DNA of 63,994 bases, filler included, from Asterionella formosa (lineage: Eukaryota): the NCBI GenBank assembly GCA_002256025.1. It is 4 parts of 4 records of this genome, joined end to end, with 100 filler letters (N's around TTAATTAATTAA, not from the genome) between each part and the next. Parts side by side here need not be neighbours in the genome. Positions count along the whole stretch, not along the records: positions 16,089 to 32,074 come from NKIB01005169.1; 3 more parts are not named here. One strand, 5' to 3'. The position numbers were made by a program, and so were the translations under genes. Positions within the stretch are counted from its first letter, which is position 1. Each line of letters opens with the position of its first letter. The notes below the pieces were generated by a model. The model was not told where the DNA came from and did no database searches. It saw only the letters and a list, made by a program, of their open reading frames with translations. Shown here piece by piece: positions 1 to 63,994 of this stretch.

Positions 1-921
1 CTGGTACCGGAATGTATTCTCGGCATCTGCCTCTTCTGCTACACCTCCTCGGGGAAATGACCTCAGACAAACTACTACCGGTCGACATCATGCTGAAGAA
101 CAACCAGGGGTACATGTCACTCTTTCATCCTGACGACGTCGTCGATGATATACCGGTATTTGTATGTATGTTCAAACATACAAACGTATTTCTACATGTG
201 TATAAACAGTAGGCACTAGGACATTCTATGCTGTTTTGTTGGCTCGTGGCTAATGAATGGTGGTGACCAGCCAGCCAAAGGGCAATACAAATAGATTTGC
301 ATCAGTGTCCAGCAACGCACCACTTCCTGATGAATCTCTGCTTCGTCACATTGTTTCTAGTACCTCGTATATACTCTGTACTAGTGATGTGTTTTGACAG
401 CGGCTCCGTCAGACATATTGACTTCATACATGAGTACCGGTATGTAAGTTGGATGACAACTATATGTACCACAGTATGTGGATGAATGATTCATGGTGTA
501 GAAGAAACATACATGTCGAATGTACACCATACATAGAATTATGATATTTCCTCACCCCCCCATTTGTAGTGCGTATGGCAACTTATATATCGTTTATTGA
601 TACATTGATATATTGAATCTTTGTTGCGTTTGTTCGCCTACATACGTACGAGAATGAGAATCATCACCGCCGCTGGAAGTTTACTATGATAGTTAGTACA
701 CGGTGTACAGAAATTCTAGACTCGAGTACCGTTACCGGTACCATCCTCAGAAAGAATACCAGTACATGTATGTACCGGTCGTAAGGATGGCAATCCACCA
801 ACTTCTTCATCCATATTTTTTTTTAAATTGGCTGTCGATTGTTCATTGTTGTTTGCTTTCCCCACTCCTTCATTCACTAAATATATACTACCGGTATACT
901 ATTGATTGATCCGTCGGAATC

Positions 922-2704
922 ATGGCATCTCTTGGGTTTGTATCAGCCTTTCTGGTGTTGCTAGTGGCGATGCCGAGTGCCACAAAGGCATTCGTCTCGC
1001 CATCAAAGATGCGAACCAGGTGAGACTATAACGGAAATCTCTTTGCATTATATAGTTCATATTGTGTTTCGTGTGCTGCACCAAGAAAACAAAGGAGAAA
1101 CTATGAAATAATGGCCTATAATACTTTTTCATCAACTAACCCATTTTGGGCTTCACAATCAACTTTCTCTTATATTATCCTACGAAAGTGGAATGGCATC
1201 TCGCTTATTCCTCTCCACCACCACACCCACTACTACTAGTACTACTACGTCTCCAGATGTTATTGACAAGGAACATCCACTAGTTGTTGTTATTGCTGGA
1301 GCTGGTGTTGGTGGATTAGCATTGGCAAATGTGTTGCAACATTCGTGTCGTGTGGTACTATTGGAACGGACAGAAGAATTTAAACGATTTGGTGGTCCCA
1401 TTCAATTGGCATCGAATGCATTGCAAATTATTAAAACCATGGATGGACACGTCTATGACAAAATTATGAAAGAATTTACATTTACTGGTGACAAGGAAAA
1501 TGGAATTAAAGATGGCATTCGTGATGAATGGTATGCGAAATTTGATTTAGCAACACCAGCTAAGGAACGGGATATGCCATATACTGGAGTTATTGATAGA
1601 CCAGATTTGCAAGATATATATATCAAATCCTTGGCACCTGGGATATTGCAAAATGGTGATGGCGTTGTGGGGTATACCAAAAATCCAAATGGAGGGGTGG
1701 CTGTGAAATGTGCGTCTGGAAAGATTGTGCAGGGGGATGTTTTAATTGGAGCTGATGGGATTTGGAGCAATGTACGATCGGCAATGAGAAATGAACCAAG
1801 TAAAGGAGAAGGGAGTGGAGCAAGTTACTCGGGATATACAGTCTTTGCTGGTGAATTGGCATATGCGTCATTTGATAATGGCCAAGTTGGTTACAAGGTT
1901 TACATTGGACCACAGCAATACTTTGTCATTACTGACATTGGGAAAGGAAATTACCAGTGGTACGCATTCTTGGCCAAGCCTGCAGGTTCTGCGGAACTGG
2001 AAGAAAAACCAAATGGCTCCTCCTTGTACCTCCAAGATGTCTTTACAGGATGGTCTCCGGACATTCACCATATCCTCAAGGCCACCAAGGAGCACGAGAT
2101 TCAGCAGCGAGACTTGTACGACCGTCCCCCATCTGTCATAAAGCCATGGACAGATGAATCAGTGGCCCTCTTGGGAGATTCCATTCATGCCATGATGCCC
2201 AATTTGGGACAAGGAGGATGTCAGGCCATTGAAGATGCTATGGTATTGGCACAAGAGTTGCAGTCAGCAACAAAGAGGTCAGACGTGCCTGCAAAATTGG
2301 CGACATACCGATCCAGGCGACTGGTACGATCGGCAGCAGTGCAAGGGTTGAGTAGATTTGCATCTGACATCATTATTCGAGGATTTGACACACCAGCAAA
2401 GATTGTCTTTGAGAACGGTGTGCAGTTTCAAAACTTTAATTATGCCGGCATTGTTACCAAGATGCTGCAACCCATTTTGCCAATATTCTTTAATGTGCAA
2501 TTCAACTTTTTGTACGAAGGGTGGAAAAATGAAGGCATTGATATTGGGGCCAGTTTTGGATTCGTTTTCATTGGTGGATTCATTTTGTTGTTGGGAGCTG
2601 GGTCTATTGGAGAAGCGGGCTTGTTAGGTGGTCTTGGATTGGAGTCTCTTTTGGGTGGGGAAGGCTTGGAGGCCTTGTTTGCATCCCTTCGTGAATTTAT
2701 TTAG
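922..2704 (+). CDS. ZEP: Zeaxanthin/diatoxanthin epoxidase (FAD monooxygenase), plastid-targeted; join(922..1019,1189..2704), ~537 aa
   Basis: The ORF has GAGVGGL, GGPIQLASNAL, DVLIGADGIWSNVR and LLGDSIHAMMPNLGQGGCQAIEDA motifs. An upstream exon MASLGFVSAFLVLLVAMPSATKA-FVSPSKMRT ends at AG|GTGAG (1019/1020). Branch point ACTAAC at ~1135 and acceptor AAG at 1188 splice in frame to ATG 1193. The C-terminus is hydrophobic and Gly-rich. Confidence 0.93.
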
Positions 2705-4191
2705 TCAATCACTCATTACTACAGGAGAAATATTGTGATCCAGATGTGCAATGTACCAGTCGGTTTAGTGATTTGAATACCCTGAATGCATAAACACAGT
2801 AGTTTTTAATAGCTTTGTTTTTTGTTGCTTCATCATTTCACTCATGGTCATGCTCAAAAGTATTTGAGATTTGTTTAAATATGATGATAATGTTCGCTGA
2901 CTAAAGCAATCGGAAATCTGAACACAATTTATTCGTGGTTCTATCAAGCCGAGGTTTTCATACAGCAACTCCATCTAGTTTTGTAAAATGCAATGGATGA
3001 AGCATCGGGCGGGTCCCTGACTGGCCCAAATGATGCATCACAAGGATGCACACAACAAAGTTGGGTGGATAAGTCAGATGCAAACTGTAATAGCCGATGT
3101 TGCAGGAGGAGGAGCAATGGTGTCATGCTTACACCCGAAGCCAGGCAATTAATTATCTTGGCAGCATAGTGGTGGTCGATGTTCTGTTATCTACCATGAT
3201 GCCTGAGGGGTAAACAGCACCATCTACAATACAGCGGTCAGAGTTTACCGACTACACAGCTTTGATTTCCCGCATTAAGAAGTGGTTATCATCATCTGGA
3301 ACAAAAGATCCAAATCATGATCTGATTCAAACAGCAATCATCCTCTTGGAGAAGCAAAAGGTAAAAACAATAACCTACCATGTCATCAACGCACATCACA
3401 AACATGCAAAAAGTGATTTTTGAGCTGGTCGATTAGAAGGCACACAAACATGCAAGCACTCAAATCAAAGGACAACAATTGCTGTCTCTACGCATAAAAA
3501 CACGAAGAGAAAATTTAAGTTTTAAAGAAACCAATAATTACAAATATTGCAGGGTTGAAACAAATGCTAACACGATGGCATCGAAAAGGAAATTTTAATT
3601 TTTCTTTCTAATTCTCCCAAGCAATTTCCATTGTCGTTTTGGTGTATTTCTCATTGTTATGCAATCCACCTGATTACACAGTGTGTCAATATGTTTGCTG
3701 CTAGTTGACGAATGTTCTGACAACTGTGACACCTGGTGCCTTAACTCTTTAATTTCCTGAGAATTGTCAGTGACTTCATTGTTCTTCTTTGCTTCATGAG
3801 GTTCCACAAATATCAGTCCACCATCACTGGATACATTTGTATTCATGCAATCTATTTTCTTCTTCAATGCCTTTGTGTTCTGTTCATTTTTGACTTGCGC
3901 TGCATGGGTATCACTCAACTTCTTCTCTTGAGCTGCATGTGAGGCTCTCAATTCCTCTAGAGCCTCAACCGTCTTGGCAAGAGCCTCAACTACTATACTA
4001 GGCTCTGTTGCTAACACTTTCCTAGTACTGGCATTGTTTCCGTCATTGGAGCCATGTTTTGTGGTGTCCTGGGATTGTGCGACTGGTCCATTTCCAATTG
4101 TGCTATGCAGCTCCTTCGCAAGTTCAAACTTTGGTAGATCCCAGACTTGTTCAATAGTCATGTTCAAGGTTGTTGCTGCAAGGGCTTCATA

Positions 4192-7058
4192 CATCTAAAC
4201 CGCGAAATACGCCATTTTTCGAAATTTCATTTACGTAGGAGTGTTAATGATGGGGTACTTGACAAGAATTCATGCCACTCTTCCCTTAAAAAAGGTTACT
4301 TTTAACGGTCTCATGTGAAGTTTTCACAATGAACTTTGAACTTGAGACTGAATTAGTTGATGTTTCAAATAATTCATTTCTAAGTTCAACTAATATCCTG
4401 CTCTCGTGGCTAATTCATTTACTACATGCATCTTTATTTGTGAAATAGTAAGAATATTTGTGGTGTCTTCTTTCATGCATGGACAATCTACAGTTTATAG
4501 TTGTGCACTTCATGTAAATAATATGAACTATTATAGTGAACAAGACTTCTCTTCGAGGTTTTCATGTGATGGTTCAGAATCATACAGTGATTTCCAAGGA
4601 AAAAGAGTTGATGTTACAACTACATATTTTAAAGTTCAAGATAAAATTGTTTTAGAGGATAAATCATTGCGAAAGACAACTCAAGTAATGTATGATACAT
4701 ATGCCGAGAAGGTATGAATCAGCCAAGAAAGACAGCGAAAAGAGTTTTCGCCATCCTCATGCACCAAATTGACGCACCATAAACATCGCCGGTGTAGGCT
4801 GAAGTAAGTGCGCATTGTCAATGTAAAATTGGCAAATTGATCTTGCACTACACCAAAGCAACGCCAACTCGAGAGAGTGTCCTTCAGCGCTTATCAGAAG
4901 CACTCAGCACTCATGCGACGATAGCTAACCAAGTTAAGTACTGGTACAAGCAGCCCGAGTGCATGTTGTTGTCTTGCGCTGTGTAGTGGCTCAGTTGTTC
5001 TAACCCCTTGGCGCTTTTTTCCCTCAAATAATCCATCTGTACTCACGATTGGTAGATTGATTATCACAGCAAGGATTGCAGTCATTGGACGCACGCTTAG
5101 TCAAAGTGGCCCTGCTGCAGAATTAAAACTTTCCATTTTCAAACCAGGTTACAACAACTTGGGCAACGAAGGTATGTTCTAATACATTGGATGTCGGGAT
5201 TTCAGTACACTGCGCTTTGGGATCGTTGGATCTTGGATTCAACCAAGTCGGCGATGATGGGATTAGATCATAGGCACGTGCTTTGTTTGGCTCTGCCTTG
5301 CATATGCACTACAGGAAGAAGGAGCCATGGCGTTGGCTGATGGGATCAGGAGAGGCTACACTGTGACCAAACCGTATTTGACTGGAAACCGCCGATTAGG
5401 GCCAGATGGAGTGATTTCCTGAGTAACAGAAGCCATTCTAGAAGATGAACTGAGAAGGAGAAAAACCTCATATGGATTCAATGACACTTGAGGGATCCAG
5501 GAGCTCTTTTCAGGCGGAACAAGCATGGGACCAATGGGTTGCCACGCAGAGTCTACAATGCTCTGAATGTACGAATCACACAGAATTGAGGAAGACACAA
5601 CAGAATAAATTTTCATCATGCGAGTGGATTGGTTAACTCATCAGTTGATTGTTTTCAATATAAAATCCAGGCGTACTTTTTTACTATAGTAGGACAAGGC
5701 TAATGGTAGATCTTCCAGCCAGTGTATGTGCAATGAGGAGTAACTATATGTCCTCTACCTCTCGTTATATTTGTTCAAGTCACACTTGTAGCCTCAAAAA
5801 TTTGTCCCAACAAAATTCTTAGCAAGAATGCGCCAGATTTCTTCGTGCAGATTGTAGGTTCTGTTGGTACAAAGAGGAAGTCATGGCTGCGCCAGGATTT
5901 TTGCCCCTCTGAATTCATAAAAACAACAACATTCAACACCACTGTGAACAATTTATTTTCAACATTGGGACAAACCTTACAACTAGCATCCCCCTTCCAG
6001 ATTTTCAGCTGCCTTACTATAAACAAATCTGTTATCAGCGCACATATGGTTTGTTGCACCAACAAAAGGTGGAATGATGCAACATTTAGATGGTCCACAA
6101 TGGATGCTTTTAAGGTAAGATTATTTTGCTTGCTATTTTTGCTATCATATCAACAAGCGAAGGATAACTCATAATGATATGTTGCTGTTCTTAACATTCT
6201 TTCGACATTTCAACAGGCCTCTTCAGAAAAGGAATGTTCTTTTGAAAGCAGGAGTGATTGAAGGTGAAATGATGCAATATGGAGAACCGCAATGGAAGAT
6301 TTTACTAAGGTAAGCTTAATCCTCAGTTTTTGTCATCATATCAGCAAATCGAGAGATAAATCACACGCTTTTGTTATTGTTCTCTACATTTATTTTACAT
6401 TTTAGCCGTCCATTTCACAACAGGAACATTCTTTTGAATGCATCAGTGAGTTGCGGAGCCTGCCTTGAGGCTAATGCCGGTGTCTTGCGGTCAATTTGAC
6501 TGCTCCGTGAAACATTTGAATAGCACATGTGTGTGTTGATTTCTGCTGTTGCTGGTTCTATTAAATGAATTACTGACACCCTGCCTGTTGTTATGTAATT
6601 CTTTGCAGGTCAATGAAGAAGTCATTTCAAGGATAACAAGAAGGAAGCCAGTGTGATGCATTCCTGTTGCAATTTCGCAACATGATGCCTCGTCAAGAAT
6701 GAATAATTTTTTCATTCAGAATGAATGGCTTCTGTTTGTCTTGCATTGTCCTTACAGATGTCTCATTATGCCTGTCTTCTCAAGACTGAAGATGCAATTC
6801 TGAAAGAACTGCTTTGTTTGATTGCATATCGAGTTGAAGTATTTCAAATAATTATGTGAAGGTGATCACGTAATATAGTGATGTTCAGGAATGTAGTATG
6901 CATGATACTCTGATCAAATAATTAATGTGATGTATTCAGATATTATATAGATATATTTAAGTAAGCATTTGATATAATCAACTAATTCATGTGATCCATT
7001 CAAAATCAAGTAGGCTTATTTACGTGATGGTAACTTAACGTAATACGCGGCTTAGATG
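4192..7058. mobile_element. Non-autonomous TIR DNA transposon with TA target duplication (~2.87 kb)
   Basis: TA|CATCTAAACCGCGAAATACG at 4190 versus CGTAATACGCGGCTTAGATG|TA ending 7060 (19/22 inverted match including TA). Excision restores the flanking reading frame. Confidence 0.8.
5072..5570 (+). pseudogene. Degenerate RI-like leucine-rich-repeat gene fragment inside the TIR element
   Basis: Manual translation gives LKLSIFKPGYNNLGNEG, LGSLDLGFNQVGDDGIRS*ARAL and EEGAMALADGIRRGYTVTKPYLTGNRRLGPDGVIS*, which fit LxxLxLxxNxIGxxG repeats with stops and frameshifts. Confidence 0.75.
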
Positions 7059-7599
7059 TATAACTTAATATCATCCTTTTCGTTTTCCTGCAGAACAAGC
7101 ATCAAGAAAAGAGGAGTACCTTCACCTGGTTTCATGATATGGGCTAGGGCACAGTTAGCCATGTCACTACCCCTTGCTTTCCTTACTGGGGACATTGTTT
7201 GGTTCGGCTAGCAACTTCAACATGTACTTTTTTATCGCCCCAAAATCCTTGTCGCTATCTTCAAAGGCTTTGTTGTTGTACAATATACACTTGTTGAACA
7301 GGGCACGTACCATCACTCTTGCAAAGCGCTCTACTTCACACCGGAATGTCCCATGGAGACCATTTGTTTTCAGAGATGCTAGAGTAGCAAAGTTGGCAAG
7401 AGCATTAGCATCGCCCAAGCACTGCTCACGCATTGCTTTCATTTGGAGGATCACCTGCAAGAAGGAACCAATTCCGTCACTAAAGGGAAGAAGAACATTT
7501 CTCTTTGCCACTTCAATAATTTCAGCAACGTGTTCACCAATGTTCATTGTCTTGACAACCCCATCTCCATTTTTTAATGCGAAGGACTATGGAGCGGAT

Positions 7600-8314
7600 A
7601 GACACACCACTTCCCTCCACTACCATGTTTGAAGAAAGATTCCCACAAGCACCGATCATAGAGTTAAGTTTCCGTACAAGGAGCACATAAAACTCGCTGT
7701 ATATCTTGCCATTAAGAATGGCAAGTCTTTCTCTTTCTAACTCTCTCTCCCCCCCCCACATTGCCATCTTTTGTTTGAGATGTGTTTGATCCCATCTCGT
7801 CAAAAAAGGAGCCTGTCAGGACAAATCAAATTATACTTTGACTGGAGCCCCAAGAATGCATCCGTTTCATCAAGTACCACTACTCCTTCTTTATTCAACC
7901 ATTCCTTATTTTGGAATTCAGCAGCAATCCCTCCCGCAACCATCTCCTTGTACGCACACTTGCTCATACATTGCTTCAAAATTATTGTAAGTGCACCGTG
8001 CACCAATCTGGTCGCTTGTTTTCAAATTTGACACCTAGTTTAGCAATCACTAACTCTTCGTTCCTTTTTATGAACCCTCTCCAGTAACCCATTCCAAGTT
8101 TCTGATTTTTATTACATCGGTATGCAGAAGAATGTGATTGTCTCCATGAATTGACGCTGTCTCCTATTTTGGTTCCAGATATTAGGGAGTTGGAAAGATG
8201 AAGACTGTCATTGACAGATATAGGATTTCGCATTTGGGCAAGTTGAGGAATCAACTCCACCATGTACGGTTCTATTGCAAGTATCTGGCTTACCCTTCCA
8301 TGTTGGTGCCCCAT
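7600..8314 (-). mobile_element. Degenerate pogo/CENP-B-like transposase remnant
   Basis: ORF pieces IEPYMVELIPQLAQMRNPIS, LGMGYWRGFIKRN and KFENKRPDWCT, then YKEMVAGGIA and LICPDRLLF, resemble the HTH-to-DDE_1 region of protist pogo-like transposases. Multiple frameshifts. Confidence 0.55.
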
Positions 8315-8369
8315 TTTTGGTGAGACTCAGTTGACAATTGTGCTTCTATTCATGAGCATTTCTTCTGGC

Positions 8370-8712
8370 ACGTCTGTAAATAAAAAACCGTTAGGCCTAA
8401 CAGTTTTGCTGTAAGACCCACTGCCCCAAAAATTCTCAGTATGATGTACCATTTTTTGATTGATCATACAAAAAACTGAATGATTGATTAATATTGTTGC
8501 ATTGATCTTACGTATAATTAGCATAGATCACATGCATATTATGTAATATCTAATCGATTGCATTTGTAACATTGCTAACTAAGCACCTTTTAGTATACAC
8601 TCATCATATATATATATCAATGAGTTTCAAATCAATAGATCATAAGATATGCTTATGATCAATGCAGCACTCTAACTCTTATCATCAACTAACGTTTTGG
8701 TGTTCGATCTAA
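8370..8712 (+). repeat. Dispersed AT/GATC-rich repeat, copy 1 (probable TE end)
   Basis: Closely similar to 39632-40018, starting CGTCTGTAAA(T)TAAAAAACCGTTAGGCC. Confidence 0.8.
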
Positions 8713-11700
8713 AAATTGGCGGATTGCATCTGGAATGGTGTTGAAGAAGTTTCTCATAGAGGAACCGATTTCCTATCTGTAAGAAGTGCTAAGGAAAGAA
8801 AAGAGTACTTTGACCCTATGTTTGGAGGAATGTGCAATAAACGTATTCATTACTTCCAATTGACATTGAACCCTTTCATTTGTTCAGTTTTGAGTAAGTT
8901 TATTGGATTCCTTATTGTGTGTTTTTTGATTATATTTGTTTGCTTATTCTCTTCTCTTTTTTAGTTGAGGTAACCGAAACCAACTTGACGGAGTATAATA
9001 TATCCGATTTTATTTTTTGGGTTACTTCTCTGTACTAGTTTGTTCACCTGGACACTTGTGATCGTTCCTCCGAGTTCTACTGGGCTTTCCTCCTATTATT
9101 AGCTCCTATCAGCTTCTTCCAAACAGGAATCAAGAGTCACGATCCTTAATTACTGTGCCCAGTAAGATCATTCAAGCACAGGCTCAGCAAGCAAGGAAAG
9201 TGTCTTCTTGATGGCACCCATGTTGGTGATTCCATTCATCCCAGCACAGAGGCATATACCTTCCTGAGTGTTCGCGGTAAATTTCTAGTAAACAGCACCC
9301 TGAAAATTTTTCAGTATCTGGATGAAGTTACTGATATTCCTGAACAGTTCCTTAACTTTTGAAGAAATTGTTTTGATTGGCGGATCTGCAAAGGGACGCA
9401 ATAACCTGAATGGAAACAGTTCATGCCAAGTCAATGGTTTGAAGTTTTGCTGGAATGATGAAACACTGAAGTACCACAGAGAGCTTCTTGTTGATATTGA
9501 ACAACAAAACGCAATTGAAAAGGAACGAGTATCAAACAGTGAGGAAAAGCCTGACATTGAAGGTAGGCAAGATTTGTTTCGTCTTCAAGAGTTGACAACG
9601 CATGACTGGGATAATTACAATCAAGAACATAGAAAGTTTGTAAGGAATGATCCCCCATACATCCAACATAGTAAATTCTACCAACCTCCTTGACTTTGAA
9701 GAAGAGGATGAGGAACTTTGTCAATAGCTAGTAGGTGGCGGTCATTCAAACACTTTACAATATAAAAAGATGTTATCTAATAAATAGTAATTAATAGCGT
9801 TCAATTACATATAAACATTCCTTATGTGAATCTTCAATCAAAAATTTCATAAATTAGTCCATCCTGTTCCATCATTATGTTGCACTAAGAACGACAAAAA
9901 CTTTTGACTACAGTGCCTCCAACCAAAAACCAGAAATTGAACAAGAACTTAGATGGTATGAATGGCTGAAGTCACTTAGAAAAGATGTCGAAAGTAGTAT
10001 GAGCATAAACTTAGTTAGATTACTAGGCACCAACATCTATGAATAAAATTTCCACATTCCCATCTTTTATAATGATTTATCCTTCTTACAGGATAAATCA
10101 CTTATCTCCTTGACCTGATCAATTACTGTCCCAGTGACTGCAACAGTTTCGGAAATATTAGTAAGTAGTCATAAATTACATCCAGACTGGCAACCATGTC
10201 CTGTTTCAATATTTCCAACTCCTTACTGGATAAATGGGACAAATCACTTTCCTCCTTGACCTGCTTTTAAAATTTACTTTCCCAATCACTCCTAAAATTT
10301 CGGAACTCTTTTCGATAGACTCAATTAGACGCTCTGAGGAAGTAGAAACAAGATCTACCATGGGCATACAAGCAACACAATCTTTACTTCTTGGAATGGT
10401 ATTAGGAGAAGATGAACTGGCATCAACTATTTTGTTTTTACTCGCCTGTGTCAATGCATAAACGGAGAATACATGACGTCGGTGATCTATATTTGGAATG
10501 ACAGGTATGACGAATTCCATCGGCTTGTCAGGAAAAAAAGTTTTCCAATTTTGGCGATGCTTCTCAAATGTAGCCGTTATGGTGCACAGAAGCTTGTTCC
10601 TCTTTTCTTCTGTATCAATAGTACCAGCACCAACAATATCAGTAAAAATACAGGGATCATTTGAAACGCCCCAATAACGGAGAAGTTTATCAACATCATT
10701 GGACTCACTTCGACAACAATTGTTGCTGTACGACATTGAAATCAGCTATTGAATGAATAAAGGTTCTGGTGCCCTCATAAATATTTTACACTTCTTTGGA
10801 GTGACGAGAACATATGTGTGGGACAAGCTACACTAGTATGTATATGTAACTTTGTGGAAAGTATATGTGTGGCAATGGGGTTAGGCTGCTGTTCTATATA
10901 GTGCGTGCCTCTGATGTTGCCGATAAAGAGATTTCTTAGAACAATGGGATAGTACAATGCTATTAAGCAAAGTTACGGTTGTTATTTCGAACCCCCTGCT
11001 ATTCAAGATTCACATGGTGCTACTATTTCCTGAATGAAATGAAGCTACTTCCTGATTAGTGATGTTGCGGCGGCTCTAATTCTGCAGCATACAAACGTGC
11101 TCGCCAATAGCTAGTCAATGAGAACAATGGAAGACCCATAATTCAAGCCATGAGCAACAAATGCGCTGCCATCTGGTCCATCTTCACTTTGATCCACATC
11201 TCATCTTGAAGAACAGATTCGAAATACGCAATTTGTGTATTATGATCAAAAAGTTCTATCTTCTTCATTTCGGTTGGAATTGGAATCGGGTATGCCTTCA
11301 ATGCATCATTCTCCAATTCCGTCGAATAAATTGACCAAAGCTTTTGATTTCGAGTAACAAACAAACAATCAAACTTCGCCAGCATAATTCCCCATCAATA
11401 TCGAGACCATATCATTCGTTATAAGACTGAGATCATCATTGTCCCTGCAAGAAGGTAGCTCGCAAGGGATTCAACGAATGCACATAGCTTGTAAGAAATT
11501 CGATTACTGATATGCGAATGGAGAGATAATGACGAATACTACTGGTACAAGAATTGGATCAAAGCATGTACAGATAGAGCATTCAAATCGGAATGGCAAC
11601 AAGGAACGCACAGTTGTTGCACAGAATTCATTCTGATAGCATCGTTGGGTACAAGGTTTACATACACGTAAGGTGATCTGTGTAAAGTCATAACCTTTGC

Positions 11701-11751
11701 TATAACAATAATTGATCAAAGAGCAACAGCTATTGATCAATCAAACAACAT

Positions 11752-12100
11752 ATCAATATATCAAAACATTTTGTTAGAAGATTCAATTTGATAACTAATA
11801 TATATGACTTCTATCTATGCATAACCTGACATGTGTAAGAAAGTAATCTGACAAACAAATTTAATTGACCACACCGGCACAGTCATTGATACATCAAATT
11901 TATCATTAACATAACAAAACATTTGATCAATATATCAACAATTTGGATTAACCAATTAGTTCTGGTAACTAATACATACGAGTTCTTATACATACATAAC
12001 CTAACGTGTGCATGCTAATATCCTGACATACAAATTTGATTGATCATACAGACACTGCCGTTGATATATCAAAATTATCATCAACATGTCAAAACGTATA
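11752..12100 (+). repeat. Degenerate tandem duplication, two ~175 bp units
   Basis: ATCAATATATCAA...CATAACCT...CTGACA.ACAAATTT...TTGATA.ATCAAA.TTATCAT occurs twice at ~175 bp spacing. Confidence 0.65.
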
Positions 12101-12231
12101 CTGAGTAAAACTTTAGATCTAATGGAAAATCTATTCACAGATGCAGCCCATTCCTATCCTTCGCTTCTGCTATGATCATCGCAAGTGTTCCATTTTTTAC
12201 TCGCCTGCTGGCATCTTTGAAATTTTCTTGA

Positions 12232-13861
12232 GCAATTCCCGCTCCAGCTATTGTCTTGCCATTCGGGTCCTTCTAAGTAATTTTTAGGCTTAAAGTAATT
12301 TCTTAAGTAATCTATATTTTAGGGCGATATGGGGCTCATCGAATTTTTCGGCAATAAAATTGCCAATTTAAGCATGACAACTAGAATAGCGGTAATATGC
12401 ATAGAGATCATGGTACAACAAGCGTAAAACACACGAGAATGATTGTTACATGCAACATCAATGAAAATTGAACAAGATGTTTGGAACAACCAAAGTATGA
12501 AATGCGATGTAATAAGTAGTAGCATCAAATGAGAAATAGATAAAATTGTTTTGGGTTAGAAATGAAATAAAAAAAGAGTTTCAATGGAGACGTATGCATT
12601 GTGAATCATTGTAGTGGTACTTACACAGGCATCATTGACTTTCCATCACCACACAATCGAAGACCGAAAGAAGAAGAAAAAAAGCTGAACCCAATGTAGA
12701 CCTGCATCGTTATGTAGCGTAAATGGTCTGGTTGCTGCAACCATGCGCATCGCTGTAGTAGCCTGACACCAGTAGCAGTATTTTCGCCACAGTCATTCCT
12801 CTCCGCCCACCAAACAAGCAACCCTGATCATTCCATTCTGAGCAAGCATGATTGCCACGCTGCTCCAGCACTATTGACTCTTTCTAGCTGAGTATTCATG
12901 TAGCTTCTGATACAAACTCGTAGTAGAAATGTAGCAAAGCGCGTTAGTACAAGAAAAGCATTGCTTGGTGGCAATATTGACATCGCTCATTGTCAACGAC
13001 TATGCAAATCAACAAATACAATCAACAACGGCACAATACCACATCTTAAATGATTAGTCATTGAAAAATGCATTAGTTCTTATGTAGATATATACAATCG
13101 AAACAAAACGACAGTGCATGAAGCGATCAAAACAAACCACGGAAGCAATCAAATCGGAAAGTCGATAAATATGATCTACAATCCACATTCAGTGTTTCAC
13201 TGTTGTAATCACCAATCCGCTTCAACTAGCATAACAAGCAGCAGACGATGGGATCAAAGAAAGACAAACGTTGCCTATTGCAAGCCAAAATAGAGCAAAG
13301 GCAGGCAAGATTGAGTGAGAACTAAATTTGTGAGGACGAAATCATGCATTCGGTATGTAAAATCAATGAATATGTTAACGATATAATTCAACATTTCAGG
13401 TCTCTTAAAAATAATACCGAGTCTACAGAGATAACTTTATAACGTGTTCAAAGTAAGCGTTAAAGTATAGCTTAAACCATGCATGGTTGTTTTTAGTACC
13501 ACGTACGTATGTAGACTAGATGACTACCGGTACCAGTAGAATATCCGTTAAGCATCATCACATACATGACCGGAGCAAAAACTTGCTACCAACATCAGAT
13601 GTATCGATATCATTGTTCGTCCGACGAAATATAGATGATGCGACTACATGAATGCCTCGAGAAGACAAGCAATCCAACAATCAACCGCATCCGTTAGGCA
13701 AAGATTCGCTACTGCTGGCGTCATTGCGGAACTGATTTCGCTTCAAACCGGTCATGATGGACGACGACTGGCATGGTGAAAGGTGAATTGCCGAAGTCCA
13801 CTTTTCAGGAGACGAACAATAGGTGAATTCTGCATATAAATTATTAAAATCTGTATAGTAT
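12232..13861 (+). repeat. ~1.6 kb dispersed repeat, copy 1 (runs into a scaffold gap)
   Basis: Colinear and highly similar to 62141-63813 from GCAATTCCCGCTCCAGCTAT to AATCTGTATAGTAT. Confidence 0.9.
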
Positions 13862-14271
13862 NNNNNNNNNNNNNNNNNNNNNNNNNNNNNNNNNNNNNNN
13901 NNNNNNNNNNNNNNNNNNNNNNNNNNNNNNNNNNNNNNNNNNNNNNNNNNNNNNNNNNNNNNNNNNNNNNNNNNNNNNNNNNNNNNNNNNNNNNNNNNNN
14001 NNNNNNNNNNNNNNNNNNNNNNNNNNNNNNNNNNNNNNNNNNNNNNNNNNNNNNNNNNNNNNNNNNNNNNNNNNNNNNNNNNNNNNNNNNNNNNNNNNNN
14101 NNNNNNNNNNNNNNNNNNNNNNNNNNNNNNNNNNNNNNNNNNNNNNNNNNNNNNNNNNNNNNNNNNNNNNNNNNNNNNNNNNNNNNNNNNNNNNNNNNNN
14201 NNNNNNNNNNNNNNNNNNNNNNNNNNNNNNNNNNNNNNNNNNNNNNNNNNNNNNNNNNNNNNNNNNNNNNN
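13862..14271. other. Intra-scaffold assembly gap (410 N)
   Basis: Run of N without a linker. Confidence 0.98.
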
Positions 14272-14320
14272 CGGGAATTGCTTCAATAATAACCTTCTCG
14301 GCGGCTACTTGCCTTCTTGT

Positions 14321-14425
14321 ATACATGTGTGTTCGAGGCAGGGTGGCACGAGTAGGTTGACTATACAAGTGCGCCACTCATTTTGTCAACCTTCTTGCGC
14401 CACCCTGCCTCAAACACACATGTAT
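14321..14425. repeat. Long inverted repeat/hairpin (41 bp arms, 23 nt loop)
   Basis: ATACATGTGTGTTCGAGGCAGGGTGGCACGAGTAGGTTGAC versus GTCAACCTTCTTGCGCCACCCTGCCTCAAACACACATGTAT; 4 mismatches. Confidence 0.85.
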
Positions 14426-15988
14426 GTTCGCAGGCAAGAGACCACCTCGGGCGTGTATTGCCTTCAGCAACAGCATACAAATCACATATTTCTCACATGG
14501 CAATTTGATGTCGTTGCCCAACATTTTGTACAGCAGCTGCAGTGGCACCCTTAGGTCTTCCTCCGGTTATTGTGCTGGTTGTTTCTTGTTGACTAACACT
14601 GCCTTCTGCATCTGCTGTTCTCATCTCGCCCTCACCAAAATTCTCACAGGTATGTTCAATATTGTGTGTGTTATTATGCTCTGCGCTTGTCAGCTCATTT
14701 AGCTGGCTATCAAATGGTATCTCACTACTAGGTTGCTGGTGCTACTGGTGAGGAAACATAATTGGTGATGATGGTGGGGGCAAGATTCCTAGGAGCATTA
14801 AAGTTGCTGGTCGACATTGTGGAAAGAAGGGAAGCAAAAGTTTGAGAGGATGAGGCGGCATTACCTATAGCAGCTGAGAACATGCTGGTCGATGTAGCAG
14901 TACTAGAGTAAATCTCATTAAATGATTTCTTGTTCTTTATCATCTGGAACTTGACATGGTTAATTGATAGCCATGGGAGCATTCTTTTCCTAGCCTCCAC
15001 CACATTTTACCTCCATTGTTAGCCTTGATAGGGCAGCTTGAAACTCTCCAATTACATTGTTGAGGTTTAGCTGCGGCTGCTCAATTTCCATTTCATGAGG
15101 AGTTAGCATTCCTTGGTCTGCCAACATGATTACTATAGTATCTCAACGATGACTCCGCAAATAATTGTATATTGCTTGTGAAACTTACAAGTTGGATTTG
15201 TTGGCTTGTTTTTATGTCATGCATACCAGCCACAGTGCTGGTTTACTAGTCGTCTATCATGCCAGTACCAGGTACCACTAGTTTCTAATATTTCTTATTT
15301 ATTGGTGCACCGGCACTTAAACAACTCTAAATAAACAAGTTATTATGGGCGCACAACTTAATTGCAATGGCGCAAACATGCCATAGTAATGATGTGGAAA
15401 AGTCTTGAAACAAGCTAATTATTTATATAGCTTCAGCTTCTCTTATGTGTTGAAAAAGTCATGCAGGCTCAATGGGGTAAAACTGATTTTACCAAAAACC
15501 GTCAACAGCCAACTTTGGGCTACTATAACTAAAGAACTGGTACAAGATAGCAGTGTTCAAGTACTAACAATGCTGTTCCTTATATGCACAGGAAGAACTT
15601 TGTCTAATACAGATTTATAATATTACAAATTTTCATCTCAAACCATGTGATTACCCTGTTTTGTTACGACTATCAGTACAACACTGGAAGGTTGTATGAC
15701 TCAGTTTTTAGGTGGTATATACCAGTACACCATTCGAAGTTAATACATGGTACAGTATCCATTTTAGCCTCACAATATAGTAATTGGCCATCAGTTCAGT
15801 TCTTCCGGACAAAGTACCAGGATTCTGTGTACCTCCACCGGACAATCGTCCGATATTTGAGAAAATGATCGAACTGTTGTTCATCAAAACGAACTCGGTG
15901 AAGCTAGTGATTTTCGGTTGAAGTTTAGTGAAGATCACCTTCACGGCGTTATACCGGACGATTGTCCGGTAAAAATCTAGTACTAGCT

Positions 15989-16088
15989 NNNNNNNNNNNN
16001 NNNNNNNNNNNNNNNNNNNNNNNNNNNNNNNNTTAATTAATTAANNNNNNNNNNNNNNNNNNNNNNNNNNNNNNNNNNNNNNNNNNNN
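15989..16088. other. Artificial contig linker N44-TTAATTAATTAA-N44
   Basis: Six-frame stop linker; identical structure at 32075 and 48145. Confidence 0.97.
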
Positions 16089-16351
16089 CGAAAATTGAGA
16101 TCGCCGATAACAACATGAAGTCGCGTTTTTCTTGCGAGGTGAAGAACTCTCTCATTTTTCACAAGACGGAAATAATTGTCATATTAATACATCTTAGAAA
16201 AATGTGCGCTATCCTGTAGAACTAAAGAAATTTACTTAAGTCCATTATAAGGGAAATCTCTTCATTGTCCTGGGCCCCCCTTAAGTAAAATCAGTCAAAT
16301 TCAGTCACGGCAGTGTACATTGGGGGGTCCAGGACAATGAAGTATACGGTA
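16089..16351. repeat. TE end with internal inverted repeat, ending ...TATACGG-TA; copy 1
   Basis: Matches 34820-35065. CTTCATTGTCCTGGGCCCCCC ... GGGGGGTCCAGGACAATGAAG form an inverted pair. Confidence 0.7.
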
Positions 16352-16767
16352 CATCTTTTACATAGCTGAGATCGTGATGTCAGCAAAATTACCGCAACAT
16401 GCGGTAACATGATCTGTTCCATTGTATTTTGAGGAGTACCGGTACTGGTACCCTGGTAGTCCTACCAGGTACCAGGTACTGTATTTGATTTGATGATCAA
16501 CTCCAGCCGTAACTGACACCTGTACTCCGTACCAAGCCAGTACCCGGTACTTCATCATGATTCTGGTGCACTTGCATTTTGCATATGTTGCTTCCTTCCT
16601 TCAGCCTAAGGTTCTCATTGTCAAATACTTTTACGTAGAAGGTCCTGTACTGTGTACTGGCAGCTGGTTTCACAAGCAGATCGCTCGTGTTGCCGAGTTT
16701 TGAAAACGACATCAGCCAGGCAGACAACAGCCATCAACAATCAGTGATGTACTTACGGTACCAGGTA

Positions 16768-16840
16768 GCAAGTTGCGGTAATTTTGGCTATCTTTATCCC
16801 AGATTAAAATGTTAGTTTGAGCAAAATGACCGCAACTTGC
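16768..16840. mobile_element. MITE, TIR GCAAGTTGCGGT(A/C)ATTTTG
   Basis: Terminal inverted repeats; related copies at 29124-29204, 62029-62118 and a disrupted copy at 55808-61712. Confidence 0.8.
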
Positions 16841-17141
16841 CTGGTACCTGGTACTAACTTCTATGTACATATATAGCTTGCTAAATTGCTCTTTGCTGCA
16901 TACCGGTATTTTATTCATCCGTACTCACTGCTACTACCTGGGGACCCTACTAGACCCCGGTAAATTACTGGTATCGCTACACGGTAGACTGCCGGTACTC
17001 CTACATACTACCAGGTACTGCATGACAGCAAACATGCATCAGCCAGCAAAAGCAAATCACAGATCCACTTGGATCGCTCTGAATCCAACGATCACAAAAA
17101 AGCCGAAGGCGAACAATCGAATCTTCTCGCCCGCTCTCGAA

Positions 17142-18778
17142 ATGGCCAAATTTGCTCTCGCTGCTATCGTTCTTCTCACCGCTGGTAAGCAAGCCATTTG
17201 AGTCGTTTTGCTATGCTCTCGAAAGATGTGTCTCGTCGTTGTTTCCCAATTTTGTTGTTGGTTTTTACACAAGTTTCATTTTGTTCAACTTATAAATCTG
17301 TTTTGTATTACCTTTGCAGGGACAGTTTCTGCCTTTACCGGAACACAACTCAAATCAACTGCTTTCGGCGTCTCTCGGTCATCCACCTCCCTCAGCATGT
17401 CGACCATCAAAGCTATCAAGGCCCGTGAAATATTGGATTCCAGAGGGAACCCTACTGTCGAGGTGAGTCGACTTCAAACGTTCTACAGACTCTAATTCAT
17501 TTAACTTGCTTACAATGTTTTCCATTAAAGGTGGAGATGACCACTGACGATGGTATCTTCCGAGCTTCTGTTCCTTCCGGCGCATCAACCGGTGCTTATG
17601 AAGCAGTCGAACTTCGTGATGGCGGAGATCGCTACATGGGAAAGGGTGTTTTGACCGCTGTAAACAATGTCAACAGCATCTTGGGACCAGCTGTGCTCGG
17701 TATGGATCCTACCTGTCAACGTGATATTGACAATGTTATGATCAAGCTTGATGGAACTCCTAATAAAGCCAACCTCGGTGCGAATGCCATTCTTGGAATC
17801 TCCTTGGCTGCATCCAAAGCTGGAGCCGCCGCAAATGGCATCCCACTTTATGCTCATTTCGCCAAGTTGGCTGGAAACAACTTAGACACTTTCACCATGC
17901 CTGTTCCATGCTTCAACGTCATTAACGGTGGATCCCATGCTGGAAACAAGTTAGCCTTCCAGGAGTACTTCGTCATTCCTACAGGCGCCGAATCTTTCGC
18001 CGAAGCCATGCAGATTGGTTGTGAAGTCTACCACACTCTCGGAAAGATCATTAAGGCCAAATTTGGTGGTGATGCCACTTTGATTGGAGATGAAGGTGGT
18101 TTCGCTCCTCCCTGCGATAACCGTGAGGGATGCGAGCTCATTATGGAGGCTCTCAAGAAGTCTGGACACGAGGGCAAGTGCACCATTGGTCTTGATGTTG
18201 CTGCGTCCGAGTTCAAGGTCAAGGGCGTCGACGGATACGATTTGGATTTCAAGTACGATGGAAACGTCATTACTGGTGAAGCCCTCGGTAACTTGTACCA
18301 AGAGCTTGCTGCCGATTTCCCCATCGTTACTATTGAGGATCCCTTCGACGAAGATGACTGGGCTGCCTGGTCTGCATTTACTGGCAAGAATGCTGCCAAG
18401 TTCCAAGTTGTCGGTGATGACTTGACTGTTACCAATATTGAGAAAATCAGCCGCGCCATTGATGAAACCGCCTGTACTTGCTTGTTGTTGAAGGTTAACC
18501 AGATTGGTTCCATCTCAGAGTCAATTGACGCTGTGAAGTTGGCCAAACAGGCAGGATGGGGAGTTATGACTTCGCACCGTAGTGGAGAAACTGAAGACAC
18601 TTACATTGCCGACTTGGCCGTTGGTCTATGCACTGGACAGATCAAGACAGGAGCTCCGTGCCGATCTGAACGTCTCGCAAAATATAACCAGCTCCTTCGA
18701 ATTGAGTCTGAGTTGGGTGCTGAGAACACTGTTTTCGCCGGGAAGGGTTTCCGCACGACTGCTTGGATGGGACATTAA
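17142..18778 (+). CDS. ENO: Enolase, plastid-targeted; join(17142..17184,17320..17462,17531..18778), ~477 aa
   Basis: [46 protein letters not shown] and [10 protein letters not shown] motifs. Two GT-AG introns keep the frame. N-terminus [22 protein letters not shown] is a signal peptide plus ASAFAP-like site. Confidence 0.96.
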
Positions 18779-19326
18779 ATGAAGTCTGAGCAAGCTATAG
18801 CTGCATTTGCATATGCAAGTTTACCTGTAAGTAGATTTTTATTGACATGCACGACCTTGTTTCATCGCCTTGGCGTTTTCATGATGAATAGGCTATTGCA
18901 GGATCGATGAGCTTACTAAGATGATGTATTTAATAGGGAATTAGTCAACGTTTCTCTGGTCTATCATGATATGCTAATGTCATACGGTATCCAGGCCCTA
19001 CATAACGGGTTTCGAGGGTATCCTGTATTCTGCCAGTAGCCGACCGGTAACTATTTTGATGTAGCTATTGCTTTGTATGTGTTATCTACCAGTATGACTA
19101 TCAGGTACTGGTACCAGTACTGTTACCTGGTTGTAGTAGCTGGTGGTAGTTGGTAATGGGTATCATGTGTACTTTGTGATATATATTGTTGGGATACATG
19201 TCTATATACAGCATGAAAGTGTGATATAATCGGTGTTCGCATTTATCTTAATATCTGTATATGCATTGGCGACGCACGCTCCCTTAAAATGATTTCGCCA
19301 TTTGGGACACAACAAAATACCCAACG

Positions 19327-19557
19327 ATGAACCTCCGTCAACGAATCCAAGTTCTTCTGATTTTGTTCTTCACCTTGATTGCCTTTGCATCATACCACCC
19401 GAACACAGGTTCGACGGCATGGATGCAATGGGCAACTCTTGTTGTAATGCTCTTTTTTTCCTTCGTGTTCGACCTTGCCTTCACCGACGACTCGAATTTT
19501 CTGTTTGACCCAGATGCTGATAACTGGCGACGCAAGACGGAAGCTGGTCAGTATTAA
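19327..19557 (+). CDS. Small two-TM membrane protein (76 aa), unknown function
   Basis: ATG in an A-rich context; two hydrophobic segments and a charged tail FDPDADNWRRKTE. Confidence 0.6.
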   Translation: MNLRQRIQVLLILFFTLIAFASYHPNTGSTAWMQWATLVVMLFFSFVFDLAFTDDSNFLFDPDADNWRRKTEAGQY

Positions 19558-20339
19558 CGTCACGTACAACCTACGCTTGTGGCAGCTTCCAAAGTTGCTT
19601 CAAAGCGAATACACAATGCTACGAATTCAAATGATTGCGATGGTAACATTATGTTAGTGGAGAAAGGGACGAATGGAATGGACTTTTGTTAGATCAACTT
19701 TGATGAATATAGTGAGAAAATGGTCAAATGGAAGTGATTTTGTAATATAATCTGCTGTTTTGAAATCAAATCGATCGCTGAAGTATTCGCTGCTCGCCGA
19801 TGGAAACCTTGTTACCGGTGATGCTGCAAACCAATGAGTGTATCAAGAAGCACTCAGTGACAAACCATATCATGAACAATGGTACCTGCTGTCTTTTTTT
19901 CTCCTGTGACTCTTGCACATCAAGCTGGTTGGTGATCGCCTCGGCTTCGTTCATAGAGTTTGAGCGTGCGAATACGAGAATGAGATATTCTCCTTGTTTG
20001 AGCATATAGTATCCTCAAGCATGCTTGGAATATGTTTGTATTGTTGAGTTACGTCTCTCAATGCATTTCCCTCATATTCCATACAAGTACCAGCAGTGCG
20101 AAGAAAACGTCCTTATTCGTTTCATTGGAACAGTGTGTCGATCGGTTTTCTCGGCTTTCTATTCTATTCGTACCTCGTTTGTTTCTCTCGTGATGTCCTT
20201 GTTTTCCTAATTTGAAATTGTAATTATGAACCCAAGAAACTATGCATTAATTGGGTTTGCAAACCATTGGTGTTGCACGGGGAATCACTATGAGCAGCAA
20301 TTTCATTGGCATGTGGAAATTTTGCAAGTCAAGAAACTT

Positions 20340-20795
20340 TTAATAAAGCTTCGAATTCGACGGTAATTGTTTTGTTCGTCGGGATCGCTGATCTCGTTCT
20401 TGTTGATGTTGTCTTCGTTCTTCGTGAAGGCTTCCCAAAAGTCGATTCATTGGCATATACGCTTGAGGAGCGTCTTTCGAAGCCGTGCCTTCTCCAACTT
20501 CCTGCTGCATTCCTTGCTGTTCCTGATGCGTTGAATTGTAAGCATAGTCGTTTTGACGGACCATTCGTTCGTTGTCTACTCTGTCATTCCAGGCTTGCGC
20601 ATTCGACAGTTCAGCTTGGTAATTTGAAATCTTCTGCGCGTGCTGCTGATCAAAGAAAGTAGGGGATGATGCGTTCACTCGCAGACGTTTCATCGAGTGT
20701 TGCAAGGGCTCTTCACCGACAGCAACTTGGTCGTTATGATGACGTTTAGTCGAACTTCTCGAAGCCGCCTCTTGTAACGAAGTCAGCCTCTCCAT
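20340..20795 (-). CDS. Hypothetical hydrophilic protein (151 aa, possibly with an upstream exon)
   Basis: Open Gln-rich ORF with NLS-like MKRLR and a C-terminal helix YMPMNRLLGSLHEERR. Confidence 0.6.
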   Translation of the reverse strand: MERLTSLQEAASRSSTKRHHNDQVAVGEEPLQHSMKRLRVNASSPTFFDQQHAQKISNYQAELSNAQAWNDRVDNERMVRQNDYAYNSTHQEQQGMQQEVGEGTASKDAPQAYMPMNRLLGSLHEERRQHQQERDQRSRRTKQLPSNSKLY

Positions 20796-21162
20796 GGCGA
20801 AGATTCTTCGTCGTCACAGTGGAAGGATTCAGCAACGGAGGAGTATCTATAAAAGATCAGTAGAAGGAGATTGAGGAAGGCAGCAGAACCAAATACAGTT
20901 CAGAAGTCTTCTTTGGAAACATGAAAATTTAACTTCACTAATTGCTTGTTTTTCGTTGTCCTTTCGTAACGCTGAATGAATCAAAATGTTTGTTATAATT
21001 ATTTATATAGTAAGTACCGGTATTCCCCTATTGTTCTTCAAATACTTTCTTTGCTTGTTATTCCGGTAGAGACGACAACTGGTCCGTAGTCTGTCCAGCC
21101 TACTTACTGCAGGTACTACCGGTATACATACAATTATATTCTGAAACAACACTCTAGGCTTT

Positions 21163-21168
21163 ATATAC
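21163..21168 (+). promoter_or_regulatory. TATA-like element upstream of the permuted tRNA
   Basis: TTTATATAC about 25-30 nt upstream of the leader GTGAACGG (21191). Confidence 0.5.
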
Positions 21169-21207
21169 TTTAATGTACGCCGAAATATTTGTGAACGGTA
21201 GTAGCAC

Positions 21208-21294
21208 ATCAGGAGATTCCGGGTTCGAATCCCGGGCAGGTTTCAATGCCCTGTTACCGACTTGTTGGCCCAATGGTAAGGCGCCTGACTACGG
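21208..21294 (+). tRNA. trnR-ACG: Circularly permuted tRNA-Arg(ACG): 3' half 21208-21243, 15 nt spacer, 5' half 21259-21294
   Basis: 5' half GACTTGTTGGCCCAATGGTAAGGCGCCTGACTACGG plus 3' half ATCAGGAGATTCCGGGTTCGAATCCCGGGCAGGTTT fold to a full cloverleaf. Anticodon stem CCTGA/TCAGG, loop CT-ACG-GA, perfect T arm CCGGG-TTCGAAT-CCCGG, D stem GCC/GGC, acceptor GACTTGT/GCAGGTT with three G-U pairs. Confidence 0.8.
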
Positions 21295-21417
21295 ACCTGT
21301 TCTTTTATTTTTTTCAAACTCTTCTTGTCACAAAATTATTATTCTTGGATGTGACTACGGACCTGTTCTTTTATTTTTTTCAAACTCTTCTTGTCACAAA
21401 ATTATTATTCTTGGATG
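21286..21417 (+). repeat. Perfect 66 bp tandem duplication
   Basis: TGACTACGGACCTGTTC...TTCTTGGATG at 21286-21351 and 21352-21417. Confidence 0.95.
21303..21314 (+). terminator. Pol III oligo-T terminator
   Basis: TTTTATTTTTTT directly after the 8 nt trailer ACCTGTTC. Confidence 0.65.
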
Positions 21418-23653
21418 TGGCCTTTGATGGTAACAAAGTGTGGAAACAAAAAAATCATACCTTAAGGAATGATTCTTTTTATTTTCTGAAACCCCTGTCA
21501 GGAATGCCTCCAATCACCTAGCTACTACTAGTAGGATTTAATGAGCTGCTCAGGGAGTCAGAAGCCTTGTCAATTGAGGATAGATACATCTATAGATGCA
21601 TGAGCAGCACCCAGAAGCAAGCAACAATTACAAGAAAAAATGTTTCTATCATGGAGCTCTATGATGAGGAAAGGAGGAAGAAACGTTCAACATATACTGC
21701 CTAGTCAAGTTTCACCTGCTCAAGTTTCCTAGTATGGTTTTACTTGAGTCAGTAAGTGAAAAAATGATCATTTTCGTTATGTGGTGGACACCAGAATGAA
21801 CCCAGCCATCAAGATAGTAAAGAGATTTATAGCATGATGTTTTTTCACAAATGATGAATAGATAGCCATTCAACAGAGTCACTCAAGAATGTGGATCAAG
21901 GAATGTGCTAGAGTTTTAGAATTAATTTTTATTGTATTGCATGTAGCCAAGAAGTTCCAATAAGCAAGTAGTTCATCATTATTGGTCCTTATCTTGTTGG
22001 CCTCAGTCATTTTAAACACCATGCCCCCCTTTTTGCCTCTTCATATTATTGATTCATATAGGTGATAAAATTTGTTGGCACTCACATACCAATACATTTG
22101 TGTCATATTGACTAAAATTTTCGCTTGAGTTACCATGGTGAACAGGTTCCTGGGTACTAATAGTGTACTGCTAGTACTAGTAAGGGGGTCACAAAGTTTC
22201 AGTCTTTATCTATTATGACAGCATGATGGTGAAAATAGGATTACAAATACTAGCAAAATTTACGTAATGAGAATGGTGTATATTTTGCTCATCCAACATC
22301 TCATATTAGCTAGTACCTAATATTGTTAGAATTATATGTAGGGTCATTTTCTTTTATCAACAGCAATATGGTTTTGATTTCCACAGCAGGAATCATGGTA
22401 TGCATGTTCAGACTCAATCATGGTGGCACAATAAAAGTGGATGAAGTTTATGGGAAACATTAGGTCATCAATGCAATACAAGTCATATCAGCCAGATACC
22501 ACCAGTCCTCTTGTGCAAGTACGAGGCTGTACCCCGTTGTATGATACAATCAATGTCTGATTGCTGGTGCTGTCTGGTATCATAAATACTGACTACTCCA
22601 GTGCCTGGTAGTCTACCAGTACTCAGAGTATGGGTACTGACATTGCAAAGTCTAGAGTGATTTGGGTTAGGGTTGACTTCCTTATATCAATGTGCATGTC
22701 ATCACTACTATGAAAAAACTATTTCTGGTTAAGAAATATTTGATCTCAGCATGCTAATGAAGATGAACATGCAATTAACTAGATAGGATGGAATATTTGG
22801 AAAAATGAATGCTCTATGTAGCTAATGCACTTTTTACAGGCACATTGTTACCATTTGAGTTGCTAATGATATTACTGAAACACTATCTAGATATGTCAGG
22901 AAGTAAAAGAATGATCAATTGCAAATCATTATCATTACTTGGTTATCTATATGAAAGGTTGGGCAAAAGATCCAAGATTGACCTGATCTGAAATAAGTGG
23001 AGTTGAATTGATTGTATATTGAGTTTTAAGAAGCTCACAAAAAAATAGGAATGTAGAACAACATTTCTGTCTACATTTTGCCTTCTATCTACGAATTTTA
23101 CGCACAGCCGTAGATGCGTCCGAACGCGTACGTACAACTATTGTTGTGATATATGAGGAATTAAAAACCGGCATATGCATACCAGTACCGGTGTGAACGG
23201 TGAACAGCCACATGCACGACACCGCCACCATCTGCAGTCCGGCCTTTAATCTAGCTAAATATTTAAGTATTGTGAAAACATCATGTAAGGACGCGGCAGC
23301 GCGGAAGCTGTTGCGATTCCGTTTCTCCTTTCTCCCGTGATGCGTCGTGGTACCTGGTACCTGGTACTTGGTGTCGGTAGTATTAGACGACCTGGTAACC
23401 ATCAGGTGCTGCTACTGGTACCAGGTAGTACCAACAGCTCTAACGGTACCTGGTATGGTACCGGCATTCCGGTAGTTATAATTACCGAAATTACGTTCAA
23501 AAATTCAGGTCTAGCACTGAGCAAAGAACCACTGCCATAATAAAAAAACTGTTGATTTATCAATTCAAACGTACTACAGCTATATCCACATCTCCATAAC
23601 CAACCCAGCTTGTTCGACCTTCCCCTCCACTTTTTGCTTCGCATTTTGCTTCC

Positions 23654-24712
23654 ATGATTCCCAGCATCTCGCCAAATCATCGTTCACATTCTTTGTTTGC
23701 GTTCAGTTTGCTGTTTTCCTCGTGGCCTGCGTCTGACGCATTCACGACTAATTGCTGGCGCCCTTCCGCCTATGTGACAAGGCCGTCAGCGTTACGATTA
23801 CAAATGATGCTGCGTCAGCTAAAGAATTCAAAGGAAAAGGACCTCATATCTACCGAGGCCATCGCGAATGGATTTTTCGATCCATTGAAAACCAGACCCG
23901 GCAGCGGGACCTTTGACGCAGATTCATCTGGACAGCAGAACTTGAATCTCGCAAAAATCTCACCCGTCGATAAGATCGATGTTGCCATGATAGCTGCTGT
24001 GATAGGAGCGGGGTTTCTAGCAGTGGCTACCATCTTATTGACTCAAGGCTCGGGTTTCAACATACCCTCCCCAAACGAAATAATTGCATTAGTGGATCGA
24101 TCCTTGGCGGACCCAACTGCAGCTCTGCGCGACGTTGTAACCTCCGTCGAATCCATGGGTCCACTCGGGGCCCTGTACTTTGGAGCTGTCTACACAGTTG
24201 CAGAGATTTTGGCAATTCCTGCCTTTCCCTTGACTGCTAGTGCAGGTTACCTGTTTGGTGTTGCCAAGGGGACGTCTATCGTCCTGGCGAGTGCAAGCGT
24301 AGCTGCAACCGTTAGTTTTGTTATTGGACGGACGCTCCTTCGGTCGTATGTGGAAAAGTTGTTATTGGAGTTTCCCCAATTTCAAAAAATCGACAAAGCC
24401 ATTGGTAAAGAGGGGTTTAAGTTGATGCTGCTTTTAAGGTTGTCACCCGTCTTTCCATTTGCACTGTCCAATTATTTATATGGAGCGTCCAGTGTTGGCT
24501 TCTTGGAATACTTTTTTGGGACCATGATTGGCTTCACTCCCGGAACTATTGCATATGTGTACGGTGGAGAAGTTGGAAAGGCACTGACACTCGGAGGCGG
24601 GGACACGCAACCACTGTATGTATATGGAGGAGGATTTGTACTTTTAGCTGGGTTTTTAAAGATTTTAGGGGACGTCGCGACTGGGATCATCGAAGAAGTG
24701 AATGATGAGTAA
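23654..24712 (+). CDS. TVP38/TMEM64 (DedA/VTT, SNARE-associated) membrane protein, probably plastid-targeted
   Basis: LAIPAFPLTASAGYLFG, FVIGRTLLR, LLLRLSPVFPFALSNYLYG and GTMIGFTPGT motifs; signal peptide with a SDA-FTT cleavage site. Confidence 0.9.
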   Translation: MIPSISPNHRSHSLFAFSLLFSSWPASDAFTTNCWRPSAYVTRPSALRLQMMLRQLKNSKEKDLISTEAIANGFFDPLKTRPGSGTFDADSSGQQNLNLAKISPVDKIDVAMIAAVIGAGFLAVATILLTQGSGFNIPSPNEIIALVDRSLADPTAALRDVVTSVESMGPLGALYFGAVYTVAEILAIPAFPLTASAGYLFGVAKGTSIVLASASVAATVSFVIGRTLLRSYVEKLLLEFPQFQKIDKAIGKEGFKLMLLLRLSPVFPFALSNYLYGASSVGFLEYFFGTMIGFTPGTIAYVYGGEVGKALTLGGGDTQPLYVYGGGFVLLAGFLKILGDVATGIIEEVNDE

Positions 24713-25029
24713 ACATGCACTAATCATTCAAGAATTCACGCTAAACTACACATGTTATACTAATAAATATGTGACTATCATTATAGATAAAGAATGTTAC
24801 GACATACAAATGACATTCGGTGCACTACATAGCAATGTAAACTGACGACACATGAGTTCTTAATGTTTGTAACAAGCTCAGTCTGAAATCTTTCTGAAGG
24901 GACCCTTTCAACTAATAATGCTAACCTTTCATTGAACTCCTAAAATCGAAATAGCACATACTCTTCATTGTGACAAGTGCATATTACACTTCTAGAAAAG
25001 ATTAATGGTGTGACTACTAATGCAAAAAA

Positions 25030-27747
25030 TTAGGACTGCGATGACTCTTTCGCAAACAGGTCAGCAGCGAATTCACATCCTACCGGAATAACACCCTTGG
25101 ATCTCAAATTCGACACCAAATCAGCCATTGCAATGGTTTCTTCAGTTCTCGCCATAAGGTCTTTCACCTTGCACTTTTGTTCCTTCACCTCCTCTTCGCC
25201 CACGATAACCATAAACGGAATCTCGCGTTCCAGAGCATCAGTCAACTCATACTTGAGCTTAGGGTTGTCCTGCTGGCTGAATTCGGCACTGATTTTTGCA
25301 TCCCATAAGATACGTGTCACCTTCATACGTTCCTTCATCATTCCATCTCCCACGGATGCAACCAGAACCTTGACGTTTGGTTGCTTAATGGATCCTTGCT
25401 CTTCACGCAGACGTTCCTCCATGAGGGTAAACACACGCTCAATACCAACACTTACTCCAACGCAGGGCGTTATTTTGCCAGCCTCTTGAAACATGGATAC
25501 AAGATTATCGTACCTTCCTCCACCACCAATACTTCCCACTTGGGTGTTACCGTTCATGCAAACGGCCTCATAAATAACACCCGTATAGTAGTCAAGGCCC
25601 CGAGCCAAACTCAAGTCAAAAGAAAAGAATTTGAGCTTGTCCATAGCCTCCAGGTATTCAAATAGAATACGAAGGTCTTCCATTGCAGCAATTGCTCCAC
25701 CGTGCTTTCCAAACTTGTTGCTATTCATCAATTCGTTGAACAAATCCCACGGAGGTCCCTTTTTCAAAACGAAAGTTCCAATCTTGTCTGCCACCTCTGG
25801 CTTGAGCCCCTTGTCTTCTACCATTTCACGCTTGACCTCTTCCCACGGTTCCTTGTCAAGCTTGTCGACAGCCGAGCAGATAGTGCGGAACTTGTCAGCA
25901 GGGACTCCACTCAAATCCAAAATAGCGTCTAACAAGCGTCTGTGGTTGAGCTTGATGCCAAAGTCTCCGATTGGAAGAGCATCCAAGATATCGCATGCGA
26001 CACAAAGGCATTCCGAGTCAGGAACCATGCGTCCATACGTTCCCGCTATATCGAAATCACATTGGTAAAATTCACGGTATCGTCCGCGTGAGAGGGCTGG
26101 TTGATCCCGACGATAGACCTTACCAATGTGGAAACGTTTAATGTTTCCAACCGCATTTAAGGCCAAGAATCGAGCGAACGGGACAGTCAAGTCATATCGC
26201 AAAGCCAACATTTCTCCACCTTGATCCGCCAAATCGTAAATAAGTTTAGAATCTTCGCCGTATTTACCAGTTAATGTGTCCTTAAGCTCAAATACAGGAG
26301 TATCAATTTCAACTGCACCATGAGACTGAAATACACGCCTAATAATGTCGAATGCCTGTTGACGAATCATCATTTGTTCTGGCAAATAGTCCCTTGTTCC
26401 CTTGGCAATCTTCGGCTTTCTTTGAACACCGCCGCTGAGGAGCTTATCAAGGATCGTTTCTATCTGCACAATTGTCCTTTCTGTCAATTCGAAATTGTTC
26501 TCCTTCAAGACTTGAATGATTGGTTGCGTTCCATCACCAAAAAGGGTGACTCCCTTGGTCTCCTTGGCAGCTTTCTTGGCAGCCACCTTTGCATCCTTTT
26601 CTGCGCGCTTCTTCAAAATCTTTCCTTTCTGTGCTTCTGTCATGCCCGAAAACTCGTCTTCTGCTCCCTCTGCGTACTTCGACTCGCTTGCAGCGGCCTT
26701 GGCAGCCCTCTGGGCGTCTTTCTCTTTAGCGTCTTTCTCTGCGCCTTCTGTTTCGCACTGAACAAAGGTAGCACCCATCTTGGCCTCCATTTGTAGCGAA
26801 TTTCCAAGCGAAGCAACAATTGCTTCCAAGTCGAAAACCAAGGTAGATAAATCCGCAGGAGCAGCTTTTTCAATTTCAGTATTTCCCATGCGACTTTCTG
26901 ATCCTTTGACTAATGTTGCAACGGCGTCAAAGGACTGACGTAACGCCAAAACAGCCACTGTGTTGTCCAAGATTTCACCAGGGTATCCTTCAAAGCAGTT
27001 GTTTTCCAACTCAAGAGTCTTGCAGGCTGACTTGAGAGCATCCAGTGATGGCCCTTGGTATTGAGGGAGATAGGAAACTGCCAATGGTACTTCACCTTCA
27101 TTAGATTGAGGAGTTACAAACTTGGACCCGTTGAGAATGGCGCGGATCGAAGCCGCAGCTGTGACTAAACCTCTGTGGGGACGGTTAATATCGAAGTGAG
27201 AATCTGCAAACGATGCTGAATTCGCTTTTGTACGTTCTGCTGAAAGGGCGCCGATTGCCGTAGACACTCGACTCAACGATGCCGCTCGTGCGGTGGCAAG
27301 TGATCCAACGGCCAGCAAAATAGTTCGAGTAATAAGATCAACTCCTATTTCCCCGACAGCAGCCTCGACTTCCGCAGACAATAGGCCTGCTACTGTGGAC
27401 TGAAACTTCGCTGCGTGACTTGACAGTCGAAACACACATCCAGACTTTTTTGCGGCGTTCACCAAATCAATCAGACCCGCCGTAACTTTGAGCGAATGTT
27501 TCTTTAGAACCCTTCCTTGAGCCACATTGATCGACAGAAGGGTGAGAGCAGCGATAGTCATGGACGAAGTCAACAACTCATCTTCTTCAAGACTCAAAGC
27601 AGATACCGCAGCTGTGAGATCTTCGTCGACTGGCGGCTGCTGAACGTCGGGCGCGTGCAGTTCAAGGACTCCATCGTACAAAGCCACAGCCTGAAGCTCG
27701 TCGAGCGTCACTCGACGCCCTTTTCCAATCAAGACAGGTTGCACCAT
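25030..27747 (-). CDS. HARS: Histidyl-tRNA synthetase with N-terminal HAL/PAL-like domain (905 aa)
   Basis: KGTRDY, LRYDLTVPFAR, YRRDQP..RGRYREFYQCDFD, LARGLDYYTG and GGGRYD motifs plus an anticodon-binding domain. The N-terminus has lyase-like segments RPHRG...IRAILNGS and LPQYQGP. Confidence 0.95.
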   Translation of the reverse strand: MVQPVLIGKGRRVTLDELQAVALYDGVLELHAPDVQQPPVDEDLTAAVSALSLEEDELLTSSMTIAALTLLSINVAQGRVLKKHSLKVTAGLIDLVNAAKKSGCVFRLSSHAAKFQSTVAGLLSAEVEAAVGEIGVDLITRTILLAVGSLATARAASLSRVSTAIGALSAERTKANSASFADSHFDINRPHRGLVTAAASIRAILNGSKFVTPQSNEGEVPLAVSYLPQYQGPSLDALKSACKTLELENNCFEGYPGEILDNTVAVLALRQSFDAVATLVKGSESRMGNTEIEKAAPADLSTLVFDLEAIVASLGNSLQMEAKMGATFVQCETEGAEKDAKEKDAQRAAKAAASESKYAEGAEDEFSGMTEAQKGKILKKRAEKDAKVAAKKAAKETKGVTLFGDGTQPIIQVLKENNFELTERTIVQIETILDKLLSGGVQRKPKIAKGTRDYLPEQMMIRQQAFDIIRRVFQSHGAVEIDTPVFELKDTLTGKYGEDSKLIYDLADQGGEMLALRYDLTVPFARFLALNAVGNIKRFHIGKVYRRDQPALSRGRYREFYQCDFDIAGTYGRMVPDSECLCVACDILDALPIGDFGIKLNHRRLLDAILDLSGVPADKFRTICSAVDKLDKEPWEEVKREMVEDKGLKPEVADKIGTFVLKKGPPWDLFNELMNSNKFGKHGGAIAAMEDLRILFEYLEAMDKLKFFSFDLSLARGLDYYTGVIYEAVCMNGNTQVGSIGGGGRYDNLVSMFQEAGKITPCVGVSVGIERVFTLMEERLREEQGSIKQPNVKVLVASVGDGMMKERMKVTRILWDAKISAEFSQQDNPKLKYELTDALEREIPFMVIVGEEEVKEQKCKVKDLMARTEETIAMADLVSNLRSKGVIPVGCEFAADLFAKESSQS

Positions 27748-28271
27748 GGGGCTCCTCGTTGTAGTATTAATAGTATCGACCCTCCCCTTCGCCTTCTCGA
27801 TCCACGGAAGTGTTTCTTATTGCTTGCTTTCCGGGAGTACCGGTATGTACAAAATGTATCAGAAAATAATGACAAAAAAGTCCTGGTATACATCGCAGTC
27901 CACGGTGGTGACGAGTACCGGTAATGCATGATTCACTTATTTTTGATTCCTCGCTCATGATTCCTCGTGTCCACAAAAGGCTGATGAGTCGCAGCACAGA
28001 CGGATCATCGTCATATGGAGGCAGGCAGATCAGTTGTAGGAGTACCTGGTAGGTACCCTGGTAACAGTACAGTACGTAGCAACCAGCAGGTGTATGAATG
28101 GCTGATGATGCAGTGGAAAATATAGAGAGCAAACCCAACTACCGGGTAGATCTCTGTTGTGGTCTGCTGAGTCTTTTGTAGACATATCCATCAAGAAGTG
28201 CAGAGTGATAAGGAGATAGCATATTGCTTGAACAGAAAAAGTAGTAAAACTTGAAATTAAATGCAATGGCT

Positions 28272-28337
28272 GGGGGATTGCTTAGTTGGTTAGCATGCCT
28301 TCTGAGGCAGCTTGTGGTTCGATTCCTGCATTCTCCA
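28272..28337 (+). pseudogene. tRNA-Ala(AGC)-derived degenerate element
   Basis: GGGGGATTGCTTAGTTGGTTAGCATGC...GGTTCGATTCCTGCATTCTCCA has Ala-type ends and A/B boxes; the anticodon arm is abnormal; followed by a T run. Confidence 0.6.
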
Positions 28338-29123
28338 CCCGTCTTATTTTTCATGCATTAATTAAGGTTCTGGGTGTGTGGTTTAATAAAACTGCTGGTA
28401 CTGATCCCCACATTCCAGCATTCGAAGTTATTATGTCTGTTGGGATGATACTGGGTTGGTAATTATTAATTGAATGAACACCAGGGCTGGCAACGCCAAG
28501 AAGCGCTACATGGTCTACCCTTTTAGCAAATTATTAGTCTTCAAGCGCTTAATATAAGTGAAGTCAAAAAATTTGAAATGCAATGACTTTTACATATTAT
28601 TGGCTTTTATGTATAGTTATGATGCTGAAAAAATAATGCGCACAATATTGAGCACATTGGATGCATCTATTTTGCTACGTTAACTAGACATCAAATGTAG
28701 GATGGCCATTTTCCATTTCAAACTGTACAATCACAAAGACGGTCTCAAACACCACTTTGTGATTGTCAATCCCATAACTGTCCATCAAGAATTCTAAACT
28801 TCTTGATATGGCCATTGAATATTTCAGGGCAAGCACGAACTTTTTTAAGTGCTATTTCTTCTGTGGTGTCTATTGCTTTTCAGGCACTAATTGGAAGGCT
28901 CACCTCTGTATCCTTCATCTCCAAAAACCCTTTTCCCTGCTGGAATTTTGCTCTTGTTGCCTCCTCCTTCTTGGAAAGTTATGATGTTATGTGTTTAAAA
29001 AATTCTGAAATCCTTATTGTCTTATGCGTGTACCGGTACTAGTACATTTAGTACCTGGTGTATGTAAAATCGATTTTGATGGGCCGCTGTGTTTTCTTGT
29101 ACCTGGTACCTCCAGGGTACCAG

Positions 29124-29204
29124 GCAAGTTGCGGTTATTTTGTTGAACTAAAGATTTAGATACCTTTATCCCTTGTCTATTTAAGCAAAACGACTGAAAC
29201 TTGC
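29124..29204. mobile_element. MITE copy (GCAAGTTGCGG family)
   Basis: GCAAGTTGCGGTTATTTTG...CAAAACGACTGAAACTTGC. Confidence 0.7.
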
Positions 29205-30210
29205 AGGTGCCAGGTTACCGCTGCCTGTTAAATTCTTCTGCAGTCTGACTGCAATGCTAGCTCTTTCTAGACAATTTTGTGAATATCCAATGCTATCAGC
29301 CTGCATTGCATGTATACCTTTCCTTCAGTGAATAATGATTACTTAGAACATTCTCCATTCAAATATTTACCTTGCTTTGCTGATAAAGTTCTTGGCAATC
29401 AACTGCTGTTCAAATTCTCACAGCATTTCAATACGGGATTTTTGCTGGAATTTTATGATTAGCTCGACTGAACTAATATGCATGCTGTACTAATTCTTGA
29501 CATGCTGCCTGCTACCGTACTCCCTCTGGGCGAGAACGAATTGCGTAAATTTGCAGTGACTCGCTCAAGTGCTAAGCAGCTTGTTATTTTTAGGATGGAT
29601 GATGTAGAAAACATACCAATTTTTCTACGTGAGGGTCGGCTTACTCAGAAAAATGCGTTTTTAATGGTTATTTAGATGTAAGTATATACTCGTGATTCAG
29701 TAATTAAATTATTGGCTTTTAAATAAATTATTCGAAACCAAACTTAACATATATATATTCATAGCGCACATGTACATCGCCAAATATTGTTTTATATCGG
29801 CCAACCACTCAAATATTTGCGGGAAACAGAATACAACATGTCACTATGATAATTATAAGATGAATGATAGAGTACATTTCGTCTCATATATATAGTCTAC
29901 GGATGTTGCACTTACATCAACCACACAACCGGACAAGTTCCAATCATCAAAACGAGCATACTATGCTAGCTAGTACCGTCGATTCCTTCCTTCCCATCAT
30001 CGGCGCCACTTTCGAACTTGCGCATTCCACCATGATAAAGGAGCAGAAGGCCATTTACTGTTGTTCTACTATTATATCCTACTTTGTATGTGTGTAGGGA
30101 GGTTCGAAGATAAATGGGTTCTCATGCATCTGCATTTTACTCGAGAAGGCCATAAATGAAAATCGAAAAAGTCCAAAAACGTTTTTTTGAAATGTAATTG
30201 CCGAATTTAA

Positions 30211-31098
30211 GGTCCCTGCATGTCAATTCTAAGGCAAAAATTAAAATATTGCTTACGGTTGCTGAAAACTTTAATGAGCTATCTTTGAATGACATGATTC
30301 CATTTCAAATATTCAAATCAGTGGAAATTTGCGCATACGTGCATAGATTCCTTTTCGCATTTGCTATATATATAGATATAGATTGTATATCTCTAAATTT
30401 ACACAGGTATGCATTCTATATACCAATCAACAGTTTATGTGTCATATGACCGGCGGCTTGGCTGTGCACTTTAGGAATGGTATGTTTATGTCCAATAAGA
30501 ATTATCTACCAAGTACCATAGTGGACGTGGTACTGGGCCGGCGTACCGGCGATCACCCAGGAAATTTTTACATGTTTATCCAGTGTGGCCGGTGTGGATT
30601 TGCAAGACTTTGCAAACCGGGCCAATCAAATATCGGTAAGTAATAGAACTTGACCAATCAAAATAAGCGAGCACTTACATTGGAATATTTTGTACAGGAG
30701 ATTGTAGGAAGAAAAATTGAATCTCAAGAATCATATTCCGATGATGACGTGTCGGCAATTAGTTATTCTGATTTCGACATTTGGGAGACCGTTGAAAAGG
30801 CCGATATTGTCGAATTTTTGAATGACGGGAGCTCAACGTTGGCAGGGTTTGAAGAATAGTTTAGTACATGGGTAATCTTCATATAGCCCCAGAAGTTAAC
30901 TTTCGGCGAAAAACTGCCCTGAAATTTCTAGTCTTTATAGCATAGCTAGAAAAAAGAAGTTCCTTTCTGCAGTTTCTCGCCAGATCCTAGATACTGACAT
31001 TATATAGAGTTGGACCTATGCCCCTACTTTGATCAATGACTGTATCTAAGCATATGGAAAGGGTGTGAATTGGTGAAAGCTCCGTTTAGTGATATACA
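30211..31098 (+). mobile_element. Non-autonomous Kolobok-family element, interrupted at a TTAA by a sister copy
   Basis: Starts TTAA|GGTCCCTGCAT; homologous to the left and right arms of 55832-59905. Confidence 0.75.
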
Positions 31099-31102
31099 TT
31101 AA

Positions 31103-32074
31103 GGTTCCTGCATTTGAACCCCTAGGCAAAAATTAAAATATTGCTTAGGGTTGCCGAAATTCCCTGGAACTAAGAACTTTTATGTGCTAATTTGAATATC
31201 AATGATTCCGTTTGAAAAATTCAAATGAGTGAAAATTTGCGCGTACGTATATAGATTCCATTTCAAATGCATAAAATATGTAAAGATAGATTCTCCATCG
31301 CTGAATGTTTTATATTGCTACTCTACCGATAGTATACCTACTCGTATCATAAATATGTTTCACATGCACGACCCGGCGGCTGTAAAATATATTTGAATGT
31401 GCAAACTATCGGTACTAAGGTACTGGTTAGCGTGCACTACCATTTACTATGACGAATGATGATCAGTTACCTGGAACCGGTAGGTCTACCCGGTTCTCGG
31501 TATTCCTACTCCGTACGGATTCCGGTATACGGGTAAACCTACCCGGTACTCGATATTCCCACTCCGTACGGATACCGGTATACGGGTAGGATCGGCCAAC
31601 ACCCAAGAAAATGCTTCATGTGTATCCAGTGTGGCCGGCGTGGGATGGCACGACCTCGCAAACCGTGCCAATCGAACGGATGTAAGGATAACCAATCAGA
31701 ATATGATTTTTACAGCGGGCAATTACATTGGAACTTTTTGTACACGAGATTTTACGACTACAAATTTTAGCACAAGACTACCATTCCGATGATGACGTTT
31801 CGGCGATTAGTGATTCTGATTCCGACGTTTGGGTGACCGTTGAAAAGGCCGATATTGTCGAATTTTTGGACGACGATAGCTCAACGTTGGCAGGGTTTGA
31901 AGAAGAGTTAAGTACATAGGTAATCTTCATATAGCCCCAGAAGTTAACTTTCGGCGAGAAACTGCAGAAAGGAACTTCGGTTTTTTTACTAGGCCAAATA
32001 AACGAGTTAGCCCGGTAAAATCCACTATTTTCAGCATAGTTAAAAAACCGAAGTTCCTTTCTGCAGTTTCTCGC
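31103..32074 (+). mobile_element. Non-autonomous Kolobok-family element (truncated by contig end)
   Basis: Starts TTAA|GGTTCCTGCATTTGAACCCCTAGG; shares the subterminal sequence and internal inverted repeat. Confidence 0.8.
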
Positions 32075-32174
32075 NNNNNNNNNNNNNNNNNNNNNNNNNN
32101 NNNNNNNNNNNNNNNNNNTTAATTAATTAANNNNNNNNNNNNNNNNNNNNNNNNNNNNNNNNNNNNNNNNNNNN
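32075..32174. other. Artificial contig linker
   Basis: N44-TTAATTAATTAA-N44. Confidence 0.97.
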
Positions 32175-33008
32175 TTTCAAGTGTATGGGTGAAAGGGCGC
32201 TTATTTTATGATGCTCAAGTTACTTAGGCACTATCAAGTGACAGGGATAAGGATATGACAGGAATCATACAACAAATAAATCGAAGGCGATATTTTTGTA
32301 TCAAGCTGCGTATATCATATAACAGTGAGTCCTCAAAACATGGGGTAATCCGTGTTCTGGCAATATTTTCGTCGATCGCACTTTTCAACCAATATTTTAG
32401 GAGAAACCAATTGCTATAAACTTATATCTAATGGCATAGCCTTAGAGCGTACATGCTCAGGATTGCGGTCGAAGTTTTAAAATTAACAAATCTGCATTTG
32501 GTAGGGTCAAACCGTGTTTTTCTCCTGTTCAGTGGGTCACAGCGGTTCCAAATTTTTTTTAGTGGGTCACAGCAGTTTTTTACTGGTACCTGGTACCTAT
32601 ACTTGTTATGCTGCCTAGTAAACTACTGTACCCCGAACTATTAATACCGGTAGTGCACTAAAAGCTTCCACTACGGCAAAATTAATAGGCAATACGGGCA
32701 CAACAAACAGTGTGCACCCACTCAACGCTTTCGTTGGTTTATGCATGCTTGCTCGCAATCGTGACGGGATTGATTGTTGTGGTGACAAAAACCCTAGCAA
32801 AGGGAGTCTGTAGATTCTTCTTTCGAACGAGGGTATTGTGGCCCGCACATCCGGATCAGTCGTATAGTTGCTCTGCATCATTCCCTTCATATCAGGTGTA
32901 TTTCAAGTCGAAACAAGTACATTGATTTTCCCATCTCTGCCGTAATTGGTCAAGCGCAAGAATCAATCGAATTCGAATCATAAAGAACCACGCTAGAGTT
33001 TACATTGA

Positions 33009-33845
33009 TTGTCAGTAATGCTAAACTGGTTTATAAGCACCGAAGATTATAAGGCTTTGGGTCAGGACGAGAATCTCAAGGCACCAGCCCGAAATGATGG
33101 ATGGAAAGATTATCCCGGGGTCGCCTTTCGATCTCCCTCGACTGACACGCTGCCTGACGACTCGGCTTTGATCAAAACTGGCGGAAATGCCCTTCAAGCA
33201 GTACCACTGAATGCCTTGAGGACGAATCAAGTAGTTGTTGCCGTTACGGTATTGGAAGGTCAAAAACCTGGCCAGGCCATTCTTGTGGCTGCCCCAGATG
33301 GTCGAATGGTTTCAGCTGTCATTCCGGAGAGATATCAGGCTGGTCACACTTTTCTAGTTTACTTTGCTCCGATCTTGACCTCAGCTGAAAATCATGTGCT
33401 TGTAACTGGTGTTCCTGTGGACGATGTGAACCAGAAGCCTGGAGACTATGTGCCGCCATCACAACCAGAAATCTCAAATTTGGTCGCTACTGCTCCAATG
33501 GTTTCGCGCCCAATGCAGCATCAGGATGACTTGCATTCCAGTATTAGTCAGAATCAGCCTACTGAAGTTAACTCTTTTTCAAAGCAGCATTTAACAAGCA
33601 AGAAGCAAATTTCCAATCACTTGGATGCTAAAGGCCTTGTACTGGTTCACATTCCTCCAGGTGCAAATCCAGGTGATAAGGTTAGAGTTATACTCCCAGA
33701 TCAGAGCGAATTCGATGCCATGATTCCTCAAGGCTTGAATGGAGTGACTCATTTTTATGTCAAGCCATCTCCTAAAAAGCAAAATTGGCATGACAACCCA
33801 CTGGCCTATGGGGCTCCAATGGCTGTTGGTTTATTGCTTGCCTAA
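33009..33845 (+). CDS. Hypothetical protein; true start probably in an upstream exon (possible acceptor TTATAAG ~33038)
   Basis: 278-codon open frame with two copies of a V.(I/L)P.G..PG..(I/V).V..PD module and a hydrophobic C-terminal tail. Confidence 0.7.
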   Translation: MSVMLNWFISTEDYKALGQDENLKAPARNDGWKDYPGVAFRSPSTDTLPDDSALIKTGGNALQAVPLNALRTNQVVVAVTVLEGQKPGQAILVAAPDGRMVSAVIPERYQAGHTFLVYFAPILTSAENHVLVTGVPVDDVNQKPGDYVPPSQPEISNLVATAPMVSRPMQHQDDLHSSISQNQPTEVNSFSKQHLTSKKQISNHLDAKGLVLVHIPPGANPGDKVRVILPDQSEFDAMIPQGLNGVTHFYVKPSPKKQNWHDNPLAYGAPMAVGLLLA

Positions 33846-34819
33846 CACAAGAAATCTAGCCTTTCACTCTAGATATTTGCATAATTAATTCCCTGCTGAC
33901 TAGCACCTAGATTTATCACATATGTTGGGCTGCCACTGGGTGAGTTTTCTTGTTATCTTAAAACTCAGGCTTAGTTTGCCAGGAAGTGCCATGACAGTTC
34001 CTCTACCAGCTATAGCATAGCATAAAGCCGCATAATAAATTCAGTAATTGATATTTGCAAAATTGATTTGATCCAGTTTAATGATAATGAGTGTAAAATT
34101 CATTGCATTCTAGTGAAAGGGAATAAGGGCGACCTTAAACAGAGATGCAAATGGAAAAATATGTAGCTCCTTGTCCCAATATCTTGAATCTCACACATCT
34201 GGGTGGTAAATTCCTTCCAGTTACACATTTGTTGCTCTGAAATGTGTATTGGTTTGTATTTTGTTGTTGTTGTTGCTAACGCTAGCATATAATTATTTAG
34301 CTTAGATGTTGCGATTTGTTTCTATATATAAAATGTTACAGTGCAGGAGTAGTTCATGTGAGTGGCCAGGGAATCCTGCATTATGCCGTCTCCGCCTTGA
34401 CCATGATGAAAATGGCGAATTTCTCCACGAAAAATGAGAATGATGCTTTGCTATTGGGTACATATCTAACAACATAGACAATACAATCGTAAAAAAATGG
34501 AATAAACACTAATATTGACAACGGAAATTGACCATGACAAAAATACGAATTATCTCCGCGAAAATTGAGAACGACGCTTTGCTACTTGCTACATATATCA
34601 AACACAACATAGAGACCTCCTCCGCTGCAGAGAAACGAGGGTCACCAAGTTGTATGTTGGGCTGATCCTTGCTGAACCTGCTGCCAAGGGGTGCCACACA
34701 AACTATTCTATTCCACTAGTATAGCTTTAATGATGCCATAAAAAGATGTTACATATATAAGCACAACATAGAAAATACAATCGTAAAAGAAGTAAAGTAA
34801 TCACACTTATAAAGACAAC

Positions 34820-35065
34820 AAAAGTTGAGATCACCAACAGCAACATGAAGCCGCGCTTTTCTTGTGAGGTGACGAACTCTCTCGTTTTTATCCGTAATAG
34901 AAAATTGTGCGCCATCCTGTTGCAATAATAAAATGTACTCAGGTCTAGTATTAGGGAAATCTTTTCATTGTCCTGGATGTGCGTAAGTAAAATCAGTCAA
35001 ATTCAGTCACGGCAATGTACCGGGTAGTTAGATTTTGGGGGGCCAGGACAATGAGGTTTACGATG
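34820..35065. repeat. TE end, copy 2 of 16089-16351
   Basis: Shares CAACATGAAG.CGCG.TTTTCTTG.GAGGTGA.GAACTCTCTC and GTAAAATCAGTCAAATTCAGTCACGGCA. Confidence 0.75.
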
Positions 35066-35261
35066 TACTGCTGATAGGTTCCTAACAGTTGATTCGGCTG
35101 TTAATTTTTTATTTGACCACTCAGACTAGATTTGAAATCCAGCCCACACCCAATTTCATAGGAGCGAGCAAGCAGAACTGCATGATCATAAATTAAATTT
35201 CCGGAGAAGAATACTTTTACAATTTTCTATTGCTCGTTCATCTTTCAAATCAACACTCAAA

Positions 35262-36066
35262 ATGGAACAAGTTCAGGAGAAGTTGCATCTCCTCCGCAGC
35301 AAGTTGGACCAAATACCAGTTCTTCAGCAGGCTGAGGTATGTATATTGCAGACATGGGACGACCCACGCGTCGAAGAATCAAAAGAATTCGTGTATTCTG
35401 ATTTTTGCAGTTCGCATTGGTAGAAAACATACCAGGGTGTACTGAAACCGCAAGGAAGATAGATTTGTTCGATCAGAAAATGACGAAACTTGCTAGTCTG
35501 CTCAGCCGGACTTCTCTCCTGCTTCTCTCCATCTAACTCTTGCAATCTCCCTGCATGATCAGGATGTTACAAAAGTCCCAAAGGAGTATCTTGTGCTTGT
35601 CGGAGGACTTGTTTTTGTTGTTCTGGTCTTTCTTGGAATTGGTGCTGGCTCGTTGTGCAACATTGTCGGATTTCTTTACCCCGCCTTCAAGTCCTTCGAG
35701 GCTATTGAGTCTAAGCAAAAGGGAGATGATACACAGTGGCTCATTTATTGGGTTGTTTATGCCTTTTTCAGCATTATTGAAGTCTTTGTGGATTTCTTGA
35801 TTTACTGGATTCCTTTCTACTATGCGTTCAAGCTCGCGTTCTTGCTTTGGGCAATGCTTCCACAGACAAAGGGTGCTAAGTTCTTGTACGACAACTTCCT
35901 GAAGGATTTCCTCAAGAAGAACGAATCCAAGATTGACGCAGCGTTGAATGACGCCAAGAAGACCACGGGACAGTTCGCCACAGAAGCCGCTGCTGCCACA
36001 AGCGATGCAGTTGGCGCAGCCAAGGCCGCTGTTGTGGGAGAAGTTGAGACCAAGAAGGATTCTTAA
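35262..36066 (+). CDS. Yop1/REEP/HVA22 (TB2/DP1) ER-shaping protein; join(35262..35336,35563..36066), ~192 aa
   Basis: VGFLYPAFKSFEAIES, DDTQWLIYWVVY, WIPFYY and PQTKGA motifs. Exon 1 MEQVQEKL...LQQAE|GTATG splices in frame to the acceptor CAG at 35562. Confidence 0.93.
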
Positions 36067-36672
36067 AACAATCTCAAACTGACATTGAGAATTCGCACTT
36101 TTGGGGGACTCGATCTTGTCGTCGGATGCAGCAGAGACGTTTATATAAATCCATATACCATACATTACCTGTTTCATACATCTTGACCTATTGTTTGTCC
36201 GCCTTTTTTAGCTCCAGATGTTGTCAATATCCCTACCAGTAGAAAGAAAACACGGTGAGTAAATTAAAACGAAATTCATCATGCAAGTTACCATAGCAAA
36301 AGCACAGATGTCATTTTCATTTACGGCCCAATCTATGAGCGTTACTTTGTCGATATCTCTCGAAGCCAATTACTAGGGACATGATCGAATGTTACTTCCC
36401 GTGTTGCTCTTATTGGCTCAGCTTGATGGTCAATGCTTGCAGGTTCCAATATTTTACCATAGAAAAGAAAGAAGTCTAGCACCTCCCAGTCTACCATTTG
36501 ACTTTGCCGGGCGACATCTTCAGAGTCTAATTTTAATTATGGGAAACAGCGATAGTGATGTCAGAAGCAGATTCTGTACAGAATGAGAGAAATAGGTTGA
36601 TATGGCGTGAAGATGCTTTATAAAATGAGTTTAACGCTGATATCGAAATATATTATAGTTGATTAATTAGCT

Positions 36673-39057
36673 CTACACTGATGCTCTGAAGCGCCAGTTG
36701 GTTTCATACAAACGTCCAAGGACTGGTGTGAATATCATTGTATACTTGCCATGAACAGTGTCAAAATCAGTTTGCCAAAAGTCATTCTTTTCAGTCTGTT
36801 CCAGAGGTGTTTCTGCCTCGTTGACTATCTGGAACAGAGCATAGTTAATGTGGGTCAAACCATAGAACTCCATAGGATACCCCCCGAGTCCACCCTTAAT
36901 AGCAATGTTGACCGCATCTGAAGTGACAAGGACCTTCAACGGATACTTAGATTCCATCTCGCCGCCTTCGACAATGACTCCGTTGTTGTAATTGTAGTTC
37001 ACCTCACGAAATACTATCTCCCAGGACTTTGGCTTGATATTTAAAAAAGAACGGAGCTGCTGATTTGGCCCATAATAATTTTCGGCGACAGTTGCTGTCG
37101 TCATCCACATAACCTCTAAGCTTACGCTGTCACCCCTGTTTAATTTAGTTACGCCTTCTGGAGGCCGAATAAGACAGTCGAGACATGATTTTCTCTTAAT
37201 AGGGGCCTTTTGCTTGGTGACCTCTTGGTAGTTATGAAACGAGAGCGTTGGCTTGTTGTAACATCTTGTATCAATTTTCGCTTCGAAAGATCGAATGACG
37301 AAATGCTTGGTTCCCACGCCCATCGTGGTCGGATACCATATCTCATTCTGGGGGTATGACACCCACCACGGACCACTTCCTTCCAGCATTGTGTCTGGGA
37401 TAAAGATTTCCCCCTGTTCAAGATTTTCGGGTACATCCTTCTTTTCGAAAAGCATTCCCCTCCCATGACCAACAGCAATGTCACGAGTATAAAAGCCATG
37501 GCATCGAACCATGTGAAAATAACCGTTTTTCCCGAACGAAACAGTGTCGTTGACCGCATAGGTCATGGAAAGAAAAGTCCGGGAGTAATCATCGGTTCTG
37601 ACTGTCCTGACACGAACAGTGAATTCAATTTGCCGAGCATCTCCGTACGATCCCTGGTATCTAACGTCTGTCAGACAAGGACCGTGAGACATGTACGCAG
37701 TTTTCAAGCTGTTGATCCAAAATTGACGACCGCTTCCGATGTGGAATGCCATTAACCAATCACCACCGTTTCCACACGTCGTCCAACCCCATTTACGTGC
37801 TTCCGAGCCATTGCGAAGCATGAGCCCTCGAACATCAGTAATAGTGGCGACAGCAATGGATGTCTCTGGATCAATGCAAAACGTTTCTCCAAAGCAGCCT
37901 ACAGCGAGTTGTTCCCACCGGCCAGTGTAGATGGAGTAACCAATCAAACTAAGCTGCGCATGGCTTGCGGAAGGGATATCGCCGTAGAAGCCATATGCAA
38001 CCCGAATAATGTATTCAACGTTGGATTCTGCTTGTACTGGAAGAAGGGTGAAAAAATAGGCGTAATCGCGAAGTGCAGGATAATGCCAATTCTTGCTTAT
38101 CTGGATTGGAATTCCGGTTGGTACTCCGTCAGTTGAGCACACTATGGGAGCCATTCCAGTCACATTCGCAGGTACTGAGATAAACTGAATGAACGGAGCA
38201 TAAACAGTTTCACTGGAGGAATTGGTGACCTTAACCAAGAAATCATCGTAGTCTCTGATATCAGTATAGCCGGTTGCGAATTTGCGATTAGTGGGAGGCA
38301 GCGAGGCAAAATAACAATTGAACTTGTCACTGTAATTGACTTGTACAGGATTTTCTTCCAGCGAGACGATGATGGAAATTTCTTCTCGAATGCTGCCGCG
38401 ATGGTCAATGTTCATGTTGCAAGTAAGCGAGATCGACTTCGACTGGTCTGACCAATCTCCACCGATATCTTTCATAACGCTCCAATCCTTGAGTTGCATA
38501 CTTATCGATGTTGATGACCAGGCTTCGCCTTGAGGCGGTGCAAGGTTTAAAGTGAAGACTATTGAATCAGGCCAGACAACAACTTCAAGGGAAAAGGTGC
38601 CATTGAGCACAGTCTGTGTATCATCTTCGAGTCGAAGCCCCATAAATTCGAAGCGCTGAACTATCTTTCCGGCTTCCCAAAGTCTCACAGCACTATTGAA
38701 TGGCGTCTCCTCGCCCCTTGCGGCCCTTGCCGCAGCGTCACACGAGATGACCCTGTAAGCCTTCGAGTCAACGATGACATTGATGATCAATGCCTCCTGC
38801 ACTAAAGCCTGCATTCTGCCTCTATTCGCAAGATCAAGGCAATCAACGTAGCTGAGTTCATTTGATTCGAAACGTCCAAACTTAACGTGTGTCAAGTCTG
38901 CTACATCGATGACGAGGCCACACTGTCCATTCTCAAATGCCACGAGGTCGGGTAAAGTATTCTCCTGACGATCAGCCAAGGGACGCCTGAATCCATTAGG
39001 AAAGAACGAGTGGGAGTAATTCGAAAGCAACCCAGGAGGAAGGGACTTTCCCGTCAT
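36673..39057 (-). CDS. Intronless 794 aa hypothetical protein
   Basis: Long uninterrupted ORF with globular, beta-rich-looking composition; no recognisable eukaryotic domain. Confidence 0.85.
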   Translation of the reverse strand: MTGKSLPPGLLSNYSHSFFPNGFRRPLADRQENTLPDLVAFENGQCGLVIDVADLTHVKFGRFESNELSYVDCLDLANRGRMQALVQEALIINVIVDSKAYRVISCDAAARAARGEETPFNSAVRLWEAGKIVQRFEFMGLRLEDDTQTVLNGTFSLEVVVWPDSIVFTLNLAPPQGEAWSSTSISMQLKDWSVMKDIGGDWSDQSKSISLTCNMNIDHRGSIREEISIIVSLEENPVQVNYSDKFNCYFASLPPTNRKFATGYTDIRDYDDFLVKVTNSSSETVYAPFIQFISVPANVTGMAPIVCSTDGVPTGIPIQISKNWHYPALRDYAYFFTLLPVQAESNVEYIIRVAYGFYGDIPSASHAQLSLIGYSIYTGRWEQLAVGCFGETFCIDPETSIAVATITDVRGLMLRNGSEARKWGWTTCGNGGDWLMAFHIGSGRQFWINSLKTAYMSHGPCLTDVRYQGSYGDARQIEFTVRVRTVRTDDYSRTFLSMTYAVNDTVSFGKNGYFHMVRCHGFYTRDIAVGHGRGMLFEKKDVPENLEQGEIFIPDTMLEGSGPWWVSYPQNEIWYPTTMGVGTKHFVIRSFEAKIDTRCYNKPTLSFHNYQEVTKQKAPIKRKSCLDCLIRPPEGVTKLNRGDSVSLEVMWMTTATVAENYYGPNQQLRSFLNIKPKSWEIVFREVNYNYNNGVIVEGGEMESKYPLKVLVTSDAVNIAIKGGLGGYPMEFYGLTHINYALFQIVNEAETPLEQTEKNDFWQTDFDTVHGKYTMIFTPVLGRLYETNWRFRASV

Positions 39058-39631
39058 TTTATGGGTCTTCGGATATTATATCAAGTATCGAAACTCAAGG
39101 GAAACTTGACATGTGCCATATGTACTGTTATAAGCGTATATATGTCAATCACTTCGCTCTTCTGAGGCAGGGCGGCGTGCGTTCGCATTTATACGTTCTC
39201 GAACCCCGGTACCAGGTACCAGTACTAAGGTACCTGGTATCCTGGTGGTAGATTAGATAATAATGATCTTGAACCTCCTTGAAGATCATTCATGACAAAC
39301 AACGATTTCAAAAAATTACGATACCCCTAATGGTAATGTTCCTCTTAATAATACTCTGGTATTGGCCACTTATAGTTTCCTCCCAAAAAGGGATTTGATC
39401 ATGCCTTTTATTCCAACCAACCCCCAAAAGGACTTGCTGAATGATAGTCATTTTTGCTTTTACTCCCTCTGTTCTGGAATAGTTGCAAGATGCTCAGCAA
39501 CTAGCCCAGCTCAATCCATGTCCTTCAAAGAAACCCTCTGTAGAAGCAACATTCATTTTCTACGCAAGACGATGCAGGCTACAGGTACTAGTATGTCAGT
39601 CAGATTGGTATATTAAGGCAAGTATAACAAT

Positions 39632-40018
39632 CGTCTGTAAATTAAAAAACCGTTAGGCCTTACAGTTTTGCTGTAAGACCCACTGCCCCAAAAATTCTCA
39701 GTATGACGTACCAATTTTTGATAGATCATAAAAAAAAACTGATTGATCATACAAAAATGCTGATTGATCATACATAAAAACTGATTGATTGATTAATATT
39801 GTTGCATTGATCTTACGTATGCTTAGCATAGATCACATGCATATTATGTAATATCTAATCGATTGCATTTGAAACATAAATAACAAATCACATTTAGTAT
39901 ACACTCATCATATATATATGTATCGATGAGTTTCAAATCAATAGATCATATAATATGCTTATGATCAATACAGCACGCTCACTCTTATTATCAACTAACG
40001 TTTTGGTGTTTGATCTAA
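39632..40018 (+). repeat. Dispersed repeat, copy 2 of 8370-8712
   Basis: Direct sequence match with extra TGATTGATCATACA units. Confidence 0.8.
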
Positions 40019-41696
40019 AGATAGTAATCGTGAGATCAAATCAGTTATTCATTCGGTCTAACCTTTGGAATGCTATTATCAAAAAGAATTTTTAGTTTTC
40101 GATCTAACGTTCATTACTACTGATCTAACTTATTTCTCTCATTGCTTGATCTAACCTATTATCATGTTTGATCAATGATGAACACAAATCGAATTAAATG
40201 GATTGCTATTTAATACTCAAATATTCTACTTCTGGTCACCCATACTTTCCACTGTGCAACCTCTATCAGAATGAGCACACAGTGGTCTTCAATAATAACT
40301 TAATTTTCACTTCCGGTAGCTATGTTTAGATCATTGCCTTTTCAAAATGAAATGAGAGAGTAAACGAAATTGATGATGTTTTATTCGAACCTCTACCATT
40401 GCAAATGGCAGCAAGTCACATTCTCCAATGTTCTTATACGACTTTCCTGTAAGAGATAATAACAACAATGTTAGCAAAACTCTTGCATCAAGTAAGCAAG
40501 GCAGCCTTCTAAACGAAGATATGTGCAAAGAAACGATCACATGAACAATCCATCACTCCAATTTCTGTATGAGCAGGCAAGACAATGTGCATATTACTTA
40601 CCTGTGCTCTCATGGTTGATTGTTGCTTCCATTAAGAATGGTAGCAAGCCACATTCTCCAAGGTTCCTGTATGATTTTGAGGAGATAATATTAATGTTAG
40701 CAAAAGTGTTGCAACGATTAAAGCATCTCCAGCCACACATGTGCCACGAACTGATGACATAAACAATCTATATAGTAACTTCACGTAGTTCCAATCGACA
40801 TAACGAGCATCAAATGAGAGTATAGTAACTTACCTATGCTCTCGCTGTTGATTGATGGGTGACAGGGTAGCGTTGTTAACCCTCACATCTGCATATATGG
40901 AAGGGAAAGATGTTATTAATGTCAAAATCCTAATTAATGGACACAGACACTACAAAGCCTCTGCAGCATTGTGCACAAACATATCAAGTGCGGTTTCTTA
41001 CATCATAATTAGGTTGATTTTTATCGTTTGTCCTGAGGAAGTATAGAAACTTTGATTGGCAGCAGCGAACACAAACAGCGATATCATTTTATAGTTTGCT
41101 TCCGGTCTCACATGGTACCGATCATAAGCCCCTTTGTAGCCACAGTTGAGAAGCAAAACAATCATATAACTTACCTCTTCCCACCGGTTGGTTTGATACC
41201 GGTAGAAGGCTCTCAATCACCATGCCCTCATCAGTTTGTTATGTGGAATAGAACGCATTACCGGTATGAATTTTTTAACAATATCTCAACATTTCCTCTT
41301 CTTCAAAAAGTGTGTATAACATACAGCAGTATGTATGATTAGATAAAATATACAAGACTTAACAGGAATTCGAATACAGTACCCGATATACTTCCAGTTG
41401 TCATATCCTATATAGTGGACAGTGGACACCATGTATCATACGTACATATACATATCGTCAAATTTTACTGGTACTTCCATGATGGAGGAAAACTGGAACT
41501 TACATGATTCTCAGTAGAGTACAGTAACAGGACCTTGTACGTCACCGTTATCCAAGCGGGAACTACCCCGGTACCAGGGGGTACCATACATTTTGTCTAT
41601 GTTCCTGTCGGTACTGTTCTAACGTTCAAGTTTGGCTATGGTATTGATCAATACTACCGGTAGGTATTTGAACATAATTGAAAACACTTGAAGTGC

Positions 41697-41842
41697 ATTA
41701 TTATGATATAATGCCGAAGTACTCAGATTATAACATAGGTAGTGAATGATAAATTAACATTTCTGTATGATTATTATGATATAATGCCGAAGTACTCAGG
41801 TTATAACATAGGTAGTGAATGATAAATTAACATTTCTGTATG
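41697..41842 (+). repeat. 73 bp tandem duplication
   Basis: ATTATTATGATATAATGCCGAAG...TTTCTGTATG twice, one mismatch. Confidence 0.9.
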
Positions 41843-42018
41843 ATCTAAGAGACCAACTCGTCCCTTTTTGATCTTGGCGCGCCAAAAATAACATCAGAAT
41901 TTTCTCTTATAGTAATATTGTTTCATTCTTTGATTTTAAAGCATCAGCGGCCCATTTCCCTTGACTCCTATACATTGTTATCGTCATGTCTGGTAGAGGA
42001 ATAAAAAAGAAGCGATAA

Positions 42019-45000
42019 TCACACTTCGAGAACTTGTTCTTCGTGTTCCCTTTTCGTTGATGTAAACCTTCTTCTGATTGATCTAAGACATCAATCTTGT
42101 TAGCAAGCTTCTTGACATGGGAACGCACCATTTGACTTATTGGACTATAGTTGAGTCCACAGTCCTTGTGACTCATTATACCCATTGATGCTTTATTCTT
42201 GACATCCTCCTTGTTACCATGTTCAAGAAGTTCTAAAATTGTACCGCTCAGTACAGGAGGTCCAGATAACCTTGTAAAAATCTGCTCTTGACATCTGCTG
42301 GATTGTTTTCTGATCTTAGAAAAACAATATGCAACTCACCCTCACCATCTATCATGTTTTTGACATGATGAAAATTAATATCAACATGTTTGTTCTTTTT
42401 CCGAGCTGTTGATTCTTCGCTGTGAATATTGCACCTGTATTATCCTCATGTAGAATGCTTGGTAGCATGTTTTTGCCACCTGTCACTTCGTTCAGTAACA
42501 TTGCAATAAATTTGATCTCTTGAGCACATTAAAACATCGCAACATATTCTGCTTCTGTGCTTGACAGCGTAACGGATGGCTGGCCCTTTGATTGCCAACA
42601 ACTGATCAACGCACCACCAATGGTGGCCAGGAAACCCATAATACTTTTCCGGCTTACCTTATCAGCGGTCCAGTCACTATCCACATAAGCAATAACCCGT
42701 AACTCCTTAGGTTCTCGAATCTTGAGAACTCTGTCCAATTTGCTCGATAAGAATCCAATAACTCATGAAACTACATCCCAGTGCTCTTCGTCTGGACAGC
42801 TTAAATACGAAGACAATTCACGTACTGCATTGGCACAGTCCAGAGAATCTTTTTTTAGTAGACCATAATAATTTTCCAACAATCTTGCGATATTCCGCCT
42901 CCATAATATTTTCTCCGTTATTTGTTCCTAATGTTTTTCCTGGTGCTCCTGGCTGGGGTCACGTAAGACTTTATCTTCTTACCAGTAAGCATCTCACATT
43001 CCAGTAGCATCATCTCAGTACGAAATTTCTTCAGCTGTACCTAACAGTATTCTCCAAATTTGTCGTGCTTGTACATGTATTCCACACCTAAGTGTTTTCG
43101 TAGGGGACCTTGTTCTGTGATATTAAAATCCTCCTTGATCATATTTTTCATGTAGTCGACTGCATTCCTGGTACTACTACATATAATTCCATCATCCACG
43201 TAGTTTGCCAATAGCCCTTCAAATTTTTCATCGTTGTTATGATAGAGAAACAACATAGGATCTATTTAGCTTTTCGTTATGTCTGTCTTGTTGGAGATGC
43301 ATTTCGCAAATGTCTTGGACCAGCATCGTGGGGCTTGCACAATTCGATACATAGCCTTAATTAGTTTGCAGATGTGTGTATTCTGATCAATCCCTGTCAA
43401 TCCTTGCTTCTGGGGGCTCAATATAAATGTCTTTGTCGACGTCAGCATTTAAAAACGCTGCTTCAATGTCGATTGCTTCTGCTATCCAACCCTAATACAT
43501 AGTAACAGCCAGTACGGTCTTAATTGTAGCCGCATCACTTGCAACAGGAGCAAATGTCTCAGTAAAATCAACTCCCAGGATCTGTTCATACCCCTTCCTC
43601 ACGACCAACCGTGCCTTATATACTGTCTTGCCAGTTAGCACGTCCTCCTTAATATGGAAGAACCACCTTGTCTTGAGAGCTCGCTTGTTCACGTCATTTC
43701 TCTTAACAATTTTCCACGCTCCTCTTGCTTGGAAGTTTTCGAATTCTTTCTTTATAGCTTTCATCCACTCTTTACGATCAGGTCTTGCCATCGCCTTATC
43801 ATAACTATTTGGTAAACCTGGGTCTGATGCAAGACTTGCATTGAATCCGAAATTTACTTCAGTTTCCTTATTCGAAGAAGCATCCTCAATCATGATGTTT
43901 ACTTCTTGGTAGTGAGGTGTCTGGAATGAACTTAACACTTTTAGTTGGATTATACGATGATTCCAACTTCTTCATTTCTCGTTCCAACTTGGCCTTTTTA
44001 GATAGGAGTGTAGCTGTGTATTTAGTCTTTGCTTGTTGCTTCATAACCTTTCTTTTTTCTAGCTCAGAAATTTCATCACTCCTTGAGGTAGATTTTGCTG
44101 TTCCAGTGTCTGTAGTTGATTTGTCCTTGTCTTCATCATCTTCCTCATTGTCTGAAACTTCTGGTAGTAAATCTTCATTGTAGAAATCATCATCTGATCC
44201 ATCATTATTGACTTCAGCTTCTGGTTGAACTGCAACTTTCTCTTTGGCATTGTCCTTGTAGATTTTTCCTAGCAGTCCGCCCATAGGTCCATTTGTTCCA
44301 TGACACTCACTCCACTTAACATCATGTGTATGGATTACAGTGCGTGTTAGTCTCATGATTGTACATAAGATACGTATCTTGGGAGTGGTCCTTGAAATAA
44401 CCCGAAAAGACACACTTGAAAGAACGTACATCTAACTTCTTAATACCGTGTCTTGCAGTAACCCAGCCTACATGCCCAAATTGCTTGTTAACTTGTAGGG
44501 CCTTCTTGGATTCATGTCGCCATAGAACATATTGTCGGGAATCCTTTTATTTACTGAGTTAACTGTACTATGTATTTGTCAATCATGTAGCTGTATGTAC
44601 TGCCTCATAATAGCCCTTGGTACTCATCTGTTAGTTTTGCACTTAGCATCATTGCTAGTGCCCTCTGTCACACAATGACAAAACCGCGTTCCATGACACC
44701 ATTTTGTTGTGGAGTGTGCAGCCAGGGCAGTCAGTAAATTCCTTTTTATACCACAATTTTCACATTCTTTTCTCAATTGTTTAGTATTCTCGCCGCCTGC
44801 ATCATCACAACGGACATACTTTGTCTTGTGACTGGCACCGGCCAAACTTGATAGTAAAACTTCAATGACCGTTACGATGTCGTTCCTCTTCTTTTTAATG
44901 AAGTAGCTCCAGCGCTTTCTTGTGTAGTCGTCCACTGCCATGACCCAGCCAGTACTGATTACTTACAGCGGATTTCGCGTAGGGTCCGGTGATGTCCACA

Positions 45001-46282
45001 AACAGTCTCTCTCCAGGTACCGTCGATTTTTCTTGTGTTGTTTTTGGGACGGCTCGTGCTTTAGCTTTTGCTGCTGCACAGCCTGCGCACGCTGTCATGA
45101 TGCCACTCACCAACTTCCATCCAAATAATTTCGCCATATCATGCAAACAGTTCTCGCCCACATGACCAAGTATCGCATGCGCTTCATTAATATCGACAAT
45201 AACATAATTATTTTCAAACTCACCATTTTGACTATTCCATTGTTCGTTTTCTTTGCTTCACCTTTCGTCCAATCGTTTTCATTGTACTAGTCGTCTATCA
45301 ATTGTTGTGCTCCCAAACTCTTGTAGCTTTCCGGTAGGTTGTTGATCATGTGTGCCACATAGGCACCATCCGAAATGGCGGAACTCGTATTGCCCAATCA
45401 TTCCCGGATACTATCCAACTCCACATACTACCAGCTGTTGGGGTTCTCATTTTCCCCTAGAGTGCACTTCGTCCATTGGTGGGACAAGGCAATGGCGTTC
45501 GCCATGTTGCCTGACTCATATGTAGAAATGAGCTTGTCCCATGCTTCTTTAGCATTGCCATTAGGAAACTCGGCACTTCTTGCATTATTTACGTGTCCAA
45601 ATGGCCCACTCTGTCATGCCATTATCAAACTTGCGTAAGCAACTGTGTTGTTCCTTTGGATGTGTTTCTTGTTGGCATCTGACAGCACAATTGTATCGTC
45701 CTTTAGGTCTTTCTCTCCTCTCGATAGTTCGTCACCATTAAGCATACCTTGAAATTTCTTGTAGCACGCGTATGCGAGAAACTTCGCTTTCCACATGTGC
45801 CATTTAGCATCTTGCCCATTGAACATCGGCAACCTCACAGAAGACGTGTCTTCGTCACTTCCCATCGTTCCTGAGTAGCCTGTGGCCTCAAAGCTTCGTT
45901 TTAAAGCTTGATAAAAGGTCTTGTACTCCTTCCCGTCTGACGGGTTTCCTCTTACGTAGGTCTAACCTGTTTTACCACTAGTATTGTTATCTTCTTTCTG
46001 CTGCTAGCCTTCATGCTAGTTTTCACTACTATTGACCTTACTCTGTCAATTCTCACTGTTTCTTAATTATAAACTTAAACTAAAACTAAGTTTCAATCCC
46101 ATTCATCACACTTCGAGAACTTGTTCTTCGTGTTCCCTTTTCGTTGACGTAAACCTTCTTCTGATTGATCTAAGACATCAATCTCATTAGCAAGCTTCTT
46201 GACATGGGAACGCACATTTGACTCATTGGACTATAGTTGAGTCCACAGTCCTTGTGACTCATTATACCCATTGATGCTATAT
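42019..46282 (-). mobile_element. Degenerate Ty1/copia LTR retrotransposon (5' LTR ~46282-45909, partial 3' LTR 42204-42019)
   Basis: gag (LPMFNGQDAKWHMWKAKF), pre-integrase HAILGH, integrase ERLFVDITGP, RT YKARLV/GVDFTETFAPVA/YVDD and RNase H AYVDSDW/SSTEAEYVA occur in copia order. PPT AAGGAGGA precedes TGTCAAG. 42019-42195 repeats at 46107-46282. Many stops and frameshifts. Confidence 0.93.
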
Positions 46283-46512
46283 TTGTCCGGTGGACAGACA
46301 CAGGATCCTGGCGGTACTTTGTCCGGTAAAAGTGAAATGATGATGCATTCTTGATAACAGTTGTTCCAGGAATTATCGTATTTCTTATCACCTTTTTTGC
46401 TGTCGGCGGATCAAGGGTGAAGGTGACACAGTCCACCGATTTGTTCCCAACTGCCTGTCATCGCAACAGTGTAACAAGTCAATTATAACTCTACCTTGCT
46501 GAATCATCCACA

Positions 46513-47223
46513 ATGACAGCCTGTATCGATGCCACGATGGAATTGGAAATGAAACCATTCGAACTGTGCAAACTGATTTGCTCTGAACTGTCTCTCGAAA
46601 ATGATGGGAGACCGAAAGAGCTTGTTGCATTGGCGAATTCGACGTTGGGTTGCAAGCCGCTGGGAAACGATGCTTCTGTGAAAGAAGAAGCACGCGCAGT
46701 GCGCAACGCTATCCGTGATCTCCCGGCATCCTTTTGGGGGAAAGAAACAGTGGGAAAAGGCAACTCGAGCCCTGAGGCTCTGGTAACGAGACTGCTACTC
46801 AAGCCGGCAACAGCTGGCGGATTTTGTAGCGGAGTGGCTTGCAAGCGCCTTCCAAATAAAGCAGTTGACACTAAAACAGTGGTTTGCAAAGGTGCCTTAA
46901 GTATTGACGGATTTTCTGTGTTACCGTTCCCAGGCCAATACTCAAACTTGGATTTTGAAATGGAGAACATTGCTCTACTGTTCGGCACAAAACGAGATGC
47001 TGTGTCACTGGGTCATTGTACTTTTATGGTCCAAAGTAGAGAACAAGTTGCACCAGGTTCATCTGTTATGCTTTGTAAAGCAAACAAGTGCAATGCAAGG
47101 CTGGCTGCTTTGCTCACCCCCAAGTTTTTACTAGTAGGCCTTTATCATTTTGTCGGTCCAGAAGTGGAAGCACAGACTCTCAGACTTTTTGAAGACTTGA
47201 GACTTGAGACTGCAGCCAAGTAA
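46513..47223 (+). CDS. Hypothetical protein (236 aa)
   Basis: Clean ORF with coding-like composition; no recognised family. Confidence 0.65.
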   Translation: MTACIDATMELEMKPFELCKLICSELSLENDGRPKELVALANSTLGCKPLGNDASVKEEARAVRNAIRDLPASFWGKETVGKGNSSPEALVTRLLLKPATAGGFCSGVACKRLPNKAVDTKTVVCKGALSIDGFSVLPFPGQYSNLDFEMENIALLFGTKRDAVSLGHCTFMVQSREQVAPGSSVMLCKANKCNARLAALLTPKFLLVGLYHFVGPEVEAQTLRLFEDLRLETAAK

Positions 47224-48144
47224 AACAGTTCGAGTACTTATTCAGAGATACAGTTGTCTCCTCAATTTCGTTTACACAGCTGTTCATTCAGCCATGTCCT
47301 TGCTGTGTCAATCACCACCTCTATTGATAAGAAAGAAAATGGTGGATAATTCAATATTCAACAAAGTATTTATAGTATTGTCAACAATATCAGCACCATG
47401 AGATTCTGGAATCATTGTCATTGTCATCTGATGATGATGCAAGCGATGGCCAACACCTTCATAAATTCAAACATTTTCCAAAGCTCCTCAAATTAGCCAG
47501 TACATGGCGGGGGGGGGGGGGGGTTTAAAATATTTAAAAAAAAAAGCTTTGTTTCTGTCCCACAATTGTAAAACGTTGGTCTTACTCCTAGTTCGCAGCA
47601 TGTACATAGTCAAATCCTATAAGACCACCAAAACTTTGCAGCTCTTTCTGAAATGAGTCTCTTGCTTCATCAACAGGGTGGATAGACATGGTGTAGTAAA
47701 ATAGATGAAATGCTAACAAAGGTATGACCATGATGCTACAAACAAAAATGTAATTCTATGCAAATATTTGATGCAAATTTCTGGCTATGGTATTACACAT
47801 TCTGGTGGTACTTACAAAGCCTGGTACATGGATAAAATCAACCCTATTAATTTCATTTTGGCACAATATCTCCCTAATAGCAAAATGTAAATAACCATGC
47901 TGGCACTCATTGAATTATACTTTTATTTTTTGCTTTGGAACAAATCTTAGGTAGCGGTACATAGGAATGTGGCTGCTGCATATTACTACGACTACAGGGC
48001 CTTACCGGCAGTTTTGACAACATCATACACCAGAGCAAATGCTTCACATTTGCCGGCTTCTACATGGACTATTTACAAAGCAATTGTCCATTCGCAATCA
48101 ATCATTTCTCAGTAGATAATAGCCTTATTTACATCTTTTTTGCT

Positions 48145-48244
48145 NNNNNNNNNNNNNNNNNNNNNNNNNNNNNNNNNNNNNNNNNNNNTTAATTAATTAA
48201 NNNNNNNNNNNNNNNNNNNNNNNNNNNNNNNNNNNNNNNNNNNN
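48145..48244. other. Artificial contig linker
   Basis: N44-TTAATTAATTAA-N44. Confidence 0.97.
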
Positions 48245-49377
48245 TGTGGGAGCGTGACTCCTCCATCGTCTTTTGCAAGTTGTGCTTGCAAGACTCCACT
48301 CAGAAAGAGCCCAAAAATCAAACCAAATCCTTTTCTCACTGACCCAGCATGTTTGGTGACCAATCCAACAACGATTCCACCGCTTGCTTGTGTCACGACA
48401 GGTATCCACGTTTCCCATGTCCAGCCATTCCAAAAGCCATCTACTCGAATACGCTTAGAATCAGGTGTATTACCTAGCGTTAACGAAACCAACAAGACTA
48501 TCATGCTGGCAGCACTGAGCTCCATACTGAAAAGGTAGGAGTTGCGGCTGTACATTTGGAGTGACCTTTGGCAAAACGCACCGGCTAGGCCTGAAATGAA
48601 GGATGCAAGCAGAAGGGGCAGTACACCCATGGTGATCCGGTGCTTCGATTGAGCTGCCGTTTCTGTAATTTCCTTCTTCAGTATATTCTTGTTCTTGTTT
48701 CCGAAGGACAAAGGAAGTATGCCCTCCAGAACCAAGGCGGCTAGACCCAAAATGAACAGGCTGACAATTTGTAGTTTGGATTGAACAGCACCGAGTAATA
48801 AATAGCAGCACAAGGCTGCTGATAGTGTCTTAGTTTGGTTCAATACATTGAAAGTGACAGCCGGTAGGTTCTGGTAGGCCATGAGGGCACAGTAGTTTTG
48901 AACGACATAAAGCGAAGCAGGAATGCCGGCAACAGTGGCCCATTCTCCAACAGACCACGAAACAGGTGTACTATTAGTGAGCATCATGAGAATACACGAT
49001 AAGAATACTTTGACAACATCTTGCATCAAAATAACTGTACTTCTGGTAATTGATTTGGGAGTGAATTTTCTAGTCAAGATTGGCTGGGAACCAAACTGAA
49101 CAGACAGTAAGAGCATGTACCAAAGTGCCATGGGCGAGAGGGAAGTTGCAGTACCGAGAGGTATTGGAGCTGACTGAAGTTTAATCGATCTACAGGATCG
49201 ACGGATCGGCGACAGTGAAGAGAAAAGTCGAAGCTCATTTACAGGTGCCAACAACGAATATGGTGCCATCATGCGTTGATGACCAGAGGCAATGTAAAAT
49301 GCGTTAACATTTGTTGAGTAGTAAAGAAAGGCGAAAACAAGTGCTACTGAGATTCTGGCAGGGTAGAACTTGGTCAT
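48245..49377 (-). CDS. Nucleotide-sugar transporter (SLC35A, UDP-Gal/CMP-Sia type), 3' end cut by the contig end
   Basis: IPASLYVVQN, TFNVLNQTKTLSAA, SFISGLAGA and GGIVVGLVTKHAGSVRKGF motifs. Likely start MTKFYPARISVALVFAFLYYSTNVNA-FYI at 49377. Confidence 0.9.
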
Positions 49378-49539
49378 TTTGATGGGATGGAGAAGGGGAA
49401 GACACACTGTCAGTCTGATCATAAATGAGACAAATTGCTTTGGTTGACACTCCTTCCACTGCCTTTTGCCATCAGCCATCAATCTGACATCTACCGGACA
49501 CCGCTTACGCTAATTTCCTTCAAATGTTCGGACAGTAGG

Positions 49540-50060
49540 CCGGTTTTTCGACCGAAGCACGTCTGGGAGTTCACGGAAACTCCGAGGTACGAAAAGTCAT
49601 GTCCAAAAACTGTGTTTTGTTTAACAAAATCGACCTCGCATCACGTTTTCAAACCTACCGCAAAAGAACGTGAAGTTCGCAAAAGACCGCAAAAACCGTC
49701 GCATATCAGGATTTTCCCGTCTTTTGACGATGTTTTGCAAACTTCGCGTGCTTTTGCGGTCTTTTGCAGTCTTTTCGTTCAAACTCTCTTCGTGCGACAC
49801 TCCCAGGTATAGGTGAATCTTGCCCTGTATTGAAAGCGATATTCATATTGCCCATGAATGTTTAATGTCATGTAAGAGCTCAAACTCGCTCTGACGAAAT
49901 GACAGTCGCGCGTACTTTTCAAGAAGTAGTACAACTTCGAAGTAGAGCGCGCGACTAGAATTTCGGATGAAATTTCGAAAAGAACAGCGAGGTCTGTACA
50001 CGATACGCATACTAAAGGAATTTTCCAATGCGAGGAAGTACGGAAATTCCCGTAAGCTTT
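49540..50060. repeat. TE-like repeat with inverted CGCAAAA arrays; distal part repeated at 52340-52525
   Basis: ACCGCAAAAGAACGTGAAGTTCGCAAA versus TTTGCAAACTTCGCGTGCTTTTGCGGT form an inverted pair. AGAGCTCAAA...GAGGAAGTAC is shared with the second copy. Confidence 0.7.
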
Positions 50061-51869
50061 TGTGTGAACATCCACTTGTTTTACTAATTACTACCGGTAA
50101 TCAATCGAAGTGTTGGTGAAGGTAACGGGATATGGCATGATTGTCAAATCAAGATATAACTACTAGTTCAGTCCATTACTGATTGAATAAGAAAGTCCAG
50201 TGATCTCCAGCCACTGCAGATTTTTGGGATTTAATTGAAGTGTTGAAAGCAACAGCAGCAATGTTAACAAGAAATGGTTCATTTCACAATATCACTGCAG
50301 AGGGAACTTGAATGTGAACAAATTTTTCATTATTTCCTCCTAAAAAAGTGGATACATTCCAAGAGTATGGATCTAAATCAACTTGAAAGACTCCAGATTC
50401 CATTGCATCAGAGTGGGCAACAAACTGAATGGAAATCTCCACAGTTTGTGCAGGCAGTGCAAAGGATATTGGATAGCCTACTTCTGTGACATGGTAGGAG
50501 GATTTAGCAGAGATTTTGTGGACAAATGGACCAAATGTCCAATGAGACGAGACTGGCTTGCTGCTTAAATCTTCTAGATCATTCAAGACAGAATATTCCT
50601 TCAGCATAATAGCTGCTCCCGAAGGCAAACAAACGCCCCACTTGCCATAACAGCAACAAATCACTGAATTGTTCAAGCAAGCGGTAACATTATTGTTCAT
50701 GTTGGATGTCCTATCAACATCAAATCGTTGTTGATGGTCAAATAACAAGTAAAGCTGATGTGACATGTAAATATTGAAAGCAACAGCCAGAGCCACAAGC
50801 TCGTGATAGATGTCATGCCCATGCGCCAGGCCATTAAAACAATCAGTCCTCATGGGCATTTTCTTGCCTTTGTCACGCATATTCTGCGCCAAGGCACAGG
50901 TATTTGGAACTTGAGGATATAAGTCTGTAGAAAGAAATGGCGCCTTCAATTTCCAGAAAGGTTCAGATGCTGCAACAAAGTCCACAATCCATGGGTATGT
51001 TCACGTCTATGTAATAAATAGCAAATGCATTTTTCGCGTAAGCCGACCCTCATGTAGAAAGGTGGTAGTATGTTTGCTGCGTAATCTTTAACATGCGAAC
51101 AGAAAAGACACTAGTGGTGCCAGCGATTTGACGCAATTGCTTTCGCCCAGAGGCAGGACCTGGTACCACGTCCTAATGACTTGCATAATGGCTGTGTCAG
51201 AATTTGTCTGTTAGGGTCGTTCTTATCATTTTCGATTTGGTATCATATTTTTTGAAAAAGTATCATGTAACAGCTACTTGTTTTAAATCGAATTTTTTTG
51301 TATCACCAAAAAGTATCACGAAAATTCAACTGTTACGGGCTTGCTATAATCATGTGCATATCCCTCCAGGTTTCCCTCCAGACTATTTCCATAATTTTCC
51401 ACCACTAAAATCATGTAGGAAAACTACGAGTATTATGTACCAGTATAGAATATTTAGCTGATATACCTGCTAAATTCTTGATTTGTTATGAGTTGTCACA
51501 GACATGCAAGATTGTCTTTACACTTCTTCTTACACTTCCGCTTGTGATCGTCCCCTTTCAGGTTTACAAGCAAACAGCACTATGTAATCATTGTCAGTGC
51601 ACAACGACGAACAAGTGGATCAATATTGGACTGAAGGGGCGGTGAATATCAATGATGGCAATGATGATAATGGTTATCATGATGTCATCAGTAATCAATT
51701 TTTGGTAATGAAAACAACCATCCATTATTTTATAACAATGAACATCAACAATTCTTTATCCTTTGTCATCAAGCTTTGGAGGCTGAAACGATAGTTAAAA
51801 AGAGGAAGAAGGCAAAATGGGAGCATGAGAGAATGTCATGGCATTCTCATGTCAAGAAGCTGTGACACA

Positions 51870-52142
51870 AGGACGCTTTGGAAAAGACTTATAGAATGCC
51901 CCTTTGAGCCTTTAAGAAGTTGGTTTACTTGTTGGAGAGCGGGTTCATTGGGAATTTCTCAAAGCAAGTGCGGTACAGCTACTCCAATTTACCTAGAAAT
52001 TGTGCTGGCCATTGGCATTAGATGGTTGACTGGAGGCAGCTACATTGACATTTGTCATGCATATGGATGTAGCATCATAGCTTCAATCTATAGATGCCAA
52101 GAATTATTTGAAAAGTCAAGAAATACAAATTGTGCTATCTAA
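51870..52142 (+). mobile_element. PIF/Harbinger transposase N-terminal fragment
   Basis: FGKTYRMPL*AFKKL followed by IYLEIVLAIGIRWLTGGSYIDICHAYGCS, typical of the Harbinger HTH region. Confidence 0.75.
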
Positions 52143-53216
52143 AATTGACCTCGTTTCCCATTTTCCAAAAGGAACGCAAAAGAATGTGCAGTTTGCAATA
52201 GACCACTAAAACCCGGAGGCAAACACACAAAAACTGCAAAATAAGGGGAATTCGCTCAGTGTGATACTACCAGATATACAATTTCTTGCCGTGAATTGGA
52301 AGCAATGATCATGCTGCCCCTGGATGTTTGATACCATTCAAGAGCTCAAATTTGCTTTGCTGGAATGATGGTTGTGCATACTTTTCAAAAATTCTGCGAA
52401 CTTTGAAGACGAAAAGCGCAACTAGGATTTTGCATGATATTTGTAAATTAAATAGCGAGGTCTGTGCATGATACACATTAAGAATTTTTCACATTCCGAG
52501 GAAGTACAGAGTTTCCCATACCTTCCTGTTATTGGTAAAATTCAACGTAAGTAGTATTTTCCTGTAGACCACTAGTATTTTCCGACTTGGTACATGATGG
52601 TACCTTGATGGTATTGACAATATTTTACAATGATAAAATTAGGTACTGCTGAAACCCAAGAATTTCAACCCGGTTGCGCTGGGGTTGAATTTTTTCTTTT
52701 CTTTTGTTGAAACTTCAACTCAGATAAGGCTATTTCTTAGCATAACACAAATACAGACACATACCTGCTTTTTGTGTGTCTATGCATCTAATTTCATTGT
52801 GTGCATCATCTTAATCAATACAATACACAGCACAAATGGCCAAATTTCTTGTGTTGCCACACCAAAAATATTGGAGGACACAGAACTCTGCATGTTCTCC
52901 AATGTTTTTGGTGTGGCCTCATAAGAATCAAATGGAATATTCGATTTTAGTTTTAGAATAACATGACTAGTATGAAAAAAATACTCCCCATCAGATCAGA
53001 TTACACTGTGAAATTTGTTTGGTATCAGGCACAAAACTTTGCTGTCACACAGGACACAGAGGGTGTAATTCAACATAACATTCAACAAAAATGGCTGACA
53101 ACCACGCTCAGGACAACATTGATGGCGGTTTCATTTGTCTGTACGGTAAAATGAGACCTGCCTCCTCGTCTGAAATACCCCCCGGAAACCTAGGGACTAC
53201 ATAAAAGAACAAAAGG

Positions 53217-53279
53217 TGGAGAATGCATGAATCGAACCCGCCACCTCATGAGGTGTGCCAACCATTAAGCCATTTCCCT
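53217..53279 (-). pseudogene. tRNA-Ala-derived degenerate element
   Basis: Reverse strand GGGAAATGGCTTAATGGTTGGCACACCTCATGAGGTGGCGGGTTCGATTCATGCATTCTCCA, followed by CCTTTT. Confidence 0.6.
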
Positions 53280-54848
53280 GTAAAGAAATAAACGTCTAAA
53301 TTTTATAGTAGAAAACTTTTCAAACACAATTTTGTCAAAGCACCCCAGAAGTAGAAACTAAGGTAGTGCTATCTCAGCAATCCTTCTAGCACTGATAAGG
53401 AACTTCTCTCACCATCAAGGGCAACGTATATTAACAGCCGTACAATCAAAACAGACCACTATTACTACCAAATCATAACTCTGTCTTCAATGAGTTACAA
53501 ACTGCTGAAAGAATCACAAGAATAAACCAGAAAAGAATAGAGCTAGACAAAAGCGACTGGAATAAAAATGCATTATTCAACTGACAAGACAATTTTTCGA
53601 AGTCCTAGCATCGGAATCGAACAGGTCCGCACCAAAGATAGGCGCTACCCAGTATTAAAAGTGTATGAAATGATCTACAAAGATACAAAGAATCAAAAAA
53701 ACAACCAGAAACTCAAGCATCTTGACGAAAATGACTGGAATCAAAAAAGATGCATTATTGAATGGAATAGATCATTTGTAGATACTATGGCATCAGATTC
53801 AGGTATGCACCGGCGTTTTGAGCTAAAAAATAAGAACAGCGCATGAAATGAGCTTCCAAAGACGAAAGAGTCACCAGAAAGAAACAGAAATTCATGCAGC
53901 TTGACGAAATTTAGTGCACATGCTCAAAACAAGATTGAATAAGAAAATAAGATTCATTGACTGGTCACAATACCTTGTTGAGGCTTATCAGATCAACCGG
54001 GAGAACACAGACCAAACATCAAGCAAAGTATCCTTGATTGCACAAGATGCCACCTGCAATCATAAAAATTACTCAACATTACAATGAAGAAGGAATGGGA
54101 AGAAGTGACTTATGATCAAACATCTTAATGCAGGATTAGCTAGCTTGCTCCGTATGGAGGCTGATTGAGATGAAGTAGTCACATCTCTTCAATGGTACAC
54201 TGAGAGACCATCCCGCATTTAATCTTCTCTGTTCCCAGGGGATTTCTTCAGTGCCATGTTCACAGGCCTATATATGTACGCAGGTGCCATCATGGTGAGT
54301 TATTATATACATTTTGTATGTGTTTTTTATTCTTCTTGGCTATAGTCTAATGAGTCAAATGCTGCATTCCCATGTCAAGAAAATTGCTATCAAGATTGAC
54401 ATTACAGATCAATCAAGAAAAGGCTTAAATTTATGAAATGGGAACAGAAAAACAGTTTCTCAATTTTTGATAATGGGATTGAAACTAGGTATATTTTTAG
54501 CTTATAATTGAGAAACAATTAGAATTGATAAAGTAAATTCGATAGTGAAAACTAGCTAAATGGCAGCAAAGGATGAGACTACAGTACTAGTAGAACAGCA
54601 GGTAAGATCTAAGAAAGAAGTCGATACCTTCCATCAGCCAGTGGCAACGATTATGTGACCTTTATACACTGCCATACATACCAGGATCATTGATGCATCC
54701 TCAAAATTATTTCAAAGATGTGATTGTTGATGATCAGTCAGCCACCAGATGGAGGAAGATATCTTGGGAACATAAATGTGGAGAAGGTCGCAACGGCCGA
54801 ATCCCACCACACATTTGCTTTGGGGCATTCACAAAAGTCATACATTGA

Positions 54849-55727
54849 GGTTGTGGCCCCGCAGTTACACATTGCGAGTTCCTTATACCCAAATAATTTT
54901 ATGATGTACCTCAATCCACACATTATGTACAAGTAAATAAAATAATTAAAGGTGAAATTAGCTCTCACCAATACAACCACTTAACATATGCTTAGATACA
55001 ATCGCTGCTCGACTTCGGGGTATGTTCTATCTTCGGATAAGGAAAGACCTCATTTCTGAAGAGAAGCTGCAGTTATGTATTAAAGACTCATTACAAAGGG
55101 GCTACAAAGCTTAGAAAAAATCTACGATACATAACTGCAGTTTCTCTCCAGAAGTTAACTGAAATTATGGGATACATGGCTATCTATTTTAATCTTCATG
55201 AAACCCCGCAGATGTGCGTAGAGCAATCCTCCTCCAAAAAGTCGCCCTGATCAGCTTTTTCAGCAATCAACAAAATATTGGAATCGGAATTTGTACGTGC
55301 AAAAACGTTCTCGTAGACTTAGAATCTTGTGCAGGTGAGTTTTGCTGCATATTACTGTCCGAAAAGACTTCAGGATAAGTTGCCGCATTACTACACATAT
55401 TCTGATTGGTTGAAATGAATTTATTCACCTGCTCCAGATTGGCTTAAGTAGCAAACCATGAGTATACATGATGTTGGCATACTCCTGATTTCAAAATTAT
55501 GTCCACACTCGCTCAGTAATGTAGATATAAAATAAACATTTAATTATCATTTTTGTTTGTTTAAAATGGAACTCTAATAATTTGGGACTTATTCCTATTT
55601 AAGTCAAATATTCAAATTGACACTCGAATCCTGGGAATTCATAGAAGCAAATCCTTGTTTCATGCCGTTTTTCCAACCCTAGCGAGCGAATTTTACTCCA
55701 AACTAGGGTTAAGGCGGGGCCGCAACC
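54849..55727 (-). mobile_element. Non-autonomous Kolobok-like element, second subfamily
   Basis: TTGA|GGTTGTGGCCCCGC ... GCGGGGCCGCAACC|TTTA; internal hairpin at 55054-55155. Confidence 0.75.
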
Positions 55728-55831
55728 TTTAAGAAGTGCTGTGCAGGACAACGCGCAACAAACATTTAAATTCAAATTGGAATTCCTGGCTGGTGCCAGT
55801 ACCTACTGCAAGTTGTGGTCATTTTGCTTAA

Positions 55832-58800
55832 TGTTCCTGCATTTGAACCCCTAGGCAAGAATAAAAATATTTCTTAGTTATGCCGAAATTCCTTAGAACT
55901 AAGAATTTGTATGAGTAAATTTTGAATGACGTGATTCCATTTGAAATATTTAAATCACTGGAAATTTGCGCATACATACATAGATTCCTTTTAGAATTCA
56001 ATAAATATATACATAAACATTCTCCATCGCTCAATGTTTATGTACCATATCATACAATCAACATATATGGGCAGCACGGCAAATATTGTTGATGACTACC
56101 AGTAAAAAACAAAACAAAACAAATCAACCATGAGCGAAATTACACATCAAAATGATGACGACGGTCATGACGAATTTAACTACAGTCATGATAGTTGTAC
56201 TACCTGCCAAGACCGGTTGATTCTATAGTCGTATGTGCTGCGATTTTTGCTGCCCTGAATTTCAGTTACAATGGGATGAAGTCGAAGAGTTGGTGGAGAA
56301 GTTTCTGGAAGGTGTATCCATTCTTACCAGGTTGAAGGATGAAGACATTACGGCATCAAGAGCCCGCAATCTTCTGTACAAGTTCCTAATCCGAGTTTTC
56401 TGTTTTCTGTGGTCCATTGGGAAAAGGTGTTCAGATGCAACTTCCTGACTGTTGTTTGAAGGGGATTCGATCTCTTTTGAAAAACGAGGATTCAAACGAA
56501 GTGTACACTGGTTTCAAACCAACTTCCAAACGTTCTAAATGTTCTAAATCTATTAGTGATTAGTGTTTGTACGATTTTCATTTATTTCATTTGTAAATCA
56601 AGGACTTCAATCCACCTATGTACGATGTTTCAAAACCTTCTAGAAGTGAGGTGGCATGAATGACAAATATATTTTTATTTTTACACAATCAAGCAAATCA
56701 ACCAGCCATAAAAAAAGCAACACCAGCTATTATAAGACAAAATCATGCCACATTCCAGTGGTAGCAGTATAATTTCCGAAATTGATGTTGGTGGTCAAGG
56801 AGGACGAAATATAGCGGCTGATGAAAATCAAAATTGGTGGACGTCTAAGATGCCTTTTTGTCCCCCTACAACAACCACTTCACCAATTGAACCAGCAATC
56901 ACATCGTCACCAATTAAAATAGAGTCTTAACTGAACATGAATCATATAATCGACTATAATACACGGTCGAAATTTCTGCAGGAAGATACGTATTGCAAAA
57001 GTTGTGTTAATAAATTTGTAAAAGAATATTGCAAACAATCACTTCGTGACTTTGTAATGTACTTTACATCAATTAGACAACAAAAACTGTCCATTGAACA
57101 GCAATGTGAATCATTTCCGGAGCAGGATGTGTTTGACTTTCCGATTTCAACAATGAAACAACTGTTGATTGTTGTCTCTACCAAAAATTACGGCTTGGCA
57201 CGTGAGTTCAAAGTCTCCTGTTTGACCTGTCAGAAACTGATTTCTAAACTCAAATCTGCAAGAAGCAACAGCGATGGAGACAGAAATGATGAGATACGAA
57301 ATAACTCAATAGAAGCAAAACACTTTACTTTAAACAAACAGTTTATTTTTGGTTGTCACGAAGTCGGAATGGGACCGGCAGATGCAGATATCATCTGCTC
57401 CGTAATGAATCTTCCACTTACCTTTGGATTTTGGTCTAGTATGCAAGGTAACTTTGGTGCAGTAGAGCAGCAACGGGTAGGAAACGCTGAAGTTACTGAA
57501 ACCGCTCTTGCAATGAAAGAGGCGTGTCAGGAGGGAAAATATCTGACACTCAATGTGCATGAACTAGGAGACTCCTCTTGAAAGGAATACCGGAAATTGC
57601 AAGAATCCACATAACTATATACGGTATGTACACCAAGTAGGATACCAGGTCCTAGAAGGCAATGCTAGCATAGTACTCCAGGTACGTTCGTACCAGGTAC
57701 CATACCAAACTACCGGTAGGTTCCTGTGTCTAGGACTGAGGATGCATGCATGGACAAAGGACGTGATTTTCAGTGGTGGAACAGTCTGACTGGTACGGAT
57801 TGCTTGTCTGTACTGAATATGCCTCAACTCACTGTTAGTTACGATTTGGGCTGGCAGCAGCGGTCCAGCGGGAATAAGTTCAACTCTGTGAGTGGACATG
57901 CTTTTTGTATTGGCAGCTACACGAAAAAGATACTAGACTACAGAGTGAAATCTAAGGTCTGTAATGTGTGCGACAGGGCTATATGGTACAAGAAACCAAT
58001 CAAGGAACATGTTTCTCCCAAGAATCTTGTAACTGGTTGTTCGAAAGCAATGGAACCAGATGCTGGTGTGGAAATGATGATTGATGCAGTAATGAAAAAC
58101 AATGTTATGTACTCTACAATCATCTGTGATTATGATTCTACTTTCGAGCTGTTTCTAAGTGGTCCTATAGGGGGGAGTTATTGAAACTACAGCCATCCTC
58201 CCAATGGCCAAGAACATTGAAAGGATTAAAAAAATCGGACAAAGGATGCCTTCCACTGACTGTACCTGAACCTAATTTTCTGTGTGACCCATCCCACAGA
58301 GTACAGGTCTTTCTCCGCCCAGCTTTTATGAAATCCAATGGCCCGGTCTCCCTCGAGCGTCCCTCAAAAGCAGATTGTCTCCGGTTGAAAGTTTACTATG
58401 GCGCTTGGATTAAAAACCGGAACCTCTCTCTGGCTGAATTTAGTAATTCCTCCAAGGCACCAATCAACCATTTATTTGGCTGCCACGATTACTGCTCTGA
58501 GACATGTTGCCTGTAAAAGCAGGAAAAATGGTTAATAACGGAAAATATCATGACAAGGAAAAGGAAAAAGATTTATACGAATGGTTAATGCTGCATGTTG
58601 TAACGAAAGTCGAAGGCGAAAAGCTACTATCATTGCATCATCCCTTTGACACATAGGCAGATTAACGAGGCAATGAACAATGCAGTGTCGCGACGATGTC
58701 CAAAAAACAAGGTGTTTGCGGGATCTGGAGGCCTTCAGTATCGAGTGGCTTTGGTTTTTGGGCAACACACACAAGGAGCAACACAATACACAAAAAATGT

Positions 58801-59905
58801 ATACAAGTAATGTGAAATGCAGATGTCAACACTGCAAGAATCCTTCTGGAGACAAAAAGAAAAGCGACAAAGTGACAATGGATCCTATAAAGCACAATTC
58901 AAACGAAAGAGGAAACGAAGCGAAAAAATACATGCAGCAAGATTTGAAACAGTCAAACAGGAAATGCAAGAGAAAAAATCAGGTAAGACTTACGGTTCTG
59001 GTGTTGCGCTCAGAAGGGAACATCAGGAAACAAGAAGGAAAGGAACAAATGTCTGCAATCATTGTGGCCGCAATGATCATCAAAGGAAAAGCAGCGCACT
59101 CTGTCCATTCAATGTACCAGTAGGCAAAGCGCCTGATTATACTGGTATGCGTATGATCAATGATAGCTGATCAGCTAGCTACTGTGGATATTGTACCGGC
59201 CAACACCCGAGAAAATGTTATATGTGCATCCAGTGTGGCCAGCTTGGTTTTGCAAGACTGCACAAACCAGGCCAATCAATTGTCAGTAAGTAATTGAACT
59301 TGATCAATCAAAATATTTATATTGAAGCATGCACTTACAATGGAATTTTTTGTACAGGCGATTGTAAGACGAAAAATTGAATCACAAGACTCCTATACCG
59401 ATGATGACGTTGCGGCGATTAGTGATTCTGATTTCGACATTTTGGTGACTGTTGAAAAGGCCAACATTGTCGAAATTTTGAACGATGATAGCTCAACGTT
59501 GGCAGGGTTTGACGAAGAGTTAAGTATATAGGTAATCTTCATATAGCCACAGAACTTTACTTTTTGGCGAGAACGTGCAGAAAGGAACTTCGGTTTTTTT
59601 ACTAGGCCAAATAAACAAGTTGGCCTGGTAAAATCCATTGTTTTCAGCATAGTTAAAAAACCGAAGTTACATTCTGCAGTTTCTTGCCAGATCCTATATC
59701 CTGACGATATATTGCGTTGACCTATACCCCTACTTTGATAAATGACTGTATGTAAGCATAGCATATGGAAAGGGTGTGTATTTGTGAAAGCTCCATTTAG
59801 TGATACTCATTTATGTTTTTTTCTTAAGAAGTGTGTGTTTGACTACTCTGACTCAATATTATATTTTTAACCCTACCTCGAGCTAGGGGTTCAAATGCAG
59901 GAACC
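55832..59905 (+). mobile_element. Degenerate autonomous Kolobok-type DNA transposon (DDE transposase remnants 56937-59170)
   Basis: TTAA|TGTTCCTGCATTTGAACCCCTAG ... CTAGGGGTTCAAATGCAGGAACC|ATAA. Transposase motifs VSYDLGWQQRSSG..FNSVSGH, KSKVCNVC, GCSKAMEP, IICDYDS, DPSHR, HLFGCHDYC and NEAMNN, with a C-terminal CNHCGRNDHQRKSSALC knuckle. Confidence 0.85.
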
Positions 59906-59909
59906 ATAA

Positions 59910-60254
59910 GGTTGCGGCACCGCAGTTACGAATTGCGAGGTCCCTTTTTTCCCAAAATATTTTTATGATGTACTTCAATCCACACATCATGTAGTACAAG
60001 TAAATACAATAGTTAAAGGTAAAATTAGCTTTCACCAGTACGACCACTTTGCATATGCTTAGATACTGTCATTGCTCGACTTAGGGGTATGATCTATATA
60101 CAGATATGCTAAGGACCTTCTTTCCAGCAGTTTCTCTCCAGAAGTTAACTCTTTTTTTTTTTATTCACTTGTGCATCATGTGTGGATTAAGGTACATCAT
60201 ATAATTATTTTGGGAAAAAAGGACCTCGCAAAGTGTAACTGCGGGGCCTCAACC
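59910..60254. mobile_element. Short foldback derivative of the 54849 subfamily
   Basis: ATAA|GGTTGCGGCACCGCAGTTAC ... GTAACTGCGGGGCCTCAACC|TTAA, with ~80 bp inverted arms. Confidence 0.8.
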
Positions 60255-60271
60255 TTAAACAATAATTTTAA

Positions 60272-61655
60272 GGTTGCTGCATTTGAAACCCTAGTAGGCA
60301 AAAATTAAAATATTGCATAGGGTTGCCAAAATTCCCTGGAATTAAGAATTTTATTAGCTATTTTTGAATGACGTGATTCCATTTGAAATAATTAAATCAG
60401 TGGAAATTTGCGTGTACGTTCATAGATTCCTTTTCGAATTCGCTATATATATAGATAAACAATATCATCACTGAATGTATATATACCCTATAATACAATC
60501 AACATATGTGTATAAGAGAATCAAGCTCGCAGCATGGCAAATATCGTTGATGACTTTACTGGTAGTAAGAAACAAAATAACGCAACAATCAACCATGAGC
60601 GAAGTTACACATCATCATGACAACAAGGGGGATGACCCATTCAACTACAGTCATGATAGCTACCTGTCCAACATGTCAAGACCGGTTGATTGTAGAGTCG
60701 GATGTGGAGGGATGTGAGAGTCGCATACACAAGACTCCTATTTCGAAGATGACGTTTTGGCTCATAGTAATTCTGATTCCGATATTTTGACAATCGTAGA
60801 AAAGGCCGATTTTTTGGACAACGATAGCTCAACTTTGGCTGGGTCTGAAGGCGATTTAGATACATAGGTAAACTTTGAAATAGCATCAGTATATAACTTC
60901 TGGCAAGAAACTGCAGAAAGGAACTTCGGTATTTTTACTAGGCCAAATAAACGAGTTGGCCTGGTAAAATCCATTGTTTTCAGCATCGTTAAAAAACCGA
61001 AGTTCCTTTCTGCAGTTTCTCGCCAGATCCTATATCTTGACGATATTTAGAGTGGACCTACACCCCTGTTGAAATGGTCCGTACTCCTTCCCGCGGGCTG
61101 GGTCTCTCTTCACGTAGACTCTTACGTGATCGTAGTACTACCTAGTACCACTTACTTTCTCTCTTGTCTCTGCTTCTAGCCTTCCTGCTAGATAGACTAA
61201 TTGACCTTCCTGTCAATTAACACACTGTTTCCTCGGTCGATAATCTAAAACTCAAATTAAATTATAAGCTAAACTAAATGTTTCCTTTCCATGCATCTTT
61301 GCTTCCTGCAAAGTCGTTCTAAGGCTCTCTTCGAGTTTCCACTTAACATTTCCATAGAAATCTTCAATCTTTGATCTCGTTAGACAGCTGATTGACATGG
61401 CAATGCATTATTCGACTCGTTCGATTACAATCGAGTCCACAATCCTTGTGACTCCGGCTAATATTCTTGACACACCCCCTAGCGGTACTTTGTATGAAGA
61501 CTGTATGTAAGCACATGGAAAGGATGTGTATTGGTGAAAGCTCCGTTGAGCGTTATACATTTTTAATTTATGTGTGAAAAGTATGTGTTGGATTAGTCTG
61601 ACTCAATACTATTTTTTCAACCCTACCTCGAGCTAGGGGTTCAAATGCAGCAACC
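60272..61655 (+). mobile_element. Internally deleted Kolobok element containing a solo LTR
   Basis: TTAA|GGTTGCTGCATTTGAA ... TTCAAATGCAGCAACC|TTTA. Confidence 0.85.
61067..61472 (-). mobile_element. Solo copia LTR (406 bp)
   Basis: TG...CA ends, CACCCC on both sides, and similarity to the 45909-46282/42204 LTR (GTACTCCTTCCCG, CTAGCCTTC.TGCTAG, GAGTCCACA.TCCTTGTGACTC, ATTCTTGACA). Confidence 0.85.
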
Positions 61656-62028
61656 TTTATCTGGTATAAAACCATCTAAAGCTTTAGTTTCAGCAAAATT
61701 ACCGCAACTTCCTCTATGTACCCAGCATTGCAAATTAGGTCCCGGATGGTTTTTTACCACCAGACGCCAAAATTGAACAGCATTTAAATCTATGATATAT
61801 TCCTGCCTCATTTTTTACACGACTTCACGAAAGTCCGTTGTGAATTAATTCGTGTGTAGGCTCGGCCAGAGGAATGTTCGCGCCTTCCAGTGCCGTTCAT
61901 ATAAACTGATAAATTTGTATGTGTATGATGAGCGCATCAACAGAAAGTTGTTACATTAAACATTCGAGTTGTATGTAGAACAATTAGGACCTTGCTTTTG
62001 GTACCTGGAGTACCAGGTGTAAGGTACT

Positions 62029-62118
62029 GCATGTCGCGGTCATTTTGCTTAAACTAACATTTTGATCCGTTATAAAGAAAGCTAAATCTTTAGTTTCAGC
62101 AAAATTACCGCAACTTGC
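62029..62118. mobile_element. Intact ~90 bp MITE (GCAAGTTGCGG family)
   Basis: GCATGTCGCGGTCATTTTGC ... GCAAAATTACCGCAACTTGC. Confidence 0.8.
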
Positions 62119-62140
62119 TGGTACCTACGACCGTGTCTGG

Positions 62141-63813
62141 GCAATTCCCGCTCCAGCTATCGTCTTGCCATTCGGGTACTTCTGAGTAATTTTTAGTCTC
62201 TAAGTAATTTCTTAAGTAATTTTTATTTAAGGGCAATATGGGGCACATCGAATTTTTCGGCAATAAAATTGCCGATTTTAGCATGACAACCAAAATAACG
62301 GTAATATGCATGGAGATGGTACAACAAGCATAAAACACACGAGAATGATTGTAACATGCAACATCAATGAAAATTGAACATGATGTTTGGAGCAACCAAA
62401 GTATGAAATGCGATGTAATAAAAAATAAGAGTTCCAATGGAGACGTATGCATTGTGAATCATTGTAGTACTTACACCCCAGGCAACATTCACTTTCCATC
62501 ACCACACAATCGAAGACCAAAATAAGAAGGGAAAAGCTGAACCCAATCTTGACCTACATCGTTATGTAGCGTAAATGGTCTGGTTTCTGGAACCATGCGC
62601 ATCGCTGTAGTAGCCTGACACCAGTAGCAGTATTTCCGCCACAGTCATTCCTCTCCGCTGCCCACCAAACAAGCAACCCTGATCATTCCATTCTGAGCAA
62701 GCGTGATAGCCATGCTGCTCCAGAACTATTGACTCTCTCTAGCTGAGTATTCATGTAGCTTCTGATACGAACTTGCAGTAGAAATGTAGCAAAGCGCGTT
62801 AGTACAAGAAAAGCATTGCTTGGCGGCAATATTGACATCATTGTCAATGACTATACAAATCAACAAATACGATCAACAACGGCACAATACCACATCTTCA
62901 ATGAGTAGTCATTGATTAATGCATTGGTTCTTATGTAGATATGTACAATCGAAACAAAACGACAGTGCGTAACGACAAACAACGATGGAAGCGATCAAAA
63001 CAAACCACGGAAGCAATCAAATCAGAAAGTCGATAAATACGATCTACAATCCACATTCAGTGTTTCACTGTTGTACTTACCAATCCGCTTCAACTAGCAT
63101 CGGAAAGTCGATAAATACGATCTACAATCCACATTCAGTGTTTCACTTTTGTACTTACCAATCCGCTTCAACTAGCATAACAAGCAGCAGACGATGGGAT
63201 CAAAGAAAGACGAACGTTGCCTATTGCAAGCCCGAATAGAGCAAAGGCAGGCAAGATAGAGTGAGAACTATATTTGTGAGGACGAAATCGGGCATACGGT
63301 ACGTAAAATCAATGAACATGTGAACGATATAATGCAACATTTCAGGTCTCGTAAAAATAATACCGAGTCTACAGAGATAATATTATAACGTGTTCAAAGT
63401 AAGCGTTACAGCATAGCTTAAACCATGCATGGTTGTTTTTAGTACCACGTACGTATGTAGACTAGATGACTGCCGGTACCGGTAGAATATCCGTTAAGCA
63501 TCATTACATACATGACCGGAGCAAAAACTTGTCACCAACATCAGATGTATCGATATCATCGTGCGTCCGACGAAATATGGACGATGCGACTACCGGTACA
63601 TGAATACCTCGAGAAGACAAGCAATCCAACAATCAACCGCATCCGTTAGGCAAAGAATCGCTACTGGCGTCATCGCGGAACTGATTTCGCTTCAAACCGG
63701 TCATGATGGACGACGATTGGCATGGTGAAAGGTGAATTGCCGGAGTCCACTTTTCAGGAGACGAACAAAAACGAGGTGAATTCTAGATATAAATTATTAG
63801 AATCTGTATAGTA
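62141..63813 (+). repeat. ~1.6 kb dispersed repeat, copy 2, with an internal 78 bp tandem duplication (63023-63178)
   Basis: Colinear with 12232-13861, where the 78 bp unit is single. Confidence 0.9.
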
Positions 63814-63994
63814 TACAAAATAGTTTCCTTAAGTAGACCCCTTGCCGATTTCGGCAATCCCAGGGCTGGAAAACCGAGGGGCAATTGGTGTCTGTTGTCT
63901 TGCCAAAATGCGAACATATGAAATATATAAAATATATTTTGATGATGGGCAATATCGGACCTTTGGCAATTTTCGAGGTGAAGATAGGAAATAT

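Follow-up and report, generated by a model that had tools for sequence, protein, structure and literature searches.

The two halves of a tRNA-Arg(ACG) gene lie in reversed order on record NKIB01005169.1 of the Asterionella formosa genome (assembly GCA_002256025.1), inside a stretch of 63,994 nucleotides (filler included) that we analyzed as a whole and refer to as the window. The 3' half precedes the 5' half on one strand and a 15-nt spacer lies between them; the coordinates given for this arrangement in an earlier note on the same DNA match the sequence. The features of the locus are listed below.

21162..21168, plus strand: TATA-like element TATATAC, read from the sequence; candidate upstream promoter element
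21193..21207, plus strand: leader, the helices of which are given by both free and cloverleaf-constrained folds
21205..21207 (CAC) together with A38: 4-nt bulge containing the predicted 3' cut site
21208..21243, plus strand: 3' half, tRNA positions 38-73 (sequence; ARAGORN on the rejoined halves), comprising the anticodon-stem 3' strand, variable loop AGATT, T arm with the B box (CCGGG-TTCGAAT-CCCGG), acceptor 3' strand GCAGGTT and discriminator T
21244..21258, plus strand: spacer CAATGCCCTGTTACC, 15 nt, bridging the 3' end to the 5' end; free of T-runs
21259..21294, plus strand: 5' half, tRNA positions 1-37 (sequence; ARAGORN on the rejoined halves), comprising the acceptor 5' strand GACTTGT, U8, the D arm with A box TGGCCCAATGG and the anticodon-stem 5' strand
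21291..21293, plus strand: anticodon ACG, within the anticodon loop CTACGG
Between G37 (21294) and A21295: predicted 5' cut site
21295..21302, plus strand: trailer ACCTGTTC, able to pair with the leader as outer helix h' (sequence and folds)
21303..21314, plus strand: T-runs TTTT (21303-06), A, TTTTTTT (21308-14); predicted RNA polymerase III terminator
21286..21351: first unit of a 66-nt tandem duplication, which runs from the final 9 nt of the 5' half through trailer and terminator and on for a further 37 nt
21352..21419, plus strand: second unit of this duplication, 3' of the gene, which it does not interrupt, and outside its function

The 5' half measures 36 nt because its D loop is one nucleotide short. 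CCA is absent from the 3' half, and none is encoded in the window copy or in any of the four metagenome loci (L001-L004) described below.

Reassembly of the cloverleaf and detection by tRNA scans

When the halves were joined by coordinates in the order 5' half, 3' half, ARAGORN called a tRNA-Arg(ACG) of 72 nt, which bears out the proposal that they form a complete cloverleaf split at 37/38. The rejoined halves received the same call in 5/5 loci (the window and L001-L004). Read from the sequence, U8, A14, G18G19, A21, U33, T54-T55-C56, A58 and the A15:U48 pair are all present, and the acceptor stem of the window copy contains three G-U pairs (1-72, 4-69 and 7-66).

The expectation that standard scans would miss the gene was borne out as well. 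In the native order, ARAGORN found no tRNA in the window and none in L001-L004, and Rfam at gathering scores returned no match in the window. A search around the locus at E≤10 yielded nothing beyond a T-arm fragment (14 bits) and a match to YrlA (20 bits), and at E≤0.5 the whole window yielded only sub-threshold hairpin (miRNA-model) matches located elsewhere than at the locus. For a chance control, the whole window was divided into overlapping 150-nt segments at a step of 15 nt, some 4,250 by the script parameters, each of which was doubled and scanned with ARAGORN on both strands with introns allowed. This permutation-aware scan, which covered the window only, reported junction-spanning tRNAs in six segments, every one of them at this locus; four are Arg(ACG) and two are alternative readings of the same DNA.

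Reality of the permuted order and further copies in the source DNA

The permuted order is real DNA and not an artefact of assembly. Misassembly had been raised in the earlier note, and the order recurs in X2, an independent DNA study, where the contig of record 12 spans 20200-21294 unbroken, from the leader through both halves; this contig differs from the window at positions 21162, 21172 and 21246, with no change in the halves. In the likely source run (X1), full-depth contigs overlap across the T arm, the spacer and the D arm (record 7, 21216-21287). Since Logan contigs break or switch copy at 21294, assemblers can err there; the halves are repeated in the genome and an exact duplication adjoins, all of which could be held in favor of an artefactual order of the halves. 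We nevertheless give such an artefact next to no credence in view of the X1 overlap, the spanning contig from the other study and four metagenome contigs with the same order.

X1 also contains at least one additional permuted copy, whose spacer, leader and trailer differ from those in the window. One contig leads from the end of the 3' half through a different 18-nt spacer into the 5' half, and others carry a different leader and trailer in which AAATCCG is complementary to CGGATTT. In X1, word depth summed over the halves reaches 3-5x that of the neighbouring bins, a ratio that is not a copy number.

The 66-nt tandem duplication is absent from the earlier note. It is exact (21286-21419; period 66, 2.0 copies, 100% match) and starts inside the anticodon stem. 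An X2 contig skips one of its units, and the word depth in X1 at this site is about 2.3x the neighbouring baseline.

Permuted loci in metagenomes and conservation of the halves

We scanned metagenome contigs with a pattern that demanded the permuted order and is therefore silent on how common linear genes are. The scan returned four permuted loci (L001-L004), which represent three distinct sequences of the same layout and stem from contigs of four data sets; as expected, the pattern had 0 matches in prokaryote genome contigs and 0 in viral contigs. L002 adjoins a front-end desaturase whose best named relatives are from diatoms (Cylindrotheca, Grammatophora, Amphora and Nitzschia, 78-85%). L003 and L004 gave nothing above Pfam thresholds and no usable ESM Atlas match, and a protein search for the taxonomy of these two loci found a single relative of 106 aa.

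Conservation of the permuted order, to which the earlier note had attached weight, is seen in the further X1 copies and the four metagenome loci that share it. The halves are 94-100% identical between loci, whereas the flanks are 35-65% identical, compared with a mean of 51% for random 60-mers. In the five loci the 3' half is identical except at positions 69 and 71, and the 5' half is invariant except at positions 2 and 4. Selection thus acts on both halves, which are conserved where the flanks are not, and the permuted order itself is conserved under selection in relatives. The spacers of the five loci are 4, 6, 15, 18 and 18 nt long, and the motif TGCCCTGT is common to those of the window, the extra X1 copy and L001/L002.

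Across the four distinct sequences, 79/80 cells of the cloverleaf pairs are standard. Compensatory changes are found at pair 2-71, which is A-U in two of the sequences and U-A in the other two; with four distinct sequences, the covariation is not significant by shuffling (93/500). Pair 4-69 is G-U in two sequences, G-C in one and unpaired in one (a C-A mismatch in L004), and the G1-U72 and U7-G66 pairs are kept in 4/4.

The arrangement might be a non-functional relic, that is, two tandem conventional tRNA-Arg(ACG) genes without their outer halves, with a linear gene elsewhere doing the work. Tandem duplication followed by loss is, in the account of PMC3978253, the usual origin model for permuted genes; GCCCTGTT in the spacer is similar to the acceptor 5' strand with U8 and may be a scar left by duplication, and the fresh 66-nt duplication shows that the locus is prone to slippage. 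A relic should decay, yet the halves have kept their identity where the flanks are at random level, the acceptor stem formed between the halves keeps pairing through the A-U to U-A switch, and leader-trailer helices persist with different sequences in most loci. The terminator is present in 5/5 loci, and within 100 nt on either side the examined loci hold no remnant of the missing outer halves. Taken together, these observations make a relic quite unlikely.

The sequence occurs in several copies, and the YrlA model (RF02553), which has a permuted tRNA-like domain, scores 20 bits at the window locus and 24-29 bits at L001, L002 and L004; both facts would suit a tRNA-like non-decoding RNA, be it a Y RNA-like (YrlA) mimic or a tRNA-derived repeat. 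YrlA is known from bacteria and phages, however, the anticodon loop CUACGG and its stem are invariant, and the whole cloverleaf reassembles, anticodon arm included. The copies have the tRNA halves in common and not the flanks, which sets them apart from a repeat element. We hold a non-decoding role to be highly improbable. As an identification of the locus, YrlA was rejected, since scores of 20-29 bits are far below the Rfam gathering score of 69.

Leader-trailer pairing and structure of the junction

The pairings that had been described for the leader are present in the window sequence. GAACGG (21193-98) complements CTGTTC of the trailer (21297-302) with one G-U pair, and GTAG (21201-04) complements C32-C35, which gives a central helix of 4 bp and a 3' bulge of 4 nt (CAC and A38). 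The outer helix, GAACGG(T) with the trailer, comprises 6-7 bp, and leader nucleotides are unpaired between the two helices. The junction deviates from the canonical form in its 4-nt 3' bulge and in a 2x1 or 4x2 loop that the folds place at the 5' site. The strict archaeal hBHBh' motif (3-nt bulge, 4-bp helix, 3-nt bulge) was tried on the window copy and rejected; the term 'relaxed BHB' of the earlier note suits this copy, and other copies come nearer to the canonical motif. The eukaryotic splicing endonuclease is not known to require the strict motif.

Judged by eye from the contigs, the helices of the extra X1 copy are 3 bp (central) and 7 bp (outer) long, and its 5' bulge has 3 nt. L004 combines a 4-bp central helix with a 3-nt 3' bulge, in L001/L002 the outer helix has 9 bp and the central helix is weak, and pairing in L003 is weak throughout. 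The leader-trailer helices of L001/L002, the extra X1 copy and the window are unrelated in sequence. That of L001/L002 is equalled by at most 1/1000 shuffled trailers; the window duplex taken alone is not significant (129/1000 shuffles do as well), nor are those of L003 (363/1000) and L004 (808/1000).

C32 has its pairing partner two to three nt ahead of the 3' site, in the intron of an ordinary eukaryotic pre-tRNA and in the leader here. A leader 'AG' stands opposite C32-U33 in 4/4 distinct loci, and a leader G occupies -3, the position of the anticodon-intron pair, in L001, L003 and L004, and -4 in the window. The eukaryotic endonuclease measures from the mature domain, which is available here as in an ordinary intron-containing pre-tRNA, and the two predicted cut sites are the same as those of an ordinary eukaryotic pre-tRNA with an intron at 37/38.

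Transcription signals

Two flanking signals noted previously, a TATA about 30 nt upstream and an oligo-T after the trailer, were found again. TATATAC lies 46 nt ahead of the 3' half and some 30 nt ahead of the leader helix, and the two T-runs follow the trailer. With its B box upstream of its A box, the gene cannot use the customary internal promoter in its normal form; on the model of C. merolae (PMC3978253), the TATA-like element is a candidate for the promoter. TATAWA occurs 77 times on the plus strand of the window (0.07 per 60 nt). Within 100 nt upstream it is found only in the window (-46) and in L001 (TATATAA at -59); L003 has TATATT upstream, and the upstream sequence of L002 ends with the contig. 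A run of at least four T begins 6-20 nt after G37 in 5/5 loci, whereas runs of this length have a background frequency of 0.14 per 20 nt in the window; none of the five spacers holds one.

Host and RNA data

The attribution of the window to diatom nuclear DNA is supported by its HisRS, which matches diatom proteins, the best named one being from Fragilaria crotonensis (69%). Two metatranscriptome runs cover 20215-20955, a transcript neighbouring the tRNA gene. Over the tRNA itself, they provide one contig only (X17; 302 nt, depth 11), which contains the 5' half, stops exactly at G1 (21259) and continues in the other direction into the trailer of another copy and 266 nt more. The end at G1 may be an RNA end, a branch of the assembly graph or DNA in the library. 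A contig joining 21294 back to 21208 was not found in four runs, the two metatranscriptomes included; contigs show presence, not absence, and its lack therefore argues against neither a mature tRNA nor a linear gene.

A model for maturation via a circular RNA

Our data are best accounted for by a functional, circularly permuted nuclear gene of type II (37/38) that encodes the cytosolic tRNA-Arg(ACG) of a pennate-type freshwater diatom and whose product matures via a circle, and we consider this explanation probable. Since the 3' half is written ahead of the 5' half, the RNA would have to be cut, circularised and re-opened to work. We infer every RNA step from the published C. merolae and green-algal systems. 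RNA polymerase III would start downstream of the TATA-like element and produce a transcript made up of leader, 3' half, 15-nt spacer, 5' half and trailer that ends at the T-run. The halves would fold into a normal cloverleaf with the spacer loop closing the acceptor stem, and the leader would pair both with the trailer and, through GUAG, with C32-C35 of the anticodon loop, which would put both cut sites into a bulge-helix-bulge-like structure resembling that of an intron at 37/38. The tRNA splicing endonuclease would then remove leader and trailer, and tRNA ligase would join G37 to A38; the 'intron' is here the outside of the transcript, and ligation would therefore close a circle instead of joining linear exons. 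Circular intermediates of permuted tRNAs were reportedly found by Maruyama and colleagues in 2010. After circularisation, RNase P and tRNase Z would excise the spacer, CCA would be added and A34 deaminated to inosine.

The order of these cuts is not fixed by the anatomy of the gene. RNase P and tRNase Z could excise the spacer first, the base-paired halves then being trimmed and ligated at 37/38 without any circle, much as archaeal split tRNAs are described to mature from two base-paired pieces (PMC3218864). For the systems that have been studied, C. merolae and the nucleomorph of B. natans, PMC3978253 describes circular intermediates, however, and we regard a route without a circle as unlikely.

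Comparison with known permuted tRNA genes

Among known systems, the permuted diatom gene resembles the type II genes of C. merolae (Soma et al., 2007; PMC3978253), in which the 3' half also comes first and the junction is at 37/38. The spacers are short in both (7-74 nt in C. merolae according to PMC3978253, 4-18 nt here). As described in the same source, C. merolae has leader-trailer pairing at the junction and an upstream TATA-like element, both of which have candidate counterparts here, and it shares the lack of an encoded CCA and a T-stretch downstream with none in the spacer. The genes differ in host (a red alga versus a diatom, that is, a stramenopile) and in the relaxed motif of the window copy; the arginine isoacceptor in the C. 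merolae table of PMC3978253 is Arg(CCT), a type IV gene, versus Arg(ACG) here.

Permuted tRNAs of Ostreococcus, Micromonas and the Bigelowiella natans nucleomorph (Maruyama et al., 2010) are tabulated in PMC3978253, and Auxenochlorella is described as having such genes as well (PMC12633428). Like the window gene, those in these accounts are almost all type II and come from small photosynthetic eukaryotes, with spacers of 5-64 nt; unlike that of the diatom, all of these genomes are of the green lineage. The only arginine gene in the green-lineage listing of PMC3978253 is Arg(TCT) of O. tauri. Green-lineage permuted tRNAs are reported to be missed by tRNAscan-SE, so that the tRNA set looks incomplete. 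The permuted tRNA-iMet and tRNA-Tyr genes of Thermofilum pendens share the permuted order and have a BHB at the junction (Chan, Cozen and Lowe, 2011; PMC3218864). In contrast to the window gene, they are archaeal; PMC3218864 places their junction at 59/60 and describes an encoded CCA, an extra canonical intron and spacers of 1-7 nt.

Permuted tRNA genes are a rare way to write an essential gene, and in the reviews consulted their hosts are a single red alga, some green algae, one archaeon and a nucleomorph of green origin. Consistent with the supposition in the earlier note, the searchable literature holds no stramenopile or diatom case, the genomes screened by Maruyama et al. (2010) lying outside that check. 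We thus regard the permuted gene as a known design, here in a new major lineage. A conserved, multi-copy diatom case would place this design in a stramenopile nuclear genome, outside the primary algae, and would bear on whether permuted genes originated repeatedly or traveled with endosymbionts. The tRNA sets compiled for diatoms with tRNAscan-SE or ARAGORN are probably without this gene, which matters for studies of codon usage, tRNA supply and codon optimisation. Several diatoms can be cultured and transformed and offer a ready test system.

A tentative extension, which we hold to be possible though rather doubtful, is that in diatoms, or in the pennate ones at any rate, the sole arginine tRNA of the inosine type is encoded by permuted genes and no others. 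If so, the reading of CGU, CGC and CGA in major primary producers of the ocean would depend on maturation via a circular RNA, and the gene would be missing from the standard tRNA annotations of diatom genomes.

A second tRNA-like element was seen next to one of the metagenome loci. Seven nt upstream of the permuted gene in L004 lies a tRNA-Arg(UCG)-like gene with a 16-nt insert in the T loop, which may be an intron or a sign of decay; taking out 16 contiguous nt at any one place does not recreate a canonical T loop with C56, and TTTGAGT is as close as such deletions come. Should the extension above hold, this gene would hint at a wider hidden set of disrupted stramenopile tRNA genes, which could come from the red-algal endosymbiont or have an independent origin.

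Organization of the tRNA-Arg(ACG) Locus

The tRNA-Arg(ACG) locus of Asterionella formosa carries the tRNA's 3' half upstream of its 5' half, with the following elements.

Features of the locus, as read from the sequence (window positions)
21162-68 (+) TATA-like element TATATAC
21193-21207 (+) end of the leader, GAACGG-TA-GTAG-CAC
21208-21243 (+) tRNA 3' half: A38, 3' strand of the anticodon stem, variable loop, T arm, 3' acceptor strand, discriminator T
21244-58 (+) spacer, 15 nt
21259-21294 (+) tRNA 5' half: 5' acceptor strand, U8, D arm, 5' strand of the anticodon stem, loop CTACGG
21295-302 (+) trailer ACCTGTTC
21303-14 (+) T-runs TTTT-A-TTTTTTT

The permuted gene that the earlier note had placed here is confirmed at its coordinates: rejoining the 5' and the 3' half yields a 72-nt tRNA-Arg(ACG) that ARAGORN accepts, with the universal nucleotides present and three G-U pairs in the acceptor stem. 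In the native order, neither ARAGORN nor Rfam at its gathering scores reported a tRNA across the whole window; at loose thresholds around the locus, Rfam returned no more than a T-arm fragment of 14 bits and a weak hit of 20 bits (gathering score 69) on YrlA (RF02553), a Y RNA-like model that has a permuted tRNA-like domain. As a chance control, the window was divided into 150-nt segments every 15 nt and each segment was doubled, which turns a permuted gene into one with an "intron" that ARAGORN can find when introns are allowed. This permutation-aware scan gave junction-spanning tRNAs in six segments, every one at the Arg(ACG) locus, and none elsewhere in the 64 kb.

Permuted Order in Independent Data Sets

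The region 20200-22400 is matched in DNA runs of several studies, covering freshwater and algal samples. We compared two DNA and two RNA runs with it; of the DNA runs, X1 is the probable source run and hence not independent, while X2 stems from a separate study. Full-depth X1 contigs overlap over the T arm, the spacer, and the D arm (record 7, 21216-21287). A single X2 contig spans 20200-21294 unbroken; it differs from the window by one base at each of 21162, 21172, and 21246 and lacks 6 nt at 21117, with both halves unchanged. Independent contigs, which carry the permuted order in several data sets, contradict the notion that the order of the halves is an assembly artefact.

An exact tandem duplication of 66 nt (two units, 21286-21419) begins at T29 of the 5' half and includes the trailer and the terminator. 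Since one unit is skipped in an X2 contig and the X1 word depth over the duplication is about 2.3 times the neighbouring baseline, it is probably real and strain-specific; it probably reflects a recent slippage event. As it is located past the intact gene's terminator, the reading of the gene is unaffected.

Among the X1 contigs are loose ends that share one half with the window and then diverge. In one of them, the end of the 3' half (AGGTTT) is followed by an 18-nt spacer, CTTTGCCCTGTTCCCCCT, and then by the 5' half, so that a second permuted copy is directly seen. In other X1 contigs, both the leader (...AAATCCGGTACT ahead of A38) and the trailer (TCGGATTTTCTTTT following G37) differ from those of the window, and this trailer recurs in X2 in slightly changed form. 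Inspected by eye, this leader and trailer pair over seven positions (AAAUCCG with CGGAUUU); GUA is matched by U33-C35, and a 3-nt bulge consists of G36, G37, and the first base of the trailer, a junction nearer to the canonical motif than that of the window copy. Given their complementarity, these pieces presumably belong to one copy.

Neither RNA run provided usable data over the locus. A 302-nt contig of the metatranscriptome run X17 holds the 5' half, with its terminus exactly at tRNA position 1 (window 21259), and continues for 266 nt past this half via the trailer and T-runs of another copy. The terminus could be an RNA end, a branch in the assembly graph, or library DNA.

Permuted Loci in Other Organisms

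JGI metagenome contigs were scanned once for a T arm followed by 15-45 nt and a D arm up to the anticodon loop, which yielded four loci (L001-L004); since this pattern required the permuted order, it says nothing on the frequency of linear genes. The loci represent three distinct sequences: that of L001 and L002, which are near-identical and stem from two data sets, that of L003, and that of L004. In all four loci, the order is permuted and rejoining gives tRNA-Arg(ACG). L002 adjoins a front-end desaturase whose best named relatives are from Cylindrotheca, Grammatophora, Amphora, and Nitzschia (78-85%); we assign its organism to a diatom other than that of the window.

On L004, the permuted gene is preceded at a distance of 7 nt by the end of a tRNA-Arg(UCG)-like gene (101-188, minus strand; Rfam tRNA 47 bits, E 5e-8). 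A 16-nt insert enlarges the T loop of this gene to 23 nt, and its acceptor stem contains a G1-G72 mismatch; a T loop that includes C56 is not regained by any single deletion. The gene could be an odd tRNA, a pseudogene, or a tRNA with a non-canonical intron.

Conservation of the Halves

Between the loci, the halves (72 nt) are 94-100% identical. Except in the L001/L002 pair, the flanks (60 nt on each side) are 35-65% identical; random 60-mers drawn from the window average 51% and reach at most 65%. In the cloverleaf read from the permuted order, 79 of 80 cells hold standard pairs. Pair 2-71, which links the halves, is A-U in two and U-A in two of the distinct sequences; at 4-69, two of them have G-U, one has G-C, and one has an unpaired C-A. 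Since G1-U72 and U7-G66 occur in all four distinct sequences, they are features rather than decay. Covariation among the four sequences was not significant by shuffling (93/500). The spacers measure 4, 6, 15, 18, and 18 nt, and neither a T-run within them nor an encoded CCA was found in any of the five loci; a run of at least four T begins 6-20 nt past G37 in each.

This pattern, in which the halves are conserved next to flanks at the random level and both the pairing and the T-runs are retained, contradicts a reading of the locus as the decaying remains of tandem genes. That the locus encodes a non-decoding tRNA mimic is unlikely, as the anticodon arm is invariant and the YrlA scores are sub-threshold. 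In its layout, its reassembled cloverleaf, and the conservation of the permuted order, the locus classifies as a type II permuted tRNA gene (junction 37/38), and comparative evidence supports the interpretation put forward in the earlier note.

The spacers of three different permuted copies (window 21247-21254, L001/L002, and the extra X1 copy) have TGCCCTGT in common, which is absent from the L003 and L004 spacers. It resembles the 5' acceptor strand plus U8; in free folds, this motif and the true 5' strand are rivals for pairing with the 3' acceptor strand. The motif may act in folding, or may be a remnant of the duplication from which the gene arose.

Structure of the Junction

Folded freely and under a cloverleaf constraint, the window junction has a central helix of 4 bp, in which leader GUAG pairs with C32-C35, a 4-nt 3' bulge made up of CAC and A38, and 6-7 pairs of outer helix containing a bulged U or a G-U pair, in agreement with the "relaxed" bulge-helix-bulge described previously. 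In L004, GUAG ends two nucleotides ahead of A38, which leaves the canonical 3-nt bulge. The outer helix of L001/L002 comprises 9 bp (UGAGCAGAC with GUCUGCUCA); when the trailer was shuffled 1000 times, no more than one shuffle equalled it. Taken alone, the duplex of leader and trailer is no better than shuffles in the window (129/1000), L003 (363/1000), and L004 (808/1000). An AG is positioned to pair with C32-U33 in all four distinct loci, and a G occupies -3 in three of them. Position -3 is that of the anticodon-intron pair, which the eukaryotic endonuclease requires at the 3' site; for the 5' site, this enzyme uses the mature domain as the reference from which it measures. With the mature domain intact, the strict archaeal motif, which is absent here, would not be expected to be needed.

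Proposed Maturation and Known Systems

The best reading, in which we infer every RNA step, is the maturation pathway known for C. merolae and the B. natans nucleomorph (PMC3978253). A single polymerase III transcript would run from the upstream element through the T-run, the endonuclease would cut at 37/38, and ligation would give a circle, from which RNase P and tRNase Z would remove the spacer; CCA addition and conversion of A34 to inosine would follow. A split-type route, which would dispense with the circle, is compatible with the sequence alone and strikes us as very improbable. For the single transcript of the circular pathway, the B box lies ahead of the A box, which makes an upstream element the likely promoter; such an element has been proposed for C. 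merolae (PMC3978253). The window has TATAWA at -46, L001 has it at -59, and L003 has TATATT; in L004, the upstream tRNA-like gene may drive the permuted gene.

A 2014 review lists 34 permuted genes, whose hosts are C. merolae, Ostreococcus, Micromonas, the B. natans nucleomorph, and Thermofilum pendens; its table has no stramenopile and no Arg(ACG) entry (PMC3978253). A 2025 preprint adds Auxenochlorella to the hosts (PMC12633428). In its passages on permuted genes, a 2026 review of tRNA genes of photosynthetic organisms names red and green algae, the nucleomorph, and archaea only, and its passages on Phaeodactylum give only the small number of tRNA genes and a gene-clustering figure. The relevant passages of the PlantRNA 2.0 preprint, in which two heterokontophytes are annotated, mention permuted genes for C. 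merolae alone. In literature pairing "permuted tRNA" with diatom or stramenopile names, the terms co-occur for unrelated reasons only, and "permuted tRNA" since 2015, a scope outside which the survey by Maruyama et al. (2010) falls, gave no diatom title among the matches listed. A known design in a new major lineage is thus suggested, with good comparative support; the presence or absence of a linear Arg(ACG) gene in diatoms decides the weight of the finding.

Genomic Setting

We assign the window to diatom nuclear DNA. A 905-aa ORF (25030-27747, minus strand) encodes histidyl-tRNA synthetase, whose named relatives are diatoms throughout (best named, Fragilaria crotonensis, 69%); the neighbouring genes are those for enolase and a VTT-domain protein.

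A sub-threshold match to the plant miRNA precursor model MIR5229 lies at 14320-14425 (minus strand; 54.7 bits versus a gathering score of 80, E 2e-9), with weaker matches to hairpin models at 31961-32065, 52846-52927, and 55054-55153; these are probably inverted repeats or AT-rich hairpins. The histidyl-tRNA synthetase (25030-27747, minus strand) has an N-terminal match to PF00221, the aromatic amino acid lyase family (residues 143-251, E 1.5e-13). PF00221 is also listed for most of its diatom homologues, and the stretch appears to be a fusion or extension conserved across diatoms.
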